From Tetramitus jugosus (Eukaryota; Protista; Heterolobosea): a DNA stretch of 64,000 nt. The stretch is taken from assembly GCA_937625935.1 (NCBI GenBank), contig OW569354.1, positions 124,001-188,000 of the forward strand. Direction: 5' to 3'. The notes under the pieces were generated by a model. It did no database searches. It worked only from the letters and a program-made list of their open reading frames with translations, and had not been told where the DNA came from. Both the position numbers and the translations under genes were made by a program. Shown in pieces: positions 1 to 64,000 of this stretch; position 1 is the stretch's first letter, and each line of letters starts with the position of its first letter.

Positions 1-29
1 TGTGAGTGTTGGACTTTATCGATTTTTTG

Positions 30-1824
30 TTACTTGGTTCCGGTGGAGGGTGCATTTCCTACTTTTGGTTGACTACTCAAAGTTGTGCCAAACTCTTCAT
101 TCCATGCAATCAACTCTTTGATATTCTTCTGTGACACTGTTGGTCTCACGCGACCGAGAGAGGCCTGGAAATCCTGGAGTGTGATTGCTCTCAATTGATC
201 CGGTTGTAAAGTCAATAGTTGTTGACTGTTAATCTCACGAATTCCTACCATGGCGGACTCCTGACATAACGCTTTCATATCACTACCACTGTAACCTTCA
301 GTCATGGACGCAATTTGATCGTAGTCTTGTGGACTCAAATTGACAACGTTGGATTTCAAGGCATTTTGAATGAGAGCTAGACGGGCTTCCTTATCGGGCA
401 AAGGAATATAAATTCTCTTGATAAATCTTCGAAGAATGGCATCATCCAAATCATTGGGTCTATTGGTAGCTCCCATCACCAAGACACGATTGTTGTTTGA
501 CGTGGAAGTCACTCCATCAATCTGCACCAAAAATTCAGTTTTCATTCTTCTGCTCGCTTCATTTTCGCCCGAGCTTCTACTGGTCAGGATAGAGTCGATC
601 TCATCAATGAAAATGACACTGGGAGCCAAGTAGTTTGCAGCAGAGAACAATGCCTTGACCAATCTCTCTCCTTCACCTTGCCACTTGCTGACAAGAGTGC
701 TGGAGCTAATGCTAAAGAATGTAGCTTGACATTGTGAGCTGACAGCCTTTGCTAAAAGAGTTTTACCTGTTTGTTCAAAGAAAAATTGCAAGTCAAAATC
801 AGTTAAAACTACAACTAAACTATAAGAACAAAATGAATGATAACTTACCTGTTCCGGGAGGTCCAAACAACAACACACCACGAGCAGGAGCTCTCAATCC
901 ATAGAAAATGTCAGGTCTCAGCGATGGTAAGACAATTGCTTCGTGTAGAACTTGCTTGGCATCTTTCAAACCAGCAATGTCCTCCCACTTGACAACAGTG
1001 CCCTCACTCTCCACAACTTGATACAAAATCTGTTGGAGAAGCTTTGGATCAACACCCTGTAGCTCTGGAATTTTTGACAAATCGTCAGAGATATCTCCTC
1101 CGGCTCCTGCGTTCTTTGTAACTTCTTTTGCTCTCTGTTGGGCTTGAGAGCTGGCGACAATGGAAGCTGGGATAGCACTGGCAGGATTACTGCCGCTTAA
1201 AGCTGTATTGGCTGAAGCAGATGATCTTTGTTGTTGCTGTTGTTGCTGCAACAATTGCTGCTGTGATGTGATAGTTCCTTGTTGCTGTTGAGAGGAGGGA
1301 GCGGTTGGAGCTCCAACGTTCGGATTGGTCATTGGAGATTTGGGTGCTACATTTTGATTGTAGGACATTCCTGGTGTAGTGGATTGTGCTTGTTGGTAAT
1401 AGGTCATGGGAGCAGATGGGTTCAAATTTGGATTCATTGGAGAACTAGAAAGTTGCGGTTGATTGTAGGGAGAGGGAGAAGTCATATGACTCGGAGAATA
1501 TGTATAGCTCTGTTGTGGTGGAGGTGGAAAGGAAGCTCGTCTTTGCTGCTGCTGCTGAGGTTGCTGTTGTGTCATTATACTATTGTACTCATAGCTTTGT
1601 GATTGTGAAGGGATTGACATTGAGATTTGATCAGTCTGATTCCAACTCTGTTGATTTCCGCCAATTGGTAGACCTGGCATATAGGATGGCATATGGGGAG
1701 GGTTGTTGGTTGGATAGGGGCACGAGGAAGAAGAAGCGGCTGAGCCCTGTTGGCCACCCAGTTGAAAATTATAGGGATTATTGGGGGAATTGAATTGATC
1801 GTACGGTACTCTTGTTGGATCCAT
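30..1824 (-). CDS. Fidgetin-like/spastin family AAA+ ATPase; 2 exons (intron 767-848)
   Basis: Splicing GTAAGT..ACAG joins Walker A GPPGT|GKT. Also WEDIAGL, Walker [28 protein letters not shown] and Vps4-C-like WNEEFG. Q/P/S-rich N-terminus. Confidence 0.9.
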
Positions 1825-2036
1825 TGTATCGGTTTTTCTGCTCTGTTGTAGTGGTTCGTTTTGTGGTTGACTAAAAATCCAATAAATTGTTCGTCGATGA
1901 TCTCATTGTTAATTTTAGGAAGGAGTCGCAGTAAAATTACAACCGAAACTCAAGGGAACAATGTTCAAACACAAGGGACATCATGATGATTGTTTTAGGA
2001 AATATTTATGTTGGCTGATGTACATTGATGATTCAC

Positions 2037-5000
2037 TTATTGGTATCCGACAATGGTGCCAAGATTTCTTTCAATCTGTTCAACGGACTTGTTTGTTCTT
2101 TGGGCATAGTCCTCAACTTGATCCTTTGCAATTTTACCTACAGCAAAGTACTGTGATTCCTCGTGTGCAAAGTACAAACCGGAAACAGCAGCAGCTGGAG
2201 TCATGGACAATGTCTCAGTCAAACCAATACCGGTTCTGCTCTCAATGTCTGCCAACTCCCACATAACCAACTTCTCATCGTGATCTGGTTGCGAAGGATA
2301 GCCGGGAGCAGGTCTAATACCTTGATACTTGATCTTGAGCAAGTCATCAGTGTCAAAATGCTCGCTAGAACTGTATCCCCAGTAGTCCTTTCTGACTTCC
2401 TCGTGAAGAACTTCAGCAAAGGCTTCAGCAAGACGATCGGCCAAAGCCTTGGTCATGATGGAGTTGTAGTCATCAAAAGTCTCTTCGTACTTCTTTACCA
2501 TAGCCTCAGCACCAAACACAGCAACAGCGAATTGACCAATGTAGTCCTTAATACCAGTTTGCTTTGGTGCAATAAAATCAGAGATACACATGTATGCTCC
2601 GTGCTTCTCCTTCTCGGCTTGTTGTCTCAAACCGTGGAAGACAGCCTTAACAGTTGTACGATCTTCATTCTCATACAATTCAATATCATCTCCAGAAGAG
2701 TTGGCTGGATAGAATCCAATAAGACCCTTGGCAACAAACAACTTCTCCTCAACAATTCTCTTCAATAAGTCTTGAGCAGCATCGAACAACTTCTTTGCTT
2801 CCTCACCTACAGTTTCATCATTGAAAATCTTTGGATAACCTCTGTTTGGATATTTGCCCTTCAATTGCCAAACAGCAAAGAATGGATTCCAATCAATTCT
2901 TGAAATCAACTTTGTTAGTGGGTAGTCCTCGAACACCTTTTCACCCATGAGGGTTGGTGCAGCAACTGGTGGTTGATTCACCCAATCTATCTGTAGCTTG
3001 TTCTTTCTGGCTTGTTCCAAAGTCAAGAATCTTCTCTCTTGCAATGATTCATAGTGCTCTTCTCTCAATTCATCATACAACTCCTTGATTTCGTCCATAT
3101 ATTCCGTTCTCTTGGCAGGGTCCAAGAGAGATGAGGCAACAACGACAGATCTCGATGCATCCAACACGTGAACAACAGGGGCATTATAGTATGGAGTAAT
3201 CTTGACAGCAGTGTGAGTTCTTGAAGTGGTAGCACCACCAATGAGGAGAGGAGCAACCAATCCTTGTCTTTGCATTTCCTTGGCAACGTGAACCATCTCA
3301 TCCAATGAAGGGGTAATCAATCCAGAAAGACCAATAATGTCTGCACCAATTCTCTTGGCCTCAGCAATGATCTTCTCACAAGGAACCATCACACCAATGT
3401 CAAACACCTCATAATTGTTACAACCTAACACAACACCAACAATATTCTTACCAATGTCGTGAACATCACCCTTCACAGTAGCCAAAAGAATTTTTCCAGC
3501 ATTGGATTGTTGAACAATACCTAGCTTTCTCTTTTCTTCCTTGATCTTCTCCATGTATGGAATCAAATAGTTGACTGCAGTTTTCATCACACGAGCACTC
3601 TTAATAACTTGAGGCAAAAACATTTTTCCAGCTCCAAACAAGTCACCAACAACATTCATACCATCCATCAATGGGCCTTCAATAACCCTCAATGGCTCAG
3701 GAAACTTTTGTCTGGCTTCTTCGGTATCCTCGATAATAAATTCAACGATACCCTTGATCAAAGAATACTTCAATCTTTCCTCGACAGAAGTATTTCTCCA
3801 TTCGAGGGCGCTAGCCTTCTTGACAGAACTCTCTCTAGAGTCCTTGTTTTCTCTCATTTCTTGAGCAAAGGCCAGCAATTGTTCAGTAGCTTCATTGTGA
3901 GTGTTCAAGATGGCAGCCTCACACAAATTCAAAATATCCTTTGGAATATCGTCATAAATTGGCAAAGCACCAGCGTTCACAATACCCATATCCATACCGA
4001 CCTTGATGGCGTGGTACAAGAAAGCACTGTGCATTGCTTCTCTGATCACTTCCAAACCACGGAAAGAGAAGGACAAGTTGGACACACCACCGCTAATCTT
4101 GGCATATGGCAAGTGCTTCTTGATAAGCTTGATCGATTCCAAGAATTCAACACCATAATTGTTGTGCTCATCAATACCAGTGGCAATGGTTAAAATATTT
4201 GGATCAAAGATGATATCTTCAGGTCTGAAGCCAACAATCTTGGTCAAAATGTTGTATGCTCTTTCACAAATGTCAAACTTGCGCTGAGCATCGGTTGCTT
4301 GTCCGACTTCATCAAAAGCCATAACAACGAGAGCAGCACCATACTTCAACACTTCCTTTGCATTCTTGATAAACTCAGCCTCACCTTCCTTCAAACTGAG
4401 AGAGTTGACAATACACTTGCCTTGGACACACTTCAATCCCTTCTCAATCACAGAGAACTTGGAAGAGTCAATCATGATTGGAATCTTGGAAATTTCTGGT
4501 TCGGACATGACCAAATTCAAGAATCTGTTCATGGCAAAGTGAGAGTCCAGCAAACCTTCATCGAAATTGACATCGAGAATCTGAGCACCTGCCTCGACTT
4601 GAGCTCTAGCAACAGCCAAAGCATCATCATACTTGTTGTTCATAACCATCTTCTTGAAACGAATAGAACCAGCAACGTTACATCTCTCACCAACGTTCAA
4701 AAAGTTGGATGAGCTAGTGTATCTCAATGGCTCCAAACCAGACAATCTCATGTCAGTAATCTTGGCAATTCTTTGTCTAGGTTTGTACTCTGCAGCCACT
4801 CTAGCAATAGCGGCAATGTGATCTGGAGTAGAACCACAACATCCACCAACAATATTGACAAAGCCAGATGCCAAAAAGTCGCGAACTTCTTCAGCCATCT
4901 CCTCTGGCTTTTGTCTGTAAGCACCCATCTCATCAGGCAAACCAGCATTTGGATAAGCAGAGACATAGCACTCTGCACACTCAGAGAGCGCTTGAACAAA

Positions 5001-5894
5001 CGGTCTCATTTGCTTTGTACCCAAAGCACAGTTCAAACCAACAGACATCATATCACTGTGCATGACAGAAATGTAAAAGGCCTCAGTAGTTTGACCAGAC
5101 AATGTTCTACCAGAAAGATCAGTAATGGTACCAGAAATGAACACTGGATATCTCATGTTCACTTGTTCAAAAAAGGTCAGACATGCGTAAATGGCAGCCT
5201 TTGCATTCAAAGTATCAAAAATGGTTTCAATCAACAAAATATCAGCTCCACCGTCAATCAAACCCCTGATTTGTTCCAAATAGGCAGTCACAAGTTCATC
5301 AAAAGCTATAGCAGGATTGAAATGTTCACCATGAAAATTGTTGTGTTAAATAAAAAAATTCATCACATGCCACAACAAAAAAAATACCAATAAGAAATAA
5401 AAAAAATACTTACAAACATTTCTGAATCCAGGATCTTCAACAGATGGTGAAATGGAAGCAGTTCTATTGGTTGGACCAAGAGCTCCAGCAACAAACCGAG
5501 GCTTGCTTGGATTCATTTGATTATACTTTTCACAAGCCTTCTTTGCCACTTCAGCAGAACACTTGTTTAGCTCATATGCCAAATGTTCACACTTGTAATC
5601 AGCTTGAGCAATCGTAGTACTAGAGAAGGTGTTTGTCTCAATCATATCAGCACCTGCTTCCAAATACTTTTCATGAATCTCTTGAATGATATCGGGTCGT
5701 GTAATACTCAACAAGTCATTGTTACCCTTGAGATCGTGAGAGTGATCCTTGAATCTCTCTCCTCTGAAATCTTCTTCTTCCAACCGATATCTCTGAATCA
5801 TGGTACCCATCGCACCATCGATAATCATGATACGTTGCGACAAAATGTCGGCCAGTTGTTGCTTCACTGGTGATGGTGGAATAAGAGAAGTCAT
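2037..5894 (-). CDS. metH: Cobalamin-dependent methionine synthase; 2 exons (intron 5306-5413)
   Basis: [23 protein letters not shown] pterin domain, B12-binding [12 protein letters not shown]-activation [14 protein letters not shown]. Splicing gives ...FRNV-SFDELV... Confidence 0.97.
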
Positions 5895-6213
5895 GTTGTC
5901 GTTTGTTTGGTTTTTTCAACAGGAAATATCAAGAGTAAAGAGAGGAGTTTGCTTTTGTTGTTTGCTTTATTGGAGCGAGTGCGTGTGGCGAACGGAAATT
6001 TTTTTTCACTCTGTGAGTGTGAGGGGTGTGTGAGCGGTAGAGAACACCAAATTGAGATCAGACGACATATTTCCCGATTGAATTTGCAGGTGAAATTTCG
6101 ACAACGTGTCCATCCATTCCAAAGCAATAAAGATCCATGCGTCGAAGAAATGCAGGCGAGGTTGGAGTGTCGCGAAGATACTTTCAGATAAAGTGAACAC
6201 GCAATGAATAGTT

Positions 6214-7012
6214 TCAGATTTGGTTGAGGTGGAATCGACTCAGACACTGAGGAATGCTACTAATGATTGTTCCAAACTTTGACTTTTCATAAAAGTCACA
6301 TAGAGGTACAGCTTGAAACCTGAGATTCACAGGAACTTGAAACTTGCACCGCTCAGGCAACATGACTACAAAAATCTTTTTGCATTCCTTGGGCTTTGTT
6401 ATATGAGCTGGAGTATATGGATAGAACAACGTTTCAAAATTTGGTCTATACCACACTGAGATACACTCTCCAATCTGCCAATCTGGCTGAGCTTCCTTGC
6501 TTGTTGGTGCCAATCTCTTTGTAAGCTTACGCTTCAAGCAATCTACATCATCTTCACCTGCTCTACATCTGCCGCCAGGTCTATCAATTTGATACATGAA
6601 AAAAAATTGGCGCCAAATTCATGAGTGGTAAGCTTTTAACGAGCTCACAACAAGAACACACGATATAAACACTACAAGAAAGTGAAACTTACAACTTGAA
6701 AAAACCCTTGACATTGTTGCCAATGCACAACAGCAGCACATGTGGATGACCATGCTTGTGAACCAATAGGACAGCTTCCACAGATCTTCTCATTCCATCT
6801 TTCTCATACTTTTCTTTCATTCTTGTCAACCTCATTGCTACGCTTTTGTCCTTCTCATGTTGAGCCTCCTTTGTGTCAAAAGTGTAGTTCTCAATGCGGT
6901 AAATGTCGAGAGTGGGATGACGAACTGGTGTTGACAAGGGTCTGGGTATTGATTGCTGGAGCTGGGCTTGCTGTTGCTGTTGCTGTGGTTGTTGTGATTG
7001 CTGGGCTTGCAT
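6214..7012 (-). CDS. NUDT21: Cleavage factor Im 25 kDa subunit; 2 exons (intron 6581-6692)
   Basis: [33 protein letters not shown], spliced FKL|[22 protein letters not shown]. Confidence 0.95.
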
Positions 7013-7140
7013 TGTTGTTGCTTTGTTTTTTGATCAAGTTCTGGGATGTTGTGATTTCCCGACTCGGCCAATTTCCGGAAGAGGAGAAATGATGAAAACA
7101 AAAAGCAACCTTGGATACAATTGATGTAGCAAGTAATTAC

Positions 7141-9393
7141 TTATTTACTCTTTTTCTTTTTCTTCATGATCACAATACCGTTAATCGTAGGAGGGATGAC
7201 CTTGCTTGGCTCTTCTCTCACGACTTCGTGCTCTTTGCCTTTTGACTGGAACCAGATGGATGGACCATCCTTGGAAGAGCCAACCTTGGCATTTGGTGCG
7301 CCACTTAATGTTGGGAATTCTTCTTCCTTGTTCTTCTTCTTCAATGGCTTCTGTGCTGTTTGAGGAGTGACAGGACCCCAATTTGCTGGTGGTTGAAATT
7401 CAACTGCTGCAGGCTTCTTACTCTTCTTCTTTTCCTTTGCGGCAGCCGAAGAAGACTTGGTGGCAGTAGATCGTGAATCCTTTTGTGGTTCATCTGCCTT
7501 ACCCAACTCCTTGCTGTGATAAGAAGCACGTGCTAGATTCAAAGCATCAATCTTTTGTGTGTCACGTTCAGGCATAGTTTCAATCAACAGTGGATACAGT
7601 TCATTGGCCATGTTCTCGCCAAATGTTCTGACAAACTTGGCATAGTATTCAGTGGCAAACATGTTTCCCTTCTGGAAGTCTGTTGACACTGTTCTAAAGT
7701 CGTTAAACTTGTCAAGTGAAACAGACTCCTTCATTCTCTTGATTAAGAGTGCTGTTCTATCCTTAAGAGAGTCATTCGAAGCTGCTGACAAAGGTCTTGA
7801 TGGAGTAAAAGCACTCCGAGAACTCTCTGCAGGTGCGACATATCGAATCTTGTTCTCTTCTTCGGCACTACCGGACGGCACTTGTGATGATCCATCCTTC
7901 CTCTTTAGTGTTTTGCTAGCCTTCTTTGGCGTTGGATAGTCCTTACTCGATGCCGAAACACCACCAGAATTGATTCCATCATTGGCATAACCATTGTTCT
8001 CTGCGATACCAATGAATCGAATCACTGAGGCATCAACCATACCTGTACGCAAATCTCTTCTCGTACGTTCTTGCATTTGATTTTCTATAACTTGTCCACT
8101 GCTTGATCCACTGGCAAACAAATCCAAATTGAGTTTTGTTCCCTTCTTTCCAGTGCCCTTCATAAACTTTGCCGTGTGTTCCTTGAGTGTATGCGTTTGC
8201 AATTCAATCTCAGTCGCAAACGCAACAAAGTGCTTCTCCTGACACAATGATTCCTTGCACACAAAATGACACTTTTCAAAATGCTTTTCCAACAGTGGAT
8301 AATCCTTGTAAAACTCGAATTGAACACCGCTTCTCTCACACAGGAAGCATGTTTCATGCGCAGAGTACATGTGCTTGAACAAGTCTCCATCTTCATAGAA
8401 TCGTCTGTTACAGAATCGACACATTGGATGACCATTGATCTTTCCGAATTGACCATCAGTCTCACCAAATTTCTGATGGTGTTGCAACTGTGCAAACGTG
8501 TACAATTTTTGTTCCTTGACGAACACTTTTCTGTTCTCTAGACACAATTGACTATATGAGTGAAAAAAATTGTGAATAAAAAAGTTCTTTTCTCACACAT
8601 AAAGACAACAACAACAATAAAAAAAAAAGGAAACATACCAATAGAGCAAATTGTGCTTGGTGGAGACGTGATTCTTGAGTTGATGAATCGAAGGAAACAC
8701 TGCATCATAGTCAGTTTCTTCCTTTTCCTCCTTTTCCGTACCTGTTGTTGTTGTTTTCGACTTCGATAAGGATGATTTTTCAACACAAACACGACACTTG
8801 AGTGCCACCAAATCTTCCAAGTGATCTCTAATGGCTTCATTCGCACAATACGTGCCCTTGAAACTCTTTTCATTCATTGGAATCAACTGATTGAGTTGAT
8901 AATCTTGAAAGGAGAGTGATGATGATGAAGAAGATGATGTAGTGGCAGCAGCAGCAGCAGGTATGATAATGACACGATTCGATAACACTTTGCATATACA
9001 ACAATGATCATCATGCATCAATTTTCGCAATGATAGAGTGCACTTGTAGCACACGTCATTGTGTTGACAGTGTTCGTACAGTGTGCGATAAGGTTGATCC
9101 TGTGCACAAATTAAACAAGAAAATGTGGTGGTAGAATTGTTATTGTTACTACTGCTACTTGATGATGTTGTGAACGTTTTTATAATTTCATGTTTTTGTT
9201 GTTGTTGTTGAGGTTGCTGTTGTGATGATGGAGGTGGTTGTTTGTTGTGTTGTTGTTGTTGTGATGATTTCTTTTTTTGACCATTTTTTTTGGATGTGTT
9301 GTTGTTGCTATTGGTGTTGTTGTTCATGTGTTGGACCTTTGATAATTTATTGGTGGTGGTCTTTGTAGAAGTGTTGTTGTTGCTGCTGCTCAT
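7141..9393 (-). CDS. ZNF598: ZNF598/Hel2-like RING E3 ligase with C2H2 fingers; 2 exons (intron 8552-8638)
   Basis: RING CLIC..CQHNDVCYKC..CCIC, spliced YCQLCLENRKVF, GHPMCRFC, C2H2 repeats, EEEFPTL motif. Confidence 0.88.
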
Positions 9394-9749
9394 GATTGTT
9401 GTTGTGTGTAAAAATTGTGTGTTGTTGTTGTGTGTTTGTTTCGTTTTTTTTGTTGTTGCTTGTGTGCGATAATGTTGTTGGTCTTTCGATTGATTGATGA
9501 TCAAACAGTGTGTCCGTGTCTCCGTTGTGCGTCGTGTAGCTAAATAGTGCTTATTTTATGGTGCTATGTATGATTTTATGTGAGAATATTCTCTCTTTGC
9601 TCTTTTGAGTTGGCCGACGAATAAATTTCGCCTTGCGCGTAAATTTGGGGCTTGAGTTCTGCGCTTTCGAAGTCCTCTCCCAAAGGACAAAAAAATGAGA
9701 GTCTTTCTTCAGCGCTTCCCTTCCGTCAGAAGTCAAGCTCAGCAACGCA

Positions 9750-10052
9750 TTAATTGTATGTGCCAGGTGAAAAAGTTTGGGGAGTATTTTCCAGATTCTG
9801 AGCTCCATAGCCATTCATCTGCTGTGGTTGTGGTACCACATGGAATACTTGTTGCATCTGCGATGGATCGAAATAAGGGAATTCTTCCATTGTTATCCCA
9901 TCTGCATGTACCACCACAATGACGTATTGGTTGTTCCTCGAAATGGCAAATGCAGTTGGATAAGTACAGACATCCATGAATGGTTGCATCTGAGTTGCAG
10001 GACCGTAGAATCCGTTGTCATTGGCTTGAGATACGTGGGTGTGATAGTTCAT
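9750..10052 (-). CDS. Orphan 100-aa hypothetical protein
   Basis: ATG-started ORF after an A/C-rich leader like other genes here; no recognisable domain. Confidence 0.35.
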   Translation of the reverse strand: MNYHTHVSQANDNGFYGPATQMQPFMDVCTYPTAFAISRNNQYVIVVVHADGITMEEFPYFDPSQMQQVFHVVPQPQQMNGYGAQNLENTPQTFSPGTYN

Positions 10053-10543
10053 TTGTTAGGTTGATGGTGTTATTGGTTTTGTTTGTTGTGCTTTTTTGTT
10101 GTAAAGATAAGAGCTATTGTCATTCGTGGTACCAGATCAGTACCGGTACTGCCTGAAACGATACCATTACTTTGACAAGTACTGACCGGTTTTTGTGCTT
10201 TGGGTGCTACTTTTTGCTTACTCATTGATGGGTGACGTTCATTAGCCCGCCCTTTCGTATTGTAACAAATTCCCATTTCTCCTCCCAATGATTTCGCCTT
10301 TCCCTTTTTTTTCAACCATTTCAGCTGCTCCGATTTCATAGTTGAGCGTCATTGTTATGTGTCTTCCTTGTGGGAGATGAATAGGGGATGAAGGGTGTCG
10401 ACGCACCTCCTCTTCACCCTGTTCACGAATGATTTTGCTTTCTTTTCCGCCATAACCTTCGTTTCGCCTCTTTCCCCACCAGCATGAGGAATGTCCCTAT
10501 GCGGCCCAAAAACGTGGAAATAGCTCATTTTCGCCTATAGAGT

Positions 10544-10663
10544 GTCTACGTTCATACAATGGTGGAACCACCTCTTCCCATTTCGAATAGAGAAGTTAAG
10601 CACCATCTGGCTGAGTTAGTATTGAGATAGGAGACTACTCGAGAACCCTCAGTAATGTAGGCT
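10544..10663 (+). rRNA. 5S rRNA gene
   Basis: ~120 nt. Terminal helix GTCTACGTT/AATGTAGGC; ATGGTG/CACCAT; CTCT/AGAG around CCCATTTCGAA; GAAGTTAAGC; CTGAG/CTCAG; TAG-GAGA-CTA; ends at a TTTT Pol III terminator. Confidence 0.9.
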
Positions 10664-10779
10664 TTTACCTTGGATTTTTCACACTGAACCTTCAATCAAT
10701 TTTTGCACAAAAATCAATTTCGCGCAAAAAACAAAAACAACGACCGACACACCACTCCATTGCATCGTCATTAATAATA

Positions 10780-11325
10780 ATGAGCGCCACCATATCATCT
10801 ACATCATTCATCCAAGCGCCCATCACCATTAGTCTCAGAGTGAGACCAGATGCCGAACTCAGTCTCAAAACAGTCGAACGGACATTGCAACACATGTTGT
10901 TCACACCATTGTTTGAACCAAACAGAAATCAGAAACGATCGTATCGGATATTGATGGCATACAGCAATCCACAGATTGTAAGCGAGGCAGGCATATGGAA
11001 GAATATTGTGAAACCGTTTGTCAGCACTCAAGTTCACATGGATGCCCTATTGTGGCAAGTCAAAGCAGGTGATATTTGCTATGGACAGATTACAGACATT
11101 ATGACGACAGTGGGAGATTACAGTAAGGCCAGTGTGTCCGTGTTTGATCATTTCTCTGCTCAGGTACTCATTCCAAACAACGCATCTGACTTTTCCCAGT
11201 ACGAAACTCAGTCATGGATACAATTTACACTCTCTTCTGTTCGATTGCAATTCAATACGGATAGTGTCTTTTTGGAGGGTAATATTAAGGCTCAGAACGG
11301 AGATGGAATCGTAAAGATGGAATAA
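10780..11325 (+). CDS. RNA polymerase I subunit A43-like (RPA43/Rpb7 family)
   Basis: LMAYSN...PFV..V.MDALLWQ.KAGD...GQI...VSVFDHFSAQV resembles RPA43 SHS2 + S1 domains. Confidence 0.6.
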   Translation: MSATISSTSFIQAPITISLRVRPDAELSLKTVERTLQHMLFTPLFEPNRNQKRSYRILMAYSNPQIVSEAGIWKNIVKPFVSTQVHMDALLWQVKAGDICYGQITDIMTTVGDYSKASVSVFDHFSAQVLIPNNASDFSQYETQSWIQFTLSSVRLQFNTDSVFLEGNIKAQNGDGIVKME

Positions 11326-11415
11326 ACAAAACATTAAGAAATAGGAAAAAAAACACGATGAATGTGAAGTGTTTTATATCAATTGATATGTGTGTGTGTG
11401 TGTGAATAGAAAGGA

Positions 11416-14101
11416 TCAGTGATCGTTTTGTGGTTGTTGGTCATGATTGGGTACGGATGGTTGTTGCTCTTCGCTGCTCTCATCACTTGCTATTGATGGT
11501 GATGCTGGTGCTGCAGTGATGATTGTTTCGGACTCTGCTCGCTCAGGTAGTTGTGCTTGTTCTGGTTGCTGTTGTTGTTTTGCTTCGTCTTCCACTTTTT
11601 CATCTGCTTGTCGTTCCTCTTTGTGTTGTTGCTGTTCCGTCTTCTGCTGTTGTAGCTTTTGATATTCTTCCTCTTCTCGTAACTTTTGCTGCTTTTGTTG
11701 TTCCTCGAGTGCTTCGATCAAGTCCAGAGCTTGATTGCACTGTTCTTCCAGGTGACTATAGTTTTGAGCCTGTAACAATGCATCCTCAATTCTCTGAATA
11801 TCTTGCGAGTGAACAGCTTCTTCGAGTATCTTGGAAGCTAGACTCTTGTTCTTCATAAAGGATTTCACATCTTGAGCAAGAGCTACGAGCTCGGTGTCCG
11901 AAGAATCTAGTATCTGATAGGAGAGTCGATACTTTTCTTCTTCTTCAATCATATGAACCAGTTCTTGTTCGTTTTGCTCAGAGTACGCCTTGCTCATTCG
12001 ATTCAATAGGTCATCCTTCTTGAATTTACCCCAGAGTTGACGAATGTCTTGAACATCCTCTGGAGTTAGCACATTCTCGTACTGAGATATAATCTCCTGC
12101 AGCTTCGAAAAATCAAGTGATGCTTTAGCATCGCCCAAGTTGGTCAAAATTGTTTCCATTGTAATCTTCTCTCGAAGTTTCTCCTTTGGTTCTGTGATGG
12201 AAGTTTGTTGTTGAGGCTCGAGCTTGAGGTTTTCTTCAACATGAGATGAATTCGGATTTAAATTTGTTTCTCCCTTGATGTTTTCATTCGAACTCTTCTC
12301 TTCCTTAACTTCTTCAGGGGTGGTTGTGTTTGTTGTTTGGTCCTCTGCCTGATTCAAATCTACTGTACTCTTACTCTCCTCCTTGATTGGAGCATTCTTA
12401 GTTTTGTTGAATCGAACAATGAACATATGAATGACCTTATAAATTGTTAGGGCAGATGATTTTGTTTCTTGGAAGATATCAACAGTCATATTTTTCGTCA
12501 ATCGCATGTGAATCCTATACTCCTTCTCATCATCCATCAATAACGAGGTTTTATGGACTCTACTGAATGGGAGTTCATACAACAGATCATAATTTCGATT
12601 ATTTCTGAATTCTAATGATTTCTGAGTGATACTAAGGTCGATAGTCGTTCTCGTGTCAAGAGCTCCCTGGATAATAACAGTCAACCCTGACACTTCCAAG
12701 CATTTAAACATAGAAATATCCTCAGAGGAGAGATGGGAATCTTGAATCTTTTTCATTTTCTTCCTCTCTTCCTTCACTTCCTCTCTCCGTTTAGTTACTT
12801 CCGCCCTCAATAGCTTAATCTCCTTATTGTACTGCAGTAACATATGAGCTTGGGACGAATTGTCAGTTGAATTGAGGGTTATTAATTGAGGTTCTTTCTT
12901 CTCAGGGGTTTCCGGACGATTTTTTTCTTCTTCTTCAAGCGTTTCATTTGGGAGAAGTATCGTACTGTTTCTATCCTTTGGGTCGAACTTCTCCACATTG
13001 ATTGGGGCCAGAACACTCTGAAGAGAATCAGATAGAAGTTCCTGGTATGGAGCTAGAGATTGAATGAACGACTTATCATCTAAATCGTATTGTTGAATCT
13101 GTTCTATAATAGATGTGTATTCTTCGGATGATCGAGGCTTTAAATCGAGTAACCAGCCTGCTCTGATTGCTTCCACAACCAATGGATTATTTGAAATATA
13201 TTGTTTCACGAACTCTCTTTCCTTGTAGGTCACTGTTTGATCATCAATTTTTTTAATAGATGTCCCTGCTGCGATTAGACACATTAATCGATAGTAAGGA
13301 TGTTTGGTGATTGGATTTCCTTCGAGTAAGATATGTTGAAGCTTTGGTTGATTCTCAAGACCAAAGAATGAGCAAATACAATTGTTACCAACATGAAGCA
13401 TTTCCAATTCTGGTTGAGAGTTGAGGTATTTGAAGGAAAGAAGGTAGTTGTTTTGGATATAGAGTAGTTTCAATTCGCCTCTAACACCCATGCCGAGGAA
13501 GCTTGTTATTCGATAGTTTGGCGCAGAGATTGTCTATTGACCGAGGAGTTATATAACGCCATACAAAGTTTTCCGTAAAACAAACTTAAAAAGAAACTAC
13601 ATACATCAAATCCCATGACAACTGACACTTCCCCGATAGTTTTAGGTTGAATGTTGGTTTGGATTCTCTCCCGTTTGGGAGTGCTTCGTCTGAGTACGGG
13701 GGATGGTGGTCGTTGATACATTGGTTGGGGTGTGGATAGAACAACAGATGATGGTGTAAATGTTCCAAAGCTGCTTCTTTCTCGCTCTGAGAAAAGTTGT
13801 GTTGAAAAAATGGTCAACCATCATTAATCTTCTGTGGTAAAAGAATAGAGTACATACTCTTGTCAATTGTTGGTGAAGCATATCTCTGATCATACGAGGC
13901 TGTAGATTTCATGTAATTTGGCTGAATTTGACTTGGTAATTCAGCAGTTACTAAAGACCTAACATTTTGAGCACTGGCGGACCTTTTGACAGGTAAAGAA
14001 CCTGTTGATCTTCTGTTAAAGTTTAAATTTGTTTCACCTCCAAGTTGAGGTCGTATTGGTCTCTTGTGCGAAAGAGAGTCCTGTGAGAAGGTGCTAGACA
14101 T
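11416..14101 (-). CDS. LRR protein (SDS22-type) with coiled coils and a possible PH-like segment; 3 exons (introns 13787-13857, 13534-13604)
   Basis: LRRs LKLLYIQNNYL, LEMLHVGNNCI, LQHILLEGNPI and LRR cap YRLMC..IKKIDD. Three ORFs join in frame via GTATGT..AG introns. Confidence 0.75.
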
Positions 14102-14181
14102 TTTACTTGGTAATGATTTCTTTCTGCCAGTTTACGGTAAAAAAGAAAGGGCGCCATTGGCGTAACTCCGATGCAGGAGAT

Positions 14182-15480
14182 TTACACTGGTCTCATGAGT
14201 AAGCTGGAATATATTTCGGGGTCGTGAGGGTCCTTCTTAATGGTATATTTCAACACTGCTTCTCTGGTTGATGGTGTTTTATCCATGAAGATATGCTTGT
14301 CTGCTTTTGACTGCAGCTTCCACATTGCTGATTCCTGTACCAGCTCCTTACCAATAGATGCAACGAATTGATAAGGAGGGCCTCTACCTCCAGAGACCTC
14401 AATGCGCATATTGATCATAACAAAGTAGGTATCATTCTGTGATTCTTGAACGCAGTAGAAGATTCTTGATATCCCCATATTTTCAACAATGGCAGATTTT
14501 TCTCTATACATTGCACGGACTCCCTTTGCATCCACAACATTCACCACCAATTCTGCTCGTTTTACAAACTGTTCCCTTGTCAGTCTCAAACCGAGAAAAT
14601 AATTGTTTCGATTGGGCGAACCATTCTTCTTGTAACCCGGATTGCCAGTTCGAATTACAGCTCCCTTCACCACCTTCTGCAAATCAGCTAAACAAAAGAA
14701 CTTGACATCTTTGCTGCCTCCGGTGATACCCATGGCTTCCGATTCCTCTTTTGTTGGCTTGATCTTGGCAGGGAACAACACCATATTCGCACCTGTTTCC
14801 ATCATCTCATGGATCACATGATCGTGCTCCTTGGTTGATAAAATGACCTCATCTAGTCTAGGTATTTTGCTTACGGTAGGACCATCTCGCAAATCTTTCT
14901 CCATTTCGCTTCTCGATCTCTTTGTTTTGCCTCCTACATGAGTACCTTGCTGCTGGCTCTTGCTGGCTGAGACCTTCTCAGGCATATTTTGATTTCCACT
15001 CAGGGACTGAAACATAGGGGAATACATTGACTGAGGATTACAGGCATGCAGATTCCCGAATGGATTGAACATCCATGGATAGAATACATAAGAGTTCGGA
15101 TCATTCATCATCAGAATAGGATGGAAATAAACTGGCCCTCCATTGATGTGGAGCCCATTGCTTTCTGCCGTGTGATTCGTGCTCACAACTTGGTGTTGAT
15201 CTGGCGTGAGAGATGTTTGTTCGAGAACCAGTTGTGACTCCTCTGGCAACTGCTGCTGTTGTTGTTGTTGCTGTGGCAGTTCCTCTTGTTGCAATGGAAC
15301 ATCTTTAGCATCTTGAATATGATAGTCTGAATTTTCACCAGTATTGACAGTTCCCTCTTCCACGTCTGACAAGTCGAGCAAGAAGTTGTAGTCTTGAAAG
15401 ATGTGGCTTGAAAGCCACCCAGATTCCTCAGACTCCTTATCAAAGTCCCACTTTGAGATTGCATCTTGGTCGTTTGTCAT
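14182..15480 (-). CDS. Hypothetical protein; acidic/Q-rich N-terminus, basic NLS-like patch, globular C-terminal domain
   Basis: 432-aa intact ORF; no family recognised. Confidence 0.7.
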   Translation of the reverse strand: MTNDQDAISKWDFDKESEESGWLSSHIFQDYNFLLDLSDVEEGTVNTGENSDYHIQDAKDVPLQQEELPQQQQQQQQLPEESQLVLEQTSLTPDQHQVVSTNHTAESNGLHINGGPVYFHPILMMNDPNSYVFYPWMFNPFGNLHACNPQSMYSPMFQSLSGNQNMPEKVSASKSQQQGTHVGGKTKRSRSEMEKDLRDGPTVSKIPRLDEVILSTKEHDHVIHEMMETGANMVLFPAKIKPTKEESEAMGITGGSKDVKFFCLADLQKVVKGAVIRTGNPGYKKNGSPNRNNYFLGLRLTREQFVKRAELVVNVVDAKGVRAMYREKSAIVENMGISRIFYCVQESQNDTYFVMINMRIEVSGGRGPPYQFVASIGKELVQESAMWKLQSKADKHIFMDKTPSTREAVLKYTIKKDPHDPEIYSSLLMRPV

Positions 15481-15790
15481 TTTGGTATTATCTTGTGTGA
15501 CTCGGCTAGCTATGTAAAGTGCTCGTTATGTGTTTTTGTTGAGTCCTGCATCTGAAAAAAATCAGACGCTTTTCAAGGCGAGAGTGCAGGAGGTAAGGGG
15601 TGTGCGTGAAAATAAAATGTTGAATGACAGGTGGTACCTGCAGTCTCGATATGGGATCAGCGGAAACAACTCTGAAATTTCTGCAGAGACGTCCCAGCGA
15701 TCGTTTACAGGAGAACGGATCAAAGTGATGCTCCATGCAGTGGAAAGAAAACCACATCCATGTTTATATTTTGATTGGAGAAGAATACTC

Positions 15791-16903
15791 CTACACTGGG
15801 ACGTCCGAGTCTTCTCTGTGTGTTGATCTCCAGGTGACGTACACTTCATCAGTCCTGAATCTTTGTGTGATTGTGGCCTCATTCAGTGGTGTTGCAAAAC
15901 CATCCTGGAATTGCAAAATTCCGGCATAGGCAATCATGCATCCATTGTCAATACAATATCTATCATCCATAGCATGGAGCAATCCATTTCTATCTTCCAG
16001 CATTTGCTTCATCATCTCCTGTAATCGAATATTACAACCAACACCACCAACAATCAGTACTTCATTGATACCGCAATGAGCCATGGCTCTCTCCGTAATC
16101 TCCACCAGCATAGCAAACAGAGTCTCTTGCAGTGAGTAACACAAGTCAGCAGCAGTGCACTCATTGTTCTTAAGCATTGGTATTCCAAATTGCTCCACAA
16201 AACTTAAAATACCTGAAAAACTAACATCCATTCCCTTGACAACATATGGTATATCAACCAACTTTGTTCCCTGTTTTGCCAATTGTTCAATATTGTATCC
16301 AGGGCTCGGATCATTAGACAAATTAATCAATCTCGCAAATCGATCCAAACAATTACCAATTGCAATATCAATCGTCTCTCCAAAAATACGGTATCGATTC
16401 ATTGAATATGCAATGACTTGCGTGTTTCCACCACTCACATACAACACGATAGGATCCTCTGCCTTGCACACCACTCTACCCATCTCAATATGACCAATGC
16501 AATGATTGACACCAACAAGTGGAACGTTCCACAATTGAGAGATCACTCTCGCAACAACAGCAACACTATTCAAAGGTGCTCCCATGCCAGGTCCCTTCGT
16601 ATAACAAATGACATCAATCTGTGTTGGATCCGTCAATCCAGCCTCCAATATCGCATTCCTTGTCATTTCGTGAATATGTTCTTGATGATGAATGGCTGTT
16701 TCTCTTGGTAGGAATCCAGTTCCAGGTGGAGTAATGTACGTGTGACGCAAATTGCTGAGAATGGTGCCATCACTGGTGACGACACCAATGGCCAACTTGT
16801 TTGCTGATCCTTCCATGCCCAGTGCCACAAAGTATTTTCCATTCTTGGGTTGTGGCTTTGATTGTTTTTGGTTGTTGTGTTTGGAGAATGAAGTCGTGCT
16901 CAT
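15791..16903 (-). CDS. KAE1: tRNA N6-threonylcarbamoyltransferase (KEOPS Kae1/OSGEP)
   Basis: [66 protein letters not shown]. Confidence 0.97.
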
Positions 16904-17002
16904 TTGTTGTTTCAGTTTTTAAATGTTTTTTTGATGAAGTGTCTGAAGCTTGATTTTTTTGTTGTGTGAAGCTTCTTTCTGAACTTATGAAGGCAATGGT
17001 GT

Positions 17003-17748
17003 TTACTGTTGGGGACATTGAACATCTCCATCTCTGGGTTGCTTTTCGCTGGCCATCAGTTTCAACTCACGGGACTTGGCAATTTCTTTCCGTTTGATTA
17101 TCGAGGGTTTGGCGTAACTTATCACCAATGTATTGTTTGCGTGAGCCCACTGTAGCTCTTCTCTGTCGAGATTGAGACCTTCTCTCTTCATATCAGGGAT
17201 ATCAAATCTCTTGTAGAACTTTTTGTTGCGTGTCTGGATGACAATTTCTTGGGTGGAATCGTCTATTGATACAAGGAAATTGTCTTTTGGATAAGGCAAG
17301 TTTCGTACTCTGAACTGGAATGCATTCTCAGAGTCTTTTCTTGAGAACATTGGCTAAAATTCATGAAATCAGTATTCTATGTCGGCACTAGTGAATTCTT
17401 TCTTCCTATACTTACATTCTTGGAAGAGACTGCGAGGTTATCTCTCATGGGGTTAAAAGGCTTAAACACTTCACCGCCCAGCTCGAAGACCCATTCCCCC
17501 TCACCACCGAGTTGAGATGGTTTTCTGTTTTTTCTTATCAATAATTCATTCGTTTTCAAATCATATTCCTCAACCATCTCAGAACCGTCCTTGTATGTCG
17601 TGTGAAATTTTCGTCTACTTCCACTGATGATTGAGGTTGTGTAAGGGTAAGTTGTGCCATCGTGATCATCTTTCGAGTTCTCTACATTTCGACCTTTTGA
17701 TATTTGATTCCCCTGTTGGGTCAAATTTGACAAAGCTTTATAGTTCAT
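17003..17748 (-). CDS. DPCD: DPCD protein; 2 exons (intron 17354-17415)
   Basis: RKFHTTYKDGSEMVEEYD, GEWVFELG, spliced KN|PMFSRKD, FQFRVRNLPYP, KKFYKRFDIPDM, NNTLVISYAKP. Confidence 0.85.
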
Positions 17749-17889
17749 TTTGCTTTTCTGTCGAGTTCTTCGTAGATGGAGCTCCAATTCTGCGTCGTCT
17801 TCCGTCGTCCAACAAAAAAACACCGCTGGTTGTAAAATTACACCGAAATCAAACAAAAAAAAACAGGTTCTTTCTTCGCGGTATGAACA

Positions 17890-20800
17890 ATGACACAGTC
17901 ATCTTCCGTACCCAACACCAACAACACTGCTGTTGATCAACAACAGCAGCCTTCTACTGCACGATATCAACTTCCTCCCTATCCCTTCCACAATCATGCA
18001 AACGAACAACCACAAACCATCACATGGGCTCAAAACAACAACTCCAATGCTGTTGTCTCTGATCCCAACAGCAATAATAGCTCTGGCAACAACAACACGA
18101 ATAACACGAATACGAATACTGCCAACAATGTCCTTCAACAAATGCTACAAGACATTCAACACATTCCACAATTACCAGTCTTTTTTCAAGACAAGAAGCA
18201 TGAGCACATGAATTGCGAGATGCCAAGGAATCAATTAGTCGATTGGCGCATGAGTCAAAAATTAAAAACGGTGCATGTTGCCCTAGTCATGTGTCTCAAC
18301 ATTGGAGTCGATCCACCTGATGTCATTCGTGTTCATCCATGTGCCAAACTAGAAGCATGGACAGATCCATTTACGTTGCCACATCAGAGAGCGTTAGAGA
18401 CGATTGGTGCAGCACTAAAGAGTCAATATGAGCGATGGCAACCGAGAGCTCGGTACAAGCAATGCTTGGATCCAACTGTTGAAGAAGTGAAAAAGACTTG
18501 TATCAATTTGAGAAGAAGTGCAAAAAAAGAACGTGTTCTGTTTCATTACAATGGTCACGGTGTACCAAAACCGAGCAACAATGGTGAAATTTGGGTGTTT
18601 AATAAGACGTTTACTCAGTACATTCCATTGTCTCTGTACGATTTATCATCCTGGATGGAATCACCATCCATTTATGTGTTTGATTGCTCATCGGCCGGAA
18701 CCGTGCTAGATACATTCCTACAAGTGTTCAAACAAAAAGAGGTAGGTGTGGAATGTCGATTGATTCAAATGATTTGTATTGATTTTTTTTGTTTTGCTCA
18801 TCAAGTTATTTCTCATCCATATTTCTCTCCATTCCTTGTCCTATAGACTCGAGGATCAAAATCAAAGGAAAACATTATATTGGCTGCATGTGGCGTAAAC
18901 GAAACTCTTCCAATGAATCCAAACTTTCCCGCTGATTTGTTCACAGCATGTCTCACTACACCAATCAAGGTTGCTCTCAAGTGGTTCTGTGAAAACAATC
19001 GATTGTTGAACAATATTACCATGGATATGATTGATAATATTCCGGGACAGATTAACGATAGGAGAACGCCTCTCGGTGAATTGAATTGGATATTTACTGC
19101 AGTGACCGACACGATCGCGTGGAGTATGTTACCACGTGACTTGTTCCATAAATTATTTAGACAGGACTTATTGGTGGCGAGCTTGTTTAGAAACTTTTTG
19201 CTTGCCGATAGAATCATGAGAACTGTTAACTGTACTCCTGTTACATACCCTAAGTTACCAGCGACTCATAATCATGAAATGTGGGCTGCATGGGATCTCG
19301 CACTAGACATGTGTATTTCACAGCTACCGAAATTGAATCAAGGTGGAGATCAAGAATATGAATATAGTTCATTCTTTGCCTCTCAATTAACCGATTTTCA
19401 AGTTTGGTTAGATTTTGGACATCAAAACAAGCAGCCACCAAAGCAACTACCGATTCTGTTGCAGGTTTTACTGAGTCAAGCGCATCGTTTAAGAGCTCTT
19501 TCATTGCTGGGCAGATTTTTAGATATGGGTCCATGGGCTGTGAATCTAGCTCTGAGTGTTGGAATCTTCCCCTATGTTTTAAAGCTGCTACAGAGTAATT
19601 CACCTGAACTGAAACAAATCCTTGTATTTATATGGGCGAAAATTTTAACTTTGGATCAATCTTGTCAAGTTGATCTTGTGAAAGAGAATGGACATATTTA
19701 TTTTATTAACATTATCGCAAATAAGGCACACGACGCTAAACTAAAAGCGATGGCATGCTTTGTACTATCAGTTATTGCAAACAAGTTCTCTCCTGGTCAA
19801 AGTGCTTGCTTGCAGAGTTTAAATGTATTGAATACATGTGTTGGTCAACTGACAGAGAAGAACTCTCATCTCAGACAGTGGCTCTGTCTACTTATTGGAA
19901 AACTGATTGAAAACTTCCCTGATGCACAAGCTCAGGCATTCAACTTAGGTATTCACGAGAAAGTATCCAAGTTACTAACGGATAGAGTGCCTGAAGTACG
20001 AGCAGCCGCTGTATTCTGTCTGCAATCATTCATTAGGTTCGATGCTCACGACAACCAAGAAAAAATAGATCTAGATACATTGAGCGAAGAGCGAATTTTA
20101 AAAGAAATGCAAGTTGGTGGAGGATTGTATCAAGCGATGCTTGATGGTAGTCCTCTTGTGCGAAGAGAACTAGTCTATGCTCTAGCAACGTTTATCGATC
20201 GTTATGCTGAGTATATACCACCAGATTTGCTGCGAACAATCATCGAAGAACATACAGCATCGTCTTTGTCTCCTTGTTCTCCCGACAGACAGAGTGATAA
20301 TTCCTTTGCTTTCCTGACTGCACCTCTAAAGAAGTCCAAATCCAAGAAGAAGCAGAAGAAAAATAGTCAGTCGGTCAGTCCCTCCACATCTCCACACATG
20401 TCAAGAAGCGAGCACATCACTGGACACGTGGATGTCTCTGCTCCAAAGGACATGAAGGATAGAGACCTTGGCAAACGAAGTTACTTTGCACTCGATGTGT
20501 GCAGAGTTATTCTCATGCTCTGTTCCGATCCTCTTCCTTATGTATCGACCCCTGCCAATCTGGTTTTGCGATACATGAAAAAGAATTTCCTAAGGCATTC
20601 ATCTGATGACGGTGAGAGAGGTTCATCAAGATCCTCTCGCACTCTTGCCACATCTCCTCCCACTCAACGATCCAAATCTCCTCTATCCAGACAGGTCATA
20701 TCTCCAAAGCCCAATCGACTTTCAGCTCGTTTCCTCATGATTCGAAAGAGCGCCTCAGAGGCTGATATCAGCAAAGTGTCTCAGTCCCAACCACAGGCTC

Positions 20801-22362
20801 AAGCAACAGATACGGAGGAAAGTCTTCATCTCCCAGTGACTCAGTATTATGAGTGGTGCAGCGAATACTTTACCACACCTCTTCTTGCTGAGAATCAAAT
20901 TGAGAAGGAAGTTCCTGTTCAGAAGCCAAATGATACAACAAATGCAAACTTTGGTGCTGTAACCAAGAAGGCCCTTTTGAGAAAACGAAGACAAGATCAT
21001 TTAATCTATGAACGACAAATGCTAGTCAAGAATGTCACACATCCATCAGTCGCTCGACGCAAGTTGGAAGATCAAATTGGTTTCTTCGGTAACCAAACTG
21101 ATATTGTCTCTCAAATGAAGTTCCACTCGACTGAACCATGGTTGGTTGTGTCAGATCATAGAGATGGTATCATACTCTGGGATTGGACAAAGGGAGAGAA
21201 AGTCAGTTCATGGAACGTGGCCTCAACTCTGAAAGCTCAACCCCACCACATTCTCCACCACACCCAATCAGCATTCATCGGCACGACAAGCAACACCAGT
21301 TTGAGTGATGAAGATAGCCTTGAGGATCAACCACTATACCTGAGCAATGAACTTCTGGACTCCACATTAACTGATATGAGGATCACAGACATGCAATTCG
21401 TGAATGAACAAACTGCTGATGAAAGATCTCTCCTGTTGGTTGCTACATCCAGAGGTAACGTTTGTTTGTACTCCAACTATCATCGAAGAAGACCTCCACG
21501 TATGATCACAGCACTCAAAGCCGCACCTGAAGTTATCTCAAGAGATCACGGACCAGGAGTATTAACAACATGGCAACAACGAACAGGTACATTGATCGTG
21601 GGTGGTGATCTCGAATATATCAAGATATGGGACATGACGAGAGAATGGTGCGTCCAAAGCTTGCCATTATATTCTCCAAATGAAACAGACAATATGAACG
21701 GAGGAGCTTGTGTCACTAGCTTAACGACAGATCAGAGCCACAACAATGAACAAGTGTTTGTGGCTGGTTTGAGCGATGGTAGTCTGTTCGTTTTCGATAA
21801 GCGTGTGTCTGGATCTGGGTCAGCCAAGTTTGGCCGCGTTGCTAAGCTGAAAGAAAAGGGTGATGATGACTGGATTGTCAATGTTCAGATGCAAAAGACG
21901 AGTTCAACACAAATCATTTCTGGAAGTTCTGGCGGCATTGTCAAGATTTGGGACATGCGTATTGATTCAAGTGTGAAGACATTTAACGTGAATGATTCTT
22001 CTGGAACGAGCATAGCAGCCGACACATTGCTCAATATTGATGAGAATTTGTTGTCTGGAGGTATCGGAGGTGCGACAAGCTATGCGGCATCTTCGAGTCG
22101 AAAGGCCAATCAGAGATCATGCATGACAGCACTCGCGGTGCATGACTATGCACCAATCATTGCCTGTGGTAGCAACAATCAGTTTATCAAGGTACTAAAC
22201 ACATCCGGAGAAACACTGTCCATGATCTATTACCATGATGGATTTTTGGGTCAAAGAATAGGTCCTGTCTCCTCACTGGCTTTCCATCCGTATCGTCCAT
22301 ACCTTGCAGCTGGCAGCACAGATGCCATCATCAGTGTTTATGGACCTCCGCCACTCCATTAA
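17890..22362 (+). CDS. RPTOR: Raptor/KOG1 (TORC1 subunit); 2 exons (intron 18742-18846)
   Basis: RNC domain [40 protein letters not shown] repeats, WD40 ending [19 protein letters not shown]. Confidence 0.97.
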
Positions 22363-22551
22363 AGATAATATTATACAACACAGTCGCATTGCTGCAATGA
22401 ATGATACACACACTACCATTTCACAAAACACATCCTGTTGCAAAAACTGGATAATTTTACCAAAAAAGATTCCTGCTTGCACTTGTCTGTACAAAATAAC
22501 GATAATCGTGTTTTAATCGCTACAATCCCATCCTTCGGCTCTTCATTCCAT

Positions 22552-23434
22552 TTAAGCTTGAGCTGTTTCAGTTGAAGCAGTTCCAGATCTTGTCTTGGCA
22601 AAAGACTTTGCCCTGTGAGTACAGTACCAAACAAACGAATAGTGTCAACATCATACCATTAAATCACACCACACATAAACTACAAAAAAAGAGCATCAAT
22701 CAATGATGATACTTACAATCCTCTGAGACCTGGTTGAACACCATAGACAGAGACATCTTCTCCTCTTGCTTCAGCTTCCTTCTTCAGGAGCTCTTGACGG
22801 AATTCTTCCTGGTATTGTGCAATCATCTTTTGTTCATGTTCAACCTTGTTCTTGGCAGCAACGTACAGACCTTGTTGCTTATCAAGTCCATAGAAATAAC
22901 CAGATAGAAGGGCGGTACCAAGAACGACCTATAACATCCAATAAAACAACAACAACAACAAGAAAAAATGATTAGTTTTTTTGATATAGTTCAAGAATCA
23001 AAAAATGCATGGTGAAAAAGGGTGACGATGAGTGATGATGGTCAATGGTAAATGATCAATGGCAGTGTTGAATGAAGCTAATGTTTCTCGTTCGTTGTTG
23101 ATTTCGTTTTTGACTCGTTGTTCCACATATGCTTCCAAAAAATGATTGAAAATCGTAAATTGTTTGTTCATGACTATGATTCATTGTCTTCCTCAAAAAA
23201 GTATCACAAAAGATTTCGAGATGATGTCAAATGTGCTTGCTTTTTTGTTTGAGAATCCAATATTAGTAGGAAAACTTCATCCCTATTGATCATCATTTTT
23301 TCACTACCATCATCAATACTACATCATCGTCACAGCCTCAATCGCATGCATCAGTCATTTCATCCAAAAAGCTCCAAAAAATATGATGATGTGACACATA
23401 CGGAACGCCAAACAGGCTTGCGTGCGGAAGACAT
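22552..23434 (-). CDS. ~103-aa single-TM protein resembling mitochondrial ATP synthase subunit e; coding introns 22929-23401 and 22613-22716, probable 5'UTR intron 23452-23539
   Basis: Spliced MSSARKPVWRS|VVLGTALLSGYFYGLDKQQGLYVAAKNKVEHEQKMIAQYQEEFRQELLKKEAEARG...GL|AKSFAKTRSGTASTETAQA*. GxxxG in the TM helix followed by a coiled coil; canonical splice sites. Confidence 0.7.
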
Positions 23435-23660
23435 TATTGTAATAGTTTAGACTGTGATTATTATCGTGGGAAAATTGTTGGTTAGCACAAAAACCGGATG
23501 ATTGAAAGAGCGGCATTACGCGCAACAAGAATGACATACCTTGCTGTTGTGTTGTTTGTGAGATTTTTGGTTGACTAAGATTGTAACAACATTGAACCTT
23601 GCAGTGTAGTTTATCCGACATGGAGAAAAAGAAAAAAAATGAGCCAAATACACTCTGAGT

Positions 23661-24818
23661 TTATTCATCATCGCTCATTTCTTCGTCGCTGTCTGCTGCT
23701 GATGGATGATCAGTGGACACAGTTTCAAAGCTTCCCCTTACAACTTCTTCCTCATCATCGTCCTCGCCTTCGGTTCCTGCCTTGGACAATTTCTTCTCCC
23801 AAGCATCCTTGACTTGTTGGTTCACATCCTTCTTCTTCTTTTGTTGTTCCTTCATATCTCTCTTCTTCAACACATTTTGTTCTTGGTCCTTCTTCCGTTG
23901 GTCCTTGAGAGCTCTCTTTTCTGCCTTCTTGAGTCTCAATTCTTCGATTTGCTTTGGCGTCAGTGTGCTGTCCTTGTTGAAAATCATTTCACCATCCATG
24001 ACACCTTCGGTCACCATTCTGAGACTCATGGTCAAACGAGGACCCAATTCCTTCAAACTGACCTTCTCCTTCTTCTTTCCTGACTCTTCATCAGCTTCCT
24101 CCTTCATATTGATCGAGTAGTGTCTCAAGTGAACACACTCTTCCTCTGGGTCATAATTGAACATGACAACTCTCTTTGTCTCATTCAAATTGAATTTTCT
24201 GACATCTACTGCGGGAAACATATTTTGGAAGGTGACAGCCATGAGCTTCACAGTCGCCGAAGTCTTATCATCACCTCCGACATTGAAATTATTGAGAACG
24301 ACGAGTGGAGAGGTCTTTGTGGAGAATGTGCTCTGGAATTTGACGTCTTGTCCCTCGAAAAACTCCATCAGATCCTTACTCGTACAGAATGATGAGACAT
24401 TAAAGTGAAGCGTTGGACCGTGAGGCAATCTAGCAATAATAAGGGCACATCCACCAATGGATGCCTTGACGGTAACAGTGTGCGTAATCACCAATCCCTT
24501 GCATGTCTCTTTTATCGATTTCCAGTTGGTGGTCGGATGAGTCTCAAATTTCATGGCAGTATAAGGCATCATGATTCTTCTTAGATCGACAATGAGGTGC
24601 TCAACGTCTTTCGGCAGCACTTGTCCTCTACCAATGATCAATGATCTTGGTACGCTCTGAATTTCGGCCTCAAATGCTTCTTTTTGTGCCCTTTTTTTCT
24701 GTTTGAGCTCTTGCACCTTCTTTTTCATGTCAATCGTCTTTTTGTTGTTACGAGTAGGATTCAACTTTTTGTGAATCTTTCTCTTGAAAGCTGGTTGTAG
24801 TGGTAGCTTGTTCTTCAT
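23661..24818 (-). CDS. PPAN: Brix-domain ribosome biogenesis protein Ssf1/Peter Pan
   Basis: DLRRIMMPYTA, ARLPHGPTLHF, FQNMFPAV, LRHYSI, LKELGPRLTM. Confidence 0.9.
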   Translation of the reverse strand: MKNKLPLQPAFKRKIHKKLNPTRNNKKTIDMKKKVQELKQKKRAQKEAFEAEIQSVPRSLIIGRGQVLPKDVEHLIVDLRRIMMPYTAMKFETHPTTNWKSIKETCKGLVITHTVTVKASIGGCALIIARLPHGPTLHFNVSSFCTSKDLMEFFEGQDVKFQSTFSTKTSPLVVLNNFNVGGDDKTSATVKLMAVTFQNMFPAVDVRKFNLNETKRVVMFNYDPEEECVHLRHYSINMKEEADEESGKKKEKVSLKELGPRLTMSLRMVTEGVMDGEMIFNKDSTLTPKQIEELRLKKAEKRALKDQRKKDQEQNVLKKRDMKEQQKKKKDVNQQVKDAWEKKLSKAGTEGEDDDEEEVVRGSFETVSTDHPSAADSDEEMSDDE

Positions 24819-24959
24819 TGTGAATTGTGTGCGTGTTGATGTTGTGTGTATTGATTGGGTTGTTTTTTCGTTTTTTGGTTGGTGTTTCCACCGTGTTCAC
24901 ACAAGATGCATTCAATGATTTTCTGGATTGGCAAAACACCGACAGACGATACAAAAGGT

Positions 24960-25032
24960 TGCCGAAAGCGTGGATCGAACACGCGACCTTAAGATCTTCA
25001 GTCTCACGCTCTCCCAACTGAGCTATTTCGGC
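24960..25032 (-). tRNA. tRNA-Phe (GAA)
   Basis: GCCGAAATAGCTCAGTTGGGAGAGCGTGAGACTGAAGATCTTAAGGTCGCGTGTTCGATCCACGCTTTCGGCA; full cloverleaf with anticodon GAA. Confidence 0.96.
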
Positions 25033-25072
25033 TTCTTGTTCATAATTCCATCGAATTGTACCATTTTTATTT

Positions 25073-25087
25073 TTGTGATGGAGAGTA
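25073..25087 (+). repeat. Target-site duplication, left copy (TTGTGATGGAGAGTA)
   Basis: Identical to 26514-26528. Confidence 0.92.
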
Positions 25088-26513
25088 GGGCAGGGTGGAT
25101 CAACCGAGTGAATCATATAGGCAAAGCATTGATCAAACGGGGTTCTGTTGCAATGCGGAGGTACCCCTCAGAATTGTTGCATGTGGCGTGCGATAATGGT
25201 GGCTTCGGTCTCCGTAGATTTGAGGAATCATTGCTGGTGAACACTGCTTGGTTCATCATCAACATGCTGAAAGGGAAGCATGATGGCGAGGCTCACAGAC
25301 TGTTGTTGGATACGCTTGAGGAGATCAGGCATCTACAAACATTCCAGGTAGAGAATGTATTCCAATCCAACAACAGGATTGAGCTCGTCGCACATAGCTA
25401 TCTTAAGTGGTGTGCTGTCCGTATGCACACCAACCACCTCACTATTTCTTGTGGGAATGAGGTCAACTGTCTGAGTTGCAATCTGGCACTCTCTCAGCCA
25501 AATGACATCATCAAAAGGTTGTTCAAGGTGGGAATAGGGCTGAGGAGTCAATTGACAGTGGGTGGAAAGTGGATCAGGCATAGCGAATTGGTCAAAAGGC
25601 ATGGAAATTTTGGAATTAGTTCTCGCAGATACAAGTACTTGACAAGTGACCTTGAAATGCTACAGTGCAATGGAAATCACGAGCATTCAGGCGACACTAC
25701 CCCAAGGTTAATGTACAATGATAGTTTTGAGGTCGTAGAGAAGGAACAGTTGTGGCGAGTCTTCTTGCGACGACATAGGGATAGGGTGAAAGAGGAGAGG
25801 GTATGGTGGATACAGTCTAAGTGTTTAGGAGGTGCTGTAGATTTTAAATTTATGAGATGCCCTTTCAGGGTCGACCGTGCACTGGAATGGTTTGTGGCTC
25901 AGGTGAAAAGTCACACAATTCACACTAAGGCCGTTGTCCAACATCTCTATGGAGTAGTGGACATGGATACGCTATGTCCCAAATGCAAATTTGAACAGGA
26001 AACGGTGTTACATTGTCTCGTTAGATGCCCGGTGGCGATAATGGCCAGAAAACTGTTGGTGAAGGAAGTTTCCACCAAGCTGAGTAAAATGGGTCTTCAC
26101 AAGGACCAAAGAGTAGACATGTGGTTCGACAACCAACGATGGAGCAACGGCGCATTACTAGTCAATAAGCGGAGGAAAACTAGCAAGGAATACATGCTTG
26201 GCATGTTGGGTATTGAAACAAGGGCGCTGAAACAAGTGATCAAAGGACTGACGAAGAGTGGAATAGAGAAGAAGAAGGCAAGGGAGAAGGCCCAACAATT
26301 TGTCGATCATACAAAGAGGAGATGTGTGGAGGTGATGCGACGCCTCTTCACGAGTTCAAAGGAGATTGCTGGTTGCTAATGCTCTACGAGCATTAGCAAC
26401 TACTTGAATCAATAATGACGGCATTCTGCCGTCACGAAACCGATACAGAGAATCAACAAAGAAGTAAAATGAGCAACCAACGGTTGTATTTAAAAAAAAA
26501 AAAAAAAAAAAAA
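25088..26513 (+). mobile_element. 5'-truncated non-LTR (L1/Tx1-like) retrotransposon
   Basis: ORF2 C-terminal remnant (post-RT GGFGL motif, zf-RVT CPKC..ETVLHCLVRCP), stop at 26379, 3'UTR hairpins, 22-A tail 26492-26513, 15-bp TSD. Confidence 0.92.
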
Positions 26514-26528
26514 TTGTGATGGAGAGTA
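26514..26528 (+). repeat. Target-site duplication, right copy
   Basis: Immediately follows the poly(A) tail; identical to 25073-25087. Confidence 0.92.
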
Positions 26529-26752
26529 CAATTGCAGAGAATCAAGTGGCAACGAGCTAGTTGTCTAAAAAACTAGTTATGGGGAGAAATAGAACGTTTT
26601 TTGTTTGATGCTTTTGTGGTGTTCGTGTGATCTTTGGTGTTTCTCTTCTTTTCTCTGGAAGGAAACACTCCGTCTCCGTCAACAAAAAGATTTTTCCGGA
26701 CAGCACAAAACAGAATCAATTACGACGAGTGATCTTTCTCTCTGTTTTAACA

Positions 26753-28379
26753 ATGGCAGCCAGATATCGTCGACCAGACAATCAACGATACAAAATGTTG
26801 TTGGAAACTCTTCCAAACATTGGTTTGGCAATCATTTTTGGCATTTTTCTGTTGATTATTCTCGCTTCTGCATCATTTAGCTTCTTCACAAATGATGCCT
26901 ACAGCAGCAAGTCATTTGCTGCAAGTGGAAGCAGTGATATCACTTCGATATTGGTAAGCTTTTTGTAATTTTTTTTCACTTGATCCTAATGTGTGAGAGT
27001 ATGTAAAAGCTAAACTTGTTGCGATCACACACAATTCAATCCATGACAGAAAGGAGAGACTCAAGTCGAAGGATTCATCAGTAAAATGAAAAGATTGAAT
27101 ACAGAGCTTTTATTCTGGATGAAAATGTCTCCTAGTCAAACAGTGAGTGAACTAACAGGTTTCAAGCATGATTTGCTACTGAATATTACTGTTCTGGGCA
27201 GTACGAAGCTATACTCATCTGATCAGCAATCGATTAGTGATGAAGGAAAATTTGTTGAGCTCACAAAGAATACGACTTGGGAGAATCGAAGAGTTTTGAC
27301 TTGTTATCAGGGAAAGGACATGTGTGAACCGATTGTGTTGTTCAATGAACCATTTGTTCGATACAAGACATATTGGATACGAATTCGGTTCTTGAATCTT
27401 AAGGAGCAAGCTGATCGAAATGTGTTTGATTCGAATATATTGTTTGGAGTCAATTATGTGGATGAGGAGTATGCGAGAGCAGATATTGCGTATCGATATG
27501 TGTTTTTGGTGATTTCAGTGATTAGTGCATTATTGTTCTTTGGTATTGTGAGATTTAGACAACGGTTTGATGTTTGGCACACGGAGCAAAAGTGGATTGC
27601 AGTCGCACTCTTTCTCTTAATTTTGTACAATAGTATGTGATGTTGTTTGTTTATTTTGATTGTGTCTCAGTTGCTTGATATATGAAAGAATGAACAATGT
27701 TTGACACTCGTGTGAATTAGACCCATTATATGCTGTTCAGTTCTATACTGGATCGTTCTTCCTGCCATTGGTTAATATATTTTTTCGAGTGTCATTCTTA
27801 TGTTTAATGATGTTGGCAATGCTCGTTTTTACACACAGCATGCACACAAGACAGGAGAGAAGAGATTTGGTGACATTCTTCCTGCCCAAGTTTATAGTGG
27901 TTGGTTCCTTGTGGGCAATCGGTTCCGTCACTTATATATCTGCAGAATTTAACAAGATTAATGACCCTACATATTCGATTCAAAACGACAATCCATACTA
28001 TAGATATGTGGTGGTTGCGTTGTTCATGTCCCTAGCTGCTTACGTGATTATGCTATGGTACCATATATCCAAATCAGTTGTTCAAATGATGGCCTTACCG
28101 ACCAAGTACTCATCGAAATTCAAAATTGTGTGGGGAATGACATTGGCGATTTTGTGCTCAACTATTATTTTGTTCTTCGTGGTCTATGCATTCAATAAGA
28201 TGAACCAATCGCTGTTTTTGATCACATTCCAGGTTCTATTCAATGTCTATCCTCTTCTACTGGCGATATTGTTCTTACCATCAAGTCACAGAGAAACCAT
28301 ATCAGAATTCCAGGATACGGATACCACGAGTTTTGATATGCAGGAGGAGGTATTCACTTTAGGCAATGAAAGTGATTAG
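26753..28379 (+). CDS. TMEM181/Wntless-like multi-pass membrane protein; 3 exons (introns 26954-27049, 27633-27720)
   Basis: N-terminal TM, lumenal domain with C..CEPIVL, WHTEQKW..LF.ILYN|NP, FFLPKF, multiple TMs. Confidence 0.8.
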
Positions 28380-28430
28380 ACAACATAAATATTTATTGAT
28401 TTTGTACAAATGAAGTTCACACGCAATTAT

Positions 28431-29594
28431 TTACAATTTGCTGGGCAATACGGGGTCTCTATTGTTGAGAAAACTGGAGTAATCGAGAGCTGGTTTCATC
28501 ACCTGGTGCTCACCAATCATGTGTCGCAACGAAATCAATGGTTCAGTGAGTAATTCCTCGGGCTTGCGTACTCGGATAATTGGAAGCTGACTCGACATGA
28601 ACAGTTGTTCCCAATCTGCTGCCGTTTGACGAGACAGAGCAGATTGAATCAGTTTCTTGAGTGAGTCTCTTTGTTTCCCTTGAGCAAACAAGTGTTGGGG
28701 AGATTCATATTCTTTTGACAGTCCAATCAGATTGATAAATTTCTTCCAGAAATGTGGTTCTAGACAAGCAACTGTCAACCATGTCTGATCCTTGCAAGGA
28801 TAAATATCATAGGCAGGTATGGTACCTGACAGAATATCCCTACCAGTGATCGATTGTTTTCCATTTGTACCAAACAAAATGCTGTACGGCATAATCATTG
28901 ACGATAAACTAGCATCAAACATGGATACATCAATCGTACATCCAGGATAATTACTATTGGATTGTTGTTCACATATTGCAGCTGTAATCTGCAAGGCGCA
29001 CGAGTAAGCACTCATGATATCAGCGAGTTGAGCAGGCAATGGTGACATTTCCTTGATATTGCCGTGTAATTGATCACTCGGAGACATTTGAATGCCAAGC
29101 ACTCCAGCATGAGCCAAACTGTTCATGTCATGAGCAGGCACATTGCGAACATTGTCACCCGCATTCTGACCATATGCCGATATCCGAGCGAGGATAATAT
29201 CGGACTTGTATTTTCTCAATTCTTCAAGAGCATTGCCATTTGATATGCCCAATAGTTTCTCCAACACACCAGGTCGATAGGATTCCAAGAGGACATGACA
29301 CGATCGAACTAGTTGCAAGAATTGTTCACGATCAGAGTCCTTCTTCAGATTGAGCGACACGACCGTTTTTCCTCGGTTCAAAGCGTGGTACAGGAGACTA
29401 ATACCATCGGATTCATGCAACGGTGGCATAAACCGAACAGAGTCTCCACCGTTTTCGACATCTTCAATCTTGATGACTTCACAACCCATATCAGACAACA
29501 ACAGAGAACAGAGAGGACCAGGGTAAAGCCTAGAAAGATCTAATACTCGTTTTCCCTTGAGAGGGAGAGGCATGGTTCTTCCATGTGACGACAT
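28431..29594 (-). CDS. CoA-transferase family III (CaiB/BaiF, AMACR-like), C-terminal SKL
   Basis: PLKGKRVLDLSRLYPGP, LNRGK, ESYRPGVLEKL, AHDMN, PAYDIYPCKD, LEPHFW; ends -SKL (PTS1). Confidence 0.9.
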   Translation of the reverse strand: MSSHGRTMPLPLKGKRVLDLSRLYPGPLCSLLLSDMGCEVIKIEDVENGGDSVRFMPPLHESDGISLLYHALNRGKTVVSLNLKKDSDREQFLQLVRSCHVLLESYRPGVLEKLLGISNGNALEELRKYKSDIILARISAYGQNAGDNVRNVPAHDMNSLAHAGVLGIQMSPSDQLHGNIKEMSPLPAQLADIMSAYSCALQITAAICEQQSNSNYPGCTIDVSMFDASLSSMIMPYSILFGTNGKQSITGRDILSGTIPAYDIYPCKDQTWLTVACLEPHFWKKFINLIGLSKEYESPQHLFAQGKQRDSLKKLIQSALSRQTAADWEQLFMSSQLPIIRVRKPEELLTEPLISLRHMIGEHQVMKPALDYSSFLNNRDPVLPSKL

Positions 29595-29740
29595 TGCTTC
29601 TTTTTCTTTCTCAATGATCCTATCGCTGAATTCAGGCGGAGAAAGATCTGGAACGGAGAAAGGGAACAACCGGTTATTTACGAAAGAAGAAGCGTGTGAA
29701 CACGAGAGGTTGAGTTGATTGGACAAAGCGTGAGTCAGAT

Positions 29741-30272
29741 ATGAGCAATCGTCCACCACTCTCTCCTCGAAGCAATTCGATATTTCCTGAGGGACCCAAC
29801 CTCAGACGGTATCACATTCAAACGAATTCCTTTTCCCAAGATGAATTCTCGGATGTTTCTATTGGTTCAAGCGATGTTTTACAGACAAACAGTGTTATTC
29901 AACCTGTAAGCATGAATGTAGTTTCTCCAGTGTAAGTTGCTTTCTTGTTTGTTGAAAGAGGAATTGTCGTTCGATTGACTGAACAACAACTTTTTGATAC
30001 CAAGTAGTATGAGCGTTACATTGGACCAAGAGAGGAGGAACTTGAGAGATAGAAACTTTGCTCTTGTGATGTTTGTGTTGGGCTTCTTCATTTTCTTGGC
30101 TTGGCCTATAGGGTTCATTCTAATCGCCAGAAGAAAGGACTCATCCGCACGGACGATTTCGAAAATATCGTGCGTCCTTTGTATTATATGGTGTATTCTA
30201 GCTTCGCTTGCTACGTTTGCAGGCATAATTGTTGGTGTGGTACGCAACAAACACTGGTGGGCCCCGAGTTGA
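29741..30272 (+). CDS. Small 2-TM membrane protein; 2 exons (intron from 29932 to 30004 or 30007)
   Basis: GTAAGT donor and tandem AG acceptors join two ORFs in frame; two hydrophobic helices. Confidence 0.6.
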
Positions 30273-30353
30273 GATCCAAATTTATCGCAAAGCAATGTGT
30301 TGTGCAATCATGCATTACGGAAACATGTCCTAAAAATTTTGTTATCTCCTTCG

Positions 30354-31967
30354 TTACTCCCCATTAAAATATTTCAATCTATTTAGTAAAGCAATTGGTT
30401 TGTATGGAAATATTCCTCGATGATGCAGTCTATCAATATCGTTGTATAGGTTTGATAGTACGAGTGTCACAATTTGATATTCTGGCATTTGTTGAGCTGG
30501 GTAGATCACGTTGTTACTAAGTTCTAACTGGAATAGCTCAGGATCGTTGTGAATAAAATCGCAGATAGCTATTAAGTATGGAAGAAATTCGATTGTCTCA
30601 TTGCTGATCAGATACTCTAGTAGTATTGAATGTTGAAAGTCAATGTATGACAAAAACTTCATCAGTGCACGATGGGGTGATATCATTGCAATTTTGTCAA
30701 AGTCAACAACTTCTGCCAATGATATGTAGAATGATAGCAAGTAATTGAGAACAGATATTAGAACTGAATCATCACCTCCAAATAACTCAAACAGTTTTCT
30801 ATACAGGGTCTCTTCGTCGATTCTATCCGCTATATGAGTCAGGAACAATGTTCCTGCCCTTTGGATGTTGTTCTGACACAAATTCTCAAATAATAACATA
30901 AAGAGAACCCATAGTTGTCTCTGAATTAATATATCTTGAACTTGTATGATGTTTGTGCCTTGTTCAGTGATATCCATGGATAAAAAATCGCGATATACGT
31001 TGTTTTGTGTCATACTGTTCAACACAGAATGACAAATATCAAAGCTGCTCATTCGACACATATTGGTTACGAGTTTAACATACTGAATGACAGGGGGATT
31101 GTCTTCAGAGGCTTTGATTGCCAATAGACGAGTCAATCTTGCCAACAGATCATCAATCTTCTCATGTGTCGCAAGTAGCAAAGAGCGCGAGAATAGGTCA
31201 CATTTCAACATCTTGCTCACACATTTCACGACTTCGAATGACTCCATACTATTCAAGTCTTTTCGAAATAGCCAGTTACCCACTAGAGCTCGAACTACAT
31301 TGCTTACTTTTGCTTGAGTGATCACGCAAAGTTCATTGTCACCACTCTTCAGATTCGATTCTCGTTGAAGTATCCGTACGCAGTTCTTAATGAATTGAAA
31401 CGCAATTTGAATATTAAACTGAGTAGATTCGTGCATCACTTGACCCTTATTGGTCTCACTCTCACATTCAACTGACCCCTGTAGCACACGATCAATCAAA
31501 TACAGTACACTTGACCGTAGCAGCTGCTTGTCAACAACCATCTCAATGTTACCAAGCAATGTCATGACCACATTCATCGCTGCATAAGAAACAAACATGT
31601 CCTTGTGAAACAACATGCGTTCGCACATCACCTTCACAAGGGCAAGCTTTTCAAAATGAGCAACAACAGTGCAATCCTCGTCATGAAAAGCTCTGGTAGG
31701 AAGCAAGTAAGATTGAAATGGTTTTCTATACCGTTTCATCAACTCCTCCAAGCGATTCATCTGATACAGTAGAACATCTTCTTCTGTGCATTGGGTATTC
31801 GTCAAACGGAACAATGAGTCAAAAAAAGTGGAAATGATTGGTCCAAAGTTGTCATCTGAGACAGTCCTTAGTTTCTTGAGGGGATGATCATCCGTGGAGC
31901 TTATGCAATCTTGACCAGACAAGGCAAGAGAAAGCTTTTGGAATAAAACTTCTTGATCTTCGTTCAT
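30354..31967 (-). CDS. Lines homolog (LINS1-like)
   Basis: LFGGDDSVLI, FQHSILLEYLISNET.EFLPYL, IDRLHHRGIFPYKPIALLNRL resemble the Lines C-terminal domain. Confidence 0.7.
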   Translation of the reverse strand: MNEDQEVLFQKLSLALSGQDCISSTDDHPLKKLRTVSDDNFGPIISTFFDSLFRLTNTQCTEEDVLLYQMNRLEELMKRYRKPFQSYLLPTRAFHDEDCTVVAHFEKLALVKVMCERMLFHKDMFVSYAAMNVVMTLLGNIEMVVDKQLLRSSVLYLIDRVLQGSVECESETNKGQVMHESTQFNIQIAFQFIKNCVRILQRESNLKSGDNELCVITQAKVSNVVRALVGNWLFRKDLNSMESFEVVKCVSKMLKCDLFSRSLLLATHEKIDDLLARLTRLLAIKASEDNPPVIQYVKLVTNMCRMSSFDICHSVLNSMTQNNVYRDFLSMDITEQGTNIIQVQDILIQRQLWVLFMLLFENLCQNNIQRAGTLFLTHIADRIDEETLYRKLFELFGGDDSVLISVLNYLLSFYISLAEVVDFDKIAMISPHRALMKFLSYIDFQHSILLEYLISNETIEFLPYLIAICDFIHNDPELFQLELSNNVIYPAQQMPEYQIVTLVLSNLYNDIDRLHHRGIFPYKPIALLNRLKYFNGE

Positions 31968-32146
31968 CAATTATTTCAATCGGGAAAAAGCGGGAGAAAA
32001 TCTCCGAGAATGCATAAAGGGCGAGAGACCGCATGACAAGAACTACCATCTTGAAATTGAAAGGCCACGATACTGTGAAATAGGTCAGACTTCATTCTTT
32101 CTTCAGGATGTGACACACAAACTATTTCACAAAGAAGAAGGTTATA

Positions 32147-33364
32147 ATGGCGAAACAAATTGTTCACATCATTGGCGCGGGAGTCGGTGGACTCACATTG
32201 GCAAAATGCCTATTGCAAAGCAATAAGTTTACAGTGAAGGTCTTTGAGAAGGCACCTGGAATGAAAAAGGAACTTGGTGCTGGATTTAGTATCACAACTT
32301 CATCGATACTTCTTTCTAGGATTGGATATGATATATCCCATATCGTGCACCCAACCAGCACACTTGTGAACTATACTCATACAAAGGTTCTGGGAGAGAG
32401 TGAACTGTTTTCTCACATGAAACAGCATTCGAAGTTTGCAGATTCCTTTCAAAATATGGGCGGTGGAGTTGTGAGAGGTGAACTGTTGGAGTTACTTGTG
32501 AAAGGATTGCCCGAGAGTACAGTTGTATTCAACAAGAATCTGATTGATTTCCATGAGATAAATGATGGGGATAGATCTGGTGTCCAGTGCACTTTTGAAG
32601 ATGGAACAGAGGAATATTGTGATATCTTGGTGGGTGCTGACGGTATTGGAAGCAATGTGAGAAAGGCCCTCATTTTCTAACATTGGAGTCTGGTATGGAA
32701 TGTCGAAATTAGATACCAATAGTGAAACTTATCAAAGTATGATTGGTAGAGCATACCAGATCCATGGACCTAACGGTCAATTCTTCATCAGTTATCCATG
32801 CGGACATGAAGGTAATGTAACGATTGCACTTGGATTTCCAATGGATGTGCCAATGCGCGAGGACTGGAGTCTGGAAGGAGCCAAGAAGAATTACAGAAAA
32901 TTACTCAAGAATATAACCATCAAATGGTGCATGACATTGTCGATAATTCTGTCAGACTCATGAAGTTTGGTCTGTTTTATAGGGAACCAAGTGAGGCTTG
33001 GTTCAAAGGTCCTGTGGTTCTTCTTGGAGATTCAGTTCATGCAATGCTACCATTTATAGGACAAGGTGCTAATCAAGCCATCGAGGATGCATACACTCTA
33101 TCTAAGTATTTATCCAACGATGATATGTCGCTCGAAAAGGCCTTTACCGCCTATACCAATCAACGAAAACCTAAAACCACTAAACTTGTTCAAGCTGCGA
33201 CAACAGTAGGTCAGTATCATATCGAGTCTGGATGGTTCAGAGTACTATTGAGAGAATGGTTTTTACGGTTCTATCATTGGACGGGTTTGTTCCAAAGAAA
33301 AATCACTGAGCAGTGGGATGGTGTGCTAGAAGATTTTGCTCACGACAGACCAAAGTCTTCATAA
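32147..33364 (+). pseudogene. FAD-dependent monooxygenase with two frameshifts (~32670, ~32885)
   Basis: GAGVGGL, GADGIGSNVRK and LLGDSVHAM.P..GQGANQAIEDA lie in three different frames with no intron signals at the junctions. Confidence 0.75.
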
Positions 33365-33530
33365 ACACCTATCAACACTGGAAGGAACGTATTGAAGGAC
33401 TGCGTGCGATACAATCGAACACGACCAAAATAAAAGGAACTTCTGCTTTTGTTCGGTTCAGAAAACTTTGGTCTTTGACCAAACACACAAACCAAGCAAC
33501 AAGAACACAAACAACAAAAAAGAATAATAC

Positions 33531-34265
33531 ATGTGTGCCCTTGCGAGATCATCGACTACTACTCCTCTGGATCATGTCGCACTCAACTTGTTGAATTGTC
33601 CAACAGAGAGTCATTTACAGCCCGTTGTTCTGCTTACCACAGGTTCGTACAATCCAGTTCACAAGATGCATATCCACACGATTGCGGAAGCGAAAAAGGA
33701 ATTGGAAACGAGATATAACATGGTAGTACTAGGTGCTTTTATTTCTCCATCTCATGATCGTTATGTGGGAAACAAGTTGAAAACAGATGCCATACTAGGT
33801 GAGCATCGATTGGCCATGTGTGATAGTGCCATTCAAGATGCCGGTTATGGAGAATGGTTAATGGTTGATCGATGGGAATGCATGAATTCTAACTTTATTG
33901 ATTTTCCATCATGTGTCCGGACCATGAAGGAATATGTGAACCAAACAATTGTGGGCAATTATCAAGAGATTAAGGTGCTGTACTTGTGTGGAAGTGACTT
34001 GTTTTTGAAGTGTGGCCAATTGAGAGGACTACGGAATCGTGGCAGTGGTGTAGTGGTACTCAAGAGGGACGACGGTAGCTCATTAGGAATGGATCAAGTC
34101 CTTACATCTGATCCATCGACCAATCTGTATGTCATGAAGTCAAACATGCTGGAGAAGAATGATGTGTCCTCGACAATGATTAGAACATTGAAGCAAAAGA
34201 ATGAAGACTACTCGTATCTCACCTTTCCATCCGTGTACGAATACATGACTCGGCACAACCTCTAA
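33531..34265 (+). CDS. NMN/NaMN adenylyltransferase-like
   Basis: GSYNPVHKMH (HxGH-like), SPSHDRY, HRLAMC, VDRWE, CGSDL, VSSTMIR. Confidence 0.85.
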   Translation: MCALARSSTTTPLDHVALNLLNCPTESHLQPVVLLTTGSYNPVHKMHIHTIAEAKKELETRYNMVVLGAFISPSHDRYVGNKLKTDAILGEHRLAMCDSAIQDAGYGEWLMVDRWECMNSNFIDFPSCVRTMKEYVNQTIVGNYQEIKVLYLCGSDLFLKCGQLRGLRNRGSGVVVLKRDDGSSLGMDQVLTSDPSTNLYVMKSNMLEKNDVSSTMIRTLKQKNEDYSYLTFPSVYEYMTRHNL

Positions 34266-34475
34266 CAGCATAATAAAAAACCTTCAAATACATCTCCGTC
34301 AAATACAGACAGCAGATGAGAACGCAACATCAGCTATTTTGACAGAAAAGATATTCCCCGCAATTCAAAATCACGTCAAAATCCCCAAAAGCTTTTTCTT
34401 CTCAGAAGGACCAAAAGAACGAACAACCACAGCAACAACACGTATATCCACACAGAAGTAGATCTTCTGATCATC

Positions 34476-36584
34476 ATGCTTGAATCTTTTTTTGTGATCC
34501 TTCTCGTGGGAGGTCTCATCGCAGCTCTCTGTCAAATCCTATTTATCAAAGTCAAGAGAAGCTCCACTCGTTTCTCCAAGCCAGTCATTGTCCAACCTAA
34601 GCAAGACTCTGTGGCGAACCGATTGATCATGAGTGCTGATACGACTCATGACTCACCTAGTGCCAACAAAAAAATCAAGACAATTGCTTCGCCGCAAACA
34701 CCAACGACAGATGCAAGTGAGGAGACATTGTTGGGTGGTGGTGGTGGTGGTGGCTTGAGAAAGAGAAGAAGTAGATGCTCTAGCTTGAGTCCTCAACAGC
34801 AATCTCCTCTGTCCTCTCCTTCTTCGATTCTTGCCAAGTCATCAAGCTTATTGAGTTCTTCATCTGCCTCCTCATCTGGTGAGCTTGTTGAAAACAAGAG
34901 CTTAGAGTCACAATCGTTGTACTCACTCAATGTCGATGATGACAATGACATATTTGATGAGAGCGAAATGTGTAATTTGAGCAATCGTGCCTTGACAATG
35001 CTACCAATGGACTTTCAAAAGACTCTCCTTGGAAAGAGTGGCAGTGCATTGGTGGTAAAGTACCTTGATCTCAGTGCCAATCAATTGTCAGTGTTACCTG
35101 CTTGGTTCTTCCAAAATGCTCAACTCAATCAACAGTTGATTCGATTGGATTTGTCTCAAAACAACTTTTTTGAAGTACAGAACGGATTGAGCAAGATGAA
35201 TCACTTGAAATATTTGAATTTGAGTAATAATCGATTGGCACAGTTTCCAACAGCTGTTTTACAGTGTAGTGAGTTGATGAGCTTGGATCTATCTGATAAT
35301 TCAATTGAATTGTTGCCTCGAGATGTGTCTCAATTGCAAAATTTGAGAGAATTAGACATTTCTGACAATTCTTTGTTGAGTTTACCTGAATCAGTCATCG
35401 ACATGAAGAACCTGAACCAATTTTATTTGCAAAACAACAAGTTTATCGACAGTATCCACCATATATTGAGCGAAATGCAAAAGAATAATCCACAGCTGAA
35501 AATATCACAGATGGACACAGAAAAGGAGAAGCGCAAGTCAGGTCCTGTTCGTAGAACAATTGCAAATCGAGTGAAATCAAAGCAAGATCGTCTTCATGCC
35601 CTCAAAGAATTGCTCAAGAGCGAGAAGCAGTACTGCTTCTTTTTGAATGTGATGTACAATGAATTTTACAAACAACTCACCTTGAGAGCAGATAGCAATT
35701 GCACTCTAGATTTTAGCAAAGTGGAACTCGCCGACGATATCAAGAAGGCAATGTTTCCTACTGGCTTGGCAGCTATTGTGAACTTTAATTTGCAGTTGCT
35801 TGCAGAAATTGAGAAATGCATCAAGGTGGATAACGATGAAATATTGGATAAGAGTGAAGTAGGAAATGTGTTTATTGAGAGAGCTGCATTCTTCAAGGTG
35901 TACAGCAATTATATTTCTGGATATCACTCTGCGCACCGACTTTTGATGAAAACTATCAATGAGAATGAAGAGTTCGCAAAGGTGATTCAAAAGGGCCGCT
36001 CGCTGCCTGGAGTTAATGGAATTGATCTTCCTAGTTTGTTGATTATGCCAATTCAGCGTATTCCTCGCTATGTACTCCTGTTGAAGGCTATTGCGGAAAA
36101 CACAGATTCATTCCATCCAGACTTCAAATCATTGAACAAAGCAATTGAATTGATGTCCGACAATGCTACCTATGTCAACAAAAAGATTGCTGAGGCTGCC
36201 AATTTACGAAAGGTGATGGATATTCAACAAGAATTGAATTTCCAGGATCTTGTGGCACCTCACAGGACCTTTGTCAAGGAAGGCAACCTTCATTTGAGAA
36301 AAACTGGCCAAGATATCACGCAAGAAAGTCAAGTCAAACTCTTCTTGTTCAATGACCTGTTGATCATCACCGAATTCAAGCTCCTTTATGCTTTGTTTGG
36401 AGACTTTATTCGCAGATATGAGCTTGACCAAGTGGAACTGCAGAACTGCACAGAAGAGAACGAGTTCGATCTTGTTGTGCCAAGCTTTGACAAGTCATAC
36501 AGAATTCGTGCCAACAACAGCACAGAAAAGAGCGCATGGTTCAATTCCATTCAAAAGTACATTGAAGAAAGTACTGTCGAGTAA
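34476..36584 (+). CDS. N-terminal TM + LRR + RhoGEF (DH) + PH protein
   Basis: LRRs (LDLSANQL, LNLSNNRL), DH ELLKSEKQY and LLIMPIQRIPRYVLLL, PH FVKEG..LFLFNDLLII..EKSAW. Confidence 0.9.
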   Translation: MLESFFVILLVGGLIAALCQILFIKVKRSSTRFSKPVIVQPKQDSVANRLIMSADTTHDSPSANKKIKTIASPQTPTTDASEETLLGGGGGGGLRKRRSRCSSLSPQQQSPLSSPSSILAKSSSLLSSSSASSSGELVENKSLESQSLYSLNVDDDNDIFDESEMCNLSNRALTMLPMDFQKTLLGKSGSALVVKYLDLSANQLSVLPAWFFQNAQLNQQLIRLDLSQNNFFEVQNGLSKMNHLKYLNLSNNRLAQFPTAVLQCSELMSLDLSDNSIELLPRDVSQLQNLRELDISDNSLLSLPESVIDMKNLNQFYLQNNKFIDSIHHILSEMQKNNPQLKISQMDTEKEKRKSGPVRRTIANRVKSKQDRLHALKELLKSEKQYCFFLNVMYNEFYKQLTLRADSNCTLDFSKVELADDIKKAMFPTGLAAIVNFNLQLLAEIEKCIKVDNDEILDKSEVGNVFIERAAFFKVYSNYISGYHSAHRLLMKTINENEEFAKVIQKGRSLPGVNGIDLPSLLIMPIQRIPRYVLLLKAIAENTDSFHPDFKSLNKAIELMSDNATYVNKKIAEAANLRKVMDIQQELNFQDLVAPHRTFVKEGNLHLRKTGQDITQESQVKLFLFNDLLIITEFKLLYALFGDFIRRYELDQVELQNCTEENEFDLVVPSFDKSYRIRANNSTEKSAWFNSIQKYIEESTVE

Positions 36585-36755
36585 ACAACAAAGACATTAT
36601 TGCAAGTATTCAATACAACAGGTTGTTTTAACGCCAATGTTTTCTCCGACGTTGTAAAAATTTTGGTTCGGATAATTACCGACCGACAAGCAACAAAAAC
36701 ACAAAAGACAAAAAGCTTTTTTTCACGCGTGCCACATTTTCACATTAAGCCAATC

Positions 36756-37412
36756 ATGCAAGCTTCAGTCAAGAGATTTTTGCTCCAACAATCCGCAACA
36801 TCACACAGAGCTCTCTTATGCAACAGCAATACCAGCAGATGTCTCTTGAATACTACTCCTTATCACAACAACAATAACAATAACAACAGTCATCGCCTCT
36901 TCCACATTGCTCATCCAAGCTTGTTCAATGCATCACCAATAACTCCATCTACAGCTGAAGCTACGACCACTACCACATCTACCACATCTACTCCATCATC
37001 AACATCGACCACTACCACCACTACATCAGCATCAGCAGAGCAATTGAAGGCTCGCGGTAGAATCTTGTTCATTACGTTGGCCAATTCTCGTTTCCACAAG
37101 AGCAAGCATTTGACTGAGGCATTCAAGGTGTTGGGACTCAAATTGATCAATCAAACTGTTGTTCACAAGGACACACCATCGATTCGCGGTCTCGTTTTCC
37201 GTGTGAGAAATTTTGTGACTGTGGAGAGCGTTTCCACTGCAGAATTGTTCCCAGAAGGCACTGAACATATTCAAGTCGAGAGAAAGAGCAGATCGGACAT
37301 GAGAAAGGAATGGGTCGCACAAAAGAAGGAACAACGCCACAACACTGCTGCTCATTTGGAAGAGGCTGAGAGAGTCGTTGCAGAGTACAAGCGAAAACAA
37401 CAACAACAATAA
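36756..37412 (+). CDS. Mitochondrial ribosomal protein uL30m-like
   Basis: Presequence-like N-terminus; ITLANS...VLGLKLINQTVVHKDTPSIRGLVFRVRNFVTVE matches the L30 fold. Confidence 0.8.
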   Translation: MQASVKRFLLQQSATSHRALLCNSNTSRCLLNTTPYHNNNNNNNSHRLFHIAHPSLFNASPITPSTAEATTTTTSTTSTPSSTSTTTTTTSASAEQLKARGRILFITLANSRFHKSKHLTEAFKVLGLKLINQTVVHKDTPSIRGLVFRVRNFVTVESVSTAELFPEGTEHIQVERKSRSDMRKEWVAQKKEQRHNTAAHLEEAERVVAEYKRKQQQQ

Positions 37413-37470
37413 ATGCATAAGGAAATCAATTTAAAATAAATAAACAACGTTTTTACATCAAAAATTTTTC

Positions 37471-39486
37471 TTAGTTTATTCTTGCTTTGAAATAGTGAGC
37501 ATTTCTTCTGCTCCCTTGTTCTTCTTCCTCATCGTCGTCTGACTCATCAGATTCTTCATCACTGCTGCTTTCATCGTCTGTATATTCTTCCCTGCTATCT
37601 TCTTCTTCATCTTGTTCGCTATCCCCCTCTTCATAGTCACTGTCATCATCATCCTCGTCATCACTATCATAGGAATGCTTTCTTCCACGTGCATGACCTT
37701 CTTTGTCATCTTCCTCTTCCTCTTCTTCATCCTCTTCCTCATCTTCATCGTGAATTGATCTAAAATCAAATCCGCCCAGAGAACATGGGTTGGGGCTTGC
37801 AGGTGACAACAAATCACTGAGATAGTCGACAGAGCTAGCGGTCGATGCGTTGGCACCTGATTTTCTTTTTAGATCCGATATCTCCACTTCATCCTCGCGA
37901 GGAGAATGGACCTTTGATGGTGATGGGAGACGACTAACGTTATTTGAGTGATTGTTTTCTCGGTCGTTTTCATCGTCGTATTCCGTGCCCAAATCACCTA
38001 ACAAGTGCTTTCGACATGCGTGATACGCACTGTCACTGTGGCGAACATCGAACATGTTTTGGGTCTTTTGACACGTGCTATTGGCCAAGAAACAGCACTG
38101 TGGATCCGCGTAGGTCACCTGTTGATCCTTACCACTGGAGAAGAATGAAAAGGAGCCACTTTGATTGAAGATGGGCAGACAAAACAGGAAGGAAATGCCA
38201 GGACAGCAATGTTCTTCACCGAGTCGTGCAGACAAGAGTTGATTGACTTGAGGCTTGAGAATCGAGTGAACGCACAGTGGTAGACCATCAAACGTCCACG
38301 AAGTAACACAGTACATGCGTGTAACAGAGGGTAATGAACCACCATAGGGAATCAAATCTTGCTTGTACACTGTAATTTCATCCAATGTGTACAACTCGTT
38401 CAACAATAGGGAACAAGTTTCATCATCCAAATGCTTCAGTATGGTTTCACTGTCCATCATTTGAATCATGATGTCTTCTTGCTTGGGCTCTTTGTTTTGT
38501 TGAGCAAAGGACTCATAGTCATCATCATCACAATCATCGCAATCTTGTTCCTCATAGTTTTCCTCATCTTCATCCTCGTCATCATCATCATCATTGGTGC
38601 CACAATTATGCCACGATTCTTCTTCATCTTCATGGTCATCATCATGGTCATCGTCATATTCTTCTTCTTCTTCATCATCATCATAATCAGAGGAGGATGA
38701 TTGATTGAATGGATCATCTTGATGTGGTTCTTGTTGTTCTTGTTGTGCCAAAATCTGAGCAAACAATCGCATTTGAGTCTCATTGTTGATGCACATGCGT
38801 TTCACTCGTCCAATATACTTTTTGGGCTCTCTGCTGTTGGCTGCTCTGCCCTTCTCCACATGGAGCAATCTCAAGTATTCTGACATGATCCTAGAGACAT
38901 GCTCAGGTTCTTCCTTACTGAACCAAAACATGGTCGATTGATGTGCATTAGAGCAGGGACTTGTGGCTGGAGTTGGCAACAGTGATTTTGGTTGTGGGAA
39001 CACTCTCCTTTGCGTCACTGGCGGAGTATATGGATTACTCGGAGAAAAACAATTTTTGCCCGATGGAGGAGAAATTAAGAGGGAGATTCGAGAAGAGAGA
39101 GATTCAACGATCGTTGGTGTGGAAACACCTTCATCTTCACAATCAGTGGTGCTCACCTTGTCACAACACGAGGGCACGTGCTTGTGTTCACTGTGGAACG
39201 TTTCAATTCGCAACGATTGAAATTTGTTGTTGTTATTGGAACAACTCATCATTGTTGATTGTTGTTGCAGTTGCTCTGTAATCGTTTTCACGATGGCTTC
39301 TTGTTGAGCATTATTATTATTATTATTATTATTTGTATTGTTATTGTTGATTTGTTGAGAGAGTAATGTAGTTGTTTCTCTCTTGTTGTTACCAGTCACA
39401 CAACAAGTCATTTCCTTGTGTGTTGCTGTTGCTGTTGAGTATTGTAGTTTGTTCATTTTGTTGTTGTTGTTGGAATAAGTTATCAT
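37471..39486 (-). CDS. Hypothetical protein with N/Q and D/E tracts and a Cys-rich central domain
   Basis: Long intact ORF; start codon uncertain (39486 or 39456). Confidence 0.7.
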   Translation of the reverse strand: MITYSNNNNKMNKLQYSTATATHKEMTCCVTGNNKRETTTLLSQQINNNNTNNNNNNNNAQQEAIVKTITEQLQQQSTMMSCSNNNNKFQSLRIETFHSEHKHVPSCCDKVSTTDCEDEGVSTPTIVESLSSRISLLISPPSGKNCFSPSNPYTPPVTQRRVFPQPKSLLPTPATSPCSNAHQSTMFWFSKEEPEHVSRIMSEYLRLLHVEKGRAANSREPKKYIGRVKRMCINNETQMRLFAQILAQQEQQEPHQDDPFNQSSSSDYDDDEEEEEYDDDHDDDHEDEEESWHNCGTNDDDDDEDEDEENYEEQDCDDCDDDDYESFAQQNKEPKQEDIMIQMMDSETILKHLDDETCSLLLNELYTLDEITVYKQDLIPYGGSLPSVTRMYCVTSWTFDGLPLCVHSILKPQVNQLLSARLGEEHCCPGISFLFCLPIFNQSGSFSFFSSGKDQQVTYADPQCCFLANSTCQKTQNMFDVRHSDSAYHACRKHLLGDLGTEYDDENDRENNHSNNVSRLPSPSKVHSPREDEVEISDLKRKSGANASTASSVDYLSDLLSPASPNPCSLGGFDFRSIHDEDEEEDEEEEEEDDKEGHARGRKHSYDSDDEDDDDSDYEEGDSEQDEEEDSREEYTDDESSSDEESDESDDDEEEEQGSRRNAHYFKARIN

Positions 39487-40083
39487 GGTTGTTATTGTTG
39501 TTGCAGTAGTCAAATATTTGTGGTAAAGTTTGAATTGAAAAAGACATTGTCAAATGTTTTGTTTTGGATCACAAATGCAAAAGGGAAAAGCTATTGGAGA
39601 GAGTAGTAGGTAATTGTTTGTTTGTTGTTACGGTTTGATTTTGTTGTTGAGAGTCAAATCAATTCTTAGTGTTGTTGAGTGTTCATATTTTCAAAAGAAA
39701 AGTGTGTGTGAATGAACGACAGCTATGTGAAAGGTTGAATGTGGTGGTGGTAGTGGGTAAGGATAATAGGTAATGGGGTTGTGTGTGGAGGTATGTTGTT
39801 GTGGATTTGTGGAAGATGGTTGTGTGAGGTTTTGGTCTCTCAAACTAGTGCAGTGTAGCTCTCTCGGTTCGTAACGTTAGCTTTTGTGTGCTTTTTCTTT
39901 CGCTTTTTTTTGTTCACGAATGCGCACGCAATCTAGAGGGACGCGGTGGGTAGGAATGATTGACAACATGTGAAGAACGAGGGCGCAACTTGACCTGCCG
40001 GAAAAGAGGAGAATTTTTTGGAGAGCTACAACTTTTTTGTAACGTTGGAACTTGAAGAAATAGTGACAAAAAGAACCTGGAGT

Positions 40084-41082
40084 TTATTTTCTCAGGCTCT
40101 TCAATACTCTCAGCACGATTTTACCTACGGCTGCTCTGGATTCAATTTCTTGATGGGCTAGTTTTACATCTTGCAAGTTGAAGGACTTGTGGATGTTCAC
40201 CTTGAGCTCGCCCGAGGCAACCCATCTGAATAAATCCTGAGCTCTACGATCTGTTTCCTCCTCTGTTACAGTGAAATCAACGAGCGAAGGGCGGGTCATT
40301 CTGATAGATCCATACTTTGTTAGCAACAGAGGATCCACTGGTGGCACAGGACCAGAGGCATTTCCAAAGAATACAACATCACCTCTTCTGCCTACACTCT
40401 TCATACTTTGTTCCCAGGTTGATGCACCAACACCATCGTACACCACGTTGACACCACTTGGTACAATCTTTCGAACTTCATCACTCACCACAACACCAGA
40501 CTTGGAGTAAACAATCGTGTGAGTCGCACCAAAATTCTTTGCTAATGTAGCCTTTTCTTCGCTTCCAACTGTTCCAATAATGTTCTTTGCTCCCTTGATA
40601 CGACAAATCTGAGTAATGAGCTGACCTGTGCCTCCAGCAGCGGCATGCACCAACACAGAGCTCTCTTTGGACACTGGATGACAATCATGAACCAAGTAGT
40701 GAGCAGTCATTCCATTGACCATGCATGCTACAGCACTATCCAATGGAACATTATCAGGTATCTTAACAACCTTATCTGCACCGACAGCCACGTACTCTGC
40801 ATAACATCCTCTTCCATAGACACCAACACGATCACCAACCTTTACATTCTTGACAGAGTCACCGACATTGGTGACTACACCAGTAGCATCACTACCAAGA
40901 GTGAAAGGATACTTATCAGCCTTGTACAAACCATTTCTAAAGTAAGTGTCAATAAAGTTCACACTGGAATAGTGTACTTGGACGATGACTTGATTGGGAG
41001 AAGTGATGATAGGCTTGGGTGCATCAGTTACAAACTTGAGAACGTCGATCCCTCCTGTTTCTTCGATTACGACAGCTTCCAT
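40084..41082 (-). CDS. NADPH:quinone oxidoreductase (zeta-crystallin/MDR family)
   Basis: VNFIDTYFRNGLY, GMTAHYL, LVHAAAGGTG, VVYDGVG, FGNASG. Confidence 0.93.
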   Translation of the reverse strand: MEAVVIEETGGIDVLKFVTDAPKPIITSPNQVIVQVHYSSVNFIDTYFRNGLYKADKYPFTLGSDATGVVTNVGDSVKNVKVGDRVGVYGRGCYAEYVAVGADKVVKIPDNVPLDSAVACMVNGMTAHYLVHDCHPVSKESSVLVHAAAGGTGQLITQICRIKGAKNIIGTVGSEEKATLAKNFGATHTIVYSKSGVVVSDEVRKIVPSGVNVVYDGVGASTWEQSMKSVGRRGDVVFFGNASGPVPPVDPLLLTKYGSIRMTRPSLVDFTVTEEETDRRAQDLFRWVASGELKVNIHKSFNLQDVKLAHQEIESRAAVGKIVLRVLKSLRK

Positions 41083-41385
41083 TGTGTACAATTGTTGATC
41101 TGTGTTGATGTGTTTCGACTTGTTGTTTTGATCAACGAGGCAAACGGACTTTGTTCGGATCATCATCCAGAAACCTTTTGTCCGCATTGACATAATTACA
41201 ATGAGCAATTTCAAGGAAATTCTGATTGCGCACAGACAGAAGCTTACTTGTGCATTTTGCCAGATCAAGAGAGGTATTTGACAATGTGCCGAATGAGAAA
41301 AAATGGTTTTATCAAGTTCAGCTCTCAGAAAAAAAAATGCATCACAAAAGTTTTTTTTGCGAGCAAAAACAAGTGAAGCACCATC

Positions 41386-42862
41386 ATGAGTTACGCATTT
41401 GATGAAGATTATAATCACCCAGCCGCCAGACTGGTGCGCTACATTGCCAGAGCTTTCTTTGATGATCTATCGATTGTCATCTTGGACAAGCTACTAGAAG
41501 TCTATGAGTACGTATCCAGCCATTATTGATTGATGTCAAGAAATGATCATTTTGATCAAGTCAAATACTGTTTGATTTTCAAATGAAAACTCACACTTGA
41601 AACATTTTTTTTTTGACATGACACCAATTAGGGTCAAGGAAAGTGATTTGGCAAACATGTTGCACGTGCCTCAAAAAGATGTGATCAAAGCTTTGGGTAA
41701 CTTGAAGTCGTATCATGTTGTGGGTAGTTTTGCAGGAGCGACCAATGTGACCTATGTGACCAAGGATCAAGTCACTGGTCAAACGAGAAACATTATCAAG
41801 AGTGCAGTCAAGAAGGGAGGCAACATGTGGTTCATTGATTTCAAGGTGTTTCATGATGCGACAAAACTTCGCATGCATTACATGAGGGAACTCTGTCAGA
41901 AAAGGTCAGAAGTGGAAACAAGATATGCCTGCACGAATTCTAATTGTGGACTAGAGTACGATGAGATGGAATTGATGAATATTACGGATATGAATACTGG
42001 TATGGTGAATTGTAGTCGGTGTGGAAGTGAAGTGGATCTGATTTCTTCAACAACCGATGGAGAAGATGATGAGTCACCAATCAAGAAATTTGAGAGACAA
42101 ATGAAGCGAATTATTGATTGCTTGGATGAGATGAAAACAATGGTGATACCATCAGATATGGTAGCCAGACGAAAAGCTTCTTCTATTCTAACGAGAGAAG
42201 AGGCCAACCAGGAGAAGTACGAAAGAGAGAGGCAGATGCAGAGAGAGCAGACAATGGGTGGACACAGCGCTGGTGGATCCAAGCAAAGTAGACCAGCTCT
42301 CGGTGGTTTGGGAAGTACAGGTCACGGTGGTCAACTGAATCAAGGATTTAGAACGGGCAATCATCAGGCAAGCGCTGATGGACGTACAATTATTGTTCGC
42401 GAAGATGAAGAAGAGTCAGAGGATGAGTATGCCGATGTTGGAACACCAAAGGAAACGAGAGATAGTAGTTCTACCTTTGGACCCTTGCCTGACTTTTTGC
42501 TCGCAGATTCACACATTAACAGACAGGAAGAAGAAGAGAGGCGATTGCTACAGGAACAAGCTCAACAAAGAAAGAGACAGGAGCAGATCTTTGAACAAAC
42601 ATACAATACTTTATTGCATGGACATACACCAAGCGGTGAAAGTGCATCGCCTGCAGAAGTTGTAGAAGAAGAGGAAGCACCAGTTGAATCTGAACAGAAT
42701 CAGGAAAATAACGGTGCAGAGATCGTTTATGTACTTGTATCAGGTACTTCAATACCCATCGATCACATTACACCTGCCGAAATTAGCAACATGACTGATG
42801 AGGAGTACTCGGACTATTGTTCTAAAAGACAAACCTTGGGATTGGATGATGAATGGTTGTAA
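41386..42862 (+). CDS. GTF2E1: TFIIE alpha subunit; 2 exons (intron 41508-41631)
   Basis: Exon 1 ARLVRYIARAFFDD..IVILDKL; winged helix; Zn ribbon YACTNSNC..CSRCGSEV; C-terminal MTDEEYSDY. Confidence 0.85.
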
Positions 42863-43165
42863 ACTGGTAAAACTGAACAATCTTCTATTCCCCTTTTATA
42901 CAAGTTTTACTTTTCGATTATCGGATCCGACTTCCCGCTCTTCTTTTCGCCAAAAAAGAAGCAGTGTCGTGGTAGGAATCCTTGTCAATTATTCTTCGAC
43001 TCGTTAATCATTTGCCCAAGACAGACCGAGGACACTCAAACAAAATACCCAAGCTCTTCACACTCTCTCTTGAAAAAACCACGTAAGACAACTCCTGAGG
43101 AAATTTTATTTAGTTCAACTCTTTGTGTCCCAGAGTCCCAATTATTGGCTTAGTGTTGCGCGATC

Positions 43166-46100
43166 ATGAAAACATCGACAACGAAAAACAACAATACCAC
43201 GACAACCATACCACCAACCGCAACAACGGCGACTGCACCATCATCGGCAACGACAACAGCGTCACTTACTACACCTATTATCATCACGAATAACAAAATT
43301 GCTACAATGGAGGAGCGAAAACGGAGGAGAGCAGAAACCTTGGAGTTGCCTCCCGATGCTGTCACAGCTGAACGTCGTGGCAGCAACTCTAGAAAGTCAG
43401 TGTCTACGATATTTGGTTCGTTGCACATGTCGAAGGCAAACAAGACTCCCACTGGCACAGACTATGAAGATGATGAAAGAACAGATCCAGACAATTGTCG
43501 TGATGTGAGTCCACTGCCGTGTCATCATGATTCGTCGCCTTTATTGAGATCGGCAATGACAAGCTCCATGGAGTCATCATCATCGTTAGTGTCTTCTCAC
43601 GATGATATTTTGGAGTGGGCTGAGAAAACTTTGAAACAGTATAATGATCAGAGAGCGACTGATGAATTGGCCACGTTTTCTCATTGGTTCACTTGGCGGT
43701 ATTTAACTTTTTTCTTGGCTCTTTTTGTATTGATATTTTCGGTGCTTGTATTGGTGAGTGATGATCCTGGCCAGGTTGATGCTCATTTGGATGGAAAAGC
43801 AAAGTACACATGCACAAGTTTAGTGTTCATATTTGCATTGTTGTTGATAACTGATATCAATAATTGTTATCAGCAAATTAGTCAGTTGAAGCAACAAGTG
43901 TGCATGGTGGTTTGCTTTGTGAATGGAATTGCTCTTTTTACTGTACGTGTGATCGATTGTTGTCGATTAGAATATTTGAACTTTGTACGTTATTTGGGCA
44001 GTAGTTTTTATGATTGACACATACAATGTATTGATTGACTATAGAATGTTTGCCTGCAATTTCATTGGACTCCAGTACTCGCGGACTGCTTTGGTCGATC
44101 GCTTTATCCCATTCGATGTATGTATGATAATTTAATTGCTTTAAGTGCATGGTATCTAATTTCGTTTCTTACGTTACAATAGATTTAGAATGGACATTTA
44201 CGACACCGTGCCTACTGTTTTTGATTCATCGGTTAGTTTTTTCAATGAGATTTCCAGGAAAAACACATGGCCTGGACAAGAGCTTGGTGACATTGTTGCT
44301 TTGTGAGATTGCTATGCTTATTACAGGATTTTTGGGATCTTATTTGTCGAATCCATTGATGAGATTGTTGAGCATTATTCTCTCATTCGTGTTCTTTATG
44401 CCAGTAGTGTTGATATTGAATTATGAAATCCAAGATTGCCTCAATGGTTTGACTGCCAAGTTCTATGGCTCTGTACAAAGTTTACAATTTTTGCGCATTG
44501 TAATATTTTTGACATGGTCATCATTCCCAGTTGTATGGCTCATCTCTGCTATGGATCTAATTTCAATTGAGAATGAAGCGGTTGCGTATGGACTTTGTGA
44601 TCTGGGTGCAAAGTTCTGTCTATCAGTGCTGCTCGTCAGTGGTAACTTTGCAGTGTTGGATCACATGGATATAGTTCAAAGGATTCGAATTACAGAGGAT
44701 AATCGAAGACTGGGTGCAATGAATAGAAAGGTTGAACTGGATTCCAGGCTTCAGAGAAATTTTTTTGCAATTAGTGCACATGAGCTACGTACTCCATTGA
44801 ACTCTATTATCGTGTTTAACGAATTGGTGTTGGATATGGAGACTGCTCCTTTGAAGCAAGAGTATCTTCTCTCATCATTAACTTCAGCCAAAGCTTTGCT
44901 GTCAGTCATTAACAATGTATTAGATTTCACAAAGTATGAGTCGGGAGATTGGGAGCTCGATAATACCGAGTTCCATTTGTATCAACTGTTGGACGATGTG
45001 ATCGATATTGTATCTGCTCGTGTGAGTCGCGAGAGTATTCATTTGGAAGTCACTTGTACCAGTTGCAGAGATAAGCTTCTGTTTGCTGATATGACCCGTC
45101 TCAGACAAGTATTGCTCAATCTCGTGAGTAACGCTATTAAATTTAGCAAACAGGGATCAGACATCTATTTGGATGTTCACTTAGTTTCCGAGTCCGAAGA
45201 TTCCATCGAGCTCGAATTTGCCGTAATTGATCAGGGTGTCGGTATGGCTCCTGATAGCCTCGAGAGAATATTTCATCCATTTTTCCAAGTGAGTGAGACT
45301 TCTCACAAGCAGGACGGCACTGGGTTGGGTCTCGTTATTTGTAAGAGTATTGTTGGAAAAATGAATGGTGATATTGATGTGAAATCGACAGTTGATTATG
45401 GCTCAGAGTTCAGTTTCCGAATTCCAGTCAAGAAGGTTCGAGAGGCTGATTACTACCTCGAGTTTGAACAGGGAAAGATTGACAGAACTCTCATCATTAC
45501 TCCAAGAGTCGTATTTGGAGAGTTTCTTGGTGATTTACTCGTTGACTGGGGATCGGGCAAAGTTGAAATAATAAGCGATGTCCCACCAGATCACAAGTTG
45601 GGCGACTATAATCTCATTGTTGTCGATATCAGCACTGCCAGCTGGTGTGAAAGACCTGATTTTGAGAGATTAGCGAAAGGATATCAGACCAATTGTCTCT
45701 TTTTGATTCCCTTGATGGAAACAGAAAACATAGCAAAGCTTGTGTCTGTGAAACAGATTCTATCGAAGCCGATGAAGTTTTCCTCTCTGTATAACGCTAT
45801 TTCCCATCTGAAGGACAAGACAAGACGTCCTAATAGCAGTAACCATCAAGACAGCATCTTGCAAAATAACTATAATCCCTCAAAGAAAGATTTTAGGATC
45901 TTGATTGTTGAGGATAATCAAACGAACCAAAAGGTGGCAATGGCTATTCTTGCCAGAGAGGGATATTCTTACCATTTAGCAACCAATGGCTTTGAAGCAA
46001 TCGAAAAGGTTGGACAGAATAATTATGATGTCATGTATGTAACTCTTTTTATCCCCACACATCAATTTGAAAACTCACCCATCGTCTTTGACAGTTTAAT

Positions 46101-46350
46101 GGACTTGAATATGCCAAGATTGAATGGCTTAGAGGCATCAAAACTCATCAGAGAGTCCGAAACCAATTGGAGGAATCATATCATTGCACTGACAGCAGAC
46201 TCAACAGACGAAACCAAGAGGCAGTGCATGGCTCATGGAATGGATGATGTAATCATCAAGCCCATCAGTACAAAGCATCTCTCAGCTGTTCTAGATGTTC
46301 AATTCAAACAAAAACGCTCACAAACAAGTAACAAAGCATCAGAAACATGA
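43166..46350 (+). CDS. Histidine kinase rhodopsin: 8-TM type-1 opsin + HisKA + HATPase + degenerate REC + REC; exons 43166-43942, 44045-44117, 44183-46034, 46095-46350
   Basis: Spliced helix C GRSLYPIR|YLEWTFTTPCLL; helix F TWSSFPVVW; helix G YGLCDLGAKF (retinal Lys); H-box SAHELRTPLN; N-box NLVSNAIKF; DQGVG and GTGLGL; REC ILIVEDN..ILMDLNMP..IIALTA..KP. Confidence 0.9.
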
Positions 46351-46516
46351 ATAGCCAACAGTTATGATGTTGTATCACAATCAAGGAACAAGGAATAGTC
46401 ACACAAATTGTACAGGAGCAGATCAACTTTGCTGCCCTATTCTTCGAGCGAAAAACTTGAAGATCATCTCTATGTCAAACAGCAACATGGACAAGAGATT
46501 ATAAACAACCAATACT

Positions 46517-46834
46517 TCACAAAGTTGTTTGGCGATGCTTATTCTTCAAATGTTGTCTTTTTTGTACTTTGTCTTGATTGACCTGTATCTCTTCCAACTG
46601 ATAAATGGTTGTCTCCATGCCAAAGGACATGGCCAGCGAGCTTTGTTCGAGAACTTCAAACCTATTCATCGCTTCCTTACTCTCCTCCACTGATTATCGA
46701 GCACACCATGAGAAATGAAGTGAACTCAAACAGACTAGAAATCAACACTTACTTATTGAATTCAGTAAAATTGAAATCTGAGCCAAAGTTTCCACATCTT
46801 TGTTTCTTTCATCGTTGCTCGCTTGGTGGTTCAT
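46517..46834 (-). CDS. Putative 84-aa coiled-coil protein; 2 exons (intron 46690-46752)
   Basis: ATG in A-rich context; GTAAGT..TCAG intron gives MNHQASNDERNKDVETLAQISILLNSI|MEESKEAMNRFEVLEQ...QTTL*. Confidence 0.45.
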
Positions 46835-47033
46835 TTTAAGGCTATTGTTGCGTTTTTTGTATTCTAGTAGGACAACGTCAATCACATCTCTGGTGTCATC
46901 CTTGAGCGACGTTGGGCGGGAAAAAAGCCGCAAAAATTACAAAAACAAAAATTCACAACAGCCAGAACAACAAACAACATCAAAAAAGCAAACAAAACAA
47001 CCACCATCAACAAGAACAAGCTGAATCGCCAAA

Positions 47034-48098
47034 ATGATACACAACATTGTTCTCATCACACTCAAAGGTGGTGTCGTCAAGTACAAGCGAGAATTTCTTC
47101 ATCCAATCGGTAAAGCTCAAATGCTTGCCGGTCTCTTTGTCACCCAAATGAAAATTACGAAACGTGAAATGCGTCACACACTATCCTATGTTGAATTTGA
47201 TAAGATTGCTGTGACTATTGTGGATGATGATGAACTCGATTTGGCATGTGTCGTGTTTCACGATGTGAGTGACGGTTGGGAATTTGGACAATTGTTGGCC
47301 ACTCAAATTCTATTAAAGTATCTCGAGGCAAACAATGTGAAACCCATTCATTTCAACAGTGCAAGCAGCAGCAATCTAAACAATAATATCAATGGAAGCA
47401 ATAACAACAACAATAACAATAATAGCAATAGTAATAGTAATAATAATAATAATAATAGTATGAATGGTAATGGTCACAACAGTATTGGTAGTGGAGGAAT
47501 CATGATTGGAAATCGAATGGGCAACAATGGAACATCATCCATTTCGATTGCTTCATCTGCTCCGACATCTATTGCCACGACATCTCGACCTTCTTCCAAC
47601 AATTTGACACAATTATCATTCCATAACAGCAGTAGCAGTGGAAATGGTGGCAGTGGTTTTGGCAGTGCAAACAAAATAGAGTACAATATTGAACAATCAG
47701 TGTTTCATACAAAGTTGTCTGATGCGTTCAAGTCAATGACTCTTCCCATCATGTTCAATCTACAACAGCAGAGAGGCATAGAGAAGGCTGCATTTGTCTC
47801 TGCACACAATAGCAACAACAAGGTTCTTTCTTCCATTTTTGCAGATTGGAATTTGGAGGCATTTTTGGGTCATTTGATATCGACATCGAATGACTTGGTC
47901 GGAGGAACACCACAGTCGATTGTGATTGAGGGTGATGCGACCAATATTCAAGTCATTCAGGTGGCACCTTCCTATCATTTGGTGTGCTATGTTTTGAAGA
48001 ATATTGACCCAAAAATCATTGAAATGGCTATCCACAAGGCTGTGAAACTATTGCGACAGGTGCATGATTTGTTGACTCATACTCACTCGGTCAAGTAA
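47034..48098 (+). CDS. Hypothetical protein: longin-like N-domain, poly-N linker, roadblock/profilin-like C-domain
   Basis: Intact 354-aa ORF; folds inferred only from the secondary-structure pattern. Confidence 0.65.
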   Translation: MIHNIVLITLKGGVVKYKREFLHPIGKAQMLAGLFVTQMKITKREMRHTLSYVEFDKIAVTIVDDDELDLACVVFHDVSDGWEFGQLLATQILLKYLEANNVKPIHFNSASSSNLNNNINGSNNNNNNNNSNSNSNNNNNNSMNGNGHNSIGSGGIMIGNRMGNNGTSSISIASSAPTSIATTSRPSSNNLTQLSFHNSSSSGNGGSGFGSANKIEYNIEQSVFHTKLSDAFKSMTLPIMFNLQQQRGIEKAAFVSAHNSNNKVLSSIFADWNLEAFLGHLISTSNDLVGGTPQSIVIEGDATNIQVIQVAPSYHLVCYVLKNIDPKIIEMAIHKAVKLLRQVHDLLTHTHSVK

Positions 48099-48443
48099 GA
48101 TTTTTCTTTGCACAGTTGAAACCAATTTGTATAAGTTGGTCACTCAACCCTGGCAAACGAAAGATTATTTTCTGTTAGGAGAGGTGTTCAAACGAAGGAG
48201 GTTCGCTTGGTCACAAACGGAAAAGAGTGAACTACTAAGACAAATGTCGACAGTAGAACTTCTCAGTAAAAAGACAGAACATTGTAACAAACTCAAACTC
48301 CTGTTGTTCTTCTCTTTATATAACCAACGGTTCATTGAATTGGCTGAGCGATGCATTCCCGCCAACCATTATTTTATTGCGGTAAATAAAACCCCGAAGT
48401 ACACAAAAACCGATCGAAAAACACCAACCACCGAAAAAGAGCA

Positions 48444-50802
48444 ATGTATCATCATCACTACCCACAACAGCAGCAACAACCGATTCCTCAACAATGCCCC
48501 TGGCAAGAATACACCACATCAGATGGTAAAAAATATTATCACAATGCCTTTACGAACATTACTCAATGGCACAAACCACAAGAGCTCATTGATCATGAAA
48601 ATGTATGGTACATCATTGATTCGTTACCTTTTCATCGTACGATTCTTGATCTCTCACACTTTGATTTTTTGTATTTCATATTTTTCTGGTGTTGTTTTTG
48701 TATTCCCTTCTTGCTTGACAAAAAAACATGATAGATGATGAGAATGCAGCAAACACAAGTTGCACCAGTAGCTACTACGGCAACTACCCCTACCACCGCA
48801 CAAATGATGATGAACAATCCATGGACAGAACACGCTGATGTTCAAACTGGAAAAACATACTATTATAATGCAATGACTGGAGTGTCCACATGGACTATAC
48901 CTCCTGAATATTCAGGTTCGTTTCCTCAACTTTCATTTGATATGATTTTTGCTTGTTGTATGTGAAGCCAATCATTTTGCTGACTCGCCATTTTTTTACG
49001 TGATAGATTTCCTCAATCGCCAACAACAACAACCGCCCATGTCAACAACAACAACCGCAGCAGCATCAGCATCTGAACCGTCATCATCATCATCAGTCAT
49101 AACGAACCATTCAAGTAGTAGTTTGCTTGCTGCACCTGGAACTACACCTACTAAATCAATAGCAACTACCACCACTCCAGCCAAATCAAAGAATGGACAA
49201 GCAACAACAACAACAACAACGATTCATGCACCTAGTGCTTCTGCTGTCATGACACTCGAACCCAAAAAACCTCAATCAACTACCACCTCCTCAACAGCAA
49301 CAACAGCATCTGCCAATGAACAAAAACAACAACAAAAGTTACAAGAGTCATCATCATCATCATCACCCAGAATGGACTCATCATCATCATCTCAACAACC
49401 ACCATCACAACAATACAAAACAAAGGAAGATGCCATTCGAGCATTCAAACAATTATTGAGTGATACAGGTGTAGGAGTAGGTTGGGACTGGCAGAGTGCC
49501 ATGAAAAAGATTATTCATGATCCAAGGTATCGTTCACTAGGCAAAGTATCGGAGAAGCAACAAATTTTTCATCAATTTGTCGACGAGAAGAAACAGAGAG
49601 ACAGAGACGAGAGACAATCACGATTCAAAATCATGCAAGATGACTTTAACGCACTTCTCTCGGAGATTTTATCAAATACTCCGAAGAGCGGAGTAATGTC
49701 TTACCGCCATTTTTCGTCATTGGCCATGAATGATGCACGATTCTATAGAGTGCAAGACGAGTTGGACAGACAACGATTCTTTGACGAATACATGTCAAAG
49801 CTACGAAAAAAAGAAAAGGAAGAATATGAACAGCGAATGAAACAGTACATGGACGAACTGCGAAAATTGATTCTTCAGAAAGTGGATGAAAATTTGATTA
49901 CGAGTCAGTCTTCATCGCGCAAAATGGATGAATTGTTCTCCCAGGAGGAATGCTACATGAAATTGCACAGAAATGATCGATTTTATGTGTGGGATCACGC
50001 AATGCCAGAAATTGAGCAAAGAGAGCACGCAAAACGAGTCATGGAACGACAAGCGCGAAAACAACGAGAAAAGGAAGATAGAGCACTGTTTCACGAGCTG
50101 CTGTTGAAATTGAAGAATGAAAAGAAGGTGAATGTGTTGTCGCGTTGGCAAGAAGTGGAACCCATGATACGCAACGAGAGTATTTATCAAGTGATGCAAG
50201 ATGTTCATCTCATTAAGCCAAAGGATCTGTTTGAGAGCTTTTTGGATGAATTGGAGCTGGAGTACAAGGAGAATAAGAAGATTCTTCGATCGATTTTGAA
50301 AGATGTGAATTATGAGGTGAAACTGAGGGAGGCCAATGGTGATAATGACGACGAAGGATACTCTGAATTCTATCAAGTGGTGAACAAGGATGAGAGAACA
50401 CAAACGATTAATTCACAAAACTTGAAAATTTTGTTTGAAGAGTTGATTGATCAGGCAAAGAGAAAGGAGAAGCGAAAGAGGAAGCAAGCAGCAAAATTCT
50501 TCGATATGCTGCGTTCGTTGGGTCTCGTAAGGCCAGATTCAACTCTCGATCAAATTGCACCACTTGTGCAAGAAAAGGAACCATGGCTGAAGATCAAGAC
50601 AGATCAAGAACGCCAGAACTTGTTCGCTGACTATATCAATAGTCTGACGAGCAACAACACTGCAGAGACTGCCGATGGGAAAGAGTTGCAGAACAAGAGA
50701 GAACGACCAGCAGACATCCAAAATGGTGAAGCTGAGAGTGAGGCAAAGCGGGCGAGAATCGATCTTGAACCGAGCGAAGATTCAAGTGTCCAAGCTGAAT
50801 AA
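48444..50802 (+). CDS. PRP40: PRP40-like splicing factor (WW + FF domains); 3 exons (introns 48603-48734, 48916-49006)
   Basis: WW motifs WQEY...GKKYYHN..TQWHKP and WTEH...GKTYYYN..STWTIP; FF repeats AFKQLL..W..AMKKIIHDPRY. Confidence 0.9.
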
Positions 50803-50849
50803 AGGAAGTTGTCTGTATTTTTTTCAAAGAACAAATGTATTAGGAATGC

Positions 50850-53297
50850 TTAGAATAATTGCTTCAATTGGAATGCAACTCCGTGAACTTGTGGTGTAGG
50901 AGAGGTAGTAAACTGTTGCACCAGTTGAGGAAGGTTGTAAGTCGATGCTCGTTGTACGAGAGCTGGTGAATGTTTCAACAGAGTACCAGCAGCAGCCAAC
51001 AATCTATAAATCAACGAGTGATCCACGATCACCGTCAACATTTCGCTGATCACGGAGAGCAGCAATTCTTCGGACTCTTGTGCACTTCGCTTCTGAGCAG
51101 CCAAGTTCAGCACAAGTGTTGTCGAAGATGTTTGAATATTCTTGTCTTGGGACTTGCTGAATGATTTGGCCACCATAACCAAATCATTGTAATGTCTGGC
51201 CGCGATATCTGCATTGTGAATGAATATGTTGGCAGCAAATCTCATGAACAACATGTTCAATACATTGTTGGAAGCTGCTTGCTTCATGACTGTCAACAAA
51301 TCGCTCAAGATATCTCTGTTATTCGTTTGCAGTTGTTGTGCATAGTGGCGAGATCCGACAGGTGTCAGAATAACAAGTCTCATCAGATCCATAATAGGGA
51401 ACAATTGTTGCAATGGCCATTTGAGGAGCTTGTCATCAAGCAGAGAAAAGTGTGCATCAGTAACACCAGAGAAGTTGGATGTCTTGATTGCCGTAATCAA
51501 TGAGTTGAACAAGTCGAGTTCAGCATCGCTCATTGCGACATTGGATCCTCCATTCTTGAGAGCATCATTAAACTCCTTGACCTTTCTCACGATTCCATCA
51601 GTGTTCGCCTGATCAAAAGAAACAGGTTTTGCTGGGTAATGAGTAATGGCTCGTTGTGTACTTCTCTCTTGCTCCAGTTGTTGCAACTTCTTTTGTTCCT
51701 TTTCCCACTCGCTCTCCTCCTGTTTCGCTGCTCCAGTGCCCATTTGATTGGCATCTGCCGAGTCAGAGTTCTTCATCACAAACTTTGCAATCTGATCCAA
51801 GTAATACTGTGGCATTTCGTGCTTCCAAATAAAGTCTTGAGCTGCTTCATACGGATTCATTGCTCGGTTGTAAGGCAACTTGTATGTTCGTGTTCCAGAT
51901 CCAGCTTGCTCCAACTCAATATCAAATACATAATCATACATGTTTCCCTCATAAAATACTCTGTCAGAGAAACCAGATCCGACACCAGGACCTTCCACAA
52001 TATCACCCATCTTCTCCCACCTGCCTTCGTCAGCATTCCATGACCATGCCTCTGGCATACCATTGTTGTTCACCATCTTGACTTCGCCACTCTTTGATCC
52101 AGGCTTCTGAAGAGCAGCAGGACTCTGCAACGTTGCTGTATCAACTCCACTCTTCTTCACCTTTGAACTCTGAATGTTCTTGTTAAAGTTTTGAATGACT
52201 TGAGCATCAGCGATACGTGATTGTTCTCTAGTGAACACTCTAGCAGTGCAGTCGGCACATGCCGTGGCAATGTCACCATTGTCCAATTCAACAACTTTCC
52301 AAACACATGCCGGATGCTCAATCGTTTGCATCAATTCACCATTCTTCCACACTTTAACAGTCTTGTCTTCTGATGCTGTATAAATGAGCGAGCCACCGCC
52401 ACCAGACTCCGAACGAGACGACACTGTGACACTATAAGTCAAATTGTTGTGTGCGTTAATCTCTTGAATGTTCTCTCCCTGGAGTGTCCATGTCTTCATG
52501 AGACCATCGTTGGACACGGACAAGAATCCAATACCAGGCAATTCGGCAAATCCTCTGACACATGTCGTACTACCCATCACAGTCTTGAGTTCTCTGAATG
52601 CACCAATCGTATCACTCATGTTTGGATTGTCGCAGACCCATAGCTTCATGGATCCATCGCCACAACCGGAAACAAGCATTGGTTGACGAGGCATCAAACT
52701 CAGCAAACAAAGAACGTTCATTTGATGACCCTTGAGTGTCTGAACACATTGCAACACAGCTCTAGCCTTATCATAGCACCAAATCTTGATTGATTTGTCC
52801 CAGGATGCAGTCGCAAAGTGAACCAAATTGGATGGCAAAGAATTCGCGCTTGACGTTGGCAACTTTAGGTATTCTACACTGGTGATGGATGAGTCGTGAG
52901 CAGCCTGCAACTGAATCAATATTTCACCAGTCGCAGCATTCCACACGATAATTGACTTGTCATGAGAAACACTCAACAACAGACCGTGCTCCTCCACATA
53001 TTTCACATCAGAGACAAAGTACTGATGACCGACCAGTGTGCTCATGCAGGCATATCTCTTTTTATTGATTTGTTCATTGAGGAGAGCTTCTGTGTCAGCA
53101 TCATTGGCATCATTGATATCTTGCATGCTCGTGCTTGACAATTCTTGCTCTTTGGATTGCCAAATCTTGAGTGTGGTGTCTAGTGAACCTGTGATGACAC
53201 CATGATGAAACAGTGGCAGAGAAGCAATGGTACGGACTTGATCTGCGTGATCTGATAATTCCGCAGAGAGATGAAATTGACTACTATTGTTGGACAT
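50850..53297 (-). CDS. PLAA: Phospholipase A2-activating protein / Doa1 (WD40-PFU-PUL)
   Basis: WD40 repeats; PFU YDYVFDIE..KLPYN..NPYEAAQDF; PUL KWP..LFPIMDLMRL. Confidence 0.93.
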   Translation of the reverse strand: MSNNSSQFHLSAELSDHADQVRTIASLPLFHHGVITGSLDTTLKIWQSKEQELSSTSMQDINDANDADTEALLNEQINKKRYACMSTLVGHQYFVSDVKYVEEHGLLLSVSHDKSIIVWNAATGEILIQLQAAHDSSITSVEYLKLPTSSANSLPSNLVHFATASWDKSIKIWCYDKARAVLQCVQTLKGHQMNVLCLLSLMPRQPMLVSGCGDGSMKLWVCDNPNMSDTIGAFRELKTVMGSTTCVRGFAELPGIGFLSVSNDGLMKTWTLQGENIQEINAHNNLTYSVTVSSRSESGGGGSLIYTASEDKTVKVWKNGELMQTIEHPACVWKVVELDNGDIATACADCTARVFTREQSRIADAQVIQNFNKNIQSSKVKKSGVDTATLQSPAALQKPGSKSGEVKMVNNNGMPEAWSWNADEGRWEKMGDIVEGPGVGSGFSDRVFYEGNMYDYVFDIELEQAGSGTRTYKLPYNRAMNPYEAAQDFIWKHEMPQYYLDQIAKFVMKNSDSADANQMGTGAAKQEESEWEKEQKKLQQLEQERSTQRAITHYPAKPVSFDQANTDGIVRKVKEFNDALKNGGSNVAMSDAELDLFNSLITAIKTSNFSGVTDAHFSLLDDKLLKWPLQQLFPIMDLMRLVILTPVGSRHYAQQLQTNNRDILSDLLTVMKQAASNNVLNMLFMRFAANIFIHNADIAARHYNDLVMVAKSFSKSQDKNIQTSSTTLVLNLAAQKRSAQESEELLLSVISEMLTVIVDHSLIYRLLAAAGTLLKHSPALVQRASTYNLPQLVQQFTTSPTPQVHGVAFQLKQLF

Positions 53298-53754
53298 TTA
53301 GGTGGATCAAGCTTGTTGTTGCTGCTTTGCTTTTTTTGATGTTTCCTTGTGCTGTGTCGCTCTTTGTTGATCGAGAGTTATCGATTGTTCGATGCGTTGT
53401 GTTTGGAACCTGAGCTAAGAATAGAATATTTTCGTTACAACATTCGTTCTTGTGCAGGTCTCCTGCACTCCAAAACAATTAATCTGAACATGGGAAGTAT
53501 GAGAAAAATAAAATCTTCACAAGGAAACACTTTTTTGATCAACAAGAAACAAAATTCATCCAAAGTCTTCTTACACTACCATGACTACCGCATCCAGGGA
53601 CATGTGGCGGCCAACCAAAGTCATCTGTGCTGGTGCGATGATTCTTGGTCCCAAAGAGGTCCTTGAACCCATCGCCAAAAGAATCAGCCAAGGAAAATCA
53701 TCGAACCAACCATAGGCTGCATCAGGGCCTCACAACCAAAAGATACACTCATAT

Positions 53755-53830
53755 GCTCACTCGCTCACAGGGAATCGAACCAACTACTCCGTGCGCACGA
53801 ACACATAACTAAACCACTCAACAAAAAAGC
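53755..53830 (-). other. tRNA-like remnant / Pol III A+B box sequence
   Basis: Minus strand TTGTTGAGTGGTTTAG ... GGTTCGATTCC with tRNA-like spacing, but no proper acceptor or T stems. Confidence 0.4.
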
Positions 53831-53900
53831 AGTTGATATCCCTGTTTGTCAAATTAATATTATATGAAATGTTGGCCGAAAATACATAACGCCTATTCAT

Positions 53901-56900
53901 TCATGAATCATCAAATTCGTAGTTCTCTCTACACCGTATGCAATAATAATGATCTGGCCAATCTTCTGGATCTGGATCAGCAGGGTTGACTCGAACACTG
54001 AATCCTTCACAGCCGGGACAGCACACATTGTCACAGTCATCACCTTCACACATCAAGAGCTCTCCCTTCTTCTTGCATCTCATACACTGATTCTGGTGAG
54101 ACTTTTCTTCGTCATTATAATTATCACACTCTTCTTCATCATAATCTGACTCTAGCTCTGACTCTCCACAATCATCTCCATTGTGCAATTGAGAATACGA
54201 TGTCACAGATCTGTGTCTTCGTGTGGAAAGAATATTAGCAAGACGAATACCATCTTCTTCGTCTTCATCAGATTGTGTATTCTTCTTTGCAGTTCTGGAT
54301 ATCTTCGGTGACTTACAGGAGCTTCTACTAGTGGTGTTGCTTCGTTTCCGCTTTCCGGACTTCCCGGAAGATATAGGCTTCTTCTTAGATTGCAAGGCAT
54401 GTCCTCTCTTCTCAATTAATCGATCAGTGTATTCCTGAACAGTCAACTCTCGATCTGAATGCGGCTGTGTTGATACCAACAGATCATAGTGCTTCTCTAC
54501 CGTGGATATGTCAACATTATTCCTCTCACAACCCTTCACAACTACTCCATATGCTGCTACTGTGTCTGCTGTTGCTTGGTGTTGTTCATACTTATTCTTC
54601 CCAAAATAATACTCATGTAAACTGGGCAGTGACAATGACTCAAGTTCAACATGTTCCATCTGAGTGATATGCTTCACCACAAACTGCAGATCTGTGAATA
54701 GCAGATTCTTCATAAATCGCAAGCCAACACCAGCAAATAGTTTGACCAATAATCGATAATCATGTGATCTGCCAAAATATGCAGCCAGTGCAATCTTATC
54801 TGCGTTGACCATATTGAAGAAGTGCTGGATCTCAGAACAGACATGAATGGGGGTTGGTGCTGATCTCAATTGCTGCTTCGTAATTCCATGGATATCCACT
54901 TTGCCAGCACTGCCTTGCCTGACAAGACTGTTGAATACAATACCAGATCTGGGATGGTTGAAGCAAACGGATATAATCTGGAAATTTCCATTCCACTCAA
55001 AATCACAGTAGACAAAATCCTGAGCCACATGCTTCAGCGGACGGAGCTGCTTCTTGTCTGGTCGTTTCCACAACTCAGTGTATTTCATTCCAAAGGACAT
55101 TTCTCCGGAATGTTCTGATGTGACTGGTGCAGAGTCAACACTCTTGGTTGCCTTGATCATGACCTCATCCACCGTAACACTCATACTTCTCAGCTGCATG
55201 AAAGCCACTGCCTCTTGAGCGAATGATCCAATCATGTAGTCTCTACTCTCCTTTGTTCTAATTTTGAGTTGATGTTCCTCAATTAACTTGGCTCGGCTGT
55301 ACTGCTGATCATTGTATTCAGCTTGCTTCCGCTGGCGTCTGTTACTAATTGCAGCAATTGCAGTGTTTGTGCTCTGGATCTGAGTGTTCGTGTCGCTGTA
55401 ATATGCGTCTGTTCCAATGCTGGCTCGATGTAGATGATCTGGATGATGTTTCATTATTCGCTGCTGATTCACTTTGGAAAACACTATCAGAAATGCAAAC
55501 ACTGTGAATCTTCGTAACACTGCTCTGAATTCACCGAACAATCCTTCCAGCATATTTGTCATAAATAGATGCAGATTGAAGGTAGTAATACCAAAATGTT
55601 CCAGCAGTTGTCCCAGTGATTGAACAGACTCAGCATTGAGCAAGTATGAATCCAATGTCTCCTTTGGGAAATTGTATTTGCTGCAATCGAGAATTCCATA
55701 TACACTCTTCCAATGAGATAGTTCTGCTGTGTCTGCACTCAAACACTTACTATAATCAGATAGTTCAGACTTCTGTACACACTTGTGGTAGGTATTGTTC
55801 ATCAGACTAACAAGCCGAATTAAACCAGTGAATTGAGGAAACTCTTCCTGCAATACTTTCAGATAATCATCACTACATACAGCAGCCATATGAGACTCGC
55901 TTTGCTTGTCTGTTGTAAATATATCAGAAGGCTTCAATACCTTCCTCACTGCCTCAGAATTCTGGTATGTATAAATAATTGTATCCAGGCCAACAATATG
56001 TGTTGTATAAGCAACAATAGTCATAGAGACTTCACTGTCACAAGCAATCTCCAGGTGATCAAATGCTTTTGCAGGAGTGAGGATTCCAATCTGTACTGCA
56101 TTATCACCCGCTTCTCTGTGTCCACCTTCTACTTTCTCATCAAAATGGTGGACCGTATTATCATCTGAATGAATACAATGGTACAACACAGAGTTACCAC
56201 TTTTGCACTGCAATTGAAATGAACTAGAATAGTTGATAGTCAGCAACAGATAGTTGATTGCCTCTTGTCTACACCGAAGTACCTTTCTCGGCTTCAATAT
56301 GTACTTTGCGACAATACTGTACTCCTTCACTGGAATTAGAATTTGCTTGAGCTTCATGTTGCATTTGTCACTTTTGCACAAGTGACACACACAAATCATT
56401 GCTGGTAATTTCACCTGTGTTCCATCTTTGAGCTGAAACGGTGGTGTCTTCAATTGTAGATCCTTCAGAGCACTAATATTTGCTCCATCTGCTGCAAGTA
56501 AGCCAACATTTATATTGTGATCATTGCATGACCGAATACCTTCGGAAACTAAATCTGTAATTACTCCAGATGTCTCAGAATATGTGCAAGTGAATCCCAA
56601 TATCTGTGCCACTTCACCTGAAGCATGAACTAACAAACAAACAATAGCCTTCTTCGCTAATTGTTTGTGAGATAAACTGAGTAGCTGATTGAATAATACA
56701 TCATCATCGATGTCCGATATTTTGTGTATCTTCTGAGATTCACCATATATATATCCAGTGCTTCCAGATACTGTGATACCACTGATTAGCTGTATGCCAT
56801 CAATCATGATAGCCCAAAAGTTTTCTAGTTTCAACTCGGTCATTAATAGAGAGCAGAAATTGACATTATCTTCCATAATTCCATATTCATGCACGAGTGA

Positions 56901-58110
56901 TGGTGACATCTGGTCTATTAATGAATTTGAAGGAAGAATAAACACGAGATCTCGAACATCGTATTCTCCCTTATCTTCCTTGTCACCACTCTGTCCCAAT
57001 AAATATTGATACTTACGGCGACTGGTGTATGTGCGAATGTTATGACCGAGTATCTGCAATGGAACTGGATGACTCCAACTATGTTTGTTAAATATATTAA
57101 TGTTTCGCAACTGTGACGCGATGAATTGTGTAATCAATGCATCTGGTGGTAATCTGCCATTGCGTAATGCCTTCTTCAAATTTACAACTAATTCATTATT
57201 GTCTGAATCATCCTGTATGTCATATATGTGCTGTACGATTTGGATAATCTGGACAAACTACATTGAATAATTCTTCTTCGTCATCTAGATCACTCTGAAA
57301 ACTAAATTTCGGTGACTCATCGCCGGTCTTATGTCTACTTATTACTGTGCTTTGAATTGTATCTGTAATAACTTTCGATTCACTATGAACTATGATAACA
57401 AAGCTTCTGTTTGAGCCCTTCTTCTCAACATGCAAACACGGCTTCAGTATAACGCTCTTGTTGATATTGTTGATTGGTTTGCGACTAGTGACTTGCTCCT
57501 GCAGTACGTTCGATACAAATTGAGGTACTCCCATAAAGCCAGTACTCGCTGCGAGATGCTGAATCGCATTGACATGATGCTGTGCGAATGCCTGCTTCTT
57601 GGCAATCAAGTCATTCACTGTTAGATAGAGAATAGAATCTTTCGTTGTGCTCTGCTCGCGAGTAAATATATTGTTTGCGTTCGTTTTGTCGGAGATGAAA
57701 TTTTGTAATTTGGTCACGATCCCAGTGTCAAACAGATCCAGTGGTATTGGATAAGCAAACGATGGAATCTCATATCCTGCCATCACTTGATACGATAGAT
57801 AGTGATGTATATGGTACTGTGATACTCCAGAAACTAGTTCCAGCTCATTGTCAATCGAATTGAAATCATAGCGATGAGTCTCGAACAATTTCATTATCTT
57901 CTTGTGCATTGTGGAGTCAACAAATCCTTTGTATTGTAGAGCATAACTACCCTTGCTAGCTTTTGCTCTTCTGAAATAATCATTCATCAGTGCGTCATTG
58001 TTTGTTGTTTTCGCACGAATTTGTTCCAGAATAATGTCCCGAAATTGATTGAACCACTTTGACAGAGAACTTTCTTCACAGTGGTTATACCACAACACAA
58101 TCACAGACAA
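53901..58110 (-). mobile_element. P-element/THAP9-like DDE transposase fused to DEDDh exonuclease and PHD finger; upstream ORF 57220-58110 possibly joined by intron 57213-57261
   Basis: IMIDG, AADGA, CVCHLCK (C/DxxH), DKQS, TNMLEGLFGEFR; exonuclease YCDFEW..IHGIT..SHDYRLL..TD..HQATAD; PHD CMRC..LLMCEGDDC..C..YYCIRC. Confidence 0.7.
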
Positions 58111-58238
58111 TAATGATCCTTGCCTCTAGAGATGTTCTCCCTAGGAGAGTTTGAATGGTTCTGTTCCTAGGTTGTGGAGTTCTATGTCAAACAGATGGAA
58201 TTCTATAGAAAAAATGTGGCGAGTGAACGATCACAGGG

Positions 58239-58913
58239 ATGGGAGGACCTGGGCTGCATGAGGATCTGAAAGAGATGGCAATACAATTCGCCAAGACCAA
58301 TATGAAAGAAGACAAAAGAGAATGGCAAGAACTTTTGACACCCAAACAAAAATCCGAGTTGACTACTGAAGAGTTTATTTATTTTATGGCCGTTCCACTT
58401 GAACACACACCGGAACAAGCCCTTCAGCACATAAACAAATATGTTGACAAAGCGACACTTGACTGGATTGAAGAACAAGAACAGTCCTATACCGAAGGTA
58501 CAATCCATTTTGTGGACCCGGTGTTGAGCAAGAAGCGTTTTATTGTGAGTGATCGACTCAAGAACAGCTATGAGAAATTAATCACGAGAGTCAAAGATAT
58601 TGATAAAACCTGGTATTACTTGATGGGAATCGAACCATACACTACTAATAGTTGCATGTATGGTTATGACCACAGGACTCTTTCTGACTTTGCAGGAAAG
58701 ATCAATGATTTAGTGGAGGAGCCCTTCGAGTGTGCCGTCAGGGAAGTGAGAGAAGAGAGTTATCTGGATATTTCCTCACTGATTGACCTAACTCTCTATG
58801 TGAATATAGATGGTACCAAGGGCAGAAATGTTAAGAGTCGTACTCGAATGTACATTATTGCTTTGGGTTCAAGTCAAAACGTTCGTTTTCTCGATCCTCG
58901 AGAGAACCGGTGA
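58239..58913 (+). CDS. Nudix hydrolase-like protein
   Basis: Nudix box-like GKINDLVEEPFECAVREVREESYL preceded by GIEPYT...LSDFAG. Confidence 0.7.
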   Translation: MGGPGLHEDLKEMAIQFAKTNMKEDKREWQELLTPKQKSELTTEEFIYFMAVPLEHTPEQALQHINKYVDKATLDWIEEQEQSYTEGTIHFVDPVLSKKRFIVSDRLKNSYEKLITRVKDIDKTWYYLMGIEPYTTNSCMYGYDHRTLSDFAGKINDLVEEPFECAVREVREESYLDISSLIDLTLYVNIDGTKGRNVKSRTRMYIIALGSSQNVRFLDPRENR

Positions 58914-59155
58914 GCCAATAAATGTAAATTGTAACTTCTTATTGAACTCTTGTTCGCAATTAACTTAATGTTGCTTAATGCCCGGTAAGTGACCTCATAG
59001 TTGAACACTTGTCCTCCAACGTTCGAAATTCCCTTCTATTTTCCGACTTGACGAACAAAAAAATCAAGCCAGAGAACCCAAAAAAACAAAGCAACAACAG
59101 ACGACACGACGAACAAAAAAGAAAATTCTCTACAAGTCATCGACATTCATACACT

Positions 59156-59581
59156 ATGCCATTTCTCGATCGTACCACAGAACTAACATCCATCATTGAG
59201 TCCAGACTCTCCTCGGCTAAATCCAATCAACAACAACAAAAGAAAAAACAACAACAAAAATCAAATAACAATCAATTACAGACAAAGTTTTATGAGAGAG
59301 CATCAACAGTGTCCAATGAACTCCAAACAACAGCCGATACACTTCAACAATTGACTAAACGTATGTTCATATCATTTTTCTGTGTATCATCATCATCACA
59401 TTACACAATTTTTTGACAATACTAACGACATTATTCATGTTTTTTGTTTGGTTTCAGTGGTCAAGAAGAAGACGCCCTTTGATGACAATGTCGTCCAAAT
59501 TCAATCTCTCACAGCATCAGTCAAGGAACAATTGGCTCGTCACGATTATTTTTTGCGCGAAATGAATGAATTGATTCAACA

Positions 59582-59612
<31 letters not shown>

Positions 59613-60239
59613 AAGGGTGATCAAAAAACAGAACATTCCAATCATATTGTCACTGGACTCAATTCTAGACTCATGTACGCCACACAACAATTTCAAAACG
59701 TGCTTCAAACAAGAACGAAACAAATTAAGCAACAACAAGAGCGAAGAAATATTTTCACTAGCAACAGCAGCCGAAGTCAATTCAATAAGCCATTGTATCA
59801 ACAGCCACAACAACAGCAACTGCAGCAACAACCTTCTCATTTCGTCGACAATAACAACAACAATGAAGTGACAGTGCACATTAGTGGACCTAATCAACAA
59901 CAACAACAACAACAACAATTGGCAGTGCAAGAAACAGTGATACAAGTCCAGAGAAATGATCAACATTTGAGGATGAGATCAGATGAAATTAAATCCATTG
60001 AGAAGGACATGAGACAATTGAGTGACATGTTTGTGGAGTTGGGTCAAATGGTCAAAATGCAAGGGGAATTGGCCATTCGTATCGATGACAAGGTCAGTGA
60101 AGCTGTGTTCCACATAGAAGAAGGTCAGAGTGAATTGGCAAAGTACTTCAAACGTGTTTCATCCAATCGGGGACTCGTACTCAAAATGTTCCTCGTTATG
60201 GTTGTGTTCATCATCTTTATCGGCGTATTCGTCGTATAA
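59156..60239 (+). CDS. STX5: Syntaxin 5 (Sed5); 2 exons (intron 59361-59457)
   Basis: DRTTEL N-peptide, KKTPFDD, FQNVLQTRT, SNARE IKSIEKDMRQLSDMF..VKMQGE..IRIDD, SSNRGL plus C-terminal TM. Confidence 0.92.
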
Positions 60240-60346
60240 ACAACACATGCTTAATACTTTCATTATTATTGTCGTTTATTTCATTATAAGTTAAGGTGGT
60301 CATAAGGTAGTTTTGATCCGAACCATTCATAACAATTTGACACTCA

Positions 60347-61757
60347 TTAGAGCTTCAATAGAGGAGAACCGTGAGTGTTGATGGTTATTAGCACATATGG
60401 ATGGAACTCCATGTTTCCGAATTGAGCACCCAAGCCTCCGAGTTCAGACTCATCGACCTTATCGAATGACTCCTCTTGCAAATGTCCATAATTGTCCTTG
60501 AAGTACTTGTGGATCTTCTTGTCATTCTTATTGACCTTCAACAATACAGAGCAGAAACGAGGTGGCAAACCATATCTCAAGACAGTTTCAACAAAAGTTC
60601 TCACAGCCTTCAAGTGAATCCAAGAGGAGAAGCACTCACTGAATCCCATCTTGCACCAGTCAAACAACTCTCTCTTCAGGGAGTCTCTCTTGTGCTCCAT
60701 CTCGCCCTTTTCCAACTGAGAAAGCTTGTACTTTTCCTCATCGAAATCGAATTGACGGACGACCCACTTGCGCTTGGAGCATGCATTCTTGAAGTCACCA
60801 GCAATCTTACGCAAAACAACAACACTAAACAATCCATATTCATTATCTTCGACAATCAAGCTATTTTGGAAGAACATTGCATAAAAAGCACACAATGGTT
60901 AGTTCCGCTCAAGATAATCAAAGTGCGAAGTGAAGTGCACAGACACAACAAATTTGTTAGACATACTCTGATGATCCTGGAACAACGCCAGATTCCAATT
61001 CTTCCAAATCGTCATAACCCATTTCCCACTCCTTAAATTGTCCTCTTGGTACAGCAACAAACAATGTTTGCAAATATTCTGACTCGACAATGTGTTCAGC
61101 TCTAACAATACCGTCCAATGACTTGATGGACAAATTACCACTGTTTTGATTTTCACATTTTCACACACAAAAGGTTAATAATCACGTAATGTTTGCATTT
61201 TGTTGTTGTTGTTGCCAAATGAAAACAACAGACAAAAAAAAAACAAAAAACACACAGAGAAAAAAGTTTCCACACACGTACGATGTCTTTCTTTCAATTT
61301 GTTGAATGTTGGTCTTTAGGGTAGTGTACTCTGCCAACTTGACCTTCAACTCATCATCAATCTTCATTGCCTTCTTGTAGATATTGTCAGTAATTTCAGT
61401 CAAGCTCTTGTTCAACAAGTATTGATTCTCATCCCATTGGAAATAGTTGAGGTACATGGAGGTAGGAACAGCGCTCTCATCAAGCAAAATCACCTCTGGA
61501 ACAAACTCTTGTTCATCAATCTCACCAACATCAGACAAAGTTCTCAACATTTTCATAGTAATGCTCTCTACTGTGTTGTCGTATTTGATCAAGTCATCAC
61601 TCAATGTCATCAATTGATCCAAAGTGCCAGTCTTTAGCTTTGGAATTTTAAATTCAAAGCATTCGCATAGCTTTTGTTCAGTTTGCAATTTTTGTTTGAT
61701 ATTTTTGAATGTCTTTGACTTGTTTTCTTCGTATGGCACACTCACTATCCAGTACAT
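60347..61757 (-). CDS. VMA5: V-ATPase V1 subunit C; 3 exons (introns 61141-61281, 60861-60966)
   Basis: FKIPKLKTGTLDQL, FQWDENQY, spliced GNLSIKSL, ESEYLQTL.V.VP, VVPGSS, WIHLKAVRTFVETVLRYGLP. Confidence 0.95.
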
Positions 61758-62112
61758 TTTGCTGATGATTTGTTATATTTACGTGTGTGTATCGACAAGT
61801 TGATTTTTTGTGTGGCGAGCTTTTGTGTATGTCGGCGTTTCTTCACGTTTACAAAAAAATCAGCAAATTGGATATCTGGCTCAGACGTGAATTTCTCAAT
61901 AGCATAATTTATGGCATAATGGGCGAGATACACATCTGACCGACACCAGGTCGAGAATTTTTCTGTATTGAAGGGACTCGTTCATCTCTTGTGGCCCTAA
62001 CTCGGGAACAACTGCGGTTGTGGACTTTCTGCCACCTTCATCGGAATTATGATCAGGGTCCAGAAACATCTGGAAGTAAAAATCAAGGCAAACACAACTT
62101 CACAAAAAACAA

Positions 62113-64000
62113 ATGAACGATCACGACAGCGACAACGACGACATGATGATTGAGGAGGACATTGACAATAATGACATTGATCCCTCAACAATGTATCAGG
62201 TCATCCCACAAGAGATTCAATTCATCATCTTCACCTATCTGCCCGCATTGCCATAGTATGTACTTTTTTGTATGCAAAATCTCTGTGAAGAGATGATCAC
62301 TGACTCTTGACTCACACATATCTTTATCCTCAACCACTGTAGCTACTTTTCTCTCAAGTCACTCAACAAGTACTTTGCCTCTCAGTTCTCCAGTGATGAG
62401 ATGACATGGTCAGAAATCAATTGCCTCAATCTGTCTCCCTATAATCGATATGAAAAATACATTTTTCAGTCACCAGCCAGAAGAATCATTGACTCTCACT
62501 TTGTTGACAAGTGCAAACCTGAAATGATTCAAAAGCTTGTCTTGTCTAGTTTATACAGGCCATACGCTTCACATCTAATCAAGATGCTTCCCAATCTCAA
62601 AGAACTGACATATCCGTCTGATTTCTTGCCACAGGTTCAATGGAGATATCGTCTTCCAGTGTTGGACTCCACCTTTTCATCAGAGTTAAAATTAATGGGG
62701 TCCGTTTATTCTCATGATCAAATCGAAACGTTGAATGTGTTTTTGCAAGTGCCCGTCGGTTTGAGAAGATGTCAAATGCGATCGAGAGATGCAATGTATG
62801 GAGCTGTGCGTCCTGATGATGGTGATAATGATAACGAAGAGAACAATGACAATAAGAAGAGCAAAGAAGATGAAGAAGCACAGCGATGCGAGAGACTCAA
62901 GTTGATAAGTACAATAGTGGATGCGTTGAGATCTTTTCCAAAATTGAAGCGATTAAACGTGTACAATACGACTGTCAGTGATGCAGATGTTGCAAAGTCA
63001 TTGAGACAAGTTCAGTATTGGATGAGAAAAAAAAATGAAATTCTTGACAAGATACAGTCACAGGAATTTACAGAAGCGAGACGCTTGGTAGGAACTGTTG
63101 CAGATTACAATCGATTGTGCTTGCATCCAACTGCCATGAGTGAGGATTTTGAACTCAATGTATACTCTTGTCTACGTCAACAAAACAAGACTCTGGCTTT
63201 TGATGACTTGATTCGATGTGGTTTGTCACCAAGCACTTTTGTACAAAACAATCAGAGAAGCTACTTGTTCATGCTGTTGCACTATGGTAACTGGGCAAGA
63301 AGAAAGGCACCGTTGGAAGAGTTGTACAAGAAACATCCCACTGAATTCTTCTCTTGGTTCCGACCATCGGATTGGAGTCTCCTTCTATCGGGAGAGACAT
63401 GTGAAGCCACGAATTTTATCTCCTTCTTCCTTCCAAAATTTACCAAGAGTGAATTCATGCATGTTGTTTCACCTCTCATTTTGTCAGATGTTGGAGACAA
63501 TGCCTATGTAGTGATACAAAAGTTTCCAGAGTATGGATTCGACTTCAAATCTGTTCCCAACTTGCTCAAGACTGTCGAAAAGGCTCCTAGGTTGTATCAA
63601 TACTTTTGTGAACAGGGTTGCTCATTGCAAGAAGAGGCAATTGTCCCTCAGGACTACCTCAAACAATTAGTGCAGCCATGTGTTCTCCATAAGGTGTTGG
63701 AGGAGAGCGTGTCAAACGGGATCGATCTTGCCAATTCCAAAGAGTTCAAGGATCACATCTTCAATACTATTAGTGTAGGTGATGAGCAGTTTGCGCTCAT
63801 GGCTTTGGACAAAATTGGAGTTGAGAGTGTACAAACTCATCGAGATAACCACGGTGATACGTACTTGCACGCAGCATTGGCATGGACTCGCTTAGAACTA
63901 GCAAGATCCATTATTCGCAGATATGGAATTAAGGATATCAATATGATGAATAATAGCAACGAGACTGTTCTGCACATTGCCTGCAGATCCATGAAATGTC
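62113..64000 (+). CDS. F-box + LRR-like + ankyrin-repeat protein, 3'-partial (intron 62256-62342)
   Basis: F-box IPQEIQFIIFTYLP; frame runs to the window end; LPNLKEL and FPKLKRLNV; ankyrin DNHGDTYLHAA and NNSNETVLHIAC. Confidence 0.75.

Follow-up and report, generated by a model that had tools for sequence, protein, structure and literature searches.

The window analysed here, the whole stretch of 64,000 nucleotides from Tetramitus jugosus (assembly GCA_937625935.1, contig OW569354.1, positions 124,001 to 188,000), contains a gene whose product is, by every sequence criterion tested, a histidine kinase rhodopsin (HKR) free of any cyclase. The gene is spliced and transcribed. What seems to be new is the lineage, namely an HKR in Heterolobosea, and not the architecture or the heterotrophic host. 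The coding region appears as two plus-strand open reading frames (ORFs), 43166-44017 and 44149-46350, and frame arithmetic gives a gene of four exons and 985 amino acids, as follows.

43166-43942, plus strand: exon 1, amino acids 1-259, with a low-complexity N-terminus rich in Ser and Thr, then TM0, TM1 and the greater part of TM2
43943-44044, plus strand: intron 1, 102 nt, GTACGT..TATAG, phase 0
44045-44117, plus strand: exon 2, a micro-exon of 73 nt, amino acids 260-283, with the end of TM2, the B-C loop and R283 (position R82 of bacteriorhodopsin, BR)
44118-44182, plus strand: intron 2, 65 nt, GTATGT..AATAG, splitting the codon of Y284
44183-46034, plus strand: exon 3, with helices C-G, DHp, CA, the pseudo-receiver and the first half of the receiver
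46035-46094, plus strand: intron 3, 60 nt, GTATGT..GACAG, splitting the codon of I901
46095-46350, plus strand: exon 4, with the second half of the receiver, a short tail and the stop

All three introns are GT-AG and AT-richer than the exons. Intron 1 has stops in all frames and a GC of 0.32, and intron 3 is in frame and stop-free, so that the ORF track reads through it. On paper the gene model is not unique, because 155 stop-free splice alternatives (136 with two introns and 19 with one) can be drawn. The first-pass annotation had predicted three GT-AG introns with exact junctions, enclosing the 73-nt micro-exon, and had named RNA as the check. Indeed, all three junctions are found at exactly the predicted coordinates, with the micro-exon spliced in, in RNA contigs from each of three public runs: X3, from organism A, and X8 and X10, which are soil metatranscriptomes. 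The X3 contigs are spliced with a poly(A) end and therefore represent RNA. Exon 1 is present in RNA as well, in contigs spanning 43062-43942, and skipping of the micro-exon would bring the frame to a stop at codon 261. The 28 best-supported strain differences in exons include 21 synonymous ones, and no key residue is affected by any of them.

In addition, three minor RNA forms are seen around 43943-44144 of the window. X3 has one that uses another acceptor, at 44076 (depth 4 vs 36), and a contig in which intron 1 is kept (43916-44074, depth 15); the third is a non-canonical joint of 43942 to 44145 in a contig of X10. Each of them breaks the frame ahead of helix C, and splicing could thus tune the level of the receptor. 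As for the surroundings, only about 300 nt (42863-43165), where the strain indels are concentrated, separate the start codon from the upstream gene, which looks TFIIE-alpha-like by eye, has a poly(A) end at 42887 and gives no Pfam match at E 0.01. Downstream, an X3 contig from exon 4 reaches 46737 and overlaps a small convergent ORF; in this region (46350-46834) the minus-strand translation has short open stretches only.

We then present the domains of the protein. The profile searches and folds took single exons or the unspliced ORF as input, and their scores refer to these parts.

43694-43759, plus strand: TM0-like extra helix, amino acids 177-198, KD19 hydropathy 2.88
43805-43867, plus strand: TM1 (helix A), approximately amino acids 214-234
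44188-44646, plus strand: opsin helices C-G, from the PF01036 match, a residue check and a fold match
44752-44946, plus strand: HisKA/DHp, with H483 (nt 44779) and T487 in the motif HELRT
45088-45432, plus strand: HATPase_c, with intact N, G1, F and G2 boxes
45478-45825, plus strand: degenerate receiver-fold domain, keeping D765 and K812, without the acidic pair of beta-1 and the Thr/Ser of beta-4
45898-46293, plus strand: canonical terminal receiver, with E860, D861, phospho-acceptor D904, T934 and K956, split by intron 3

The opsin is recognised from exon 3 alone, which matches Pfam Bac_rhodopsin (PF01036, E=1.2e-16, profile positions 74-221) and also solved microbial rhodopsins among PDB sequences, in answer to the profile check for a rhodopsin that had been proposed. 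In the AlphaFold model of exon 3 (mean pLDDT 86.8), helices C-G superpose on microbial rhodopsin structures with Z of 15-17.6 and an rmsd of about 2 A. Helix C reads R283-Y-L-E286-W-T-F-T290-T-P and continues to L297, and the E/T/L at BR positions 85/89/96 claimed by the first-pass annotation is thus found as E286, T290 and L297; likewise, the claimed equivalents of D212 and K216 are found in helix G as D423 and K427 (nt 44611), the latter being the Schiff-base lysine. The residues of the opsin are, with BR positions in brackets, E286 (85), W287, T290, T291, L297, E325 (115), M328, G332, W395, F398 (Y185), P399, W402, D423 (212) and K427 (216); in BR numbering, the pocket comprises R82, E85, W86, T89, T90, L96, E115, M118, G122, S141, W182, F185, P186, W189, D212 and K216. 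The counterion, with R283 beside it, is a two-carboxylate one, E286/D423. The signature of outward proton pumps (DTD or DTE with a carboxylate at BR96) is absent, and an ion pump is ruled out by the E/T/L motif with Leu at the proton-donor position.

Eight transmembrane helices are predicted. The extra hydrophobic helix claimed to precede TM1 is located at amino acids 177-198, the most hydrophobic segment, ahead of the helices that align with TM1 and TM2 of the relatives; it has counterparts in two related proteins described below (that of contig L001, from another organism, and that of Acrasis kona), and the alignment of exon 1 to two rhodopsin matches (P0095 and P0239) crosses it. Amino acids 219-259 align with residues 105-144 of a Goniomonas HKR (TM1-TM2), where the Pfam Bac_rhodopsin match of that protein starts. 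For the micro-exon, 14 of 24 residues are identical in L001, and 7-10 of 24 in six other rhodopsin matches. The single-sequence fold of exon 1 is of low confidence (pTM 0.32) and is not used as evidence.

Directly after the opsin follow HisKA and HATPase, which are matched in exon 3 by Pfam at 1.7e-13 and 7.3e-28 respectively and agree with the earlier assignment of both domains, the catalytic residues (H483, T487, N600, D633 and the G2 box) all being there. The distance from K427 to H483 is 56 residues, and helix G continues unbroken into the DHp helix in the exon-3 model. Two receivers had also been claimed. The terminal one is canonical, its Pfam Response_reg match being divided by intron 3; the first is only a degenerate receiver fold with no match in Pfam, NCBIfam or PDB sequences, so that two canonical receivers are ruled out by the missing acidic pair and switch Thr. 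The model of this first domain has a five-strand, five-helix pattern and falls with Atlas receiver clusters at 0.83-0.93. Since the receiver fold is there with acidic pair and switch Thr missing, it is probably a pseudo-receiver. The best structural match of the cytosolic part is Caulobacter ShkA (PDB 6qrj, Z 25.2, 353 residues), and the alignment extends across the degenerate domain. ShkA has the layout DHp-CA-pseudo-receiver-receiver; it is a soluble bacterial kinase without an opsin and is under c-di-GMP control, which is not implied for the Tetramitus protein. The stop lies 18 codons past the end of the Pfam match of the terminal receiver. In exons 3-4 Pfam matches no cyclase, as had been claimed, and no Hpt domain after the terminal receiver. 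The enzyme fused to the opsin is therefore HisKA-HATPase, unlike the cyclase of RhoGC or the phosphodiesterase of RhoPDE.

The protein resembles the 2c-Cyclops of Chlamydomonas and Volvox (Cop6, Vop6) and HKR1/Cop5, in which an 8-TM opsin is likewise followed by DHp-CA and a receiver (PMC6284317). They share with the Tetramitus protein the His, the Thr at H+4, the G box and the receiver Asp, and the Lys-to-His spacing of Cr2c-Cyclop1 is 54 (K298, H352; PMC6284317). However, these proteins end in a guanylyl cyclase, and a 2c-Cyclop identity is ruled out for a protein with no cyclase domain. HKR2 differs in another way, lacking the usual counterion carboxylates (PMC8815786) that are present here.

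Relatives of the opsin part are numerous, with 94 matches in an exhaustive search; a word-based search with the same part returns none, which is a limit of the tool given those 94. In metagenomes, the search for a naturally spliced transcript gives a match in the HK region only, and there are no matches among viral contigs. The named relatives are from Acrasis kona, Goniomonas avonlea, Luapelamoeba hula, Cymbomonas, Nephroselmis, Chroomonas, Haematococcus and Chlamydomonas incerta. The long top matches that were scanned are rhodopsin-HK-REC proteins, and those of Acrasis, Goniomonas and Luapelamoeba have rhodopsin, HisKA, HATPase and receiver with no cyclase match; several relatives, including that of Chlamydomonas incerta, have a Lys-to-His spacing of 54. 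A tree built from helices C-G together with the kinase core (six partial rows omitted, root not inferred) pairs the gene with L001 (100/99) and then with Acrasis (94/85, not starred). These three lie inside a larger group (93/97) to which the amoebozoan, goniomonad, prasinophyte and cryptophyte proteins belong; those of Chlamydomonas and Haematococcus stand apart. The tree of the opsin only does not resolve the position of the gene. The HKR-like cluster P0060 includes MGB1591753.1, labelled as an archaeal MAG, which groups with cryptophyte-type proteins in the tree and may thus be a eukaryotic contamination of the archaeal bin.

Three related HKRs are found in Heterolobosea, the present one included. 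The protein of L001 (SRR25336392) is 47-51% identical to the Tetramitus one; the three intron positions are shared, and the micro-exon is 73 nt long here too. Its gene, at 2950-5940, keeps the helix G Lys and carries Leu in place of the nearly invariant W of BR position 86. Beside it lies the gene of an 863-aa protein that matches RADX weakly, which shows no synteny with the window. The Acrasis kona protein KAL0484602.1, annotated 'NIK1, partial', is likewise heterolobosean with TM0, opsin, HK and receiver, is about 30% identical and, unlike the Tetramitus gene, has no introns in the N-terminal part of the opsin. At its locus (L003 4689-7324, JAOPGA020001056.1) the frame is open for 104 codons upstream of the annotation, encoding TM0-TM2. 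Its HisKA His is replaced by Asn and its receiver Lys by Arg, which suggests that this species, whose fruiting is light-induced, has a pseudokinase rhodopsin. To judge from these residues, the Tetramitus copy is more complete than either relative.

The host had seemed beforehand to be a non-photosynthetic amoeboflagellate-type protist, and one marker gene supports a non-algal host related to Naegleria. This is KAE1, on the minus strand of the same window (15794-16819), which groups with Naegleria lovaniensis and Willaertia magna (SH-aLRT 96) and falls outside the Naegleria-Willaertia pair in a quick tree of this one gene. The host is thus most likely a heterolobosean on this marker. An algal host or contamination is ruled out by the GC content, uniform across the window, by the RNA junctions and by the KAE1 grouping. 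Near-identical DNA and RNA are found in soil, sediment and groundwater samples. Elsewhere in the window, 53901-58110 holds an ORF of 1092 aa, in which a DEDD-exonuclease-like and a PHD-like part are apparent, next to another ORF; by eye only, the two look like a mobile-element or virus-derived island. A 483-aa ORF (24928-26379) has, also by eye, a C-terminal Cys/His motif like a non-LTR retrotransposon zinc finger.

On the whole, we consider it likely that the protein is a hybrid kinase that binds retinal, is probably inhibited by light and signals into an Hpt relay, perhaps on to RegA and cAMP. The protein would form an 8-TM dimer, both of its ends cytosolic, with retinal on K427. Photoisomerisation of the retinal would shift helix G, which leads straight into the DHp helix, and so alter the balance of kinase and phosphatase activity at H483. 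Because light inhibits His-to-Asp transfer in Cr2c-Cyclop1 (PMC6284317), we lean, by analogy, towards a kinase that is active in darkness and switched off by light. Phosphate would then pass from H483 to D904, the middle receiver being structural or regulatory, and D904 would exchange it with a separate Hpt protein and response regulator, a step that is proposed because no effector is fused and that is the usual relay in eukaryotes (PMC6324907). RegA is the best-grounded candidate for the output, since amoebal sensor kinases act on it, it controls encystment, and Naegleria has it (PMC3906536, PMC9928731); that a RegA-type cAMP phosphodiesterase in fact ties light to cAMP/PKA and to encystment or excystment is a tentative proposal.

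Two points speak against a light sensor, namely the partial degeneration of the L001 (W86 to Leu) and Acrasis (His to Asn) relatives, and the groundwater samples among the holders, where light is scarce. They would also fit an alternative in which the opsin was mostly retinal-free in the cell and a non-light cue, such as membrane state, a lipid-like ligand or retinal from prey, controlled the kinase, the decay touching the pocket in one relative and the kinase in the other, and the habitat being soil and groundwater. This reading is unlikely, however, for a copy that retains K216, D212, R82, E85, W86, T89, T90, M118, G122, W182, P186 and W189 together, in a group with known light responses and BLUF sensors (PMC11589745). 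The protein may instead be a true photopigment that serves mainly as a slow bistable switch, or as the heterodimer partner of a kinase-dead paralog, and reports light history or day and night instead of driving an acute response. HKR1 and NeoR are bistable and RGC/NeoR form heterodimers (PMC8815786), for the Rhod-HK of Ostreococcus a role as clock input via HPT has been modelled (PMC4343026), and Acrasis does have a His-less relative; the E/T/D counterion, however, is unlike that of the Chlamydomonas incerta relative (V/M around the 84-85 positions), and we regard this as quite improbable. Finally, a mis-joined pseudogene or an algal contig in the assembly, for which the many stop-free splice models, the minor frame-breaking junctions and the intron-1-retaining contig could be cited, is scarcely credible against exact junctions in three RNA runs, the same introns in L001, the uniform GC and the KAE1 marker with Naegleria and Willaertia.

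Against the literature, the light-inhibited hybrid kinase that we prefer is less unusual than first thought. The suggestion that this architecture in a non-photosynthetic protist points to an undescribed kind of pathway is not supported, the architecture being known from Acanthamoeba (PMC4053784) and Thecamonas (PMC6324907). Acanthamoeba castellanii, a non-photosynthetic free-living amoeba, has two rhodopsin-HK-response regulator proteins, with type-1 rhodopsin, C-terminal HK and receiver, which are near algal HKRs and proposed as light sensors (Clarke et al. 2013, PMC4053784), although it belongs to Amoebozoa and not Heterolobosea and is likened here by description, not by sequence. In Thecamonas trahens, a heterotrophic flagellate and marine apusozoan, TtrahHK4 is likewise an HK of the bacteriorhodopsin type (Kabbara et al. 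2018, PMC6324907). The HPT route, too, was already proposed for the Ostreococcus tauri Rhod-HK (Ot-HKR), acting via a separate HPT on a response regulator (PMC4343026); there the host is photosynthetic and the output is the clock (TOC1), and the likeness again is one of description, not sequence. Ot-HKR has been counted among 'noncanonical HKRs' (PMC13739731). With the architecture and non-photosynthetic protist hosts on record already, the surprise is limited.

The novelty that seems to stand is at the level of the lineage: no heterolobosean ortholog or HKR report was found in the literature accessible without subscription reviews. The survey of 24 HKs in N. gruberi names PAS and GAF as the only sensors and no rhodopsin (PMC6324907), the Naegleria pangenome paper has no 'opsin' (PMC9928731), and the Acrasis genome paper leaves rhodopsin unmentioned and credits the blue-light response to BLUF proteins (PMC11589745). 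The gene extends HKRs to Heterolobosea, where light sensing was attributed to BLUF (PMC11589745; Naegleria photoactivated cyclases). Such a family is easily missed, with the rhodopsin signature cut by a 73-nt exon here and the Acrasis relative labelled only 'NIK1'. Three HKRs were characterized as of a 2022 review, and all characterized enzymerhodopsins regulate cGMP (PMC8815786); because of this, the compact, intact and cyclase-free protein of 985 aa is a practical candidate for tests of a light-gated phosphorelay and for optogenetic kinase tools. It is a doubtful extrapolation, still, that Heterolobosea (Discoba) own an old undescribed HKR clade, absent from the surveyed N. gruberi set, which supplies soil amoebae with a retinal-based light input and feeds an Hpt-RegA-cAMP relay controlling encystment or development beside the BLUF sensors. 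If it is true, the intact Tetramitus copy would be a good substrate for showing that a cyclase-free HKR of a heterotroph transfers phosphate under the control of light.
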